This document shows, one piece after another, positions 1 to 46,113 of a stretch of DNA of 46,113 bases. The notes below the pieces were generated by a model. It was given only the letters and a program-made list of their open reading frames with translations. It did not search any database and was not told where the DNA came from. The stretch comes from Oscillospiraceae bacterium. Lineage in GTDB: Bacteria > Bacteroidota > Bacteroidia > Bacteroidales > Bacteroidaceae. A program made the translations under genes and the position numbers. Position 1 is the stretch's first letter. Every line of letters begins with the position of its first letter. The stretch spans positions 1-46,113 of the forward strand of contig CAVHVH010000001.1 in assembly GCA_963639385.1 (NCBI GenBank), written 5' to 3'.

Positions 1-1563
1 CAAGAAGGCGAGCCTACACAGAGCGTAGGTAATCAGGAAGAAATCAAAAAACTGTTCCCACACACCTATGGTATGCCTCTCGTTGAGTTCGTTCCCGGCG
101 AAGAGACAAAGAGCCAGAAAATCAATGTAGGTGTAATTCTTTCTGGCGGACAGGCTCCCGGCGGACACAATGTTATCAGCGGTATTTTTGACGCCGTAAA
201 GAAACTAAACCCCGAGAACAAGCTCTACGGATTCCTTATGGGACCTGGTGGCTTGGTAGACCACAACTACAAGGAGCTTACCGCCGACATCATAGACAAC
301 TATCGCAACACCGGCGGTTTCGACATGATAGGTTCTGGCCGTACTAAACTGGAGAAGGAAGACCAGTTTGAAAAAGGTCTTGAGGTAATACGCCAGCTGG
401 GCATCAACGCCATCGTAATTATCGGTGGCGATGACTCTAATACCAACGCTTGTGTACTGGCCGAATACTATGCAGCCAAGAACTACGGCGTACAGGTTAT
501 AGGAGCGCCTAAGACTATTGACGGTGACCTAAAGAACAGTCAGATAGAGACTTCATTCGGCTTTGACACTGCAACCAAGACATATGCTGAGGTTATAGGT
601 AATATAGAGCGCGATGCCAATTCGGCTCGCAAATACTGGCACTTCATCAAGTTGATGGGGCGCTCGGCTTCTCACATAGCCTTGGAATGTGCCCTTCAGA
701 CACAACCCAACATCTGTCTTATATCAGAAGAGATAGAGCAGAAAGACATGACCCTGAACCAAATAGTTGAGGGCATAGCACAGTCTGTTGCCGACCGCGC
801 TGCCGCAGGTAATAACTTCGGAGTAGTACTTATTCCTGAAGGACTTATTGAGTTTATCCCCTCTATCGGCCGTCTTATCGATGAGCTTAACGATCTGCTC
901 GCTGCCCATGGAGAAGAATACAAAAACCTTGAAGCCGACGAGCAGAAGAAATACATTCTTGCACACCTCTCTGCAGAGAACGCAGAAACATTCAAAACCC
1001 TGCCTGGCGACGTGGCACGTCAGCTCTCACTCGACCGCGACCCCCACGGCAACGTACAGGTATCGCTCATCGAGACCGAAAAGCTTATCTCTGATATGGT
1101 AGCCGACAAGCTGGCCGAATGGAAAGCTGAAGGCAAATTTGTTGGCAAGTTCGCCGCCCTACACCACTTCTTCGGTTACGAAGGCCGTTGCGCAGCTCCA
1201 TCAAACTTCGATGCAGACTACTGCTACGCTCTTGGTGTTAGCGCCGTACAACTCATAGCCAACGGCAAGACCGGCTATATGGCCATAGTAAAGAACACTA
1301 CCGCCCCCACCGACGAATGGAAAGCTGGAGGTGTGCCAATCACCATGATGATGAATATGGAACGCCGCAACGGAGAGATGAAGCCCGTTATCCGCAAAGC
1401 TCTTGTAGAACTCGATGGTGCTCCATTCAAGAAGTTCGCCGAGAAACGTGACCAGTGGGCAAAGGAAACTTGCTATGTATATCCAGGTCCTATCCAGTAC
1501 TGGGGTCCCGCATCTGTATGCGACCGCACCACCCGTACACTGGCTCTTGAGCAAGGCAAATAA
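1..1563 (+). CDS. pfp: Diphosphate--fructose-6-phosphate 1-phosphotransferase (PPi-dependent PFK), 5' end outside window
   Basis: Frame open from base 1 ([26 protein letters not shown]); motifs [33 protein letters not shown] of long PPi-PFKs. Confidence 0.95.
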
Positions 1564-1578
1564 ACATTAGATACTTAT

Positions 1579-1646
1579 GCATCGGATTATTCTGTACCAC
1601 CTTTACCAAAAGAGTGGACACCCTAAGAATAATCCGATGCTTTTTT
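1579..1646 (+). terminator. Rho-independent terminator after pfp
   Basis: Perfect 15-bp arms GCATCGGATTATTCT (1579-1593) / AGAATAATCCGATGC (1626-1640) followed by TTTTTT. Confidence 0.8.
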
Positions 1647-1675
1647 AACCTATAGCGCAGTCTGCAGCCCCCCTT

Positions 1676-2548
1676 ATGGAGAAAAATAAAATAAAACGCA
1701 GAACCACAACCAATACACAACACCACCGCAGCTATAAGCATAGCGGCACACGGCACAGTACTGCCAAACGGCGTATGCGTATGCCACGGTGGACATTTTG
1801 GTTAGGCGGAATGGCTGTAGCCATAATCTACTGCTGGGCATTCTACCACTTCTTTGTGGGCCCAACCGGATTCAGATGGCGTGCACTGTACGGCGATTCT
1901 AAATACCCCGAAGGATTTGAAATACACGGCATCGATATTTCTCACTACCAAGGCAATATAGACTGGGACGAATTGCAACACGGCATGATTTCAGGATGCC
2001 CTCTAAGATTTGTAATCATCAAGTCTACCGAAGGTGCAAGCCGCATGGACGAGAACTTTAACGAGAACTTCAGCAATGCACTCGAATACGGATTCATACG
2101 TGGTGCATATCACTTCTGGAGCAACAAATCGTCTGCCAGACAGCAAGCTTATTACTTTCTTGAAAAAGTACACCTGGAAGAAGGAGATCTGCCGCCAGTA
2201 CTCGACATAGAACACGCACCTAAAGACAAGCCTATAAAAGACTTCCAGCGCGACATTCTTACATGGTTGCACATAGTAGAAGACCGCTACCATGTAAAGC
2301 CTATTCTCTATACCTACTATAAATTCAAGGAAACATACCTAAGCGCCCCCGTCTTTGATGACTATCCCTACTGGATAGCCCACTACTATGTACCAAAGAT
2401 AGAATACAAGGGAGCATGGAAATTTTGGCAACATACCGATGCCGGGCGACTGCCAGGCATCAAAGGTCCCGTAGACTTCAATATCTACAATGGGTCGTAT
2501 TACGACTTGAAGAAACTTACCATTGGAAGCCATGAGGACACTTACTAA
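1676..2548 (+). CDS. Glycoside hydrolase family 25 (lysozyme/muramidase) with N-terminal membrane anchor
   Basis: GIDISHYQG, IIKSTEG, GAYHF, LPPVLDIE, WIAHY, WKFWQHT, VDFN motifs; basic N-terminus plus TM segment. Confidence 0.92.
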   Translation: MEKNKIKRRTTTNTQHHRSYKHSGTRHSTAKRRMRMPRWTFWLGGMAVAIIYCWAFYHFFVGPTGFRWRALYGDSKYPEGFEIHGIDISHYQGNIDWDELQHGMISGCPLRFVIIKSTEGASRMDENFNENFSNALEYGFIRGAYHFWSNKSSARQQAYYFLEKVHLEEGDLPPVLDIEHAPKDKPIKDFQRDILTWLHIVEDRYHVKPILYTYYKFKETYLSAPVFDDYPYWIAHYYVPKIEYKGAWKFWQHTDAGRLPGIKGPVDFNIYNGSYYDLKKLTIGSHEDTY

Positions 2549-2646
2549 CGCCCCTATATAATATAGGTATTAACTGCCCAACATTGCAAAACCGACAACA
2601 AAAAATGATAAAAACACAGCAAATAGTCATTTTTTTCGCTGAAAAA

Positions 2647-2677
2647 TTTGCAGCGTCATGAATTATAGCTATATTTG
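2647..2677 (+). promoter_or_regulatory. Bacteroidetes sigma-A promoter of the trp operon
   Basis: TTTG (2647-2650), 19-nt spacer, TATATTTG (2670-2677); matches the -33/-7 consensus TTTG..TAnnTTTG. Confidence 0.8.
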
Positions 2678-2697
2678 CAACCATAAAAAAACAATTA

Positions 2698-2757
2698 ATG
2701 ACAAATATGATATCTATAGCATGGTGGTGGCGTAACTCAAGATTAAAACAGTCGTGA
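2698..2757 (+). CDS. trpL: trp operon leader peptide MTNMISIAWWWRNSRLKQS (19 aa)
   Basis: Three tandem TGG codons (2722-2730) between the promoter and the attenuator hairpin; not in ORF track. Confidence 0.88.
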   Translation: MTNMISIAWWWRNSRLKQS

Positions 2758-2791
2758 GTAGCTAAGCCATATGGATATTGCAAGAGATACC

Positions 2792-2828
2792 AAAGAGGCC
2801 TGCCGTAACTTACGACAGGCCTCTTTAC
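2792..2828 (+). terminator. trp attenuator terminator hairpin
   Basis: AAAGAGGCCTG-c-CGTAA-c-TTACG-a-CAGGCCTCTTT; competing pairing GTCGTGAGT (2751-2759) with ACTTACGAC (2808-2816). Confidence 0.8.
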
Positions 2829-2858
2829 ATTGAAAAACAAACCAAAAATATAAAGACT

Positions 2859-3863
2859 ATGGAGATGAAAGACTATTTGACGCGAGTTCTCCGCCAAGAA
2901 AGACTAAGCCGAGAAGAAACAAAAGAAATACTGTTGGGCATTACCCGCGATGCCTATCCTGCTGAGCAGATTACAGCCTTGCTCACCGCTATACAAATGC
3001 GCGGAGTAACAGTTGACGAACTATTAGGCTTCCGCGACGGTATACTGGAAACCGGTGTAAAGGCACCATTAGACTGCGAACGGTATATAGACGTAGTGGG
3101 AACGGGAGGCGACCGCAAGAACACATTCAACATCTCTACCACATCATGCTTCGTTATCGCTGGCGCCGGATACAAAGTGGCCAAGCACGGCAACTATGCA
3201 GCTACCAGCGTAAGTGGAGCCTCTAACGTGATAGCTATGCACGGCGTACACTTTACCAGCGACATGGATATTCTTAACCGCTCTATTCAAGAAGCCGGTA
3301 TAGTTTATTTACACGCACAGTTATTTGCTAAAGCCATGAAGCATGTGGCACCCATACGCAAGGCTCTGCAGTTTCCCACAGTATTCAACCTGTTAGGCCC
3401 ATTAGTAAACCCATCGCATCCTAAGGCACAACTCCTGGGAGTGGCTAACCTCGACCAAATGCGCCTCTACTCACAGGTATACCAACGGTTGGGCATAGAC
3501 TACGGCATTATTAACAGTACCGACGGGTACGATGAGATATCGCTCACTGGCGATTTCAAGGTATCAACCAACCAGTACGAACGCATATTCTCGCCAGCCG
3601 ACCTGGGTATGCAACCGGCACATCCAGAAGAGTTACAGGCCGGAGCCACAGAAGAAGAAGCCGCTGCCATATTCGATAGCGTACTCAACAACACCTGTCT
3701 GCCCGCCCAAAAGAACATAGTAGTAGCCAACGCAGCCTTCGGCATACAGGTAATGGAGCATGGCGAGAAACCACTTGACGAGTGTATCGCTATGGCCCGC
3801 GAAAGTATAGACAGCGGTGCAGCCCTTCGCACCTTCCGCCGCTTTGTAGAAATCAATTCATAG
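2859..3863 (+). CDS. trpD: Anthranilate phosphoribosyltransferase
   Basis: DVVGTGGD, NIST, KVAKHGN, FNLLGPL, DGYDE; start moved to ATG 2859 (or 2865), downstream of the attenuator. Confidence 0.96.
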   Translation: MEMKDYLTRVLRQERLSREETKEILLGITRDAYPAEQITALLTAIQMRGVTVDELLGFRDGILETGVKAPLDCERYIDVVGTGGDRKNTFNISTTSCFVIAGAGYKVAKHGNYAATSVSGASNVIAMHGVHFTSDMDILNRSIQEAGIVYLHAQLFAKAMKHVAPIRKALQFPTVFNLLGPLVNPSHPKAQLLGVANLDQMRLYSQVYQRLGIDYGIINSTDGYDEISLTGDFKVSTNQYERIFSPADLGMQPAHPEELQAGATEEEAAAIFDSVLNNTCLPAQKNIVVANAAFGIQVMEHGEKPLDECIAMARESIDSGAALRTFRRFVEINS

Positions 3864-3869
3864 TTAGCC

Positions 3870-4706
3870 ATGGCAGACATCCTTGAAGAAATAGTGGCCT
3901 ACAAACGGCAAGAGATAGAGCAGTTCTACCAGATATTACCCATTGCCAATCTGGCCTCGCTTACAGAGAAGATGCTTCACATAGCTGTACCATCGATGCG
4001 CAAGGCACTCACAACATCGCCCACAGGCATTATTGCTGAATTCAAACGACGTTCACCATCGCGCGGCTGGATACACCGTGATGCACAAGTAAGCAATATC
4101 GCACCTGCTTACGAACACGGCGGAGCCTCTGCCATAAGCATACTTACAGACCGCCAATACTTCGGCGGATACGACGAATATATCCAGCAAGCCCGATTCG
4201 TTGGCGTTACACTGCCTATACTCTATAAGAACTTTATCGTAGACGAATACCAAATTTTCCAAGCCCGGTACTGTGGAGCCTCGGCTGTATTGCTCATCGC
4301 CTCTGTTCTTACCATAGACGAATGCCGCCGACTAACAACACTGGCCCACAACCTTGGTATGGAAGTATTGCTTGAGATGCATACAGAAAACGAGTTGGCT
4401 TATGCCGAAACAGAACCAGATATGTATGGTATCAACAATCGCCATCTTGGCACATTTACCACCGATGTACAAACAAGCTTTAACTTAGCCGACAAGCTAC
4501 CCGAGAACGCATGTTGGGTAAGCGAAAGCGGTATCTCATCAACTGAAACAATCACCCGTCTGCGCCAACAGGGATTCCGGGGATTTCTAATCGGCGAGAC
4601 CTTTATGCGAGAACCCGATCCAGGCAAAGCTCTATCTAACATGATAAGCAAACTAAACACAACCGGGGACGCATGCCCATACACAGCAACGACCACCCAA
4701 ATATAA
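3870..4706 (+). CDS. trpC: Indole-3-glycerol phosphate synthase
   Basis: IIAEFKRRSPSRG, ISILTD, GINNR, SESGI, FLIGE. Confidence 0.95.
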   Translation: MADILEEIVAYKRQEIEQFYQILPIANLASLTEKMLHIAVPSMRKALTTSPTGIIAEFKRRSPSRGWIHRDAQVSNIAPAYEHGGASAISILTDRQYFGGYDEYIQQARFVGVTLPILYKNFIVDEYQIFQARYCGASAVLLIASVLTIDECRRLTTLAHNLGMEVLLEMHTENELAYAETEPDMYGINNRHLGTFTTDVQTSFNLADKLPENACWVSESGISSTETITRLRQQGFRGFLIGETFMREPDPGKALSNMISKLNTTGDACPYTATTTQI

Positions 4707-4712
4707 CTGACT

Positions 4713-5438
4713 ATGATTATTAAAGTATGCGGCATGACCAATGCCGAGAACATATCAGCTGTAGAACAACTGGGAGCCGACATCATAGGAATGGTGTTCT
4801 ATCCCAAATCGCCACGCTATGTAAAAATGGTTAGTTCGCGTGCAGGCAATATTCCAGACTATAGCCACGAACAACTCAACAAGCTTAGAAACAGTATGGA
4901 GCAAGGCACACCTGCACGGCAAGATAGCACATCCAAGCACGCCATGAGGGCGGGTGTATTTGTTGACGACATGCCCCAAAACATAGTTACACGCATATAT
5001 AACTATAATTTGGACTATATACAACTACATGGTAACGAATCGCGCATTGCCTGCGAAAATATAAGACGCACCATAGACCCAGACATACATAAGGATATAC
5101 GCATAATCAAAGCCATATCGGTAGCCGATGCCGCAGATATTGACCGTTGGCACCAGTATGATGGTGTTGTAGACATGTTACTCTTTGATACACGCTGCCA
5201 GACTGTAGGTGGTAGCGGCAATAATTTCGACTGGACACTTTTAGAACGCTATGACGGCAACATTCCCTTTCTGCTCAGTGGCGGAATAGGTCCTGGAGAC
5301 GAAGAACGCATACAGGCATTCCAACATCCACAGTTTGCCGGCATCGACTTAAACAGCAGGTTTGAAACCGAACCGGGTATAAAAGACATAACGCTACTTG
5401 GCAATTTTATCAACAACATACGCCATGAACAAGATTAA
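4713..5438 (+). CDS. trpF: Phosphoribosylanthranilate isomerase
   Basis: IKVCGMT, SPRYV, QLHGNE, GGSG..FDW, LSGGI, DLNSRFE..PGIKD. Confidence 0.95.
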   Translation: MIIKVCGMTNAENISAVEQLGADIIGMVFYPKSPRYVKMVSSRAGNIPDYSHEQLNKLRNSMEQGTPARQDSTSKHAMRAGVFVDDMPQNIVTRIYNYNLDYIQLHGNESRIACENIRRTIDPDIHKDIRIIKAISVADAADIDRWHQYDGVVDMLLFDTRCQTVGGSGNNFDWTLLERYDGNIPFLLSGGIGPGDEERIQAFQHPQFAGIDLNSRFETEPGIKDITLLGNFINNIRHEQD

Positions 5439-6201
5439 CACACTTTTCAAAAGTAACACAGGTCGCAAGCTCCGCTCGCTCTACTTCTGCGCCGGAGCCC
5501 CAAAGGCCGACATGGTACCACAAGTGCTGCTCACTCTGCAGCGCCGAGGCATAGACATGATTGAAGTAGGTATCCCGTTCAGCGACCCTTTGGCCGATGG
5601 TCCTGTAATACAGGCCGCAGGAACCATAGCTCTACGCAACGGCATTACGCTGAAACGAATATTCGAACAAATAGAAAGCGTAAAGAGCAACATGCATATT
5701 CCACTGATACTGATGGGCTATCTAAATGTAGTGATGCACTACGGATTTGAAGCGTTCTTCAGCCAGTGCGCCGCCACAGGGGTATCGGGATGTATCATAC
5801 CCGATCTGCCATTCGACGACTATCTCTCAACGGTAAAACCCATTGCCGACAGGTACGACATACGCGTAATCATGATGATTACACCCGAAACATCTACAGA
5901 GCGTATACGCCTAATAGATAGCCATACCGATGGGTTCATTTATATGGTATCGAGCGCTGGAATTACTGGAGCGCAACAGGCTTTCGATGAAAAAAAGACG
6001 GAATATTTCAAGCGTATCGATGCTATGAATCTGCACAACCCACGCATGATAGGATTCGGCATTTCCAACCGGCAGACCCTGGAAAGTGCACAAGCCTATG
6101 CAGCAGGAACCATTATCGGCAGCAAGTTTGTAAGTCTGCTCAACGAAACCATGGATGCCGACAAAGCCATGGACCAACTTAACAAAGCATTAGCCATATG
6201 A
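5425..6201 (+). CDS. trpA: Tryptophan synthase alpha subunit
   Basis: EVGIPFSDPLADGPVIQ, LMGYLN, IIPDLP, GFGIS, IIGS; ATG 5425 (MNKIN) overlaps the trpF end. Confidence 0.96.
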   Translation: MNKINTLFKSNTGRKLRSLYFCAGAPKADMVPQVLLTLQRRGIDMIEVGIPFSDPLADGPVIQAAGTIALRNGITLKRIFEQIESVKSNMHIPLILMGYLNVVMHYGFEAFFSQCAATGVSGCIIPDLPFDDYLSTVKPIADRYDIRVIMMITPETSTERIRLIDSHTDGFIYMVSSAGITGAQQAFDEKKTEYFKRIDAMNLHNPRMIGFGISNRQTLESAQAYAAGTIIGSKFVSLLNETMDADKAMDQLNKALAI

Positions 6202-7400
6202 AATACACAGTAGATAAAAACGGATTCTTCGGCCACTTCGGTGGGGCATACGTTCCAGAGATATTATATAAATGTGTACACGACTTACAAGAAGCCTATC
6301 AACACATACTGGACAGCGACGACTTCAAACGCGAATATATACAACTCTTGCGCGACTATGTAGGCCGTCCTTCGCCCCTCTATTACGCCACCCGAATGAG
6401 CCAACGCTACAGATGCCACCTCTATCTCAAGCGCGAAGATCTGAACCATACGGGAGCACACAAGATAAACAACACCATAGGACAAATACTGCTGGCCCGA
6501 CATATGGGAAAGACACGCATAATAGCCGAAACTGGAGCTGGACAACACGGTGTTGCCACAGCCACAGTATGCGCTCTAATGGATATGCAGTGCGAAATAT
6601 TCATGGGAAAAACCGATGTTGAACGCCAGCACACCAATGTTGAACGCATGCGCATGCTGGGGGCTACAGTACACCCTGTAACCACGGGCAACATGACACT
6701 GAGCGACGCTTGCAGCGAGGCCATACGCGATTGGTGCAGTCATCCCATAGACACCTATTACCTGGTAGGCTCTACTATGGGGCCTCATCCCTACCCTGAC
6801 ATTGTGGCCAAGATGCAGAGCGTAATCTCGGAAGAAATTAAATGGCAACTCGCCGAAAAAACAGGTCGCGACTTCCCTGACTATTTGATAGCCTGTGTGG
6901 GCGGAGGAAGCAATGCCGCCGGAACTATATACCACTATATCGACGACAACCGTGTAAAGATAGTTCTCGCAGAAGCTGGCGGACATGGGGTGGATACCGA
7001 CTATACAGCAGCAACCATACAGACCGGCACAGAAGGCATCATTCACGGAGCCCGCACATTGGTAATGCAGACCGATGATGGCCAGATAAAGGAAGCTTTC
7101 ACCATTAGTGCTGGACTTGACTATCCTGGTATAGGTCCAATGCATGCCGACTTGGCCGAACGGGGTCGTGAACAGGTGATAGCCATTAACGATGACGAGG
7201 CTATCAAAGCTGGATACGAGCTAACCCGCACCGAGGGTATCATACCCGCCATAGAGAGTGCCCATGCTGTGGCCGCACTCAGCCATATTACCTTTAAACC
7301 AAACGATGTAGTTGTACTCACCATTTCGGGGCGTGGTGACAAAGATGTTGAAACCTATCTCGCCCACAAAGACATGGCTGGCGAGTACGGCAATTTCTAA
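6198..7400 (+). CDS. trpB: Tryptophan synthase beta subunit
   Basis: KREDLNHTGAHKINN, AETGAGQHG, GGGSNA, SAGLDYPGIGP, SGRGDKD; ATGA overlap with trpA. Confidence 0.97.
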   Translation: MKYTVDKNGFFGHFGGAYVPEILYKCVHDLQEAYQHILDSDDFKREYIQLLRDYVGRPSPLYYATRMSQRYRCHLYLKREDLNHTGAHKINNTIGQILLARHMGKTRIIAETGAGQHGVATATVCALMDMQCEIFMGKTDVERQHTNVERMRMLGATVHPVTTGNMTLSDACSEAIRDWCSHPIDTYYLVGSTMGPHPYPDIVAKMQSVISEEIKWQLAEKTGRDFPDYLIACVGGGSNAAGTIYHYIDDNRVKIVLAEAGGHGVDTDYTAATIQTGTEGIIHGARTLVMQTDDGQIKEAFTISAGLDYPGIGPMHADLAERGREQVIAINDDEAIKAGYELTRTEGIIPAIESAHAVAALSHITFKPNDVVVLTISGRGDKDVETYLAHKDMAGEYGNF

Positions 7401-7421
7401 CCCTCTATTCTTCATGCCAAT

Positions 7422-8858
7422 ATGAAACATTACAATTATCAAGTAACAACACGCACTATTCTGGCCGACCTGTATACCCCCGTTGGAGTATATCTTAGTC
7501 TGCGTAGCCTCTACCCAAAGTCGGCACTTATGGAAAGTAGTGACTATCATAGCCACGATACAGCACGCTCATTCATAGCCATCAGTCCCTTGGCTTCGTT
7601 TGCCGTATCACACGGAGTGGCTATCACATCCATGCCCGACGGTAGCGAGCAACGCCAAAAACTTGACCTTGTACACAAAGGCCGAGCCAAAGAACAAGTG
7701 GCACAGGCCTTGAGCAATTTTCTTGGTGCTTTCCATGTCTCTGGCGAAGGCAACGAATACTGTGGAGTATACGGATACACGTCTTTCAATGCAGTACGTT
7801 ATTTTGAAAACATTGACGTAGCCGATGACACCCAACCCACCAACGATGCGCCAGACATGCTCTATGTAATGTACAGAGACCTGATAGTTTTTGACCATTA
7901 TTCCAACCGCATACGTCTGCTCACGCTTACTGAAGGCGAAGACACAGATATAGGCAACCGGGTTCTTGACAACATTGAGCAACGGCTACGTCAACCAGGC
8001 CAGTGTTACGAATTCCATACCGACGGCACTGTATACAGCACGCTAACTGATGAAGAGCACCGTGCCAACATACGCCACTGCGTAGCCCACTGTATGCGCG
8101 GCGACGTATTCCAGATAGTTGTATCACGCCGGTTCTGCCAACGCTATACGGGCGACGACTTCAAGCTTTACCGTGCATTGCGCAGCATCAATCCTTCACC
8201 ATACCTGTTTTATTTTGACTTTGGAGGATACAGAATCTTTGGTTCCAGTCCTGAAACCCATTGCCGTATAACGGGCAACAAAGCTTTTATCGATCCTATT
8301 GCCGGAACTACACGACGCACAGGAGACCCACTACAAGACAGAAAGAACGCTGAATTTCTGCGCAACGATGCCAAGGAAAACGCTGAGCATGTAATGCTGG
8401 TAGACCTGGCACGCAACGACCTAAGCCGCCACTGCAATGACGTAAAGGTAGACTTCTATAAGGATATGCAGTTCTACAGCCACGTCATCCATTTGGTAAG
8501 TCGCGTTAGCGGAAAACTGATACAACCCGATTCGCCAACTGAAAAAATACGTACTTTTTTCGACACTTTCCCAGCCGGAACACTCTCTGGCGCGCCCAAG
8601 GTAAGAGCCATGCAGATTATCAGCCAACTTGAGCCTCACAACCGTGGAGCCTACGGTGGGTGCATAGGTTTTATAGGACTCAATGGTGATCTGAACCAAG
8701 CCATAGTAATACGCACTTTTGTAAGTCGCAACAACGAACTGTGGTTCCAGGCTGGAAGTGGCGTGGTGGCCAAGAGCAACGATGAATACGAACTGCAGGA
8801 ATGTAATAACAAACTGGGTGCGCTTACACGTGCCATTAACGAAGCCGAATCATTATGA
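7422..8858 (+). CDS. trpE: Anthranilate synthase component I
   Basis: FQIVVS, NPSPY, GSSPE, PIAGT, KENAEHVMLVDLARNDL, AGTLSGAPK, YGGCIG. Confidence 0.96.
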   Translation: MKHYNYQVTTRTILADLYTPVGVYLSLRSLYPKSALMESSDYHSHDTARSFIAISPLASFAVSHGVAITSMPDGSEQRQKLDLVHKGRAKEQVAQALSNFLGAFHVSGEGNEYCGVYGYTSFNAVRYFENIDVADDTQPTNDAPDMLYVMYRDLIVFDHYSNRIRLLTLTEGEDTDIGNRVLDNIEQRLRQPGQCYEFHTDGTVYSTLTDEEHRANIRHCVAHCMRGDVFQIVVSRRFCQRYTGDDFKLYRALRSINPSPYLFYFDFGGYRIFGSSPETHCRITGNKAFIDPIAGTTRRTGDPLQDRKNAEFLRNDAKENAEHVMLVDLARNDLSRHCNDVKVDFYKDMQFYSHVIHLVSRVSGKLIQPDSPTEKIRTFFDTFPAGTLSGAPKVRAMQIISQLEPHNRGAYGGCIGFIGLNGDLNQAIVIRTFVSRNNELWFQAGSGVVAKSNDEYELQECNNKLGALTRAINEAESL

Positions 8859-9463
8859 AACATGACAACACACAGAACACTCGCCCCGTGCGAGTGGTTG
8901 TAATAGACAACTACGATTCATTCACCTACAATTTGGTACATTTGGTACGCAAACTTGGCAGTGATGTAACAGTATTCCGCAACGACCAATTCAACCTTGA
9001 AGACCTCAATGATTTCGACAAAATTCTGCTTTCACCCGGCCCCGGCATCCCCTCAGAGGCCGGACTTCTTACCGATGTTATACGCATGTATGCCGCCACT
9101 AAACCAATATTGGGTGTATGCCTTGGTCACCAAGCCATAGGCGAAGTATTCGGAGGTAGCCTTACCAACCTGTCTGAAGTTTTTCACGGAGTGGCCACTG
9201 AAGGAACTAACTTGCAGAACGACTATATATTCGGTGGACTGCCCAAGCGCATCACTATGGGACGTTACCACTCGTGGGTAGTAGACCGAGATTCGTTGCC
9301 CCCATGTTTGGAGGTAACGGCAGAAAGCGACGAGGGCTACATCATGGCTCTGCGCCATAGAGAATACGATGTTCACGGCATACAGTTTCATCCAGAAAGT
9401 GTACTTACAGCAATGGGCGAAACCATAGTAGCCAATTGGCTAAAAGGAGCAGAACAATCTTGA
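8855..9463 (+). CDS. trpG: Anthranilate synthase component II (glutamine amidotransferase)
   Basis: IDNYDSFTYNL, SPGPG, GVCLGHQ, RYHS, QFHPES; ATGA overlap with trpE. Confidence 0.96.
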   Translation: MKHDNTQNTRPVRVVVIDNYDSFTYNLVHLVRKLGSDVTVFRNDQFNLEDLNDFDKILLSPGPGIPSEAGLLTDVIRMYAATKPILGVCLGHQAIGEVFGGSLTNLSEVFHGVATEGTNLQNDYIFGGLPKRITMGRYHSWVVDRDSLPPCLEVTAESDEGYIMALRHREYDVHGIQFHPESVLTAMGETIVANWLKGAEQS

Positions 9464-9505
9464 CCACAGTTATACCCAAAAAGACTAATATATATAAGGT
9501 GCTTC

Positions 9506-9549
9506 TACATAAAAATCCGCATAGAAATATCTATGCGGATTTTTATGTA
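9506..9549. terminator. Bidirectional terminator between trpG and the convergent GHL10 gene
   Basis: 20-bp perfect inverted repeat TACATAAAAATCCGCATAGA / TCTATGCGGATTTTTATGTA. Confidence 0.85.
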
Positions 9550-9574
9550 TGCAGTATTTTTACAGGAATTATCC

Positions 9575-11071
9575 TTACAACTTCACTTTACGCTTGGCAG
9601 CCTTACTCTCATTACCCACACGGTCGAGGGCTGTCACCACATAGGTATATGCATCGGTACCCTGATTGTAAGGCATACGATAGAAGGTATCATAAGTTAT
9701 CTTCACTATTTTTGAAGCATCGGCTATGTTCACTTTCTCGCCCTTGGCAAAACGATAAACAACATAGCGGCGGGCTACATCGCCCCATTTTTTAGCTTTC
9801 GGGGCCGACCAATAGAGCATAAACCCGTCTTCTGTCCATGCATCGCCTACCTTGGTAGGCTTTTTAGGAGCTTTATCATCAAGGAACTGCATATAGGGGG
9901 GCAGAGCCTTTGACTTCCAGTACACATTACGGAGCATTGTTCCATAACTGCCCATATCTTCGGCTGCCACCTTGGCATACCAAAGTACCGTACCGGCAAC
10001 ATTACGCAACTGTCTGTGCAGACGAAACTTGGCCGCCATTTGGTGTGTTGACGCATTAGACGGATCGGCATTCTGCACTGTATTCTCAATGCTCTCGCCT
10101 ATATAGAGTGGCCGATTGGCCATATGGTTTGCCCACCACTTAATCAATGTTTCATAGTCGGCCAATGGATGTCCTATCTGCCAATACAGCTGCGGCACAC
10201 AATAATCTACCCATCCGTTGTTTACCCACAATAGCACATCGGCATACAACTGGTCGTAGTTTTGCAGTCCGTTAGTATCGCTTCCCAATGGCGAATTTTT
10301 CTTATTACGGTAAATGCCAAACGGTGAAACGCCAAACTTTACCCACGGCTTGAGGCGATGTATATGTTCACCCATTTCTTTAACAAACAAGTTTACATTG
10401 TACCGACGCCAGTCTCCACGGTCGGCAATTCCGTTATTGTATAACGCATATTCTTTATCATCGGGTATTTGACGGCCGCCTTCGGGATAGGGATAGAAAT
10501 AATCGTCGATATGCATACCGTCGATATCATACCGACTCACAATATCATCAACCACAGAGAGAATATATTCACGGTTTTCCTTGAGCCCTGGGTTGAGCAC
10601 ATACAGCCCACCATATTCAAAGGCGCGCTCGGGATGGGTATTGAGTATATGGTTGGCTGCCAGACGTGTAGGACTTTTCATGCGGGCACGATAGGGATTT
10701 ATCCAGGCATGAAACTCCATACCACGCTTATGGCACTGCTGTATCATCCATGCCATAGGGTCCCAATAGGGCGAAGGCGCCTGCCCCTGCACTCCCGTAA
10801 GATAGCGGCTCCAGGGTTCTATCTTGCTCTCATATAGTGCATCGCACTCGCCACGAACCTGAAAGATTACGGCATTGGCACCATCTTTCTCCAACTCGTC
10901 TAACTGGTGAGTAAGCATCTGCTGTATTTCGGCTGTAGACTTACCTAAATACATACCATTTACAAACTGCATCCAAGCGGCTCTAAACTCGCGTTTTCCT
11001 CCATCGGCATACATTTTTTCCGAGGCAAACAGCCCAAGAGCCGCAATCAATATTACAAAAAATCTTTTCAT
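9575..11071 (-). CDS. Glycosyl hydrolase-like family 10 (DUF187/YddW-type) secreted protein with C-terminal Fn3-like domain
   Basis: Signal peptide MKRFFVILIAALGLFA, REFRAAW, FQVR, HAWINPYR, DGMHIDDYFYPY, PQLYW, YVVTALDRVGNES; the track's 5' extension to 11233 is repeat-derived. Confidence 0.88.
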   Translation of the reverse strand: MKRFFVILIAALGLFASEKMYADGGKREFRAAWMQFVNGMYLGKSTAEIQQMLTHQLDELEKDGANAVIFQVRGECDALYESKIEPWSRYLTGVQGQAPSPYWDPMAWMIQQCHKRGMEFHAWINPYRARMKSPTRLAANHILNTHPERAFEYGGLYVLNPGLKENREYILSVVDDIVSRYDIDGMHIDDYFYPYPEGGRQIPDDKEYALYNNGIADRGDWRRYNVNLFVKEMGEHIHRLKPWVKFGVSPFGIYRNKKNSPLGSDTNGLQNYDQLYADVLLWVNNGWVDYCVPQLYWQIGHPLADYETLIKWWANHMANRPLYIGESIENTVQNADPSNASTHQMAAKFRLHRQLRNVAGTVLWYAKVAAEDMGSYGTMLRNVYWKSKALPPYMQFLDDKAPKKPTKVGDAWTEDGFMLYWSAPKAKKWGDVARRYVVYRFAKGEKVNIADASKIVKITYDTFYRMPYNQGTDAYTYVVTALDRVGNESKAAKRKVKL

Positions 11072-11097
11072 TATTGTGACGTTATCGCTTTTACACG

Positions 11098-11234
11098 GCA
11101 AAGATAATGCAAACGAGCGCAATGAAAACTTGATTTCATATTGCCGAGTGCAGCTTATCTTATGCAAAGATAATGCAAACGAGCGCAATGAAAACTTGAT
11201 TTCATATTGCCGAGTGCAGCTTATCTTATGCAAA
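11098..11234. repeat. Two exact tandem copies of a 66-bp hairpin element plus a terminal GCAAA
   Basis: Unit GCAAAGATAATGCAAACGAGCGCAATGAAAACTTGATTTCATATTGCCGAGTGCAGCTTATCTTAT at 11098-11163 and 11164-11229, then GCAAA 11230-11234. Confidence 0.95.
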
Positions 11235-11261
11235 AATACAATGATTGTAGCCTACAGCAAA
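11231..11261 (-). promoter_or_regulatory. Probable native promoter of the GHL10 gene
   Basis: Minus strand TTTG (11258-11261), 19 nt, TATTTTTG (11231-11238). Confidence 0.65.
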
Positions 11262-11334
11262 ATATTGTATAAACATTTTGGCACTTACACCCGTATTTTC
11301 ACGGTTTTCTATCTTAAGCCAAACTTTTTTAGGC

Positions 11335-11381
11335 AAAAAAATATCCGCAACCGCCAGGTCAATAACCCTTGCGGTTGCGGA
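11335..11381 (-). terminator. Terminator after the FadL-like gene
   Basis: TCCGCAACCGC (11344-11354) / GCGGTTGCGGA (11371-11381) with an A-tract at 11335-11341 (U-tract on minus). Confidence 0.8.
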
Positions 11382-11403
11382 CAGACGCACTATTAAAATA
11401 CGA

Positions 11404-12960
11404 TTAGAAGCGACAGCTCAAAGTTGCCATTATCTGACTACGGTCGTGGCTTACCTTGGTGGCACCTACCACGCAACTGGCAGCCGAACTGCTGGAGTCA
11501 TAATAACTCATGAAAGGATAGAAATCGCCATTGGTATGGCTATACTGATAGGCGAAGTCAAGATTTACTTTGTTACTTAACTGGCAACCTAAACCGAAGG
11601 TAAAGCGATTAGTGGCCTTCCAATTGGTATAGTCGGTAGAAGTGGCATAGCCTACACCGGGAGACTCAAGCGAGCCGTCGCGGAAGCCATTCTTGTCGAA
11701 CGCTGATGATATCCAATTATATCCCAAACGAATAGCCAATGTAGACAGCGGCTTGTATTCGGCTCCTAACTTCAAGGTATGCACACCTTTTAGCGTACGC
11801 TCTGTATGGTCGTTCATCACATTATCACTGCTACTGCTATCGTACGAAGATCCATCCCAAGGGTCAAAATATGTACCATCTATTGTACGGTTGTCTATAC
11901 TACTATAGTCAGAATATTCATAAGTAGCGCCCAATGCAAGATAATTACCCACAGTATGTCCAAGACTCAAACCGAATTTCCAAGGGGTATATACTTTAAA
12001 GTCGTACGAACTGTTGTTACTATATCCTGTAAAACCAGAGCCCATTTGCTGTGATGTGCCCGATGGGGCAAATCCGCAATAGGTTTCGCCAGACATTTTT
12101 AGGTCATAGAACACAGGGGTGTTGACGTATAAACCAATACGGAATGGTGAACCGTCTATAGGTAAGAATATAACACCCAGTTTAACGTCTACTCCTGTTC
12201 CATCAATCGTAAGACGCTCGGTAGACATACCTTCGGTAGACTGTTCTAATTGTTCAAAGTAATTGCTGGAAGAGCGATAGTTTACATCATGCAAACCTAC
12301 AGTAGCACCAAGATAGAAACGATTGTTAATAGCACCGCTTATACTAAAGTCGTATTCACCAATATAGCCCTTTTGGTACTGGCCAAAAATGAACGACTGT
12401 CCATTGTAATAGTCCATATAATTATTACCCTGGTCATCAGTCTTCTCCAATAATTTTTGGTAGCTGGCATCTACTGCGTTCCATCCCCAGTCGCCCACCT
12501 TATCGTACTTAATGGCCGAAATCTTGTTCTGCGAAGCCATAGACAATGATCCTACTGCAGAGAGTATTTGGTCAAAATTACGGCTCTTGTGATAGTTGAA
12601 AGCCAAGTTAATATAGGGTTTCCCACCAAGTGTAAGCGGAGCCACAATACCTATTTGGTCAAAACTGGCATTGGTCTTCTTCCCGCCACTTATGCTACTG
12701 TTCTCCACTCCAGTTTGGCTCACCAACCCACCAGTAAGACTTATTTGGTTTTTGGTAAGGAAAGCTACGCCTGCCGGATTGGTACTTATAGTAGATATGT
12801 CGGCACCAAGAGCCTCCATTGCACCACCCATACCTACATAGCGTGCTGTACCGTTAAGGTCATTATCTATCAGCTTAGTATCCTGATATGTCTCCTGAGC
12901 AGCAGCAGTAAATGCTACAGTCAAAGCCAAAAACGTAAAAATCAAATTCTTTGTATTCAT
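11404..12960 (-). CDS. Outer-membrane beta-barrel transporter, OmpP1/FadL family (often labelled hemin receptor in Bacteroidales)
   Basis: Signal peptide, GTARYVGMGGAMEALGADIS..NPAG N-terminal motif, aromatic-rich beta strands, C-terminal F. Confidence 0.82.
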   Translation of the reverse strand: MNTKNLIFTFLALTVAFTAAAQETYQDTKLIDNDLNGTARYVGMGGAMEALGADISTISTNPAGVAFLTKNQISLTGGLVSQTGVENSSISGGKKTNASFDQIGIVAPLTLGGKPYINLAFNYHKSRNFDQILSAVGSLSMASQNKISAIKYDKVGDWGWNAVDASYQKLLEKTDDQGNNYMDYYNGQSFIFGQYQKGYIGEYDFSISGAINNRFYLGATVGLHDVNYRSSSNYFEQLEQSTEGMSTERLTIDGTGVDVKLGVIFLPIDGSPFRIGLYVNTPVFYDLKMSGETYCGFAPSGTSQQMGSGFTGYSNNSSYDFKVYTPWKFGLSLGHTVGNYLALGATYEYSDYSSIDNRTIDGTYFDPWDGSSYDSSSSDNVMNDHTERTLKGVHTLKLGAEYKPLSTLAIRLGYNWISSAFDKNGFRDGSLESPGVGYATSTDYTNWKATNRFTFGLGCQLSNKVNLDFAYQYSHTNGDFYPFMSYYDSSSSAASCVVGATKVSHDRSQIMATLSCRF

Positions 12961-13052
12961 AACAAGATGTATTTTTTAGGTTGTTATAGAAATTACCATT
13001 GTATGTTTATTTTATACCGAGAAGCGGCATACCATTTCTTATAAGATGCGTC

Positions 13053-13958
13053 TTATCGATGACCACCACCGAAACGTCCGCCACCACCAGAAGCACCTGA
13101 ATGGCCACCGCCGAAGCCGCCACCACGCGAGCCACCGAAACCGCCTCCAAACGAACCGGTAGACATAGAACTATTGCTACGGTTGCCAAAACCGAAACTA
13201 TTCTGACGGTTAGTATTGGTATTGTTATTATTACGGTTACCAAAAGTGCGGTTAGCAGTAGACTGGTTGTTACGATTACCAAAGCTGCGGGTTCCATTGT
13301 AAGTTACGCCACGACCTGTAGATGGACGCGGACCGCTCCACGAGCGATAACCAGCATATCCACCGCGGCCACTGTAATGGGTTATATACGCACCACCCCA
13401 ATAACCGGGCCAATACCATCCACCATAATAACCGGGCCAACGCCATCCGGCATAAGCATACGGACCATACCATCCATAATAGCCATAGTAACCGGCATAC
13501 CAAGGATCATAAAATCCACCATAATACCAAGGGTCGTACCATGCCGAACGCCAATAATAGGGAGAGAAGGCATAGTTGTAGAACCATGGGTCGTAATATC
13601 CGTCCCAACGGCTCATACGACGGCTATAGGCAAAATCATCGTCAGATACGTTGGCACTGTACTTACTCACAAAGGTGGTATCTATATACACCGAATCGGG
13701 ATAGACACCATTGCCTTGTTGGAACTGGATGATGTCATTGCCTTGCTCATCGGAGCCTATCTTTTGGGTATGACTCCAATACTTACCACGGCGGTTATAC
13801 TCATCTACATCGCGGTTGCTGCCCACATAATAGGCTGGCTGCTGCGAATCAGTTGAAGTCTGAGCTTTCTTCTTCGGACTGAAATAGAGGTCGTCTTGAG
13901 CCATGACCGATAGGGACATAGCAGAAAACAACACTGCAAACATAAACAACTGTTTCAT
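13053..13958 (-). CDS. Secreted hypothetical protein, Tyr/Trp/Pro-rich middle and Gly/Arg/Asn-rich tail
   Basis: Signal peptide, QDDLYF, RDVDEYNRRG, repeated YYDPW/WYDPW, RGGGFGGG tail; directly upstream of the barrel gene. Confidence 0.8.
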   Translation of the reverse strand: MKQLFMFAVLFSAMSLSVMAQDDLYFSPKKKAQTSTDSQQPAYYVGSNRDVDEYNRRGKYWSHTQKIGSDEQGNDIIQFQQGNGVYPDSVYIDTTFVSKYSANVSDDDFAYSRRMSRWDGYYDPWFYNYAFSPYYWRSAWYDPWYYGGFYDPWYAGYYGYYGWYGPYAYAGWRWPGYYGGWYWPGYWGGAYITHYSGRGGYAGYRSWSGPRPSTGRGVTYNGTRSFGNRNNQSTANRTFGNRNNNNTNTNRQNSFGFGNRSNSSMSTGSFGGGFGGSRGGGFGGGHSGASGGGGRFGGGHR

Positions 13959-13995
13959 ATTCTTACTACTTTTATTATATACTTTTCTTATTGTG

Positions 13996-14077
13996 CAAAA
14001 TTAGCATCAATAGCATTGCAAAATTAAGGAAAAACCCTAAACCATGATAGGTTTTTCCCTATTAATTTATAAATTTG
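13996..14077. promoter_or_regulatory. Divergent promoter region (two minus-strand -7 boxes, one plus-strand -7 box for prmA)
   Basis: CAAAATTA at 13996-14003 and 14019-14026 (TAATTTTG on minus); TAAATTTG at 14070-14077. Confidence 0.6.
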
Positions 14078-14105
14078 CACCGCAATTAAACATGTTTTAT
14101 ACATT

Positions 14106-14963
14106 ATGAAGTATTTGGCAGCCCATTTCAAAATAACATGTCCCGAAGACACTCTGCAAACAGCCCGCGATCTGCTGGCCTACGTAGCAGGAGAGGCTGG
14201 ATTCGAAACATTTGAAGACACACCGAACGGCATCGATGGATACGTTCAGGAGCAATTACTGGATAGACAACTGTTAGACAATGGTATAGACAAATTCCCC
14301 ATAGAAGGCATAGACATTACCTATATTATAAATAAGGTGGAAGACCAAGACTGGAACGCCACATGGGAGGCAATAGGTTTCGAGCCCATAAATATAGACA
14401 ACCGTATTATAGTATACGATGCCAAGAGCCAAGTTCCGCCACACACCTCAGAGACTATCGTTATAGGCATAGATGCGCGCCAAGCCTTTGGAACCGGCAC
14501 CCATGAAACTACCCAAATGGTAATAGCCTCGCTACTGGAAACAGACCTTCAGGGAAAGAGCGTGCTCGACTGCGGCTGCGGCACCGGTATTCTCTCGATA
14601 GCCGCCGCCAAAAGTGGAGCTCGCCGTTGTACAGGTTACGACATTGACGAATGGAGCGTGGAAAACAGTAGACACAATGCCTTGCTCAACAATGTTGAAA
14701 TAGACGTAAAACTGGGAGATGCCTCTATAGTGGAAAATATATCGGGGATGTTTGATGTAATTATGGCCAACATCAACCGCAATATTCTGTTGGCCGATAT
14801 GCCCGTGTTTGTTAGTAAAATGAACCCAGGCGGCTCTCTTATAATGAGTGGATTTTACCAAAGCGATACAGACATTATAAACCAAAAGGCCAAATTGCTT
14901 GGGCTTATAAAGACTGGACAAAAGACCAACGGCGAATGGACTTGTCTTACTTTCTGTAAGTAA
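14106..14963 (+). CDS. prmA: Ribosomal protein L11 methyltransferase
   Basis: EDQDWN..WE, AFGTGTHETT, VLDCGCGTGIL, DID, ANINRN, SGFY. Confidence 0.95.
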   Translation: MKYLAAHFKITCPEDTLQTARDLLAYVAGEAGFETFEDTPNGIDGYVQEQLLDRQLLDNGIDKFPIEGIDITYIINKVEDQDWNATWEAIGFEPINIDNRIIVYDAKSQVPPHTSETIVIGIDARQAFGTGTHETTQMVIASLLETDLQGKSVLDCGCGTGILSIAAAKSGARRCTGYDIDEWSVENSRHNALLNNVEIDVKLGDASIVENISGMFDVIMANINRNILLADMPVFVSKMNPGGSLIMSGFYQSDTDIINQKAKLLGLIKTGQKTNGEWTCLTFCK

Positions 14964-15255
14964 GCCTCTGCCTCTACTATCTGCCGAGCATCATATCATC
15001 CATCCCAAGGCATACTTTACGCCATATAATGCAAAAGATTTTGTCTATATAAATGTAATAAAACAGACAAATCTACGTTATTATCATGTAAATACAATAT
15101 GCCTATGAACTATTTTACTCTCAAAGAGGCAAAACCCTCTGAAAAAACTTTACAACTTATCAGACAGATAGCCAGGCTATATCCTTCTACCCATGCCAAT
15201 AACAGTAGTTACGATATATGCATGAACTAATCTGAACCATGAATATAAAAACACA

Positions 15256-15924
15256 ATGAACAAAGAAACCAAGATTTCACCATCTCTGCTTTCTGCTGAC
15301 TTTACAAAGCTCGGCGAAGAGGTGGAAATGATTAATAGTAGTGTAGCCGATTGGTTACACATGGACATAATGGACGGAGTATTCGTACCCAACATTTCTT
15401 TTGGAATGCCCGTTGTCAAAGCCGTACACGCCATTTGTAAGAAACCTTTAGATGTACATATGATGACTGTACACCCAGAGAACTATATTCGTCAAATGGC
15501 CGATGTCGGAGCATCGCTACTTACCATACATGCCGAGGCTTGCACTCATCTGCACCGAACCATTCAGGAAATACATGCTACAGGAATGAAGGCTGGAGTA
15601 GCACTCAACCCCGCTACTCCACTGGCTATGGCGGAAGAAATACTAAACGATATTGATGTTGTATTGATAATGAGCGTCAACCCTGGCTTCTCTGGACAGA
15701 CTTTCATCACTTCTGCCATTGACAAAGTTTTCAGACTAAGGCAGATGATAGACCACATAGAAAACAGACCACTGATTGAGGTTGACGGAGGGGTTAACGA
15801 AAAAACGGCATCAGCGCTTATAAACGCCGGTGCCGATGTATTGGTGAGTGGTAGCTACATATTCAGCTCAAAAGAGCCAAGAGCCACCATACAAAGTCTT
15901 AAGAATCAGCAGCAATCAGTCTAA
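15256..15924 (+). CDS. rpe: Ribulose-phosphate 3-epimerase
   Basis: ISPSLLSADF, HMDIMDGVFVPNISFG, DVHMM, LNPATP, MSVNPGFSGQ, EVDGG. Confidence 0.96.
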   Translation: MNKETKISPSLLSADFTKLGEEVEMINSSVADWLHMDIMDGVFVPNISFGMPVVKAVHAICKKPLDVHMMTVHPENYIRQMADVGASLLTIHAEACTHLHRTIQEIHATGMKAGVALNPATPLAMAEEILNDIDVVLIMSVNPGFSGQTFITSAIDKVFRLRQMIDHIENRPLIEVDGGVNEKTASALINAGADVLVSGSYIFSSKEPRATIQSLKNQQQSV

Positions 15925-16512
15925 CTGCAAGGTAATTCCATTAACCTTGGCCATACGCCGCAGATTGAGCACGGCATAACGCATACGCCCTAAAGCCGTA
16001 TTTATACTCACATTGGTTGCCTGTGAAATTTCCTTGAACGACATACCCTGAAAAAACCGCATAAAGACGACCTCGCGCTGCGATGCCGGCAAAAGGTTCA
16101 TCATACGGTGCACATCGGCATATACTTGCTCATTAACATAACGATTTTCCACATTAGATACTATCACCTGGTGAGTATCTAATTGAGACAAATCTTCATT
16201 ACCTACCGTGGTCATCACGCTCTCTACACGGCGGTCACGATAATAATCCATTATCACATTATGTGCAATACGCATAATCCATGCCGAAAACTTACCACAA
16301 TCGGTATACCGCCCCGACCGAAGTTTCATAATAACCTTGACAAAAGTGTCTTGAAACACGTCTTCGGCCACTTCGCTATCGCGTACTACAAACAATATAT
16401 AAGAATAAAGCTTCTGCTGATTACGTGAAAGCAACAAATCAAAAGCATTATTGTCACCATTTACATATGCCATGGCCAACTCTTCGTCAGTCACTTTGCT
16501 TGATACATTCAT
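15916..16512 (-). CDS. ECF-type RNA polymerase sigma-70 factor
   Basis: AEDVFQDTFVK, FSAWIMRIAHN, LPASQREVV..R, SFKEIS, VSINTALGRMRYA; 3' end overlaps rpe by 9 nt. Confidence 0.93.
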   Translation of the reverse strand: MNVSSKVTDEELAMAYVNGDNNAFDLLLSRNQQKLYSYILFVVRDSEVAEDVFQDTFVKVIMKLRSGRYTDCGKFSAWIMRIAHNVIMDYYRDRRVESVMTTVGNEDLSQLDTHQVIVSNVENRYVNEQVYADVHRMMNLLPASQREVVFMRFFQGMSFKEISQATNVSINTALGRMRYAVLNLRRMAKVNGITLQLD

Positions 16513-16590
16513 CTCTTATTTCTTTACAGTTGAGTAAATGTTGACTATAGGCTTATTGATTTATTGTGTAAATACTGTTAATTTGTGCTG

Positions 16591-16622
16591 CAAAGTTAGC
16601 ATTTTTCCACATAAAACACAAA
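16591..16622 (-). promoter_or_regulatory. Promoter of the ECF sigma gene
   Basis: Minus TTTG (16619-16622), 20 nt, TAACTTTG (16591-16598). Confidence 0.7.
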
Positions 16623-16673
16623 TTTACTATAAAAAATCTTATTATTGCCACCCAAATATTACAAAATAACACC

Positions 16674-16746
16674 AAAAGAGGTTGGTGCAGGATGCGCCAA
16701 CCTCAAGGTGATTTCAAAATAATAAACGGTTGAAATCAAAATAATA
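16674..16746 (-). ncRNA. Candidate ~72-nt small RNA (two hairpins, intrinsic terminator)
   Basis: Own promoter (TTTG 16779-16782, 20 nt, TATTTTTG 16751-16758); hairpin TGATTTCAA/TTGAAATCA (16709-16738); terminator GAGGTTGGCGCA-TCC-TGCACCAACCTC-TTTT on minus (16674-16704); no ORF noticed. Confidence 0.7.
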
Positions 16747-16750
16747 TTCG

Positions 16751-16782
16751 CAAAAATAGGAGTATTATATGAAACCTCCAAA
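16751..16782 (-). promoter_or_regulatory. Promoter of the candidate sRNA
   Basis: Consensus -33/-7 with 20-nt spacing. Confidence 0.7.
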
Positions 16783-16997
16783 TGTTTTAACAGAAAATTT
16801 CAAAATATTTTATTGAAATACCCAATATATTGCGCAAATAACGCAACCTCTTCTTATTAAGGGTAGTTTAACAAATTGCGCCGTTAACACAAAGTTTTCT
16901 ATATACCCTTAGCTATCTTACTGGATTTTACCAAAATATATTTTTGCTTAAGACATAATTTGTGAATATCCAGTTTTATCGGCTATATATAGAACAA

Positions 16998-17031
16998 ACA
17001 TGCCGATACAGAATCTCCTGCACCGGCACGT
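16998..17031 (-). terminator. Terminator of the glycogen operon
   Basis: Minus ACGTGCCGGTGCAG-GAGATT-CTGTATCGGCATGT-TTGTT (G-U pairs valid on minus strand). Confidence 0.7.
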
Positions 17032-17063
17032 CTTATCCATATTAGGGATTTCTATACAAATGG

Positions 17064-18494
17064 CTATTTTTCTTTCTCAACCTTAGTCTTCACAGCCTTT
17101 GATTTAGCTACCTTAGTTTTTTCAGAGGCTTTAGATGATGAGGCAGCCTTTTTTCCAGTTTTTCCTTCTATTTTTTCGCGTAGCTTTTCGCTGGCCGCTT
17201 CTATTTTTTCTATCTTAGCCTGTAAACGGATTATCTCTTTATCCTTAAGCTCTATCTCATCACCTTGATTACGGATGGTTGTAAGCAGAGATTCAAGCTC
17301 TTCATTGTCTATATCCTCTGGATAGAGATTGTTAACACGGTTGATAAAGTCACCCAAGATATTCATGTAATTGGTAAAAGCATCAAAAGCGCTTGCATAA
17401 ATGCCTCTATCAACGGCTATACCAGATGGTTTTGTCGATATAAAATAGAAGTTGTTGGTAGCCTGCAAATAGTCCCAGTCTTGATTTACACGGGGGTCGT
17501 TAGCTATGCGTACACGGTCGGCCACGCTATACAGTTTATTGAATGCCTCACGCTGCATGGGGTTACCCAGCCAGCAAGAAACATCGCGCTCTTCGTCCAT
17601 CCACGACAATGTATCAGGTACATCCAACTGACCTACCGATTTCATCTTGCCGCATACCTCGGATGGTGTAGAGAAGGTTATACCCTGTGCTTTGGCGCAA
17701 GCTGGGAGAGCTTTGATAAACTCCAGGATATTGCTCGACAATGGCTGGGCTATACCTATAGCAGATAGGTTCATAAAGATGCCATAGAACTGTTCCTCGG
17801 CCGGTCCTTCTGCTATCTTACGTATGTAGTTATCGGCAAATAGAGGATAGCCTTCCCAATCACTGTTGTTGAAACGCAGTGAAATATCATCGCTCAGATT
17901 AACATCACGCAGCAACAGTTTCAGATTAGGGTTGAGCGCACAGTGATAAATATAGTGGGGCGATTTCCAACCCAACACATGCTTAGCACCTTCGGTAAGC
18001 ATGCCCTTAAATCCCATATTGGCAGCCTGCATACCTATATCATCACTATAAATCAGACCTGAGTTGCGCAACACCTTCGGTGTTTGATTAAAGTATTCCT
18101 TGATTTTCTCTACCTGCTTCTTCACGTCGGCTATAAAGCTCTCCTCATTGGCAAGCGAAGACAAACCATGAGAATAGGGTTCTGCCAAGAATTCTACACA
18201 ACCGGTATCATTGAGTTCCTGTAATTTTGATAAAACCTGCGGAGCATGCAGTTCAAGCTGTTCTATGCCTACACCAGAAAGAGAGAATGCCACCTTGAAG
18301 GCTTTTCCGTTCTCCTTGATCATTTCGGCTATGGCGTTGAGCGCTGGCATGTAACTACGCTCGGTAATATCGGTAATGCTACGCTCGTTCTCGTAGTCGT
18401 CATAATAGTAATGGTCTGTACCGATATCAAAGAAACGATATCTCTTAAGATGAGTTATCTGGTGTATCTCGAAATATAGACAAATTGTTTTCAT
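17064..18494 (-). CDS. Glycoside hydrolase family 57 (alpha-amylase-like) with coiled-coil, Lys-rich tail
   Basis: CLYFEIHQ, SYMP, FSLSG, EPYSHGL, LSDDISLRF, SWMDEERDVSCWLGN. Confidence 0.9.
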   Translation of the reverse strand: MKTICLYFEIHQITHLKRYRFFDIGTDHYYYDDYENERSITDITERSYMPALNAIAEMIKENGKAFKVAFSLSGVGIEQLELHAPQVLSKLQELNDTGCVEFLAEPYSHGLSSLANEESFIADVKKQVEKIKEYFNQTPKVLRNSGLIYSDDIGMQAANMGFKGMLTEGAKHVLGWKSPHYIYHCALNPNLKLLLRDVNLSDDISLRFNNSDWEGYPLFADNYIRKIAEGPAEEQFYGIFMNLSAIGIAQPLSSNILEFIKALPACAKAQGITFSTPSEVCGKMKSVGQLDVPDTLSWMDEERDVSCWLGNPMQREAFNKLYSVADRVRIANDPRVNQDWDYLQATNNFYFISTKPSGIAVDRGIYASAFDAFTNYMNILGDFINRVNNLYPEDIDNEELESLLTTIRNQGDEIELKDKEIIRLQAKIEKIEAASEKLREKIEGKTGKKAASSSKASEKTKVAKSKAVKTKVEKEK

Positions 18495-18509
18495 AATCGT
18501 TGTTGTTAG

Positions 18510-19784
18510 TTATTGGTTATTGCCTTTTAGTATGCGTTCATAAAGTTCACGGATCCATGCGCCAACCTTCTCCCAGGTTATCTGGTCTACCTCCTTCATT
18601 CCTTCGGTCTGTAGATAATGGAATAGACTTTCGTTATGACATATAGAATAGATGGCGTCGGCCATGGCATGGATATCCCAGTAGTCTACCTTAATACAAT
18701 TATTGAGTATCTCGGCACATCCACTCTGCCTACTGATAATAGTGGGAGTTCCACACTGCATGGCTTCTAATGGCGATATACCAAAGGGTTCGCTCACCGA
18801 AGGCATTACATATACGTCAGAGTCTTTTAGACACTCGTAGACCTGTTGTCCACGCATAAATCCTGGAAAATGGAAACGGTCGGCTATACCGCGGTCAGCA
18901 GCGAGATAAATCATTTGATCCATCATATCGCCCGAACCTGCCATACAGAAACGCACATTGCGTGTTCGGTGCAAAACCATACTGGCTGCCTCAACAAAAT
19001 ATTCAGGACCTTTCTGCATGGTGATACGTCCAAGGAAAGTAACCACTTTCTCCTTACCCGAATGGTCGGGACGGGGCAAATCGGCCAGTTCCTGACGCAA
19101 GGGATAAACGGCATTATGAACTGTAAAACACTTGCGCGGATCTTGGTGATACTGGTTAATAACCGTCTGCCGTGTAAGTTCAGACACACACATAATACAG
19201 TCAGCATTGTCCATACCATCTTTCTCTATCGAGAAAACTGTAGGGTTAACCTTGCCACGACTACGGTCGAAATCGGTAGCATGTACATGAATACACAATG
19301 GTTTCCCTGAAATTTTCTTAGCATGAATACCGGCCGGATAGGTAAGCCAGTCATGGGCATGTATTATATCGTAATCAAAGGTACGCGCCACGACACCCGC
19401 TATTACCGAATAATTATTTATCTCTTGATGGAGATTCGACGGATAGCCTCCTGCAAATTCCATTGCACCGAGGTCGTTTACATTCATGTAATTAAAATCG
19501 GAGTAAATATGGTCTCGCAGTTGGAAATAGAGTTCGGGCGACATGACATGCCCTACTCTATTCTTCACATAATCATAATCTACATCGCGCCAAGCAATAG
19601 GCACACAGTTCATTGCCACGATATTAGCCGCGCTGCGGTCTTCATCGCCCCATGGTTTGGGCAAACAGAGTATGGTTTCTACATCACCCTGTGCATGCAG
19701 TCCTTGTGATATACCATAATTGGCGGTAGCAAGTCCACCATATACATGAGGAGGATACTCCCAACCAAACATTAAAACTTTCAT
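18510..19784 (-). CDS. Glycosyltransferase family 4 (glycogen synthase-like)
   Basis: MFGWEYPPHVYGGL, HAHDWLT, GRITMQKG, PSVSEPFGISPLEAM. Confidence 0.92.
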   Translation of the reverse strand: MKVLMFGWEYPPHVYGGLATANYGISQGLHAQGDVETILCLPKPWGDEDRSAANIVAMNCVPIAWRDVDYDYVKNRVGHVMSPELYFQLRDHIYSDFNYMNVNDLGAMEFAGGYPSNLHQEINNYSVIAGVVARTFDYDIIHAHDWLTYPAGIHAKKISGKPLCIHVHATDFDRSRGKVNPTVFSIEKDGMDNADCIMCVSELTRQTVINQYHQDPRKCFTVHNAVYPLRQELADLPRPDHSGKEKVVTFLGRITMQKGPEYFVEAASMVLHRTRNVRFCMAGSGDMMDQMIYLAADRGIADRFHFPGFMRGQQVYECLKDSDVYVMPSVSEPFGISPLEAMQCGTPTIISRQSGCAEILNNCIKVDYWDIHAMADAIYSICHNESLFHYLQTEGMKEVDQITWEKVGAWIRELYERILKGNNQ

Positions 19785-19799
19785 TTGCGGTCCTCCTGT

Positions 19800-21743
19800 T
19801 TATTTGTATGAATATTTTTCCAACAACTCCATTGCCCGTAGTATCTCTGCTACATTCATGGCAAACGAAATGGCGCCACGCCCACGGAAAGGCGGATTGC
19901 CATCAAATAATTCGGGGATAGTTCCGATACAATGAAGCGACATTTCGTCTTCATAACCTACCATTTGGCGTTCTATGAAACTTAGGCGGGTTCGCTTATA
20001 TAGGCGCAGACAAGCCTCCATATAGAAACCTCCGAGCCATGGCCACGCTGTACCTTGATGATACGCATAGTCACGCTGCGACTGTGCTCCTTCATACATG
20101 GGGTTATATCCACCGCTTTTGGGAGAAAGCGTGCGCAATCCTTTGGGAGTAAGCAGTTCACGGGTACAAATATCGAGAACGCTCTTCTTCTGCTCCTGAT
20201 TGAGAGGAGAATAATCGAACGCTACGGGGAATATCATATTTGGGCGCACACTCCAATCTACCATATAACCGTCTACATAATCATATAGGTAACCATATTC
20301 ATTCAAGAAGGTATCTAAGAATGACTGCTTGGTACTGACAGCTACCGTCTGCAGATGTGTGCGTACGGCATTTCCCTCTTCAAGAAGAGAAGCACCAAAC
20401 AATAGTGCATTATACCATAAGGCATTAAACTCTACTATATAACCCGTACGGGGTACTACCGGACGACCATTGGCTACCGAGTTCATCCATGTAATGGCTT
20501 CGCCGTGCGAACTCTTGGCATAGAGCAGACCATTATCGTGGAGTTTAAGGTTAGGATGGCCACCGTCTTCTATATATTTAAGGATATCAAGAACTAAGGC
20601 ACCATATTTCTTTACGCATTTGTCATGGCCACATTCCTTAGCATATTGCTGAATGGCCCAAATGGCCCAAAAAGGCACGTCGGGTTGTTCTATTTCGTAG
20701 ATATGTTTCGTAACGGGCTTACCTTCCATAAATTCACGCAGAGCTATTTCAGCCGTCTTCATTACCAACTCGAAATACTCGTCTTCTTCTATAGACAGGG
20801 TAAGACCGGGTAAGGATATAAACGTGTCACGGGCGCGACTTTTGAACCAAGGATAGCCTGCAAGCACATAGCGTTCATCATTCTTCTCATGAATATGGAA
20901 CTGGTGTGCTGCATTGACCAAACAATGGAAGAAATTGTCGCGCGGCGTACGCTCTTCAACCTCTTCATCAAATAGTTTCTTCAGTCCCGATGTCTTGCTT
21001 GGCGAAACTGATGCTGCAAAGACTACCGTTTCACCCTTTTTGATATTCATTTCAAAATAGCCAGGTACATACAGATCTTCATTCGAAGCATAACCACGCT
21101 CTTGCTCTTTGGGGTATTCTACGCCACGGTACCAATCGGGAACGAAATGAAACTCGTTCTTTTTAGAAAATTGCATGTACAGGTCGGGGTATCCGGCATA
21201 CATACAAGTCTTTATACCATTCTCTACTGGTGAATACTCACGCGAGGCTACCGGATTCTCGTGGGTAAACTGGCGTACACTACGGAATGCCAAGAACGGC
21301 CTAAAACGCAGTGTAGTTGCCGAATGGGCATCCACTAGTGTATAGCGGATAAGAATACGATCTTCGTAATGCTGAAACACCACTTCGCGTTTCAGTATAA
21401 CGCCACCTACACGATAAAGTGTAGTAGGCACTTTATCACATTCAAATTCTCTGATATACTTATGACCCTTTGGACTAAAGTTGTTGCCCTGATACTTGTG
21501 GAGGCCCAAGTTAAACTCGGCTCCGTGCTGTATCACCGTAGCATCGAGCGATGACAGCAGTACATGGTTCTCGTCATCAAGCCCAGGAACGGGCACAACT
21601 AGCAAGCCATGATACTTCCGAGTATTACACTGTACCACAGTAGAGCATGAATAGGCTCCTGAGCGGTTGGTGCGTAACACCTCCTTAGGCAACGACTCTT
21701 CGAGGTTAGTCATAAGAGTTTTCTCAAATTTAAGATAACTCAT
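19800..21743 (-). CDS. Glycogen debranching enzyme (amylo-alpha-1,6-glucosidase, GH133-type)
   Basis: TRKYHGLL, AGYPWF, RDTFISLPGL, TWM, VEFNALWYNAL, GLRTLSP, YHQGTAWPW. Confidence 0.92.
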   Translation of the reverse strand: MSYLKFEKTLMTNLEESLPKEVLRTNRSGAYSCSTVVQCNTRKYHGLLVVPVPGLDDENHVLLSSLDATVIQHGAEFNLGLHKYQGNNFSPKGHKYIREFECDKVPTTLYRVGGVILKREVVFQHYEDRILIRYTLVDAHSATTLRFRPFLAFRSVRQFTHENPVASREYSPVENGIKTCMYAGYPDLYMQFSKKNEFHFVPDWYRGVEYPKEQERGYASNEDLYVPGYFEMNIKKGETVVFAASVSPSKTSGLKKLFDEEVEERTPRDNFFHCLVNAAHQFHIHEKNDERYVLAGYPWFKSRARDTFISLPGLTLSIEEDEYFELVMKTAEIALREFMEGKPVTKHIYEIEQPDVPFWAIWAIQQYAKECGHDKCVKKYGALVLDILKYIEDGGHPNLKLHDNGLLYAKSSHGEAITWMNSVANGRPVVPRTGYIVEFNALWYNALLFGASLLEEGNAVRTHLQTVAVSTKQSFLDTFLNEYGYLYDYVDGYMVDWSVRPNMIFPVAFDYSPLNQEQKKSVLDICTRELLTPKGLRTLSPKSGGYNPMYEGAQSQRDYAYHQGTAWPWLGGFYMEACLRLYKRTRLSFIERQMVGYEDEMSLHCIGTIPELFDGNPPFRGRGAISFAMNVAEILRAMELLEKYSYK

Positions 21744-21816
21744 AAATTTATGTCAAGATTTAATTAATAGTTGTTTTATTTAGGCCACGGGCAACACGTA
21801 CCCACCTATGCTTTTT

Positions 21817-21848
21817 CAAAAATACTACTTTCTTAATAGATACACAAA
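21817..21848 (-). promoter_or_regulatory. Promoter of the glycogen operon
   Basis: Minus TTTG (21845-21848), 20 nt, TATTTTTG (21817-21824). Confidence 0.65.
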
Positions 21849-21900
21849 TTTTTCTACAACTATTTGAAAAAATAATATTTCAAGGGCTAACATATACGCC

Positions 21901-21937
21901 AAAGGCATGCCCAATGCGATATACAAGGCATGCCTTT
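21901..21937 (-). terminator. Terminator after the lipid kinase gene
   Basis: AAAGGCATGCC (21901-21911) / GGCATGCCTTT (21927-21937). Confidence 0.65.
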
Positions 21938-21968
21938 AAGATGTTTTTCCACAAATGTGTAAGGGTTG

Positions 21969-22901
21969 TTATTCTGGAATAAGAAAGTTTATCACTTCTT
22001 GCTCTACCCTAATCTTAAGAGGAGGTTTTGGACTATCTATGAGTCTGCCATCTACACTTACCTGTGCCTGGGAAAACTCTTCAAACATAACTTCGCGAGT
22101 GCGATAGGGGTGCATACTGCGGTAATTGAGAAATTTTCCACGCAAGAAGAGGTACCAACCTTCAAACAACTGAGCCATCTCAGGATGGTAAACCAAAGAC
22201 ACATCCAACATACCATTATACGGAACAGCATTGGGAGTCTGGCCATAGCCTAAGGCATTGCCCACGCATACGGTCATCACTTTGCGGTCTACCCTATCAT
22301 CATTGATACGTACCCGCATCTTGTATTCCAAGCGTTGAAACAACATCAATATGAAAGAGAATACAAACGAGAGAGCACGAGAGCCCAACAACTTGCGAGT
22401 CTTGCTACGCATATTCATAATGGCAGCTATCAATCCTACATTCACACAGTTTAGAAAATACCGATGACAGGCTTCACCATGGCGGTTACGGTAGTTTATT
22501 CTACCCACATCTATCTTGCGAATACGGTGTTGCTGCAACCCGTCTATGGTTTTCTCCACATCGTTTTCTCGTATGTCCCAGTAATGGGCAAAATCATTCA
22601 TTGTTCCATTGGGTATCACGCCGAGAGCCACACTCTGACGTACCTCAGCACTAAACTGCATAATACTGTTCACTGCATCATTCAGCGCCGAGTCACCGCC
22701 GACAATGATTATAGTGCGGTAGCCGTTGTTCACCATCATCTTGACCAGTCGGTCTACACTGCCCGCACTCTCACTGTGTACATAATCATAGTCTATATGA
22801 CGGGTGCGCAAAGCCCGTTCTATCACACTCCATCGCGAGTTGCTGCGAAAAGAGGCTTTTGGGCAATATACAACCCCCCATTTGTTTTCATTGACTGCCA
22901 T
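21969..22901 (-). CDS. Diacylglycerol kinase-family lipid kinase (YegS/BmrU-like)
   Basis: VGGDSALNDAVN, GVIPNGTMNDFA, IDVG, FLNCVNVG, VDGR. Confidence 0.88.
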   Translation of the reverse strand: MAVNENKWGVVYCPKASFRSNSRWSVIERALRTRHIDYDYVHSESAGSVDRLVKMMVNNGYRTIIIVGGDSALNDAVNSIMQFSAEVRQSVALGVIPNGTMNDFAHYWDIRENDVEKTIDGLQQHRIRKIDVGRINYRNRHGEACHRYFLNCVNVGLIAAIMNMRSKTRKLLGSRALSFVFSFILMLFQRLEYKMRVRINDDRVDRKVMTVCVGNALGYGQTPNAVPYNGMLDVSLVYHPEMAQLFEGWYLFLRGKFLNYRSMHPYRTREVMFEEFSQAQVSVDGRLIDSPKPPLKIRVEQEVINFLIPE

Positions 22902-22926
22902 TTGTATACCTTTATTATATATTAAT

Positions 22927-22950
22927 GGGTGGTTCTAAAAATATACCACC
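22927..22950 (+). repeat. Short copy of dispersed GGGYGGTTCTATAAA motif
   Basis: GGGTGGTTCTAAAAATATACCACC. Confidence 0.55.
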
Positions 22951-22987
22951 ACATAGTAGCTTCTTATTTATTATCGGCTTTTACCCC

Positions 22988-23920
22988 CTAAGTATTAGCT
23001 GCAATAATAGCCATTATCTGTTCTACTTTGTCTTCCATTGTATCAAGAGCATTTATCCAATGTATAACAAAGCCCCGCCGTTCCATACCTCTAAACCATG
23101 TCATCTGCCGTTTGGCAAATTGGTGTATGGCTATTTCCAAGCGAGAAAACATCTCGTCGTATGTAGTTTTACCTATAACATACTCGGTAACATACTTGTA
23201 TTCCAACCCGTAATAGATTAGGTCTTCGGGCTGAACGCCCTCTGCCAAGAGCTGCCGTATCTCGTCTACCATTCCTTCTTCCAGACGTTGTCTCAAGCGG
23301 GTGGTAATCTTTCGGCGACGTTCATCGCGGTCTATTTTCACCCCTATTATAACCGAATCTACCGGCGGTAGCGCACGGTTCTCTGCAGGATGCTCTATAT
23401 TATAGCTTTCTATCTCTATGGCACGAATGGCGCGCTGGGCAGTATCTACATCGGTATGGTTATGCATTGCCGAGTGGTTGCGAATCTTTAGGTCTGCAAG
23501 TATTTGTGTTAGTTCGTCCAGCGTTTTACCCTCCAGTTCTTCCCGCAGAGCAGGGTTCTGCGGTACTGGAGATAGAGCATAACCTTTGAGCACACTTTCT
23601 ATATAGAGTCCCGTACCTCCGCAGAGTATTGGGGCAACCCCACGAGTCACGATATCATTGTAAGCTTTATGAAAATCTTGCTGATATTGAAAAAGGTTGT
23701 ACTTAGCCCCCGGTTCGCAGATATCTATAAGATGGTAAGGGATTGTATGGCCGTCCATCCGATAATCGTCCAAGTCTTTCCCCGTACCTATTGTCATACC
23801 CCGGTACACCTGTCGCGAGTCGGCACTTATAATTTCAGCACCGATACGCACGGCCAGAGCAGTAGCCAAGCTAGTCTTACCCGATGCCGTAGGTCCCAAT
23901 ATGGTAATCATTTTCTGCAT
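22988..23920 (-). CDS. miaA: tRNA dimethylallyltransferase
   Basis: GPTASGKT, SADSRQVY, GGTGLY, RAIRAIEI, FAKRQMTWFR; start taken at MQKMITILG (23920). Confidence 0.95.
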   Translation of the reverse strand: MQKMITILGPTASGKTSLATALAVRIGAEIISADSRQVYRGMTIGTGKDLDDYRMDGHTIPYHLIDICEPGAKYNLFQYQQDFHKAYNDIVTRGVAPILCGGTGLYIESVLKGYALSPVPQNPALREELEGKTLDELTQILADLKIRNHSAMHNHTDVDTAQRAIRAIEIESYNIEHPAENRALPPVDSVIIGVKIDRDERRRKITTRLRQRLEEGMVDEIRQLLAEGVQPEDLIYYGLEYKYVTEYVIGKTTYDEMFSRLEIAIHQFAKRQMTWFRGMERRGFVIHWINALDTMEDKVEQIMAIIAANT

Positions 23921-23977
23921 AACCTTTAAATTATATTCGCATGCTTTTTGCCATAATTGGCCGACACGCATCCCTTT

Positions 23978-24086
23978 GCAAAGTTAGTGCAAACCGAAGA
24001 GAATACAAAATAAACCTGTTTATTTTTATTCTTGAGGTGCAGCCTAACTTCATGGCGAATAGACATAAAGTGCAAACCGAAGAGAA
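23978..24086. repeat. Divergent member of the promoter-associated hairpin element family, plus a partial second unit
   Basis: GCA-AAGTTAG-TGCAAACCGA-[AGAGAATACAAAATAAAC/GTTTATTTTTATTCTT]-GAGGTGCAGC-CTAACTT (23978-24050); AGTGCAAACCGAAGAGAA repeated at 23986-24003 and 24069-24086. Confidence 0.8.
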
Positions 24087-24157
24087 AGGCCAGAAGATGT
24101 ATAAAAAACATCTACCGGCCCCTTATTAGAGAATTTCTTAAATTTCCAATTCCATTG

Positions 24158-24877
24158 TCATTCTTTCAAAGTAAGAAAGATGTGCTTTTCTACCAATTCG
24201 GTATGCATATATCCCATAGCATCTTCCACTTTTAACAATCCTCCAATTCGATAATCTGGCGTTTTACCTTCTTTATCAAATTCCCCTTGTTCTACAAAGA
24301 ACATACCTTTTTTAGGCGCAGATAAATAGCGTATATTTCCTTCGAATTTTACCTTTAGCCCAGAAAGGCTATAAGGCAGCAACTTAATATCCTTGAACAC
24401 AAGATTTCCATTCTCTGTAGTGCTTATTTTCACATCAAGCGCCACATGAGCATCATAACCATCTATTTCAGAATATACTATATACCTAACTGTCCGTGAA
24501 CCGTCTGCCTCCACAACAGTCTTAAATGGTTTCACTGGCACGGGATATCTGTATCTATCATAACAACAAGTATCGTTGGGATGCATCGCAAGTTCTTTTA
24601 AAGATTTTTCATTCAGCACAGCTTCAGTCCTCTTTACATAGAAACGAATATCATCCTTTGTAAGGTTTCGCAGCTTGAAATAATCATAATTCACAGCATA
24701 ATATTTAGAAAGCCGTGCCAAAGAATCGTATTGGGCTTCTGTAACCTTGTTTTTAAGCCATACTGGGGGCAATTCACCACGTTTAGTATGCGGAGCATAG
24801 TCTTTCACCATATTCTGCCCGAAAGCAAAACTTACTGCTAATAGCAACAAAGCAGTCATAAAAATCCTTGTTTTCAT
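24158..24877 (-). CDS. Hypothetical secreted protein (start 24877 or 24904)
   Basis: 248-aa ORF, signal-like MKTRIFMTALLLLAVSFAFG; no family recognised; AT-rich context. Confidence 0.7.
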   Translation of the reverse strand: MKTRIFMTALLLLAVSFAFGQNMVKDYAPHTKRGELPPVWLKNKVTEAQYDSLARLSKYYAVNYDYFKLRNLTKDDIRFYVKRTEAVLNEKSLKELAMHPNDTCCYDRYRYPVPVKPFKTVVEADGSRTVRYIVYSEIDGYDAHVALDVKISTTENGNLVFKDIKLLPYSLSGLKVKFEGNIRYLSAPKKGMFFVEQGEFDKEGKTPDYRIGGLLKVEDAMGYMHTELVEKHIFLTLKE

Positions 24878-25228
24878 GATGCCATAACTAACATTTTTTT
24901 TCATTGTTTTTAAAGAGATTGAAGTTAAACAACTTTGTCTAATAGATGTTGTAAATATATGGAAATTCTATTTTTAAAGAAATCTTTTTATAATAATTAA
25001 CATAAAAATCGCGCAAAAATCACATAAAAACGTGAGTAAATTAGCATAACCAACATTGTACAAAACGTTATATGCCAATATTTTTTCATTCCTTTATAAA
25101 TAAAGATTGTTCTAAAAATGACCCCGCAAAACTCGTACTTTATTGCAGGAAGGCGTTTTGCCGTCTTTCGGAATTATTTTGAGAAAAAACTAATTTCAAA
25201 ATACATCATCCTTAATGCCCCAAAAAGC

Positions 25229-25256
25229 AAAAAGCCGCCCGGTATTCCGGACGGCC
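25229..25256 (-). terminator. Terminator after gap
   Basis: Minus GCCGTCCGG-AATA-CCGGGCGGC-TTTTT. Confidence 0.8.
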
Positions 25257-25280
25257 TTAGCTTTATGTTTACGGTTATGA

Positions 25281-26360
<1,080 letters not shown>

Positions 26361-26500
26361 TCACGAACTTGCAGTCTGAACGAGTATTAAATATCGTAAA
26401 AAATGCCAAGTTGTGCGTACTTTTTCAACAACAATACACATGCATGACGAATACTGACAACTCCACTTTACAAAAGTAGGCTCTTATGTCTAATATCTTC

Positions 26501-26535
26501 TTATAAGTGGTTTACTATTTATAAGTGGTTTACTA
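26501..26535. repeat. 17-bp direct repeat with 18-bp period
   Basis: TTATAAGTGGTTTACTA at 26501-26517 and 26519-26535. Confidence 0.85.
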
Positions 26536-26635
26536 ACCAACACATGCAGACTATGCAGTAAAATACATAGCAATAACAATGGAAATAACTTACGTTTTCT
26601 TCTTCTATTCATATATTTTACCGTAACTTTGCACC

Positions 26636-27370
26636 ATGATGCAAGCTATGATTTTCGCCGCCGGTTTGGGCACCCGTCTCAAACCATTGACCGACACTAT
26701 GCCTAAAGCTATGGTCGAGGTGGGAGGCGACCCGCTTATAAAACGCATCATCCTAAAACTCAAGGATGCCGGTTTTAACCGAATTGTAGTCAACGTTCAT
26801 CACTTTGCTGAACAAATAACAGATTATCTGTCTGCCCAGCAGAACTTTGGACTGGACATACAAATAAGCGATGAACAACGAAAACTTCTCAACACGGGCG
26901 GAGGCATCAAACACGCAGTACACTTTTTCGACCCGTCATCACCTATACTTATTCACAACGTAGACATTCTTAGCAACGTAGATCTGCGCCGTTTCTACAA
27001 CAGCGCCAAAGGCGATGCAACCCTTTTGGTAAGCCAGCGGCAGACCAAGCGCTATCTGCTATTCAACCCAGACGAGAAACTGCGACTCATGGGGTGGACC
27101 AACGTGGAGACCCACGAGATACGTTCGCCCTACAATAAGTTGGACACGACCACATGCACGCCCTACGCTTTTTCGGGTATCCATGTATTCAATCCTACCC
27201 TCTTTCCGTTTTTCAACGAGATGCCCGATGAGTTCGGCATTATAGACTTCTATCTGCAATATTGCGACCGGTGCGACATTCACGCCTATCCAAAGCAAGA
27301 TCTGCAACTTATGGATGTGGGAAAGATGGAAACTATAGCTCAAGCTGAAGACTTTATAAAGACTCTATAA
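26636..27370 (+). CDS. Sugar-phosphate nucleotidyltransferase (MurU-like)
   Basis: [55 protein letters not shown]. Confidence 0.85.
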
Positions 27371-27390
27371 ACAAAACAACACACAATACT

Positions 27391-29001
27391 ATGCAACAAA
27401 AGATAGTAATTCTCGATTTCGGTTCGCAAACCACACAGCTTATAGGTCGCCGTGTACGCGAATTGGACACATTCTGCGAGATACTGCCTTACAACAAGTT
27501 TCCCAAAGACGACCCTTCTGTAATAGGCGTCATTCTTAGCGGTTCGCCCTACTCGGTACACGACCCCGAGGCTTTCAAGGTAGACCTTGGGCAGTTTGTA
27601 GGTCGCATTCCTGTGCTGGGCATCTGCTACGGCGCACAGTTTATATCTCATACTCTTGGTGGAAAAGTAGAAAAGGCCGACTCACGCGAATACGGCCGTG
27701 CCCATCTGCAGACAGTAGATACCAAAAACGCGCTCTTCAAAGGTTTTAAGCCAGGTTCGCAAGTGTGGATGAGCCACGGCGATACCATAACGGCTATCCC
27801 CAGCGGCTTTGAAGTAATTGCCTCTACTGCCGATGTGAAATACGCCGCCTACGCATCAACCTCGCTACCAGTATGGGCCGTACAGTTCCACCCAGAGGTA
27901 TTCCACACGGTACAGGGAACTCAGTTACTGCGCAATTTTGTGGTAGACATCTGCGGGTCAAGACAAGATTGGAGCGCCGCATCATTTGTTGACACCACTG
28001 TAGAAGAACTGAAACAGCAATTGGGTAACGACCGCGTTATACTTGGTCTGTCTGGTGGTGTAGACTCATCGGTAGCCGCCATGCTATTGCACCGCGCTAT
28101 CGGTCATAACCTTACTTGCATCTTTGTAGACCACGGCATGTTACGCAAGAACGAGTTTACCGATGTGATGAACGATTACAAATGTTTGGGACTCAACGTT
28201 GTGGGCGTAGACGCAAGCGACAAGTTCTTTGCCGACCTTGCCGGCGTTACTGACCCTGAGCAAAAACGCAAGATAATAGGTCGCGACTTTGTAGAGGTCT
28301 TCAATACAGAAGCCAAGAAAATAGAAGGCGCCAAATGGCTGGCTCAGGGCACTATATACCCTGACCGCATAGAGAGTCTTAATATTACGGGTAAGGTTAT
28401 CAAGAGCCACCACAATGTAGGTGGACTGCCCAAAGAGATGCACCTGCAACTCTGCGAACCACTAAAATGGCTCTTCAAAGACGAAGTTCGCCGCGTAGGT
28501 CGACAGTTAGGCATGCCCGAACATCTTATTACTCGCCACCCATTCCCAGGGCCGGGTTTGGCCGTGCGCATTCTTGGAGACATAACCCGCGAAAAAGTTC
28601 GCATCCTACAAGATGCCGACGACATATATATCCGTGGCCTACGCGAATACAAAGTAAAACTTTCTGGCGAAGAAGCACGTAAAGTGCTGGCCGCAGGAGT
28701 ACCGGCACAGATGACCGACGGCGAGATAGAAGTGTCTCTCTACGACCAAATCTGGCAGGCAGGCACCGTATTGCTATCCACCGTTCGCAGTGTAGGCGTG
28801 ATGGGCGATGAGCGCACCTACGAACACCCAGTGGCTCTACGTGCCGTTACATCTACCGATGCCATGACGGCTGACTGGGCGCATCTGCCTTACGACTTTA
28901 TGGCTCGCGTAAGTAACGAGATTATAAACCGGGTACGCGGGGTAAACCGAGTATGCTATGACATCTCCTCAAAACCACCTTCGACTATTGAGTGGGAATA
29001 A
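27391..29001 (+). CDS. guaA: GMP synthase (glutamine-hydrolysing)
   Basis: [52 protein letters not shown]. Confidence 0.98.
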
Positions 29002-29011
29002 CACCATTCAC

Positions 29012-29066
29012 CCTAAAATAGCAAGAGGGCATAACCACTGTGGTTATGCCCTCTTACTATTTTAGG
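29012..29066. terminator. Bidirectional terminator between guaA and mscL
   Basis: CCTAAAATAG-c-AAGAGGGCATAACCA-CTG-TGGTTATGCCCTCTT-a-CTATTTTAGG. Confidence 0.88.
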
Positions 29067-29085
29067 CCTTGCTTGAAACCAAACG

Positions 29086-29514
29086 CTATTTTTGATTTTG
29101 TTTAAGCAAATCGCGAATCTCTGTAAGCAGTTTCTCTTCTACCGATGGCTCAGGCGGAGTGGCTGGCTGGGCTGGTTCTTCATCCTTCTTGCGTGCCAAA
29201 TGGTTAATACCTTTTACCATCATAAAGATACACAACGCAATAATAATAAAGTCAAATGTAGTTTGGATAAAATTGCCATAGTTGATTGTAGCGGGCTGCA
29301 GCTGTTCTATACCCAAATCCATAGTGGGCAAGGTAAACTTAAGGTCTGAGAAGTTTACACCCCCTATGAGCCACCCTATAGGCGGCATGATAATATCGTC
29401 AACGAGCGACGACACAATTTTACCGAAAGCACCGCCGATGATCACACCGACAGCCATGTCAACGGCGTTTCCCTTTACGGCAAACTCCTTGAATTCATTT
29501 AGAAATTTACTCAT
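29086..29514 (-). CDS. mscL: Large-conductance mechanosensitive channel
   Basis: [43 protein letters not shown]. Confidence 0.97.
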
Positions 29515-29565
29515 TTTTGTCTATTTTTAATTATTGTATCTACTTGAATTATATAGAGGGTAGCT

Positions 29566-31104
29566 CTATCTACGTGCAAGAGTCTGGTTGATACCCTGTT
29601 CGCGGTGGCAGATACGCACCTCAATACCATACTTATCGTGTAGATGCTGAGCCAGATGTTGGGCACTGTACACACTGCGGTGTTGACCACCGGTACAACC
29701 AAAAGAGAACATAAGGTCTGTAAAGCCACGTTGCAGATAACGTTCTACATGGGCATCGGCCAAGCGGTATACGCTATCAAGAAAAGTAAGAATCTCTCCA
29801 TCGTCTTCAAGGAAGCGGATAACTGGCTCATCAAGACCTGTAAGTTGCTTATAGGGCTCATAACGACCGGGGTTATGGGTACTTCGGCAGTCAAAAACAT
29901 AGCCACCGCCGTTACCACTTTCATCTGCAGGAATACCACGACGGTAAGAGAAACTGAATACACGCACTACTAATGGTCCCTTGCCGTCATAGGCTGAGAA
30001 TGTAGCCGGTCCGTCTTGCGGGTTTGATACATATACATTATCAGAGGTTGTACGATAACCGTCGGTACGGTTCACAGCCGGTTGTTCTATGCGTGTAAAA
30101 GCTGGCAGACGGGTAAGCCGCTCAAGCATATCCATCATATAGGGATAAGGGAACAGACGGCGTAACTGCAGCAATTGCCGCAGATTGTCTATTGCCGGTG
30201 GTATACTATCTATAAAGTGACGCTTACGCTCAAAATATCCTCTGAACCCATAAGCGCCAAGCACCTGCAGGGTGCGGAAAAGTACAAACAGAGCCAAGCG
30301 CTCTGAGAAATGCCGTACAGACGGAACCTCGGTATACTGACTTAAAGATTGATAATATTCGTAAATTAGTTCGCGGCGCAATTTGGCTGGATAGCGTGCC
30401 GAGGCCTGCCATAGAAATGAAGCGAGGTCGTAGTAATAAGGACCGCGCCTTCCACCCTGGTAATCAATAAAATGGGGATTACCATTAGCATCGAGCATTA
30501 CATTGCGAGCTTGAAAATCGCGATAAAGAAAACTATCTGAGGACTCTGAGGTAAGGTCGCGGGCGAACATTCGGAAGCAAGCTTCGAGCTTGAGTTCGTG
30601 AAAGTCAAGGTCGGTAGCCTTAAGAAAACAATACTTGAAATAATTAAGGTCGAAGAGCACCCCTTCTTCATTGAATTCGGGCTGAGGATAGCACACCGAC
30701 CAATCCAGTCCGCGTGCACCTCTCAACTGTATATTAGGCAGTTCACGAATTGTACGCACAAGCAGATCACGTTCAGCCTGGTTATAGCGCCCACCAGCTT
30801 CTCGGCCTCCACGCAGAGCATCGAAGAGTGAAGTATTGCCAAGGTCGGTCTGCAGATAGCGTAGTTCGTCATCGCTCACTGCAAGAACAGCAGGAACTGG
30901 CAACTGGCGACTGCAGAAATGGCGCGTAAGTGAAATAAAAGCATGGTTCTCATCGCGGCTGGTTCCTACTACGCCTATAACGGTATTTCCGTCGGCATCG
31001 GCCAAACGGTAATAAGCGCGGTTACTGCCCGCACCAGCCAGCCGTTTTATCCGGGTTGGGGCAGCGCCGTGCCACTGCCGGTACAATGATGTTAGTTGCT
31101 CCAT
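29566..31104 (-). CDS. APH/AmgK-like sugar phosphotransferase fused to a RapZ C-terminal domain
   Basis: GAGSNRAYYR, DLG, YRDFQARNVM, IDYQG, YDLASFL; C-terminal SFSYRRGIP, FDCRSTHNP, FGCTGGQHRSV, HRE. Confidence 0.88.
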   Translation of the reverse strand: MEQLTSLYRQWHGAAPTRIKRLAGAGSNRAYYRLADADGNTVIGVVGTSRDENHAFISLTRHFCSRQLPVPAVLAVSDDELRYLQTDLGNTSLFDALRGGREAGGRYNQAERDLLVRTIRELPNIQLRGARGLDWSVCYPQPEFNEEGVLFDLNYFKYCFLKATDLDFHELKLEACFRMFARDLTSESSDSFLYRDFQARNVMLDANGNPHFIDYQGGRRGPYYYDLASFLWQASARYPAKLRRELIYEYYQSLSQYTEVPSVRHFSERLALFVLFRTLQVLGAYGFRGYFERKRHFIDSIPPAIDNLRQLLQLRRLFPYPYMMDMLERLTRLPAFTRIEQPAVNRTDGYRTTSDNVYVSNPQDGPATFSAYDGKGPLVVRVFSFSYRRGIPADESGNGGGYVFDCRSTHNPGRYEPYKQLTGLDEPVIRFLEDDGEILTFLDSVYRLADAHVERYLQRGFTDLMFSFGCTGGQHRSVYSAQHLAQHLHDKYGIEVRICHREQGINQTLARR

Positions 31105-31175
31105 AAGGCAAAGTTAGGAAAAATATATCATAACAAAGCCATATTGCATCAAATAATAATTCCACACCCCCACAA

Positions 31176-31228
31176 GAGTGGTTCTATAAAACAATAAGCG
31201 CAAGGCATTCTCATTAAAAAGAAGCACC
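31176..31228 (+). repeat. Copy of dispersed GGGYGGTTCTATAAA motif with degenerate partner end
   Basis: GAGTGGTTCTATAAAA (31176-31191) ... AGAAGCACC (31220-31228). Confidence 0.55.
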
Positions 31229-31264
31229 TTGCGCTCTAAAGGTATACTATCTTTAGGGAAATCG

Positions 31265-32236
31265 TCAGTTGTTAGTCGATCCTCCCACGATATCAAGCAA
31301 TTCGTTGGTAATAGCAGCCTGTCGACTCTTGTTGAACTGCAAGTTAAGCTGGCGCAACAACTCATCGGCATTGTCGGTAGCCGTCTGCATAGCCACCATA
31401 CGGGCAGCATGCTCGGATGCTATACTATCAAGCAGAGCTGTATAGATCATAAGATTAAGCAGCTTGGGCACCAAGGCCTTGAGCACATACTCCAAATTTG
31501 GTTCTACCAGGAAGTTATCGTTTAGAGGCTTAGCCTCGGTAGCCACATGCTGGCGCTGGCGGTCGCGCTGGCGCAGATATTCTTGCGCCTTGGCCGTAGC
31601 CACATTGGAAGTAAGGTCGCGGTCGTTCATCACACCTATCTTCTCTGTCGATAGATCGATAGGCAAGAAAGTACGACGGGTAAGAATCTGCGAGCCAGCA
31701 CTCTTGAAATGATGATAGACCAGTTCTACCTTATCTATCTCGTGAGCCATATACTTGCGTATAAGTTCTTGAGATATCAATGCGCAATCGTGAGCATTGG
31801 GCTTGTCAGCAAGGACGGTAAAATCACCAGCCGACGGCCATCCTTTCTTCTGCACCCGCTCAGCCACTTTACGGCCTATGGGATAGACCACCACGTCTGT
31901 AACACCCTGCCCATTGTATTCGGCCACTATCTGTTCCATCATCTTCAGCACGTTGGCATTGAAGCCTCCGCAAAGGGAACTGTTGCTCGAATAAACCACG
32001 AGCGCCACTCGTTTTATTTCGCGACGTTTCGGCTCGAAAAGGCTTGTTACATCGGGTGTTGAGACGAGAAACGACTTAAGGATATGCTCCAACAGAGTTT
32101 CGTAGGGGAGCATATTCTGTATGGCCAGCTGGGCATGGTGAAGTTTAGACGAAGCCACCATCTTCATAGCACTCGTAATCTTACGGGTGCTATTGACACT
32201 GGCTATGCGGGTCTTGATTTCTTTAAGTGAAGCCAT
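31265..32236 (-). CDS. atpG: F1 ATP synthase gamma subunit
   Basis: KITSAMKMVASSK, LCGGFN, SEHAARMVAM, RQAAITNELLDI. Confidence 0.97.
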   Translation of the reverse strand: MASLKEIKTRIASVNSTRKITSAMKMVASSKLHHAQLAIQNMLPYETLLEHILKSFLVSTPDVTSLFEPKRREIKRVALVVYSSNSSLCGGFNANVLKMMEQIVAEYNGQGVTDVVVYPIGRKVAERVQKKGWPSAGDFTVLADKPNAHDCALISQELIRKYMAHEIDKVELVYHHFKSAGSQILTRRTFLPIDLSTEKIGVMNDRDLTSNVATAKAQEYLRQRDRQRQHVATEAKPLNDNFLVEPNLEYVLKALVPKLLNLMIYTALLDSIASEHAARMVAMQTATDNADELLRQLNLQFNKSRQAAITNELLDIVGGSTNN

Positions 32237-32242
32237 AAGCCG

Positions 32243-33829
32243 TTATGCTTTATACAACGAGGCGACGCCCGCCATCACTTCTTCAAGGGTCTGTGTAACG
32301 GTATCGTCTATTTTTCCACTGGCAAGAGTGTCTATCACATCTTGATGCTGCGAACGCAACTGATCCAGATATTGGTCTTGGCACTCGCGCACCTTATCTA
32401 CAGGTACATCGTGAAGAAGGCCATGCACGCCACAATAAAGTATGGCTATCTGCTCACCTACAGGCATAGGCGAATACTGAGGTTGGATAAGCAGCTGATT
32501 ATTCTTACGACCACGGTCGATAGTCATAGCTGTTACAGGATCCATATCACTTGAGAATTTGGAGAATGCCTCAAGCTCACGATACTGAGCCATATCTATC
32601 TTCAGTGTTCCGGCTACCTTCTTCATACTCTTTATCTGTGCCGAACCACCCACACGAGATACCGAGATACCTACGTTGATAGCTGGACGGAAGCCTTGGT
32701 TGAAGAGGTCGGTCTCAAGATATATCTGACCATCGGTGATAGAAATCACATTGGTAGGAATATAGGCTGAAACGTCACCGGCCTGAGTCTCGATGATAGG
32801 TAACGCTGTAAGCGAACCGCCACCACGCACATGTCCCTTCATACACTCGGGTAGGTCGTTCATCTTTTCGGCCACATCTTGTTGGTTGTTGATACGGGCA
32901 GCACGCTCAAGCAGACGAGAGTGCAAGTAGAACACATCGCCGGGATAAGCCTCGCGACCTGAAGGACGGCGCAGAATAAGCGAAACTTCACGATAAGCTA
33001 CGGCCTGCTTTGACAAATCGTCGTAAACTACCAAAGCCGAGTAACCGCGGTCACGGAAATACTCACCAATGGCGGCTCCGGCAAACGGAGCATAATACTG
33101 CATAGCAGCAGGATCGGCAGCGGTAGCACTCACGATAATAGTGTAAGGCAGAGCTCCACGTTCCTTAAGGTTCTGTACCAATGCAGCAACAGTAGAGGCT
33201 TTTTGGCCTATGGCTACATAGATACAATACACGGGCTGTCCTGCCTCATAGAAACTACGTTGGTTGATAATGGTATCAACGGCAATAGCTGTCTTTCCAG
33301 TCTGACGGTCACCGATGATAAGCTCGCGTTGTCCGCGGCCGATAGGTATCATCGAGTCTACAGCCTTAAGACCTGTCTGCAATGGTTCCTTTACCGGCTG
33401 GCGATAGATAACGCCAGGTGCTTTGCGGTCGAGCGGCATCTCAAACGATTCGGTAAGGTCTATGTCTCCCATACCGTCGATAGGTTCGCCAAGAGGATTG
33501 ACGACACGCCCAAGGAAATTATCATTGACACGGATCGACGCAATACGGTGGGTACGCTTTACGGTCTGTCCTTCCTTGATACCTGCGGTAGAACCGAGAA
33601 GCACGCATCCTACATTATCCTCTTCGAGGTTCATAACGATAGCCATTGTACCGTTTTCGAACTCCAGCAACTCGTTGGCCTCAGCATTGCGCAGACCATA
33701 GATACGAGCCACGCCATCGCCTACGGTGAGCACCGTACCCACCTCGTCGAACTGTTGGCTGCTGGTAACCTCGTTGAGTTGGCGGAGCAGAACCTCGGAC
33801 ACCTCACTTGGTTTTATTTTATCTGACAT
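32243..33829 (-). CDS. atpA: F1 ATP synthase alpha subunit
   Basis: [40 protein letters not shown]. Confidence 0.98.
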
Positions 33830-33895
33830 GTTGATTTGTTTTAATAAGCTGTCTACCGGCTTAAGAACCGGGATTAGACAGTTAGTTGATTTGAT

Positions 33896-34429
33896 TTACT
33901 TTAACTCTGCAAGAATCTTCCTGAGTCCGGTCTTCACACTGGCATCCATCCGGTAGGTATCATATTCCAATATGAACCCGCCTATAATGTCAGGATCGGT
34001 CTCTGTATTGAATTCTACAGTTCCATGAGTTTTTCCTTCCACCATCTTCCGCATTTTCTCCTCAATAGCTGGAGTAACGGCAGTAGCGGTAATAAGCCTG
34101 CCACAGGTGATATTCTTCTGCTCACGATAAAGTGTAACATACGATGCAGCCATGAACTGCAGGGCATTGGCACGACCCTCTTTCAGCACAAGTTTGAGAA
34201 AACGCCGGGTAAGTTCGGCCGGTTGTGAACCGGCAGCCGTTACCAAGAGCACTTCCTTCTTGTCTGACTGAAGCATAGGGTTGGCAATGGCCGTACGAAG
34301 CTGAGGTACCTCGAGATAGCTACGCCCAATACACATCATGTCTTTGCATACGCTATCCTCTACCTTCATCGCCGTAGCGCTCTTGAGGAGGGCACGGGCA
34401 TATCTTACTGATATCACTCCTAAATCCAT
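33896..34429 (-). CDS. atpH: F1 ATP synthase delta subunit
   Basis: RYARAL, DPDIIGGF..DASV; operon position. Confidence 0.93.
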   Translation of the reverse strand: MDLGVISVRYARALLKSATAMKVEDSVCKDMMCIGRSYLEVPQLRTAIANPMLQSDKKEVLLVTAAGSQPAELTRRFLKLVLKEGRANALQFMAASYVTLYREQKNITCGRLITATAVTPAIEEKMRKMVEGKTHGTVEFNTETDPDIIGGFILEYDTYRMDASVKTGLRKILAELK

Positions 34430-34433
34430 AGCC

Positions 34434-34952
34434 TTATTGTTGTTTTACTTTGTCTTGAGGAATATCATCCAACAGGCGGTCTATCAGTTCCATCTGTTTG
34501 GCTTTGTCAGACAATTGCTCACGCAACAGTTTTTCGGCTATCTTTACAGATAACTCGGCCACCTGGTTACGTATTTCGCGAGCAGCCCCTTGGCGTTCGC
34601 TGTCTATCTGCTGGCGAGCCTCTGAGAGAAGTCGGGCACCCTCTTCACGGGCTTGTCCCTGTGCTTTCTCTACTATGGCATCACGGGCAGCGCCAGCCTC
34701 TTGCATAATCTGTGCCTGCTTTTCACGGGCACCCTGCAAGATGGCATCGCCTTCTTGTCTGACATTTTCCAAGCGTTCTGTGGCTTCGTGGGCCTTGCGC
34801 AGACTATCGTCGATAAAGTTTTTCCGGTTTTCAACCGAACCAACTATCGCCGGTAGCGCATATTTGGCAATGAACACGAGCACCACCAGAAACGCCAGTG
34901 CCATCCAGAACAGAAGTCCTAAATCAGGCGTCAGTATTGATGGCAAATTCAT
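34434..34952 (-). CDS. atpF: Fo ATP synthase subunit b
   Basis: PDLGLLFW TM helix followed by coiled coil, IAEKLL. Confidence 0.93.
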   Translation of the reverse strand: MNLPSILTPDLGLLFWMALAFLVVLVFIAKYALPAIVGSVENRKNFIDDSLRKAHEATERLENVRQEGDAILQGAREKQAQIMQEAGAARDAIVEKAQGQAREEGARLLSEARQQIDSERQGAAREIRNQVAELSVKIAEKLLREQLSDKAKQMELIDRLLDDIPQDKVKQQ

Positions 34953-34973
34953 TATACTTTGTCCTTTCTTTTA

Positions 34974-35234
<261 letters not shown>

Positions 35235-35281
35235 TTAAATTTTAATTATTAATATTTTTGTTTTCTCATATAATATATAGT

Positions 35282-36334
35282 CTACTCAGCCGCTTCTTCC
35301 TTATGGGCCAACCCTATAAATACAGCGCTCAACAGAGTGAACACATAGGCCTGTACAAAAGCCACCAAAAGTTCAAGACAGTTCATGAACAATAGCATTA
35401 TTACGCTGAACAGGTTTAGACCTACTCCGAAGTTAACGCCCATTGACCATCCTAAGAATATCACGCAGGTAAAACTGAGTATCACCGCATGACCGGCCAT
35501 CATGTTGGCAAAGAGACGAATCATTAGGGCAAACGGCTTGGTGAATACGCCGAAAATCTCGATAATGGGCATCAGCGGAATTACCTTCAAGAACATAGGT
35601 ACATTAGGCCACAATATGTCTTTCCAGTATTCTTTGTTGCCAAAGAGATTAATGGCCAACATCGTACACACTGCCAAGAACAGGGTTATATTGATATTAC
35701 CCGTAATATTGGCACCACCGGGGAAGAAGGGTACAAGTCCTACCAAATTACAGGTGAGGATAAAGAAGAATACCGTAAGCAGATAAGGGGCGAACCGCTT
35801 ATACTGGGCCTCGCCTATCGACGATTTAACCACATCATCGTGAATGGTCATTACGATAAGTTCCATTGCTCCAACAAAGCCCTTGGGAGCCTCGCTTAAT
35901 GTGTCGTGACGGCGATACCAACGTGCGCAACAGGTAAAAATTACTATCAATATGGCTACTGCTATCCATATCTGCAGCACCACCTTGGTAATGCTTAGGT
36001 CTAATGGGCGCTCGGTGGTTCCGTCGGCCATCTTCTCATATATTTTTCCATGGTGCGTAGCGTCAAAGAAGAATGGCGAAGGCAACCCTTTGGCTGTGCC
36101 TACATACCACTGTCCCGTACTGCTGCTCCTTACTATGATAGGAAGCGGAATACTGAACGAGTGCCCATTGTAGCTGGCTATATGCCATTCGTAGGCATCA
36201 GAAAGGTGCTCCAGCACTATCTCGGGTATATCCAGCTTATCTTCCTTACCGCTATCATTGGCCAAAGCTGCCATCGGAAGCATAACCAGCGCCAGCAGAA
36301 GAATGATTTTTCTTATTGATTTCATATTCATCAT
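35282..36334 (-). CDS. atpB: Fo ATP synthase subunit a (start among 36334/36331/36325)
   Basis: KPFALMIRLFANMMAGH, LELLVAFVQAYVFTLL; Bacteroidetes-type N-terminal extension. Confidence 0.95.
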   Translation of the reverse strand: MMNMKSIRKIILLLALVMLPMAALANDSGKEDKLDIPEIVLEHLSDAYEWHIASYNGHSFSIPLPIIVRSSSTGQWYVGTAKGLPSPFFFDATHHGKIYEKMADGTTERPLDLSITKVVLQIWIAVAILIVIFTCCARWYRRHDTLSEAPKGFVGAMELIVMTIHDDVVKSSIGEAQYKRFAPYLLTVFFFILTCNLVGLVPFFPGGANITGNINITLFLAVCTMLAINLFGNKEYWKDILWPNVPMFLKVIPLMPIIEIFGVFTKPFALMIRLFANMMAGHAVILSFTCVIFLGWSMGVNFGVGLNLFSVIMLLFMNCLELLVAFVQAYVFTLLSAVFIGLAHKEEAAE

Positions 36335-36348
36335 TTAATAAATATCTT

Positions 36349-36774
36349 CTATTGGTTCTTTTGCGCATCTTTCTTGTTCTTATGCGTAAAGAACAACGTA
36401 TGGTGGAGTATTGTGCTAAGATAGAACACTGCGAAGACAACAACAAAGGTAAGCATATCGCCTCTGCCTGTTTTCCCGGCAAGCATAAAATAGACAAACA
36501 TTATCACAAGAGCCAGCATAAACCGACCACCCGATATGGCCATAAGCAGAGTTGGCATGCTCTCCGGACTGTTTTCTGCCACTTTGCGCCAAGCCGTTAT
36601 AGCCGCTATCTCTACAAAGAGCGAATAAACGGCGCTGACTATCAGCGGAAGAACAACTGCCGGATATCGTATAGCCACAAGCAATGCCGCGAAGAACAAA
36701 ACGCCCAACATGGTCATTCCCTGTCGCAGATACGTCCAGTAGATATTGCCTATCTTGTTTTTATTACTTTCCAT
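36349..36774 (-). CDS. Membrane protein in the atp operon (AtpI-like accessory)
   Basis: Four hydrophobic segments; sits between atpC and atpB as in other Bacteroidales atp operons. Confidence 0.7.
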   Translation of the reverse strand: MESNKNKIGNIYWTYLRQGMTMLGVLFFAALLVAIRYPAVVLPLIVSAVYSLFVEIAAITAWRKVAENSPESMPTLLMAISGGRFMLALVIMFVYFMLAGKTGRGDMLTFVVVFAVFYLSTILHHTLFFTHKNKKDAQKNQ

Positions 36775-36792
36775 AGTGTTCTGTAGTTACTT

Positions 36793-37035
36793 TCACATCT
36801 CCACACACAGGCTGATTTCATTCTTCTGAACTTCAACAAAACCGCCCATGATGTCAAGCTGAGTTTTTTCACCACCTTTAGGCAGATAGGTTACTACGCC
36901 TTTCTCAAGCGAGGAGATAAGGGGGGCGTGGCCCACCAATATCTCGAATTCGCCGAGGGTTCCGGGCACTATCACGCTCTCTACCTCGCCAGTGTAAATC
37001 ACTTTTTCAGGAGAAATTACCTTAAGTGTAAGCAT
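36793..37035 (-). CDS. atpC: F1 ATP synthase epsilon subunit (N-terminal domain only)
   Basis: VISPEK, VPG..GEFEILVGHAPLISSL, GGFVEV. Confidence 0.95.
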   Translation of the reverse strand: MLTLKVISPEKVIYTGEVESVIVPGTLGEFEILVGHAPLISSLEKGVVTYLPKGGEKTQLDIMGGFVEVQKNEISLCVEM

Positions 37036-37059
37036 ATAGATACTCGTTGAAAGTTTGTC

Positions 37060-39598
<2,539 letters not shown>

Positions 39599-39625
39599 AT
39601 TCTATATTTGTATTTTTGTTTCTAT

Positions 39626-40969
39626 TTATATCAATATCATAATTACCAACCCAATGGCTGCACCAACCAGCGCTTTCCATCCTACATGGGCAAAGTACCA
39701 TCCTATCTTTACATGTTCTGATTTGACAAAGGCCACGCCACTAAGCGAACCTATGCACAATATGTTTCCGCCCACAGCGGCCGCATAGGCTGCCATAGTC
39801 CAGTACGGGTCATTAGTAGCACAACCACTACCCATGGCAAAGAACGACAGTGCCGAGGTAAAACTGTCGAGTACCGAGCTTACGGCCACAGCCAGTGTAC
39901 CTGTCATCCACGGGGCTACGTTATGACTGCTTATCTGTTCGACAAACCATTTTACGGCTCCCGTTTCTTGAACTACGCCCACAGCCAGCATTATACCCAT
40001 AATATAGAGCATCATCTGGATTACACCGTACTGCAATACGCGGGGTATGCGCCTACGTGTCATCTCGTCAACATTCATCAACTTACGGTTGAATATCTCG
40101 TTGACCACCCACAATATGGCCAACACGCAGAAGGCTCCAAGAAATGGACTCAGTTTGGTAATGCTATGAAAAGTGGGAATAAACCACAGCCCACCAATAC
40201 CCACTACAAGCATAAGCAGGCGTTGCCATACGTTTAGACGTGTATCATCGCCCCGGTAAGGCATTGTAACCCACTCTGTATTGGTCTTTTCGGGCAGACT
40301 TCTGCCTATCCACCATGTGGGCAGCAACCAGGCCACAAGACAGGGTAAGGCCATAGCCATTGAATAAGCCGTAGGAGTTACGCGACCAGTGTTCCACAGA
40401 TAAAGTCCCGTAGGGTCACCAATCACAGTGAGCGCACCGCCACAATTGGCCGCCAGTACAATAGCTGCCCCCAAATAGAGTCTTATACGCAACTGCGATA
40501 CCACCCCGCGCATAAGGATAAGCATCATTACGGTAGTGGTAAGGTTATCAAGATTGGCTGAAAGAATAAAGGTGGTTATGGACAATGCCCAAAGCAGATG
40601 GCGACAACGGCGAGTCTTCAGCAATTGAGAAAGAAAATCAAAGCAACCGTTGTTGTGCAGTATTTCTACTATAGTCATCGTGGCCAGCAAGAAGAGCACT
40701 ATCTCTGCTGCACGTCCTACATACTTTAAGAATACATTTTGAGCTATATACTCCTTGACAACCGTACTGGTGGGTACAGCTCCGTTCAAGAAGCCTAAAT
40801 AGTCGGTAGGATGCTGGCTCATTACGTAGTCTGTGCCGTAACAAATGTACAAAATCCAACCCACCGTTCCTGCAAAAACAGCAACTGCGGCCTTATTGAC
40901 TTTTGTCAGGAGTTCCGTGGCAATCAGCACATAGGCAATTAGTAATATAACGACTATAACTAGCGTCAT
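39626..40969 (-). CDS. nhaD: NhaD/ArsB-superfamily ion transporter (putative Na+/H+ antiporter)
   Basis: KVNKAA, FLLATMTIVE, LDNLTTT, AANCGGA..IGDPT, GGNILCIGSLSG; multi-TM. Confidence 0.8.
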   Translation of the reverse strand: MTLVIVVILLIAYVLIATELLTKVNKAAVAVFAGTVGWILYICYGTDYVMSQHPTDYLGFLNGAVPTSTVVKEYIAQNVFLKYVGRAAEIVLFLLATMTIVEILHNNGCFDFLSQLLKTRRCRHLLWALSITTFILSANLDNLTTTVMMLILMRGVVSQLRIRLYLGAAIVLAANCGGALTVIGDPTGLYLWNTGRVTPTAYSMAMALPCLVAWLLPTWWIGRSLPEKTNTEWVTMPYRGDDTRLNVWQRLLMLVVGIGGLWFIPTFHSITKLSPFLGAFCVLAILWVVNEIFNRKLMNVDEMTRRRIPRVLQYGVIQMMLYIMGIMLAVGVVQETGAVKWFVEQISSHNVAPWMTGTLAVAVSSVLDSFTSALSFFAMGSGCATNDPYWTMAAYAAAVGGNILCIGSLSGVAFVKSEHVKIGWYFAHVGWKALVGAAIGLVIMILI

Positions 40970-40979
40970 CTTCTAGGTG

Positions 40980-40987
40980 CAAAGATA
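40980..40987 (-). promoter_or_regulatory. -7 box upstream of nhaD (likely promoter of the nhaD-pfkA-atp run)
   Basis: TATCTTTG on minus, 10 nt before the ATG. Confidence 0.55.
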
Positions 40988-41173
40988 ACAATTAATAATT
41001 AACAACACCAATTACAAAGATAGATTTTTGGGACTTATTAACGTTTCTTTCACCAAATAAGACAATTTATGTTACAAAAAGAACTGTCATCATAAACAAT
41101 ATACGAAAGGACGAAGAAATAGTGTTATTTTCCTCTGTAAAAAAGCATAGTAGAAGACGTCTTCTACATCTAA

Positions 41174-41189
41174 GGGCGGTTCTATAAAA
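41174..41189 (+). repeat. Copy of dispersed GGGYGGTTCTATAAA motif
   Basis: TAA-GGGCGGTTCTATAAAA; related copies at 22927, 31176, 44952-44986, 46007-46049. Confidence 0.65.
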
Positions 41190-41221
41190 ATCAATGCGAT
41201 GCTATTGCATAGAGCATAATA

Positions 41222-42214
41222 TCAAAGGCGGTGCAACCACCGCTTCAGTGTAAAATAAATTTCTTCTTGAATACAGAAGAGTGCCCATACGGGGCGCAGG
41301 GGCATATACCCCAATTTACATCGGTTACGTACCGTAAGTGCACCAACATCTATTGAACTCCATATCCGGTGCATCTCTGTCAGCGCCTCACGGCATGCCT
41401 GGGGCTGCAGTTGACGGCGGTGGATATAGTAGAAACGATAACAGTCTATCAACACCAACCACCGCTGGTTCTCATACATCTGCAAAACATTAGTGTCTAC
41501 ACCCAACTGTATCAGCTGGCGCCGCATGCTCTCATTGGCACGCAGATAATCAAAGTGACGAATATCGGCCCGATGGGTTACCGAACCTTGATGCTGGCGG
41601 TAATAGTAACGGCCGTGGCAACACCTAATCTCACGCGAAATATAATAATGTAAGCGTGTGGTATTGTCATCACTATAGGCTCGGCAAGTATCGTCGTAGG
41701 CATAGCGTTCATAGAGATTACGCCGGGCCATATACACACCATGTATCTGCCACGACAGACTTTTTTCAAAGGCTTCCCTACCGCTCATAACGGTAAACGG
41801 CAGCATTGCTTGCGGATATTGCTGGTTGGCCGAATGCCACATGATGACATCAAAGAGCACACAATCGGTCTGAGGATACTGCTCAAATACATCCACTGCC
41901 TGCTGAAGAGCATCGGAGGCATACCTGTCGTCGGCATCGAGATAACATATATACTTGCCTTGTGCCCGTACAAGGGCGCAATTACGGGCATAGGCCTGTC
42001 CGTGATTGCTATCAAGGGTAACAACATTTATATTGGCATATAGGGCTGCATACTGGGCCAACAGTTGTGGAGTAGCATCGGTAGAACCGTCATCTACCAC
42101 AATCACCTCTACCCCATCCAGCGTTTGGGCTATAAGCGAATCGAGACACTGTTCTAAGAATGCCTCACCATTATACACGGCCACGATAACCGAACATACG
42201 GGCTGCGTGGTCAT
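41222..42214 (-). CDS. Glycosyltransferase family 2
   Basis: SVIVAVYN, VDDGSTD, GQAYARN, YLDADD. Confidence 0.9.
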   Translation of the reverse strand: MTTQPVCSVIVAVYNGEAFLEQCLDSLIAQTLDGVEVIVVDDGSTDATPQLLAQYAALYANINVVTLDSNHGQAYARNCALVRAQGKYICYLDADDRYASDALQQAVDVFEQYPQTDCVLFDVIMWHSANQQYPQAMLPFTVMSGREAFEKSLSWQIHGVYMARRNLYERYAYDDTCRAYSDDNTTRLHYYISREIRCCHGRYYYRQHQGSVTHRADIRHFDYLRANESMRRQLIQLGVDTNVLQMYENQRWLVLIDCYRFYYIHRRQLQPQACREALTEMHRIWSSIDVGALTVRNRCKLGYMPLRPVWALFCIQEEIYFTLKRWLHRL

Positions 42215-43674
42215 AGGCTTCCTCCCTGGTTATGGTCCTGATGGTTACGGCGGCGCAATAGCCAAAACGAACCTACCAAACTTACAGCAACCAACGCCAC
42301 GGCCGATAGCCAATAGGCAATGCCTGTAATACGGGTCACCAACACATGAGATAGCATTATCAGCGGCAACTGCAAGGCTACTCCGGCGGTTACTCTTCTA
42401 TCTACGCTATAGCCGTAACGCCAATGGGTGTAGACCATAAGCAGCACCATATCTAACAGGGCTGCCACAAGTAGCGCCACGCCAGTACCGGTAAGCCCCC
42501 ACTGTGTAAAGCATAGATACATCAGGGGCAACGTCATCAATACGTAAGCGGCCTCTAAAATCATATACGACCTGGAATCACCGCGTCCAAGAGGAATATA
42601 GGCTACCGGCAGCTTTACGGCTCGTACAAAGAGACCAACAAGTGTAAACTGCATCATGCCTATCACGGCCACAAACTTACCGCTATAAAGCAGGGGCAAT
42701 AAGAGGGGCAAGCCGAACATCATAGCTACCAGCAAGGGTGCTATAACGAGTAGCGACACTTCTATCTGACGGTTTACACAGGCATTGAGTTCTGCCCCGG
42801 TTGAGCTAACCGATGAAAGACGCGGATAATAGTCGGTCTCCATAGCCGAGAATACTACGCTGCCGCAAGTCATCGTCATCATATAGCCTGCATTGTACAG
42901 TCCTACGGTTTCCAGCGAGCCGCAAACATTGAGAACAGAGCGCACAACAAACTCCATACCGCTACCCATTATGCCTACTACTACAAAGCCAAGTCCCAGT
43001 TTTAGCATGCCGCTACCTTTACTTAGAAAGGTGCGGCCGAAAGATAGTTTCAACGGGAAAAGACGGTAAGAGCGACCAAGGGTTAACAAAGCCTGGATTA
43101 CGGCGGCAAGGAAGAGCGAAGGTACTATGGCCGATTCGCCGAATACATAATAAAGGGGAACGGTAACTACCAATACGGCAAACACATTGTACACCGAAAT
43201 CCGGGCCAGTGCGCCCAACTGTCTTACGGCCTTGAGCACGGCCATCTCGCCGCCAGTGATGGCCATTACGCCCACTGTAGGGGCAAGCAACAGGTAATGC
43301 AGGGTGTGGGTTCCCCAACTAAAGGAGAAACTGTCTATTAGCGGGGCGGCTACAGCACATACCACCATACCCAATAGGGCCATCACTACGCTCCACGACC
43401 GTATAAGACATACGCTATCGGCCACAGCTCTACCATCTCCCTGCTCGTAGACATCGGCAATGGTTTTTACTCCACTCGTAGGAATACCCATATTGGTAGA
43501 GTCGCTTACCAAGCGTATGGTTGAATTGAAGAGCGACAATAGTCCCATTCCGCCCGGACCGAGTATTACGGCCACCAGCTTATTGCGTACAAGACCAACC
43601 AGCACATTAAGTCCCTGCACGGTTCCGAATACGCTGGTGTACTTGAGTATATGTTTATAAGACTGTTGTTGCAT
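42211..43674 (-). CDS. Oligosaccharide flippase (Wzx/MATE-like)
   Basis: RNKLVAVILGPGGMG, VGLYNAG, DYYPRLS; many TM segments; ATGA overlap with GT2. Confidence 0.88.
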   Translation of the reverse strand: MQQQSYKHILKYTSVFGTVQGLNVLVGLVRNKLVAVILGPGGMGLLSLFNSTIRLVSDSTNMGIPTSGVKTIADVYEQGDGRAVADSVCLIRSWSVVMALLGMVVCAVAAPLIDSFSFSWGTHTLHYLLLAPTVGVMAITGGEMAVLKAVRQLGALARISVYNVFAVLVVTVPLYYVFGESAIVPSLFLAAVIQALLTLGRSYRLFPLKLSFGRTFLSKGSGMLKLGLGFVVVGIMGSGMEFVVRSVLNVCGSLETVGLYNAGYMMTMTCGSVVFSAMETDYYPRLSSVSSTGAELNACVNRQIEVSLLVIAPLLVAMMFGLPLLLPLLYSGKFVAVIGMMQFTLVGLFVRAVKLPVAYIPLGRGDSRSYMILEAAYVLMTLPLMYLCFTQWGLTGTGVALLVAALLDMVLLMVYTHWRYGYSVDRRVTAGVALQLPLIMLSHVLVTRITGIAYWLSAVALVAVSLVGSFWLLRRRNHQDHNQGGSL

Positions 43675-43699
43675 ATAGGTGAAGCCTCGTTTCTAACTG

Positions 43700-43731
43700 C
43701 AAAATTATTCTTTTTACCCCACTAAGCCAAA
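43700..43731 (-). promoter_or_regulatory. Promoter of flippase-GT2
   Basis: Minus TTTG (43728-43731), 20 nt, TAATTTTG (43700-43707). Confidence 0.65.
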
Positions 43732-43820
43732 CAAACAAGAATAATTTATGATTCACTGAGGGTGCTGATTGCAAGCACTTACGTGCAGTGGCTTATTTTT
43801 TTTTGCAGCTTCAATAAATT

Positions 43821-43857
43821 AGGGCAAAAGTATCTCCTTTTTAGATACCTTTGCCCT
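43821..43857 (-). terminator. Terminator after the 343-aa secreted protein
   Basis: AGGGCAAAAGTATCT / AGATACCTTTGCCCT. Confidence 0.65.
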
Positions 43858-43888
43858 CTTATATTTATCCTACAATAATTCCGCCTAT

Positions 43889-44920
43889 TTAATACCTATA
43901 TACAGGGCGGATAGGAAGCCCAAAATTACGATTTGTCATTAAATTTTGAGTTACAGAAAAGTATCTATTATCGACTCTTGGAAGTATTCCAAAGGTATAA
44001 GCATTCTTTGCTGAGCTATAAGTAGAAATCCAGCAACGAAATACATCTACTGTATATTTATTAGCACCATAAAACCAGCAGGTACAAGGAAAAAACAATC
44101 GCTTTGTGATGTCATTTCTGTCTACAAACAACACCCCAGAAACATTGTAAGTTACATCATCTACCGTTTCGCCAGCCGATATTTTATAAATCCAGCCATA
44201 AGTAATTGTTCCGTTTTTAACGGAATCCATTATAATGTCTTTACTATATTCTGAATTGGTACATGCGTATCGCAACTTTTGGTACTCGGCATTTGTAGGC
44301 ATACGCCAATTACCCCCCCACTCGTAGGTTGCAGCATCATGGGCAGCTGTTAGTGTTTTATTAGAAGTATCATAAGGAACAGGGTCCCACTCTGTAGCTT
44401 CTTCACTGCCACAATAGTTGCTCCAATTGTAGCCTGTCTTGGTACCTTTGATATATGTTTTTTCTTTTGTTTTTGCACCAAAACTGGCTACCAAGTTGGT
44501 GCCATCGTAGGTAAGCGAATCATAATAAGGTTCTATTTCACCCCATGCGTAAAAGTCGCCGTAAGAAGTAGCCTTACTGTCTGACACAGAGGTGGCACCT
44601 ACGTTCATTGTGGCCCATTTTACACCGCCAATCTCTACATAGTCACGCTCGCGGAACACTACCTTGCATACATTGTCTGTTGTATTGTTGTAGGTTTTTA
44701 TCAGCGTGCCGTTCTCATATATCTCTACTTGCTCACAATTATCGGTAGCAGTGGCACCTTCGGTGTTATTGCCTTTGAATACTACTTTGTTTCTTTTCGA
44801 AGCACAGTTATAATAGGTAGCATCTAATTTCCCGTTTACATATACATCTATTACTTGTGCATGTGCGCTCACCGCAGCCACAAGGGCTATGAGAGAGAGC
44901 ATTATTTTCTTTATAGTCAT
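43889..44920 (-). CDS. Secreted protein with two N-terminal repeats and a FISUMP/DUF1566-like C-type-lectin-fold domain
   Basis: Signal peptide; repeats IDVYVNGKLDATY..KVVFK and VEIYENGTLIKTY..KVVFR; YVEIGGVKWATMNVGA, YGDFYAWGE, DAA..WGGNWRMPT, LFFP, R.FGLPIRPV. Confidence 0.75.
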   Translation of the reverse strand: MTIKKIMLSLIALVAAVSAHAQVIDVYVNGKLDATYYNCASKRNKVVFKGNNTEGATATDNCEQVEIYENGTLIKTYNNTTDNVCKVVFRERDYVEIGGVKWATMNVGATSVSDSKATSYGDFYAWGEIEPYYDSLTYDGTNLVASFGAKTKEKTYIKGTKTGYNWSNYCGSEEATEWDPVPYDTSNKTLTAAHDAATYEWGGNWRMPTNAEYQKLRYACTNSEYSKDIIMDSVKNGTITYGWIYKISAGETVDDVTYNVSGVLFVDRNDITKRLFFPCTCWFYGANKYTVDVFRCWISTYSSAKNAYTFGILPRVDNRYFSVTQNLMTNRNFGLPIRPVYRY

Positions 44921-44992
44921 TTCTTTTTGTTTTTAGGTATGGTTATAATACTATAGAGCCACCCGTAAAAGCGGTTCTATAAATTACCTCTG

Positions 44993-45121
44993 TTAAAACT
45001 GATCGTCGGTATCGGTATCCTCTTCGGGCTTGATATATTCATTACCAGACCCTGCAAGAATAGTACATGGTTTTACATTGATTACCTGTGCCTTGGGACT
45101 TATATATTCACGCTTTTCCAT
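44993..45121 (-). CDS. 42-aa small peptide MEKREYISPKAQVINVKPCTILAGSGNEYIKPEEDTDTDDQF
   Basis: ATG 1 nt after the upstream gene's TAA; YxxP..V....ILAGS leader-like pattern typical of Bacteroidales small peptides; below the ORF-track cutoff. Confidence 0.75.
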   Translation of the reverse strand: MEKREYISPKAQVINVKPCTILAGSGNEYIKPEEDTDTDDQF

Positions 45122-45122
45122 A

Positions 45123-45992
45123 TTATTGTATCTCCTGTCCGTTAATATTAAACTTCTTGCCGGCCTTGCGTATTACCACACTGCCGTTTTCTACATATTT
45201 TCCTACACGTTGGTTATTATCTGCGGTATTGATATCCTTGATACCAGTTACATTGTTGCCGTCATGTATTATAGATACGCACGGGGCTTTCTGCGCAATG
45301 GCCGTCTTTAGGTATGCCACACCAGGATTCACATAATCGCCTGTATAGAGAAACAGGCCAAACTGTCCTTTGTACTGTCCGTTTTTACCCGTGCCATAAG
45401 TGAACACCTTGCCATCGGTAGGCTTGGCCACCTTCAACGACGAACCACTCAGCGCACTTTCTTTGGTAAAGGGTGAATTATAATACATATACATAGTAAA
45501 CCGAACGGACTCTGTAGTACCGCATATTGTAAGCGGAGTTTCGGGCAGAACAGTCTGATACTGGGTCATCTTATTGCCTTCTGAGAGGACAAGCGCATTT
45601 TTGTCGGCATCATAGCTGGGTGCATAGACTCCACCCTCGGCAGTAAGAAGTACCAAACGAAAGGGTGAATAGAGGGTAACATAAGGCGCTTTCTCTGTAG
45701 GAGTCTTTACTACAGTGTTAAGCTCACTATTCGACTTTGTAGTTTCAAACTCTACCACCAGTTGGCCATTGTCACTCATAGGCAGGGTAGCAATAGTCAA
45801 ATCGCTATTAGTCATCACTGCCTTGCCATTGACAAATTCTACGGTAGGATTTACATTAGCCTTAACATCGTAACATGCCGTTCCCAACTGGGTAAGTTCT
45901 ACATTGTTTTGCTCTACATGCGTATAGATGTATTGAGCATGAGCCACTGCTCCTGTCAACGCCAAAAGAGTTAATAAAATTAGTTTTTTCAT
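45123..45992 (-). CDS. Secreted hypothetical protein with T9SS C-terminal-domain-like tail
   Basis: Signal peptide MKKLILLTLLALTGAVAHA (ATG 45992); tail VTGIKDI..KYVENGSVVIRKAGKKFNINGQEIQ. Confidence 0.78.
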   Translation of the reverse strand: MKKLILLTLLALTGAVAHAQYIYTHVEQNNVELTQLGTACYDVKANVNPTVEFVNGKAVMTNSDLTIATLPMSDNGQLVVEFETTKSNSELNTVVKTPTEKAPYVTLYSPFRLVLLTAEGGVYAPSYDADKNALVLSEGNKMTQYQTVLPETPLTICGTTESVRFTMYMYYNSPFTKESALSGSSLKVAKPTDGKVFTYGTGKNGQYKGQFGLFLYTGDYVNPGVAYLKTAIAQKAPCVSIIHDGNNVTGIKDINTADNNQRVGKYVENGSVVIRKAGKKFNINGQEIQ

Positions 45993-46006
45993 ACTTTTTA
46001 TTTTTA

Positions 46007-46049
46007 GGGTGGTCCTTAAATCTAACAAAGTTAATTTATAGAACCACCC
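46007..46049. repeat. MITE-like 43-bp element with imperfect terminal IRs enclosing a -7 box
   Basis: GGGTGGTCCTTAAAT ... ATTTATAGAACCACCC, with CAAAGTTA (TAACTTTG on minus) at 46026-46033. Confidence 0.55.
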
Positions 46050-46113
46050 TTTTAATGTTTTATTATTTTACCATAATCTTGATTGTGCGGTTGCCGTTCT
46101 TCACAATGTTCAG

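Follow-up and report, generated by a model that had tools for sequence, protein, structure and literature searches.

The window analysed here, a stretch of 46,113 nucleotides, carries two copies of a 66-bp sequence between the start codon of a glycosyl-hydrolase-like gene and the promoter that serves it, which raises the question of how such a sequence came to lie in a promoter box and what it left of that box. The reading we favour, with modest confidence, is that a gene-less hairpin moves as a folded single strand of DNA and is spliced into the box by a site-specific enzyme acting in trans, the lead candidate being an IntDOT-type integrase. A broader proposal, which we advance tentatively and regard as rather unlikely in its full form, is that the units are minimal mobile DNA of a new class, namely a single-stranded hairpin of 66 nt that mimics half an attachment site, hijacks the integrases of conjugative transposons, splices into the housekeeping promoter box and rebuilds both box and start spacing, so that the host gene survives while dozens of 5' ends are rewritten per gut Prevotellaceae genome.

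The gene (9575..11071, minus strand) matched the GHL10 family (Pfam PF02638, E 3e-59), in agreement with a preliminary description of this DNA. On the same strand, its promoter consists of a -33-type TTTG (11261-11258), a 19-nt spacer and a -7 box at 11238-11231, TATTTTTG, and is thus complete over 11231-11261, as had been proposed; PMC7366714 gives the consensus for a promoter of this kind. TRF identified a tandem repeat of period 66 and 2.1 copies at 11098-11238, comprising, as assembled, two 66-mers of 100% identity plus 9 bp. Two further details of the preliminary description were borne out: GCAAA is present at all three junctions, and each unit ends on the minus strand in a new -7 box, this strand reading TATCTTTGC twice and then the native TATTTTTGC.

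Unit borders were set by comparison across the hairpin family. Unit 1, proximal to the gene (11100..11165, plus strand), is a 62-nt imperfect hairpin followed by the 4-nt linker ATGC. Unit 2, proximal to the promoter (11166..11231, plus strand), is identical, and its linker gives the GC of the native box. To the left of the crossover, the host GC (11098..11099, plus strand) is the downstream half of the original -7 box; to the right, the host TATTTTT (11232..11238, minus strand) is the upstream half of the native box, and empty orthologues share this box and its context. Since GC at 11098-11099 and AAAAATA at 11232-11238 are host DNA, it is the element that now contributes the final base of the "native" box. 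The regenerated box nearest the gene, TATCTTTGC (11098..11106, minus strand), has the native spacing (-35) to the start codon of GHL10, and an internal one occupies the unit-unit junction (11164..11172, minus strand). The units fold end to end, as had been claimed, with z scores of -3.0 (plus) and -2.2 (minus) as DNA and -3.0 (plus) and -2.7 (minus) as RNA. The exact 66-bp unit occurs at one place only in the host genome (metagenome-assembled; 2.27 Mb, 83% complete). A second, longer family member lies upstream of an IPP-transferase gene (23980..24066, plus strand) and comprises a 71-nt hairpin and a 16-nt mini-hairpin linker, followed by a partial unit. This arrangement of long unit, mini-hairpin linker and partial second unit (23980-24090) recurs on contigs C5 and C7.

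An ATG within unit 1 opens a 22-codon frame (11071-11139, minus strand), whose stop overlaps the GHL10 start (TAATG). The frame hangs on a variant base of the unit and may be due to chance.

The family to which these units belong is gene-less, with units of 65-101 bp, hairpins of 61-97 nt (mode 62) and arrays of 1-8 units. Among the 213 arrays parsed from all fetched DNA, 146 were single, 42 double and 19 triple; four contained four units, one contained five and one eight. In the host genome, a profile and structure scan revealed relatives of greater length, among them the one at 23980: it returned 35 matches, four of which look like chance, versus 2 in the reversed genome, and right-arm matches numbered 27 versus 0 in the control. 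A DNA search detected the family in 24 of 36 genomes of the same genus and, weakly, in 2 of 24 genomes of other families; its distribution is patchy across related genera. Carriers include Segatella copri, S. buccae, Hallella faecis, Leyella lascolaii, Hoylesella loescheii and Prevotella jejuni (among 120 of an estimated 460 stretches listed). A pattern for the longer subtype, which misses the 66-bp subtype, gave at least 10 matches in 16 of 200 genomes of the family, representing five genera, versus at most 5 in controls. Genomes contain up to 57-70 units, located at promoters of core genes; one three-contig genome yielded 57 right-arm matches versus 0 in the control. Tandems of hairpin units also occur in two- and three-contig genomes, which shows that they are real as a class.

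Orthologous loci provided the empty site. In a species with 88% protein identity, 19 of 20 syntenic loci have a single box at -38 and the same upstream context, and a relative at 92% has the box at -35, also in the same context. In the window the box lies at -167, exactly 132 nt further (-35-132). A metagenome scan returned no same-species orthologue of the GHL10 locus, the best being the one at 88%. Elsewhere, two loci (L361 and L356) are empty where L003 holds two units, and three orthologous pairs differ by one unit (1 versus 2, 2 versus 3 and 1 versus 2), the extra unit differing in sequence in two of the pairs. Thus, orthologous sites carry 0, 1, 2 or 3 units, and the variation in unit number anticipated in the preliminary description is real at the level of the family.

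In the remaining one of the 20 orthologues (L041), a tyrosine integrase with Arm-DNA-bind_5 and Phage_int_SAM_5 domains is inserted at the same box. It belongs to an integrative element (L041:906-2500) with an IntDOT-type integrase, lying in the -7 box of the GHL10 orthologue. This element brings a new TATCTTT; thus, IntDOT-type elements also rebuild promoters.

Comparison of filled and empty sites placed the insertion point precisely at TAnnTTT^GC, without target duplication. Of 82 arrays inspected, 77 had a called gene on the relevant side. In 72 of these 77, the start of that gene is on the TAnnTTTG strand, so that the unit is placed between the -7 box and the start codon served; 42 of the starts are no more than 54 nt away. 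Genes on the other side of the arrays showed no orientation bias (32 versus 29). Beyond the array, the flank matches promoters of the host genome in base profile and also scores much as they do (median, 4.7 versus 3.4 for promoters). At the end of 191 of the 213 arrays, a 4-nt linker precedes a box of the AAAnnTA type, the linker terminating in GC in 164 cases. As the loci were chosen either for their similarity or with patterns in which the box was included, these frequencies partly reflect selection; when only the left arm was used for detection, the arrays were mostly box-terminated too, among those listed. Within these bounds, the box-ended arrays and the 72/77 that face a gene start support the earlier suggestion that copies favour TAnnTTTG boxes genome-wide. 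TATCTTT was preferred (85/129 targets versus 22/162 background boxes), as was GC over GT after TTT (97/112 targets versus 287/458).

The target is a sequence motif rather than promoter function. At L383, units are present in two of seven paralogous coding cassettes and missing from the other five; as the linker there lacks the GC end, the crossover must lie within the TTT run, and target duplication is excluded. At 4 of 20 loci, units occupy a box within a REP-like repeat. A site with neither TA nor GC, within a cassette-separating repeat, is also occupied (7 filled, 5 empty); it represents one old insertion and weighs against the favoured reading. Units in a coding cassette and in other repeats thus indicate that the target is a sequence that is usually, but not always, a promoter. 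The preliminary description had proposed a selfish element that targets the housekeeping promoter motif: the element is indeed gene-less and the -7 box is targeted, but what is targeted is the sequence of the motif and not a working promoter.

The hairpin structure was evaluated in 173 distinct 66-mers. Over 24 stem pairs, 3831 of 4152 cells are Watson-Crick, 66 are G-T, 82 are A-C and 173 are other combinations. The Watson-Crick fraction was 92% versus 18-30% for slid partners, and the count of 3831 compares with 3185 ± 15 in shuffles (maximum, 3229). At least three double-sided changes occurred in 15 of the 24 pairs, and a tool-based count agreed, with double-sided changes in 13 of 24 pairs among 18 units picked by hand; both covariation counts are inflated by relatedness of the sequences. 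The stems covary almost purely by Watson-Crick changes. Features that stay fixed are the 7-bp foot, a pair of 2-nt bulges, the GA/GA tandem and an apical loop of two bases.

Wobble pairs are few on either strand, their counts do not by themselves identify the strand that folds, and the two strands have equal RNA energies. The GA/GA tandem stands in YGAR context on the plus strand in 150 and 153 of the 173 units. Among 16 distinct long linkers, 15 pair from their ends if G-A is allowed, and approximately 10 of the 16, read by eye, form G..A-closed loops such as GAA, GTA and GTTA. Such loops are far more stable as DNA than as RNA (PMC13037366). Together, the tandem and the G..A-closed loops point to the plus strand, which is antisense to the mRNA, folding as DNA.

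The favoured reading would accommodate these observations as follows. The unit sits at TAnnTTT^GC, the -7 box of Bacteroidota, and the end of its linker would restore the box. The intermediate would be single-stranded DNA with the plus strand folded. A site-specific enzyme supplied in trans would splice this strand into the box, a tyrosine integrase acting on a half site being the candidate. Exchange would involve a single strand, as for integron attC and CTX-phage sites, and would be followed by replication. The insertion would be harmless because both the box and its spacing to the start are rebuilt. Within this single-strand reading, a tyrosine integrase is modestly favoured as the enzyme, an HUH-type nuclease is distinctly less probable, and an enzyme of some other kind slightly less so again. 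The filled and empty sites, the copy-number variation, the position between box and start, the stem covariation and the preference for TATCTTT and GC are directly observed for the family.

The case for an IntDOT-type integrase rests on the target. IntDOT recognises the core GTANNTTT (PMC5812530, PMC4145004) and cuts between T and G of TTTGC, requiring GC homology and tolerating five heterologous bases beyond it (PMC2034462); the att site of MTnPi2 of Prevotella is TTGC-N5-AA (PMC4755523 Table S3). The crossover interval of the unit, the TTT run up to the G, matches the published IntDOT cut, and the unit shares target and cut position with the CTnDOT and MTnPi2 sites. Moreover, the transposon in the orthologous box at L041 has an integrase of the same domain build. 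The unit differs from CTnDOT in being a 66-bp, gene-less, self-paired hairpin found in tandem arrays and in having no recognisable arm sites. Its targets also lack the full core and the second inverted core 7 bp away that characterise IntDOT-type att sites: TAnnTTT is present, but the leading G of GTANNTTT is not enriched (30% versus 37%), nor is AA at +8/+9 (32/112 versus 133/458). The GA/GA and G..A motifs lie on the strand opposite to that which IntDOT would cut first.

No recurrent mobile gene was found near units among 130 flanking proteins or 639 clustered ORFs from 221 loci. The number of Arm-DNA-bind_5 integrases did not discriminate five element-rich genomes (17, 18, 1, 0 and 0) from five that are element-poor in the sense of being poor in the long subtype (9, 2, 12, 13 and 18). 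Two other potential signs of mechanism were rejected. The few right flanks shared between units look like orthologous or paralogous promoters rather than 3' transduction of donor flanks, and guide-like pairing between arm and target is weak.

The most viable alternative, although an unlikely one, is that an HUH nuclease of the Y1/REP or rolling-circle type cuts out the plus-strand hairpin as a single-stranded circle and pastes it at GC^AAAnnTA. In IS200/IS605 elements, insertion occurs without target duplication and the element end matches the sequence before the target cut. The unit shares this geometry: there is no target duplication, its end is the same TGC that precedes the target cut, and its non-canonical motifs are on the plus strand. 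Arm-target matching is also slightly above shuffles (84/129 versus 78.4; 66/10,000 shuffles), but only 3 of 11 units with variant arms lie in the matching box, and recognition reaches 7 nt 3' of the cut. Finally, Y1_Tnp was detected in just one of five element-rich genomes, as ordinary IS200/IS605 copies without an attached unit, and Y2_Tnp in none of the five, a result without weight as the control was silent.

A reverse transcriptase that copies unit RNA onto a nick at the box, by target-primed or telomerase-like repeat addition, would yield identical tandem units; we consider this a little less likely again. Identical tandems are common (72 of 103 neighbours), the targets resemble the unit's own end in the preference for TATCTTT, and in the host genome many arrays terminate, at one of their ends, in an incomplete unit. 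This one-sided truncation, strong in the host genome, is absent across the family and was rejected as a sign of mechanism: remnants lie equally on both sides (53 and 50), which is consistent with later decay. The stems also lack G-U wobble, and RVT_1, detected in three of five element-rich genomes, was not accompanied by a unit. A DRT10/UG17 reverse transcriptase does lie 100 nt downstream of one unit, an association that we judge coincidental: the enzyme is present in just 2 of 301 genomes, the second copy lacks an upstream hairpin, and the unit concerned is part of another repeat with varied cargo. The features of a DRT10 template RNA, a short repeat and an ncRNA upstream of SLATT in the RT operon, do not fit the unit. 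DRT10 produces protein-primed repeats of approximately 7 nt, with the ncRNA upstream of SLATT (bioRxiv 2025.10.16.682844; 10.64898/2026.04.29.721553), and the repeat junctions of DRT2 create a gene de novo (bioRxiv 2025.10.16.682844). Their head-to-tail repeats resemble the arrays, but the passages cited describe no chromosomal insertion.

Two observations concern these surroundings. An RT-SLATT (DRT10/UG17) defence system lies inside a Prevotella polysaccharide locus (L337:7118-9272). In addition, a cassette-separator-like repeat of approximately 250 bp (L431-L442, e.g., G007:C3:46800-47120) was found in 9 of 301 genomes in front of very different gene cassettes, with DRT10, glycosylation genes and others.

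It is improbable that the unit is a regulatory element selected by the host, providing a 5' hairpin or added start sites and spread by gene conversion and slippage without a dedicated enzyme. In favour of this, the unit is nearly always at a 5' end, and rare arm variants shared by some mixed neighbours are what conversion would produce. Regenerated boxes outscore chance boxes (median, 0.5 versus -3.7) and thus score between these and promoters (3.4), the window's unit (3.3) being close to the promoter median. The flanking genes, however, are functionally unrelated, occupancy is patchy among close relatives, and precise insertions occur in coding cassettes and other repeats. Least probable of all is an origin from a fold-back single-stranded promoter or primer site of the Frpo/sso type, read by RNA polymerase when folded and with priming driving the copying: at the foot of the folded plus strand, a -7-like box is indeed rebuilt in double-stranded form, with a single bulged base, but this offers no route to precise insertion, and only 2 viral-contig matches in three scans and 3 matches among 72,556 plasmid records were found. 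Matches from phage collections were discarded as they fell on scaffolds unverified as phage and carrying ordinary bacterial genes.

We also compared the family with known palindromic repeats. Integron attC sites bear RYYYAAC...GTTRRRY boxes and have a linked IntI. Like attC and the CTX attP, the unit (61-97 nt) is an imperfect hairpin with a conserved foot, fixed bulges and a variable apex, and its arrays build at a regenerated site without target duplication. In contrast to attC, it has neither RYYYAAC...GTTRRRY boxes nor a linked integrase, no IntI being found among its neighbours; its crossover lies outside the stem foot, and its copies are dispersed over many promoters. REP/BIME repeats carry a GTAG or CGTC tag at the hairpin foot, and the RAYT, a Y1 transposase, is flanked by repeats. 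The unit resembles these and the IS200/IS605-derived palindromes in being an intergenic tandem palindrome that lacks target duplication and is probably acted on as a single strand. It differs in that its consensus columns contain no GTAG/CGTC tag, it is longer, it lies in a promoter box at 5' ends and not after genes, and no RAYT was found.

BrickBuilt is a Bacteroidales MITE with promoter activity (PMC4596501), and PINSR of Prevotella intermedia is a 188-bp repeat without terminal inverted repeats (PMC4755523). Both are, like the unit, gene-less, lineage-restricted intergenic repeats of Bacteroidales; PINSR could be compared by its two primers alone, which do not resemble the unit. As to MITE-type terminal inverted repeats, the unit's 7-bp arms pair, although a linker of at least 4 nt at one end puts them out of register. 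Unlike MITEs, units show no target duplication, and no long form representing a cognate IS with these ends was seen among the listed results for 20 regions around left-arm matches. The family does not fit the MITE, REP and attC classes yet behaves like a non-autonomous palindromic mobile repeat. Rfam gave no match at gathering score for the window region or 14 other loci. A full-text literature search, which covered few subscription journals, found no description of the family, and none of four 12-nt motifs occurred in those supplements of PMC8040213 that were searched.

Other repeats were encountered alongside the units. A MITE-like repeat of approximately 300 bp with terminal inverted repeats contains a diverged hairpin unit (G000 C15:18150-18480, C17:21730-22030, C31 and C34:3660-3900); one C34 copy is precisely without it. 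At G036:C1:1470900-1476600 (L402, L409), four head-to-tail IS110 copies with a 1410-bp period lie in a REP-like palindromic repeat. The IS110 tandem beside one unit was rejected as a candidate, as it targets a different repeat approximately 100 nt away and has other ends; the IS family occurs in three of five element-rich genomes.

Among 103 adjacent unit pairs, 72 were near-identical, including the pair in the window, and 31 were mixed. The preliminary description held that regeneration of the target allows array growth. The box is indeed rebuilt in the 191 box-ended arrays, but the preponderance of near-identical neighbours indicates that local duplication, rather than re-targeting, may dominate in many. 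Both processes are likely to contribute: mixed arrays would arise by re-insertion, and identical arrays, such as the pair in the window, by local duplication. At L368:2611-2760, a unit is followed by an inverted unit at the same box, reflecting inversion or reverse insertion.

As regards the host, the 4-nt linker would restore TTTG-CA, and the native start, judged from the "-7" naming, would fall approximately on the hairpin's first base (near 11227, ±2), with possible further starts near 11161 and 11095. In many guts, human and animal, Prevotella and Segatella are the dominant genera; hairpins that vary between strains at transcription starts would constitute overlooked regulatory diversity and could confound the mapping of promoters. 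The family also highlights that the sequence targeted by IntDOT and the housekeeping -7 box are the same. The enzyme, if identified, would offer a scar-free, promoter-preserving route for inserting very short DNA in Bacteroidota.

The window contains two further short tandem repeats, at 13393-13455 and 26501-26535 (a 27-bp repeat in a coding region and an 18-bp perfect pair, respectively). Finally, the minus strand carries, after the upstream gene, a GC-rich inverted repeat with a T-run behind it (11344-11381); this terminator-like sequence would insulate the GHL10 promoter from read-through.

Follow-up and report, generated by a model that had tools for sequence, protein, structure and literature searches.

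Integron attC sites are single-stranded DNA (ssDNA) hairpins with a 7-bp outer stem, an unpaired spacer, a bulged inner stem, and a variable top, and they occur in arrays. MITEs such as Correia elements insert between genes, are small and non-autonomous, and can generate new promoters or modify existing ones. REP/REPIN sequences with TnpA-REP (RAYT) are short intergenic bulged hairpins with many copies, in tandem clusters, and with presumed in-trans mobility as ssDNA (PMC8266576, PMC6006769). Here, we compare these systems with a hairpin family found in a 46,113-nt stretch of Bacteroidaceae DNA (the window). Its units are ~65 to 90 nt long and include the one at 23980–24066 upstream of miaA and both 66-bp units at 11100–11231 (the 11098 locus). 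The element is real, mobile, and apparently undescribed.

The family likewise consists of short, bulged, intergenic hairpins in many copies and clusters, and it resembles E. coli REP in its AA x GC bulge and in the TTTA loops of some copies. One subfamily has GTAG...CTAC, reminiscent of the REP “double foot,” and the junction is compatible with C|A except at 16 of 137 right junctions, where another base stands. However, the GT[AG]G foot of REP is not conserved (ATAG, TTAG, ATAA, and GTAC occur). At the position of the REP G, the arm columns vary yet pair (AT 111, TA 24, and GC 17 among 157 cores). No RAYT gene flanks the element, and its target is a 7- to 8-nt promoter box used in fixed orientation upstream of genes, whereas that of REP is a dinucleotide. 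A motif search of the 2018 REP table, together with a comparison against 30 of its 68 subclass-2.6 rows, gave no match (PMC6006769).

Like the PATE and IS608 members of IS200/IS605, the element inserts precisely and in one orientation by a short motif that is also present at its own end. No true target duplication is needed, and an ssDNA circle is implied. On the sense strand, a guide-like AAG stands at the 5' foot of the hairpin, as in IS608. Unlike IS200/IS605, one hairpin serves both ends, the putative guide is a 6- to 7-nt arm instead of a tetranucleotide, and the structure signals favor the opposite strand. No parent IS with the element's ends was found, and no Y1 or IscB locus ends in the hairpin. 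The element works like a non-autonomous ssDNA hairpin of the REP/PATE type, yet it is set apart from both, because GTAG is not conserved, RAYT is not flanking, and no parent IS was found.

Unlike MITEs with terminal inverted repeats (TIRs), the element has inverted arms that are only 7 bp long, sub-terminal, and variable, and its interior covaries. Its ends are set by a motif and a cap rather than by conserved TIRs with target site duplications, and the repeated end motif is part element and part target. As for IS91/Helitron-type rolling-circle elements, the Y2 partner (PF04986) was found in 3 of 149 genomes of the host family and has no ends in common with the element. Comparison with Rfam, as the original prediction proposed, yielded no known family: there were no matches over the gathering threshold in the window (only chance matches at E ≤ 10) and none in six further loci covering both types of the element. 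Motif searches of the supplements of PMC6006769, PMC3733652, PMC8040213 (files other than 7 and 8), and PMC10690425 (files other than 1, 2, and 4) gave nothing. The family is not described in the literature searched, although it may stand unnamed in the catalogs PMC11602168 and PMC5737381.

Structure, covariation, and distribution of the element

The two loci were predicted to have a common architecture, with arms that change together and inner stems that differ in sequence but still pair, and every one of these features is present (Table 1). The partial second unit expected 83 bp beyond the first at miaA is also there, marked by a second TGCAAACCGA. We call the miaA layout type I: AAAG, a 7-bp arm, an internal loop, a 3-bp stem, tandem GA/GA, a bulge, a variable top hairpin, and then the arm ending in CTT, with the plus strand folding better. 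Identical copies of the miaA cap occur on contigs C5 and C7, and a covarying version on C81. The core pattern matches three times in the window and never in 100 shuffles. Fold z-scores are −3.3 (plus) and −3.1 (minus) for the miaA unit and −2.7 (plus) and −2.9 (minus) for the 11098 unit.

Table 1. Coordinates of the element and neighboring features in the window.
Feature	Coordinates	Strand	Remarks
Full hairpin unit at miaA, type I	23980..24050	+	Starts AAAG; covariance-model match, 80.2 bits
Left arm AAGTTAG	23981..23987		
TGCAAACCGA	23988..23997		Followed by the inner hairpin
GAGGTGCAGC	24034..24043		
Right arm CTAACTT	24044..24050		
Cap/linker, small hairpin	24051..24066	+	16 nt; would close the far end of a circular rod
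Partial second unit	24067..24086	+	−7 box broken; TGCAAACCGA from 24071
−7 box TAACTTTG	23979..23986	−	By the junction rule, final G from target and remainder from the element's left arm
−33 box TTTG inside the miaA hairpin	24006..24009	−	19-nt spacer to −7; G is the bulged base
miaA, tRNA dimethylallyltransferase	22988..23920	−	Predicted to be served by the element-built promoter; TIGR00174, 188.9 bits (cut-off 148.65)
Terminator-like hairpin of the upstream gene	24088..24120	−	Host flank outside the element; read from sequence
Upstream gene, 248-aa ORF	24158..24904	−	Between gapA and miaA
66-bp unit 1	11100..11165	+	4-nt short cap; one stem pair deleted on both sides; 66.4 bits
66-bp unit 2	11166..11231	+	Identical tandem copy; covariance-model match
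Arms of the 11098 locus			AAGATAA/TTATCTT
−7 boxes of the 11098 locus	11099..11106, 11165..11172		
Native promoter displaced upstream by the 11098 array	11231..11261	−	−7 TATTTTTG 11231–11238; −33 TTTG 11258–11261; spacer 19 nt
Glycosyl hydrolase-like 10 (GHL10) gene downstream of the 11098 array	9575..11071	−	PF02638, 200.9 bits; start 27 nt from box

The 248-aa ORF has no Pfam match and a sub-threshold NCBIfam match; in most relatives, gapA directly adjoins miaA without it. At 24060–24120, on the minus strand, the partial second unit gives a T-run after the terminator-like hairpin of this gene.

The hairpins are a structured repeat family with real covariation. Conservation of structure, as originally predicted, is evident from a covariance model trained on 70 diverse units. 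In the underlying alignment of related sequences, 95.3% of cells are paired and both-sided changes are present in 18 of 24 pairs; because only units with 5 or more of 7 arm bases paired were taken, pairing in the arms is overstated, whereas that of the inner stems is unaffected. The covariation score of 0.479 lies far above the values for shuffled (0.203) and slid (at most 0.134) alignments, and RNAalifold returns the identical fold. Amid these changing pairs, the unpaired features are fixed: the AA x GCA loop, a GA/GA that never varies, and a bulge that may be any base. A k-turn was considered and rejected, since no 3-nt bulge precedes the GA. Past the right arm, the linker is either 4 nt long or a small hairpin, whose stem covaries too. 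In circular folds, the joined ends would yield a closed rod.

The genome from which the window derives (2.27 Mb, 82.55% complete) has 35 covariance-model matches, including a run of eight on contig C129. A fixed HMM finds 48 matches, counting half copies, and none in the reversed genome. An iterated HMM found 70, but it had drifted to take in MITE-borne and half copies, and we use the counts of 48 and 35. Across near-complete genomes of the same family, the covariance model is positive in 101 of 149 genomes and in 23 of 27 genera, where per-genome copy counts are read as at least 31 at the upper end. It is positive in none of 149 genomes sampled phylum-wide, and a stricter pattern matches 2 of 200 genomes sampled across the order. 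A separate loose pattern, which has chance matches, served only to choose high-copy genomes. Named records that carry the element are mostly of the Prevotella group, with some Muribaculaceae and Paludibacteraceae. Titles that name Firmicutes or Chloroflexi hosts (L073, L075, L089, L097, L100, L108, L130, and L131) look mislabeled, because L073 coincides with a genome of this family. Viral contigs searched with a loose core pattern gave one paired-arm copy among 120 loci and no clear relative outside Bacteroidales, while plasmid and annotated phage collections gave one chance match and seven unannotated records.

A sister type II shares with type I the arm, the 8-nt spacing to the GA/GA pair, and the target, and differs in its internal loop. 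By a strict pattern, it is present in 12 of 149 family genomes, and mixed arrays of both types occur. In the type II loci (L698–L727; for example, genome G357 with 23 copies), the internal loop is GAATAA x GNRA, caps have C-GNA-G loops, and many internal junctions read AGAG, as opposed to AAAG at left ends.

A second, unrelated MITE family is also present. Its terminal repeats begin GGGTGGTTCTA (in the window at 22927, 31176, and 41174 on the plus strand and 46049 on the minus strand), its length is ~100 to 290 bp, and it has well over 100 ends across many contigs of this genome. Approximately ten of these MITE copies hold an old, diverged copy of the hairpin element.

Mobility and the promoter-box target

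The predicted mobility is borne out by filled and empty alleles, both at phage sites and between sister species. Among phage contigs with left flanks 97.6 to 99.6% identical, the ratio of filled to empty alleles is 10/20 at site A, 7/9 at site B, and 2/1 at site C, where the two filled alleles carry different inner hairpins. One flank G at site A is absent from all filled alleles, and the empty alleles are thus not simple deletions of them. Sites B and C alone are compatible with either insertion or precise deletion. A fourth phage site, D, holds one to three units, and no empty allele was found for it. On the chromosome, a divergent promoter is filled in two and empty in four sister species, and a second site is filled in three of six. 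Insertion is therefore favored over deletion, on the basis of the site A flank G and the species pattern. Among miaA orthologs (28 readable of 29 fetched), we found one truncated copy and one right-half remnant. We consider it very likely that this is a mobile promoter-box insertion element.

In Prevotella-type phages (L001, L005–L007, and L009), the element lies just upstream of portal and Gp49-like genes, in lineage-specific combinations.

Insertion is precise and falls within the A-run of the target, C-AAAnnTA, which is complementary to the −7 box TAnnTTTG of Bacteroidota. TAnnTTTG is named as a Bacteroidota promoter motif in PMC10309648. The bases preceding first units are T (0.74), G (0.77), and C (0.89; n = 111), and last units are followed by an AAAnnTA whose T (0.82) and A (0.86) were left free by the search pattern (n = 95). 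The base before the left AAA is the target's, and the base before the right AAA is the element's (non-C in 16 of 137 native junctions). After the A-run, the base is the element's on the left side and the target's on the right. These origins place the crossover within or at the start of the A-run; the exact bond lies below the resolution of the junction data. Some metagenome contigs, alike in the left flank and unlike on the right, may be assembly chimeras. Arm and native box agree in their nn at 74 of 126 sites (53.5 expected; 0 of 5000 permutations), although agreement is poor beyond the common GA class (11 of 29) and the sites are not phylogenetically independent.

Each unit begins with the target motif; the −7 box is rebuilt and the element's own target recreated. 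Tandem and mixed arrays arise because each insertion recreates its target. Among 212 arrays, 107 have a complete cap and stop exactly at a native box, 67 terminate in a further unit that is partial or degenerate, and 38 end otherwise. No ORFs or cassettes lie between the units.

Several of these observations could also be produced without any dedicated enzyme, if host recombination (ssDNA annealing at the 8- to 10-nt common motif, gene conversion, and slippage) moved the units and palindrome correction generated the compensatory changes. The match of target and arm is above chance, one site has two different inner hairpins, the 67 arrays with partial or degenerate ends are what integration into older remnants would leave, and no enzyme family follows the distribution of the element. 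However, palindrome correction would erase the GA/GA, the AA x GCA loop, and the single free bulge that are kept amid changing pairs, and the 11098 insertion and its target have only GCAAA in common. Type II, moreover, keeps the arm, the spacing, and the GA/GA despite its other loop, which suggests a protein that reads structure. We therefore regard host recombination alone as quite improbable.

The element as a putative source of promoters

Bacteroidota promoters have a −33 TTTG box at a spacing of 19 to 21 nt. Both elements in the window lie upstream of minus-strand genes, as originally predicted, and each has a −7 box that could be located. At the 11098 locus, the native promoter is intact behind the array. 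Across the family, a −33 box stands at 19 to 21 nt in 54 of 163 full units, with 44 at exactly 19. The idea that the element carries or targets promoters thus holds in both senses: it inserts at a −7 box, rebuilds a −7 box, and in a third of units brings a −33 box. The promoter and orientation bias that the prediction called for is likewise clear. The neighboring gene on the box side is directed away from the element in 73 of 90 loci (median distance, 50 nt), compared with 48 of 83 on the other side. Of the 586 upstream −7 boxes in this genome, 32 run on into the element signature, against 2.8 expected, and a −33 box is present at 27 of these 32 but at only 89 of the 553 others. Within ORFs, we find 7 of 57 element signatures, compared with 1848 of 3079 bare boxes.

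Many of the promoter-associated signatures are left halves only. These halves are inferred to be remnants retained for their promoter, and the promoters themselves are predictions from sequence. By the same reading, ~5% of this genome's −7 promoters appear to be element-derived. One half copy (contig C190, 2956–3036) overlaps the 5' end of a xerD-like ORF and makes a promoter-like box directed at the divergent gene.

Folded strand and possible routes of movement

The plus strand of the element is antisense to the mRNA. With DNA parameters, it folds better than the minus strand in 123 of 158 cores, and worse in 18; with RNA parameters, the numbers are 133 and 17. G.T pairs outnumber A.C pairs on this strand in both outer stems (35 versus 11, where 13 of the 35 come from one column and probably one subfamily) and inner stems (31 versus 17). 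C-GNA-G is found on the plus strand 11 times versus once on the minus strand in 58 long caps, and 12 times versus once in 236 tops. As actual cap loops, it occurs in 15 of 93 on the plus strand and in none on the minus strand, with all four N present. Such d(GNA) triloops are a stable DNA motif, according to PMC3201870 and PMC13037366. There is one contrary sign: the short cap is T-GNA-T on the minus strand, with a free middle base. A 66-bp duplex circle is physically unlikely. With folding on the strand complementary to the mRNA and C-GNA-G loops of DNA type, the structure signals point to an ssDNA rod rather than a regulatory RNA, and we consider it probable that the element travels as such a rod.

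A repeated cis-regulatory RNA leader, akin to a riboswitch or attenuator and kept for its function in the mRNA, was the other possibility raised originally. The minus strand folds too, and where the native promoter survives, its transcript would begin with the copy inserted at the native box. Nevertheless, the minus strand folds less well than the plus strand, and the genes downstream are not related to one another. Most miaA orthologs lack the element, and its presence is polymorphic among near-identical contigs. Half copies and the miaA copy, moreover, constitute the promoter themselves and lie upstream of the start site. A leader function is hence extremely unlikely, and this part of the prediction was not supported.

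Nor was the proposed RAYT/HUH partner confirmed: none was found in this genome, none flanks the element, and Y1 is missing from half of the high-copy genomes. Y1_Tnp was absent from this genome by profile search and tblastn (82.55% of the genome being represented). It was also missing from 68 of the 101 family genomes that carry the element and from 10 of the 20 in which at least 20 copies are present. The element does co-occur with Y1 (33 of 39 Y1-positive genomes versus 68 of 110 others, P = 0.009), an association confounded by lineage. Within a subset of Y1 matches, 1 of 63 loci had a copy within 1.5 kb, and this was degenerate and 1.4 kb away. IscB was found in 2 of 149 genomes, with only a degenerate inner fragment ~360 nt from one iscB, and IS110 in 2 of 5 high-copy genomes but not in this genome. 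Pfam searches of 64 chosen neighbors of 96 loci (22 rerun with looser settings) returned ordinary genes of hosts and phages, without any mobility enzyme that recurred, as did clustering of 445 neighboring ORFs, where the downstream genes were unrelated. We found no autonomous form (left half, gene, right half) in this genome or in the further loci inspected. Draft assemblies lose mobile genes, and these absences are thus not proof.

Three side observations concern mobility genes. The fragment near iscB, at L548 (3134–3177), is a lone inner hairpin of the family with other outer sequence. ORFs of ~340 to 350 aa at L341 (964–1980) and L343 (1231–2289) have a weak N-terminal Y1_Tnp match and a long C-terminal domain, which by eye we take to be DprA-like; weak matches of this kind recur in many family genomes, and the L341 and L343 ORFs have no flanking element. 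In genome G446 (L345, L347, L348, and L352), at least three copies of an element with a 386-aa IS110 transposase adjoin another, GC-rich hairpin repeat, suggesting that this IS110 may target that repeat.

Tyrosine recombinases or integrases were found in all 11 genomes checked, and an enzyme of the IntDOT/CTnDOT or integron type could act on either the folded strand or an extruded cruciform. The element resembles attC in its stem layout (7-bp outer stem, internal loop, bulged stem, and variable top), in having one strand that folds better, and in forming arrays. It differs in that it has no GTT/AAC core, no cassettes between units, and no IntI, is dispersed at promoters, and has its crossover at the outer end of the arm (sites A and C) instead of at the border of arm and loop. 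The CTnDOT target GTANNTTT-GC and the TTT|G cut match the element's motif and crossover window: IntDOT core sites contain GTANNTTT (PMC5812530) and the first cut falls between T and G of TTTGC (PMC2817482). The element carries a CTnDOT-like core at its own end, and cutting of the plus strand 5' of AAAG would satisfy a homology rule. IntDOT, however, requires a 7-bp overlap and GC identity beside the cut, as stated in PMC2817482, whereas the element has no such overlap or identity rule: its spacer (the cap) ranges from 4 to ~20 nt and is mostly 4, and the G is missing at 16 of 137 native junctions. Also unlike CTnDOT, there is no integrase and there are no arm-type sites, and the element is only 65 to 90 nt long with a covarying single-stranded structure. 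Just 1 of 50 integrase loci has a copy, placed in the gene's promoter like other copies. Movement by a tyrosine recombinase is, on balance, unlikely, though it is the strongest competitor of the reading favored below. Mimicry of XerC/D dif sites, suggested by the resemblance of ATAA-TGCAAA to the consensus, was rejected, since TAG ends most of the arms and the crossover is at a different position.

The promoter would transcribe only one strand, the one complementary to the folded strand. This would also suit a retro-type route, in which sense RNA is transcribed from a native promoter, a reverse transcriptase (RT) copies it into plus-strand cDNA, and priming at the target sets the left end while truncating the right. 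Left ends are indeed fixed, and in this genome left halves and partial last units are common, while isolated right halves are rare. However, the distribution of RT is not correlated with that of the element (56 of 80 versus 45 of 69 genomes, P = 0.6): RT is present in 11 of 20 high-copy genomes, is absent from this genome, and 0 of 30 RT loci carry a copy. The 107 arrays that end at a native box with a complete cap do so at or before the expected start site, and the truncations are more simply accounted for by selection that keeps the promoter half. We judge this route very unlikely.

The reading that we favor is a non-autonomous element of ~65 to 90 nt that homes to the Bacteroidota −7 box by HUH-type chemistry; taken as a whole chain, it is plausible, though we hold it at somewhat less than even confidence. 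Plus-strand ssDNA would fold into a long imperfect hairpin, and on joining of the ends, the other end of the rod would be closed by the short loop or small second hairpin of the cap. With moderate confidence, we propose that the right arm acts as a guide, pairing with its own left arm or with the identical motif in a target, and, at a similar level, that a single strand-transfer step exchanges the two AAAG ends. More weakly, an HUH-type ssDNA transposase or initiator might act in trans without residing in the majority of host genomes. If the distal part is later lost, promoter-only halves would remain, and some host promoters would thereby be element-derived.

Known Y1 enzymes read sequence 5' of the cut. 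On the folded plus strand, the conserved motif lies 3' of the cut, while on the minus strand it lies 5' of the cut, although the structure signals are on the plus strand. Either the minus strand would be the active one, then, or the enzyme would read its substrate differently. Bulged ssDNA hairpins, guide pairing, and C|A cleavage all have precedent, and the minus-strand geometry, with a guide at the 5' foot and cut sites on both sides, fits IS608/REP (PMC8266576).

A bolder reading, which we consider fairly unlikely, is that the element is a gene-less, covalently closed ssDNA rod of 65 to 90 nt, a new minimal class of DNA replicon that is guided by its arm to the −7 box and installs a standard −33/−7 promoter. 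Its enzyme would belong to none of the known families (Y1, Y2, IS110, RT, and integron) and could be a host protein. If true, the element would have supplied ~5% of this genome's −7 promoters and be a lineage-wide engine of promoter turnover, and its arm a natural, reprogrammable 6- to 8-nt DNA guide.

This family offers a set of recent, precise, and polymorphic insertions, at a defined target, on which the in vivo spread of REP-like hairpins could be studied. Should the arm prove to be a guide, its enzyme would be a candidate tool for DNA-guided insertion of ssDNA. Many human and ruminant guts are dominated by bacteria of the Prevotella group, whose promoters are little understood. The element often supplies the −33 box that most native promoters here lack, and it may thus provide a direct route to promoter replacement and to strain-level differences in expression.
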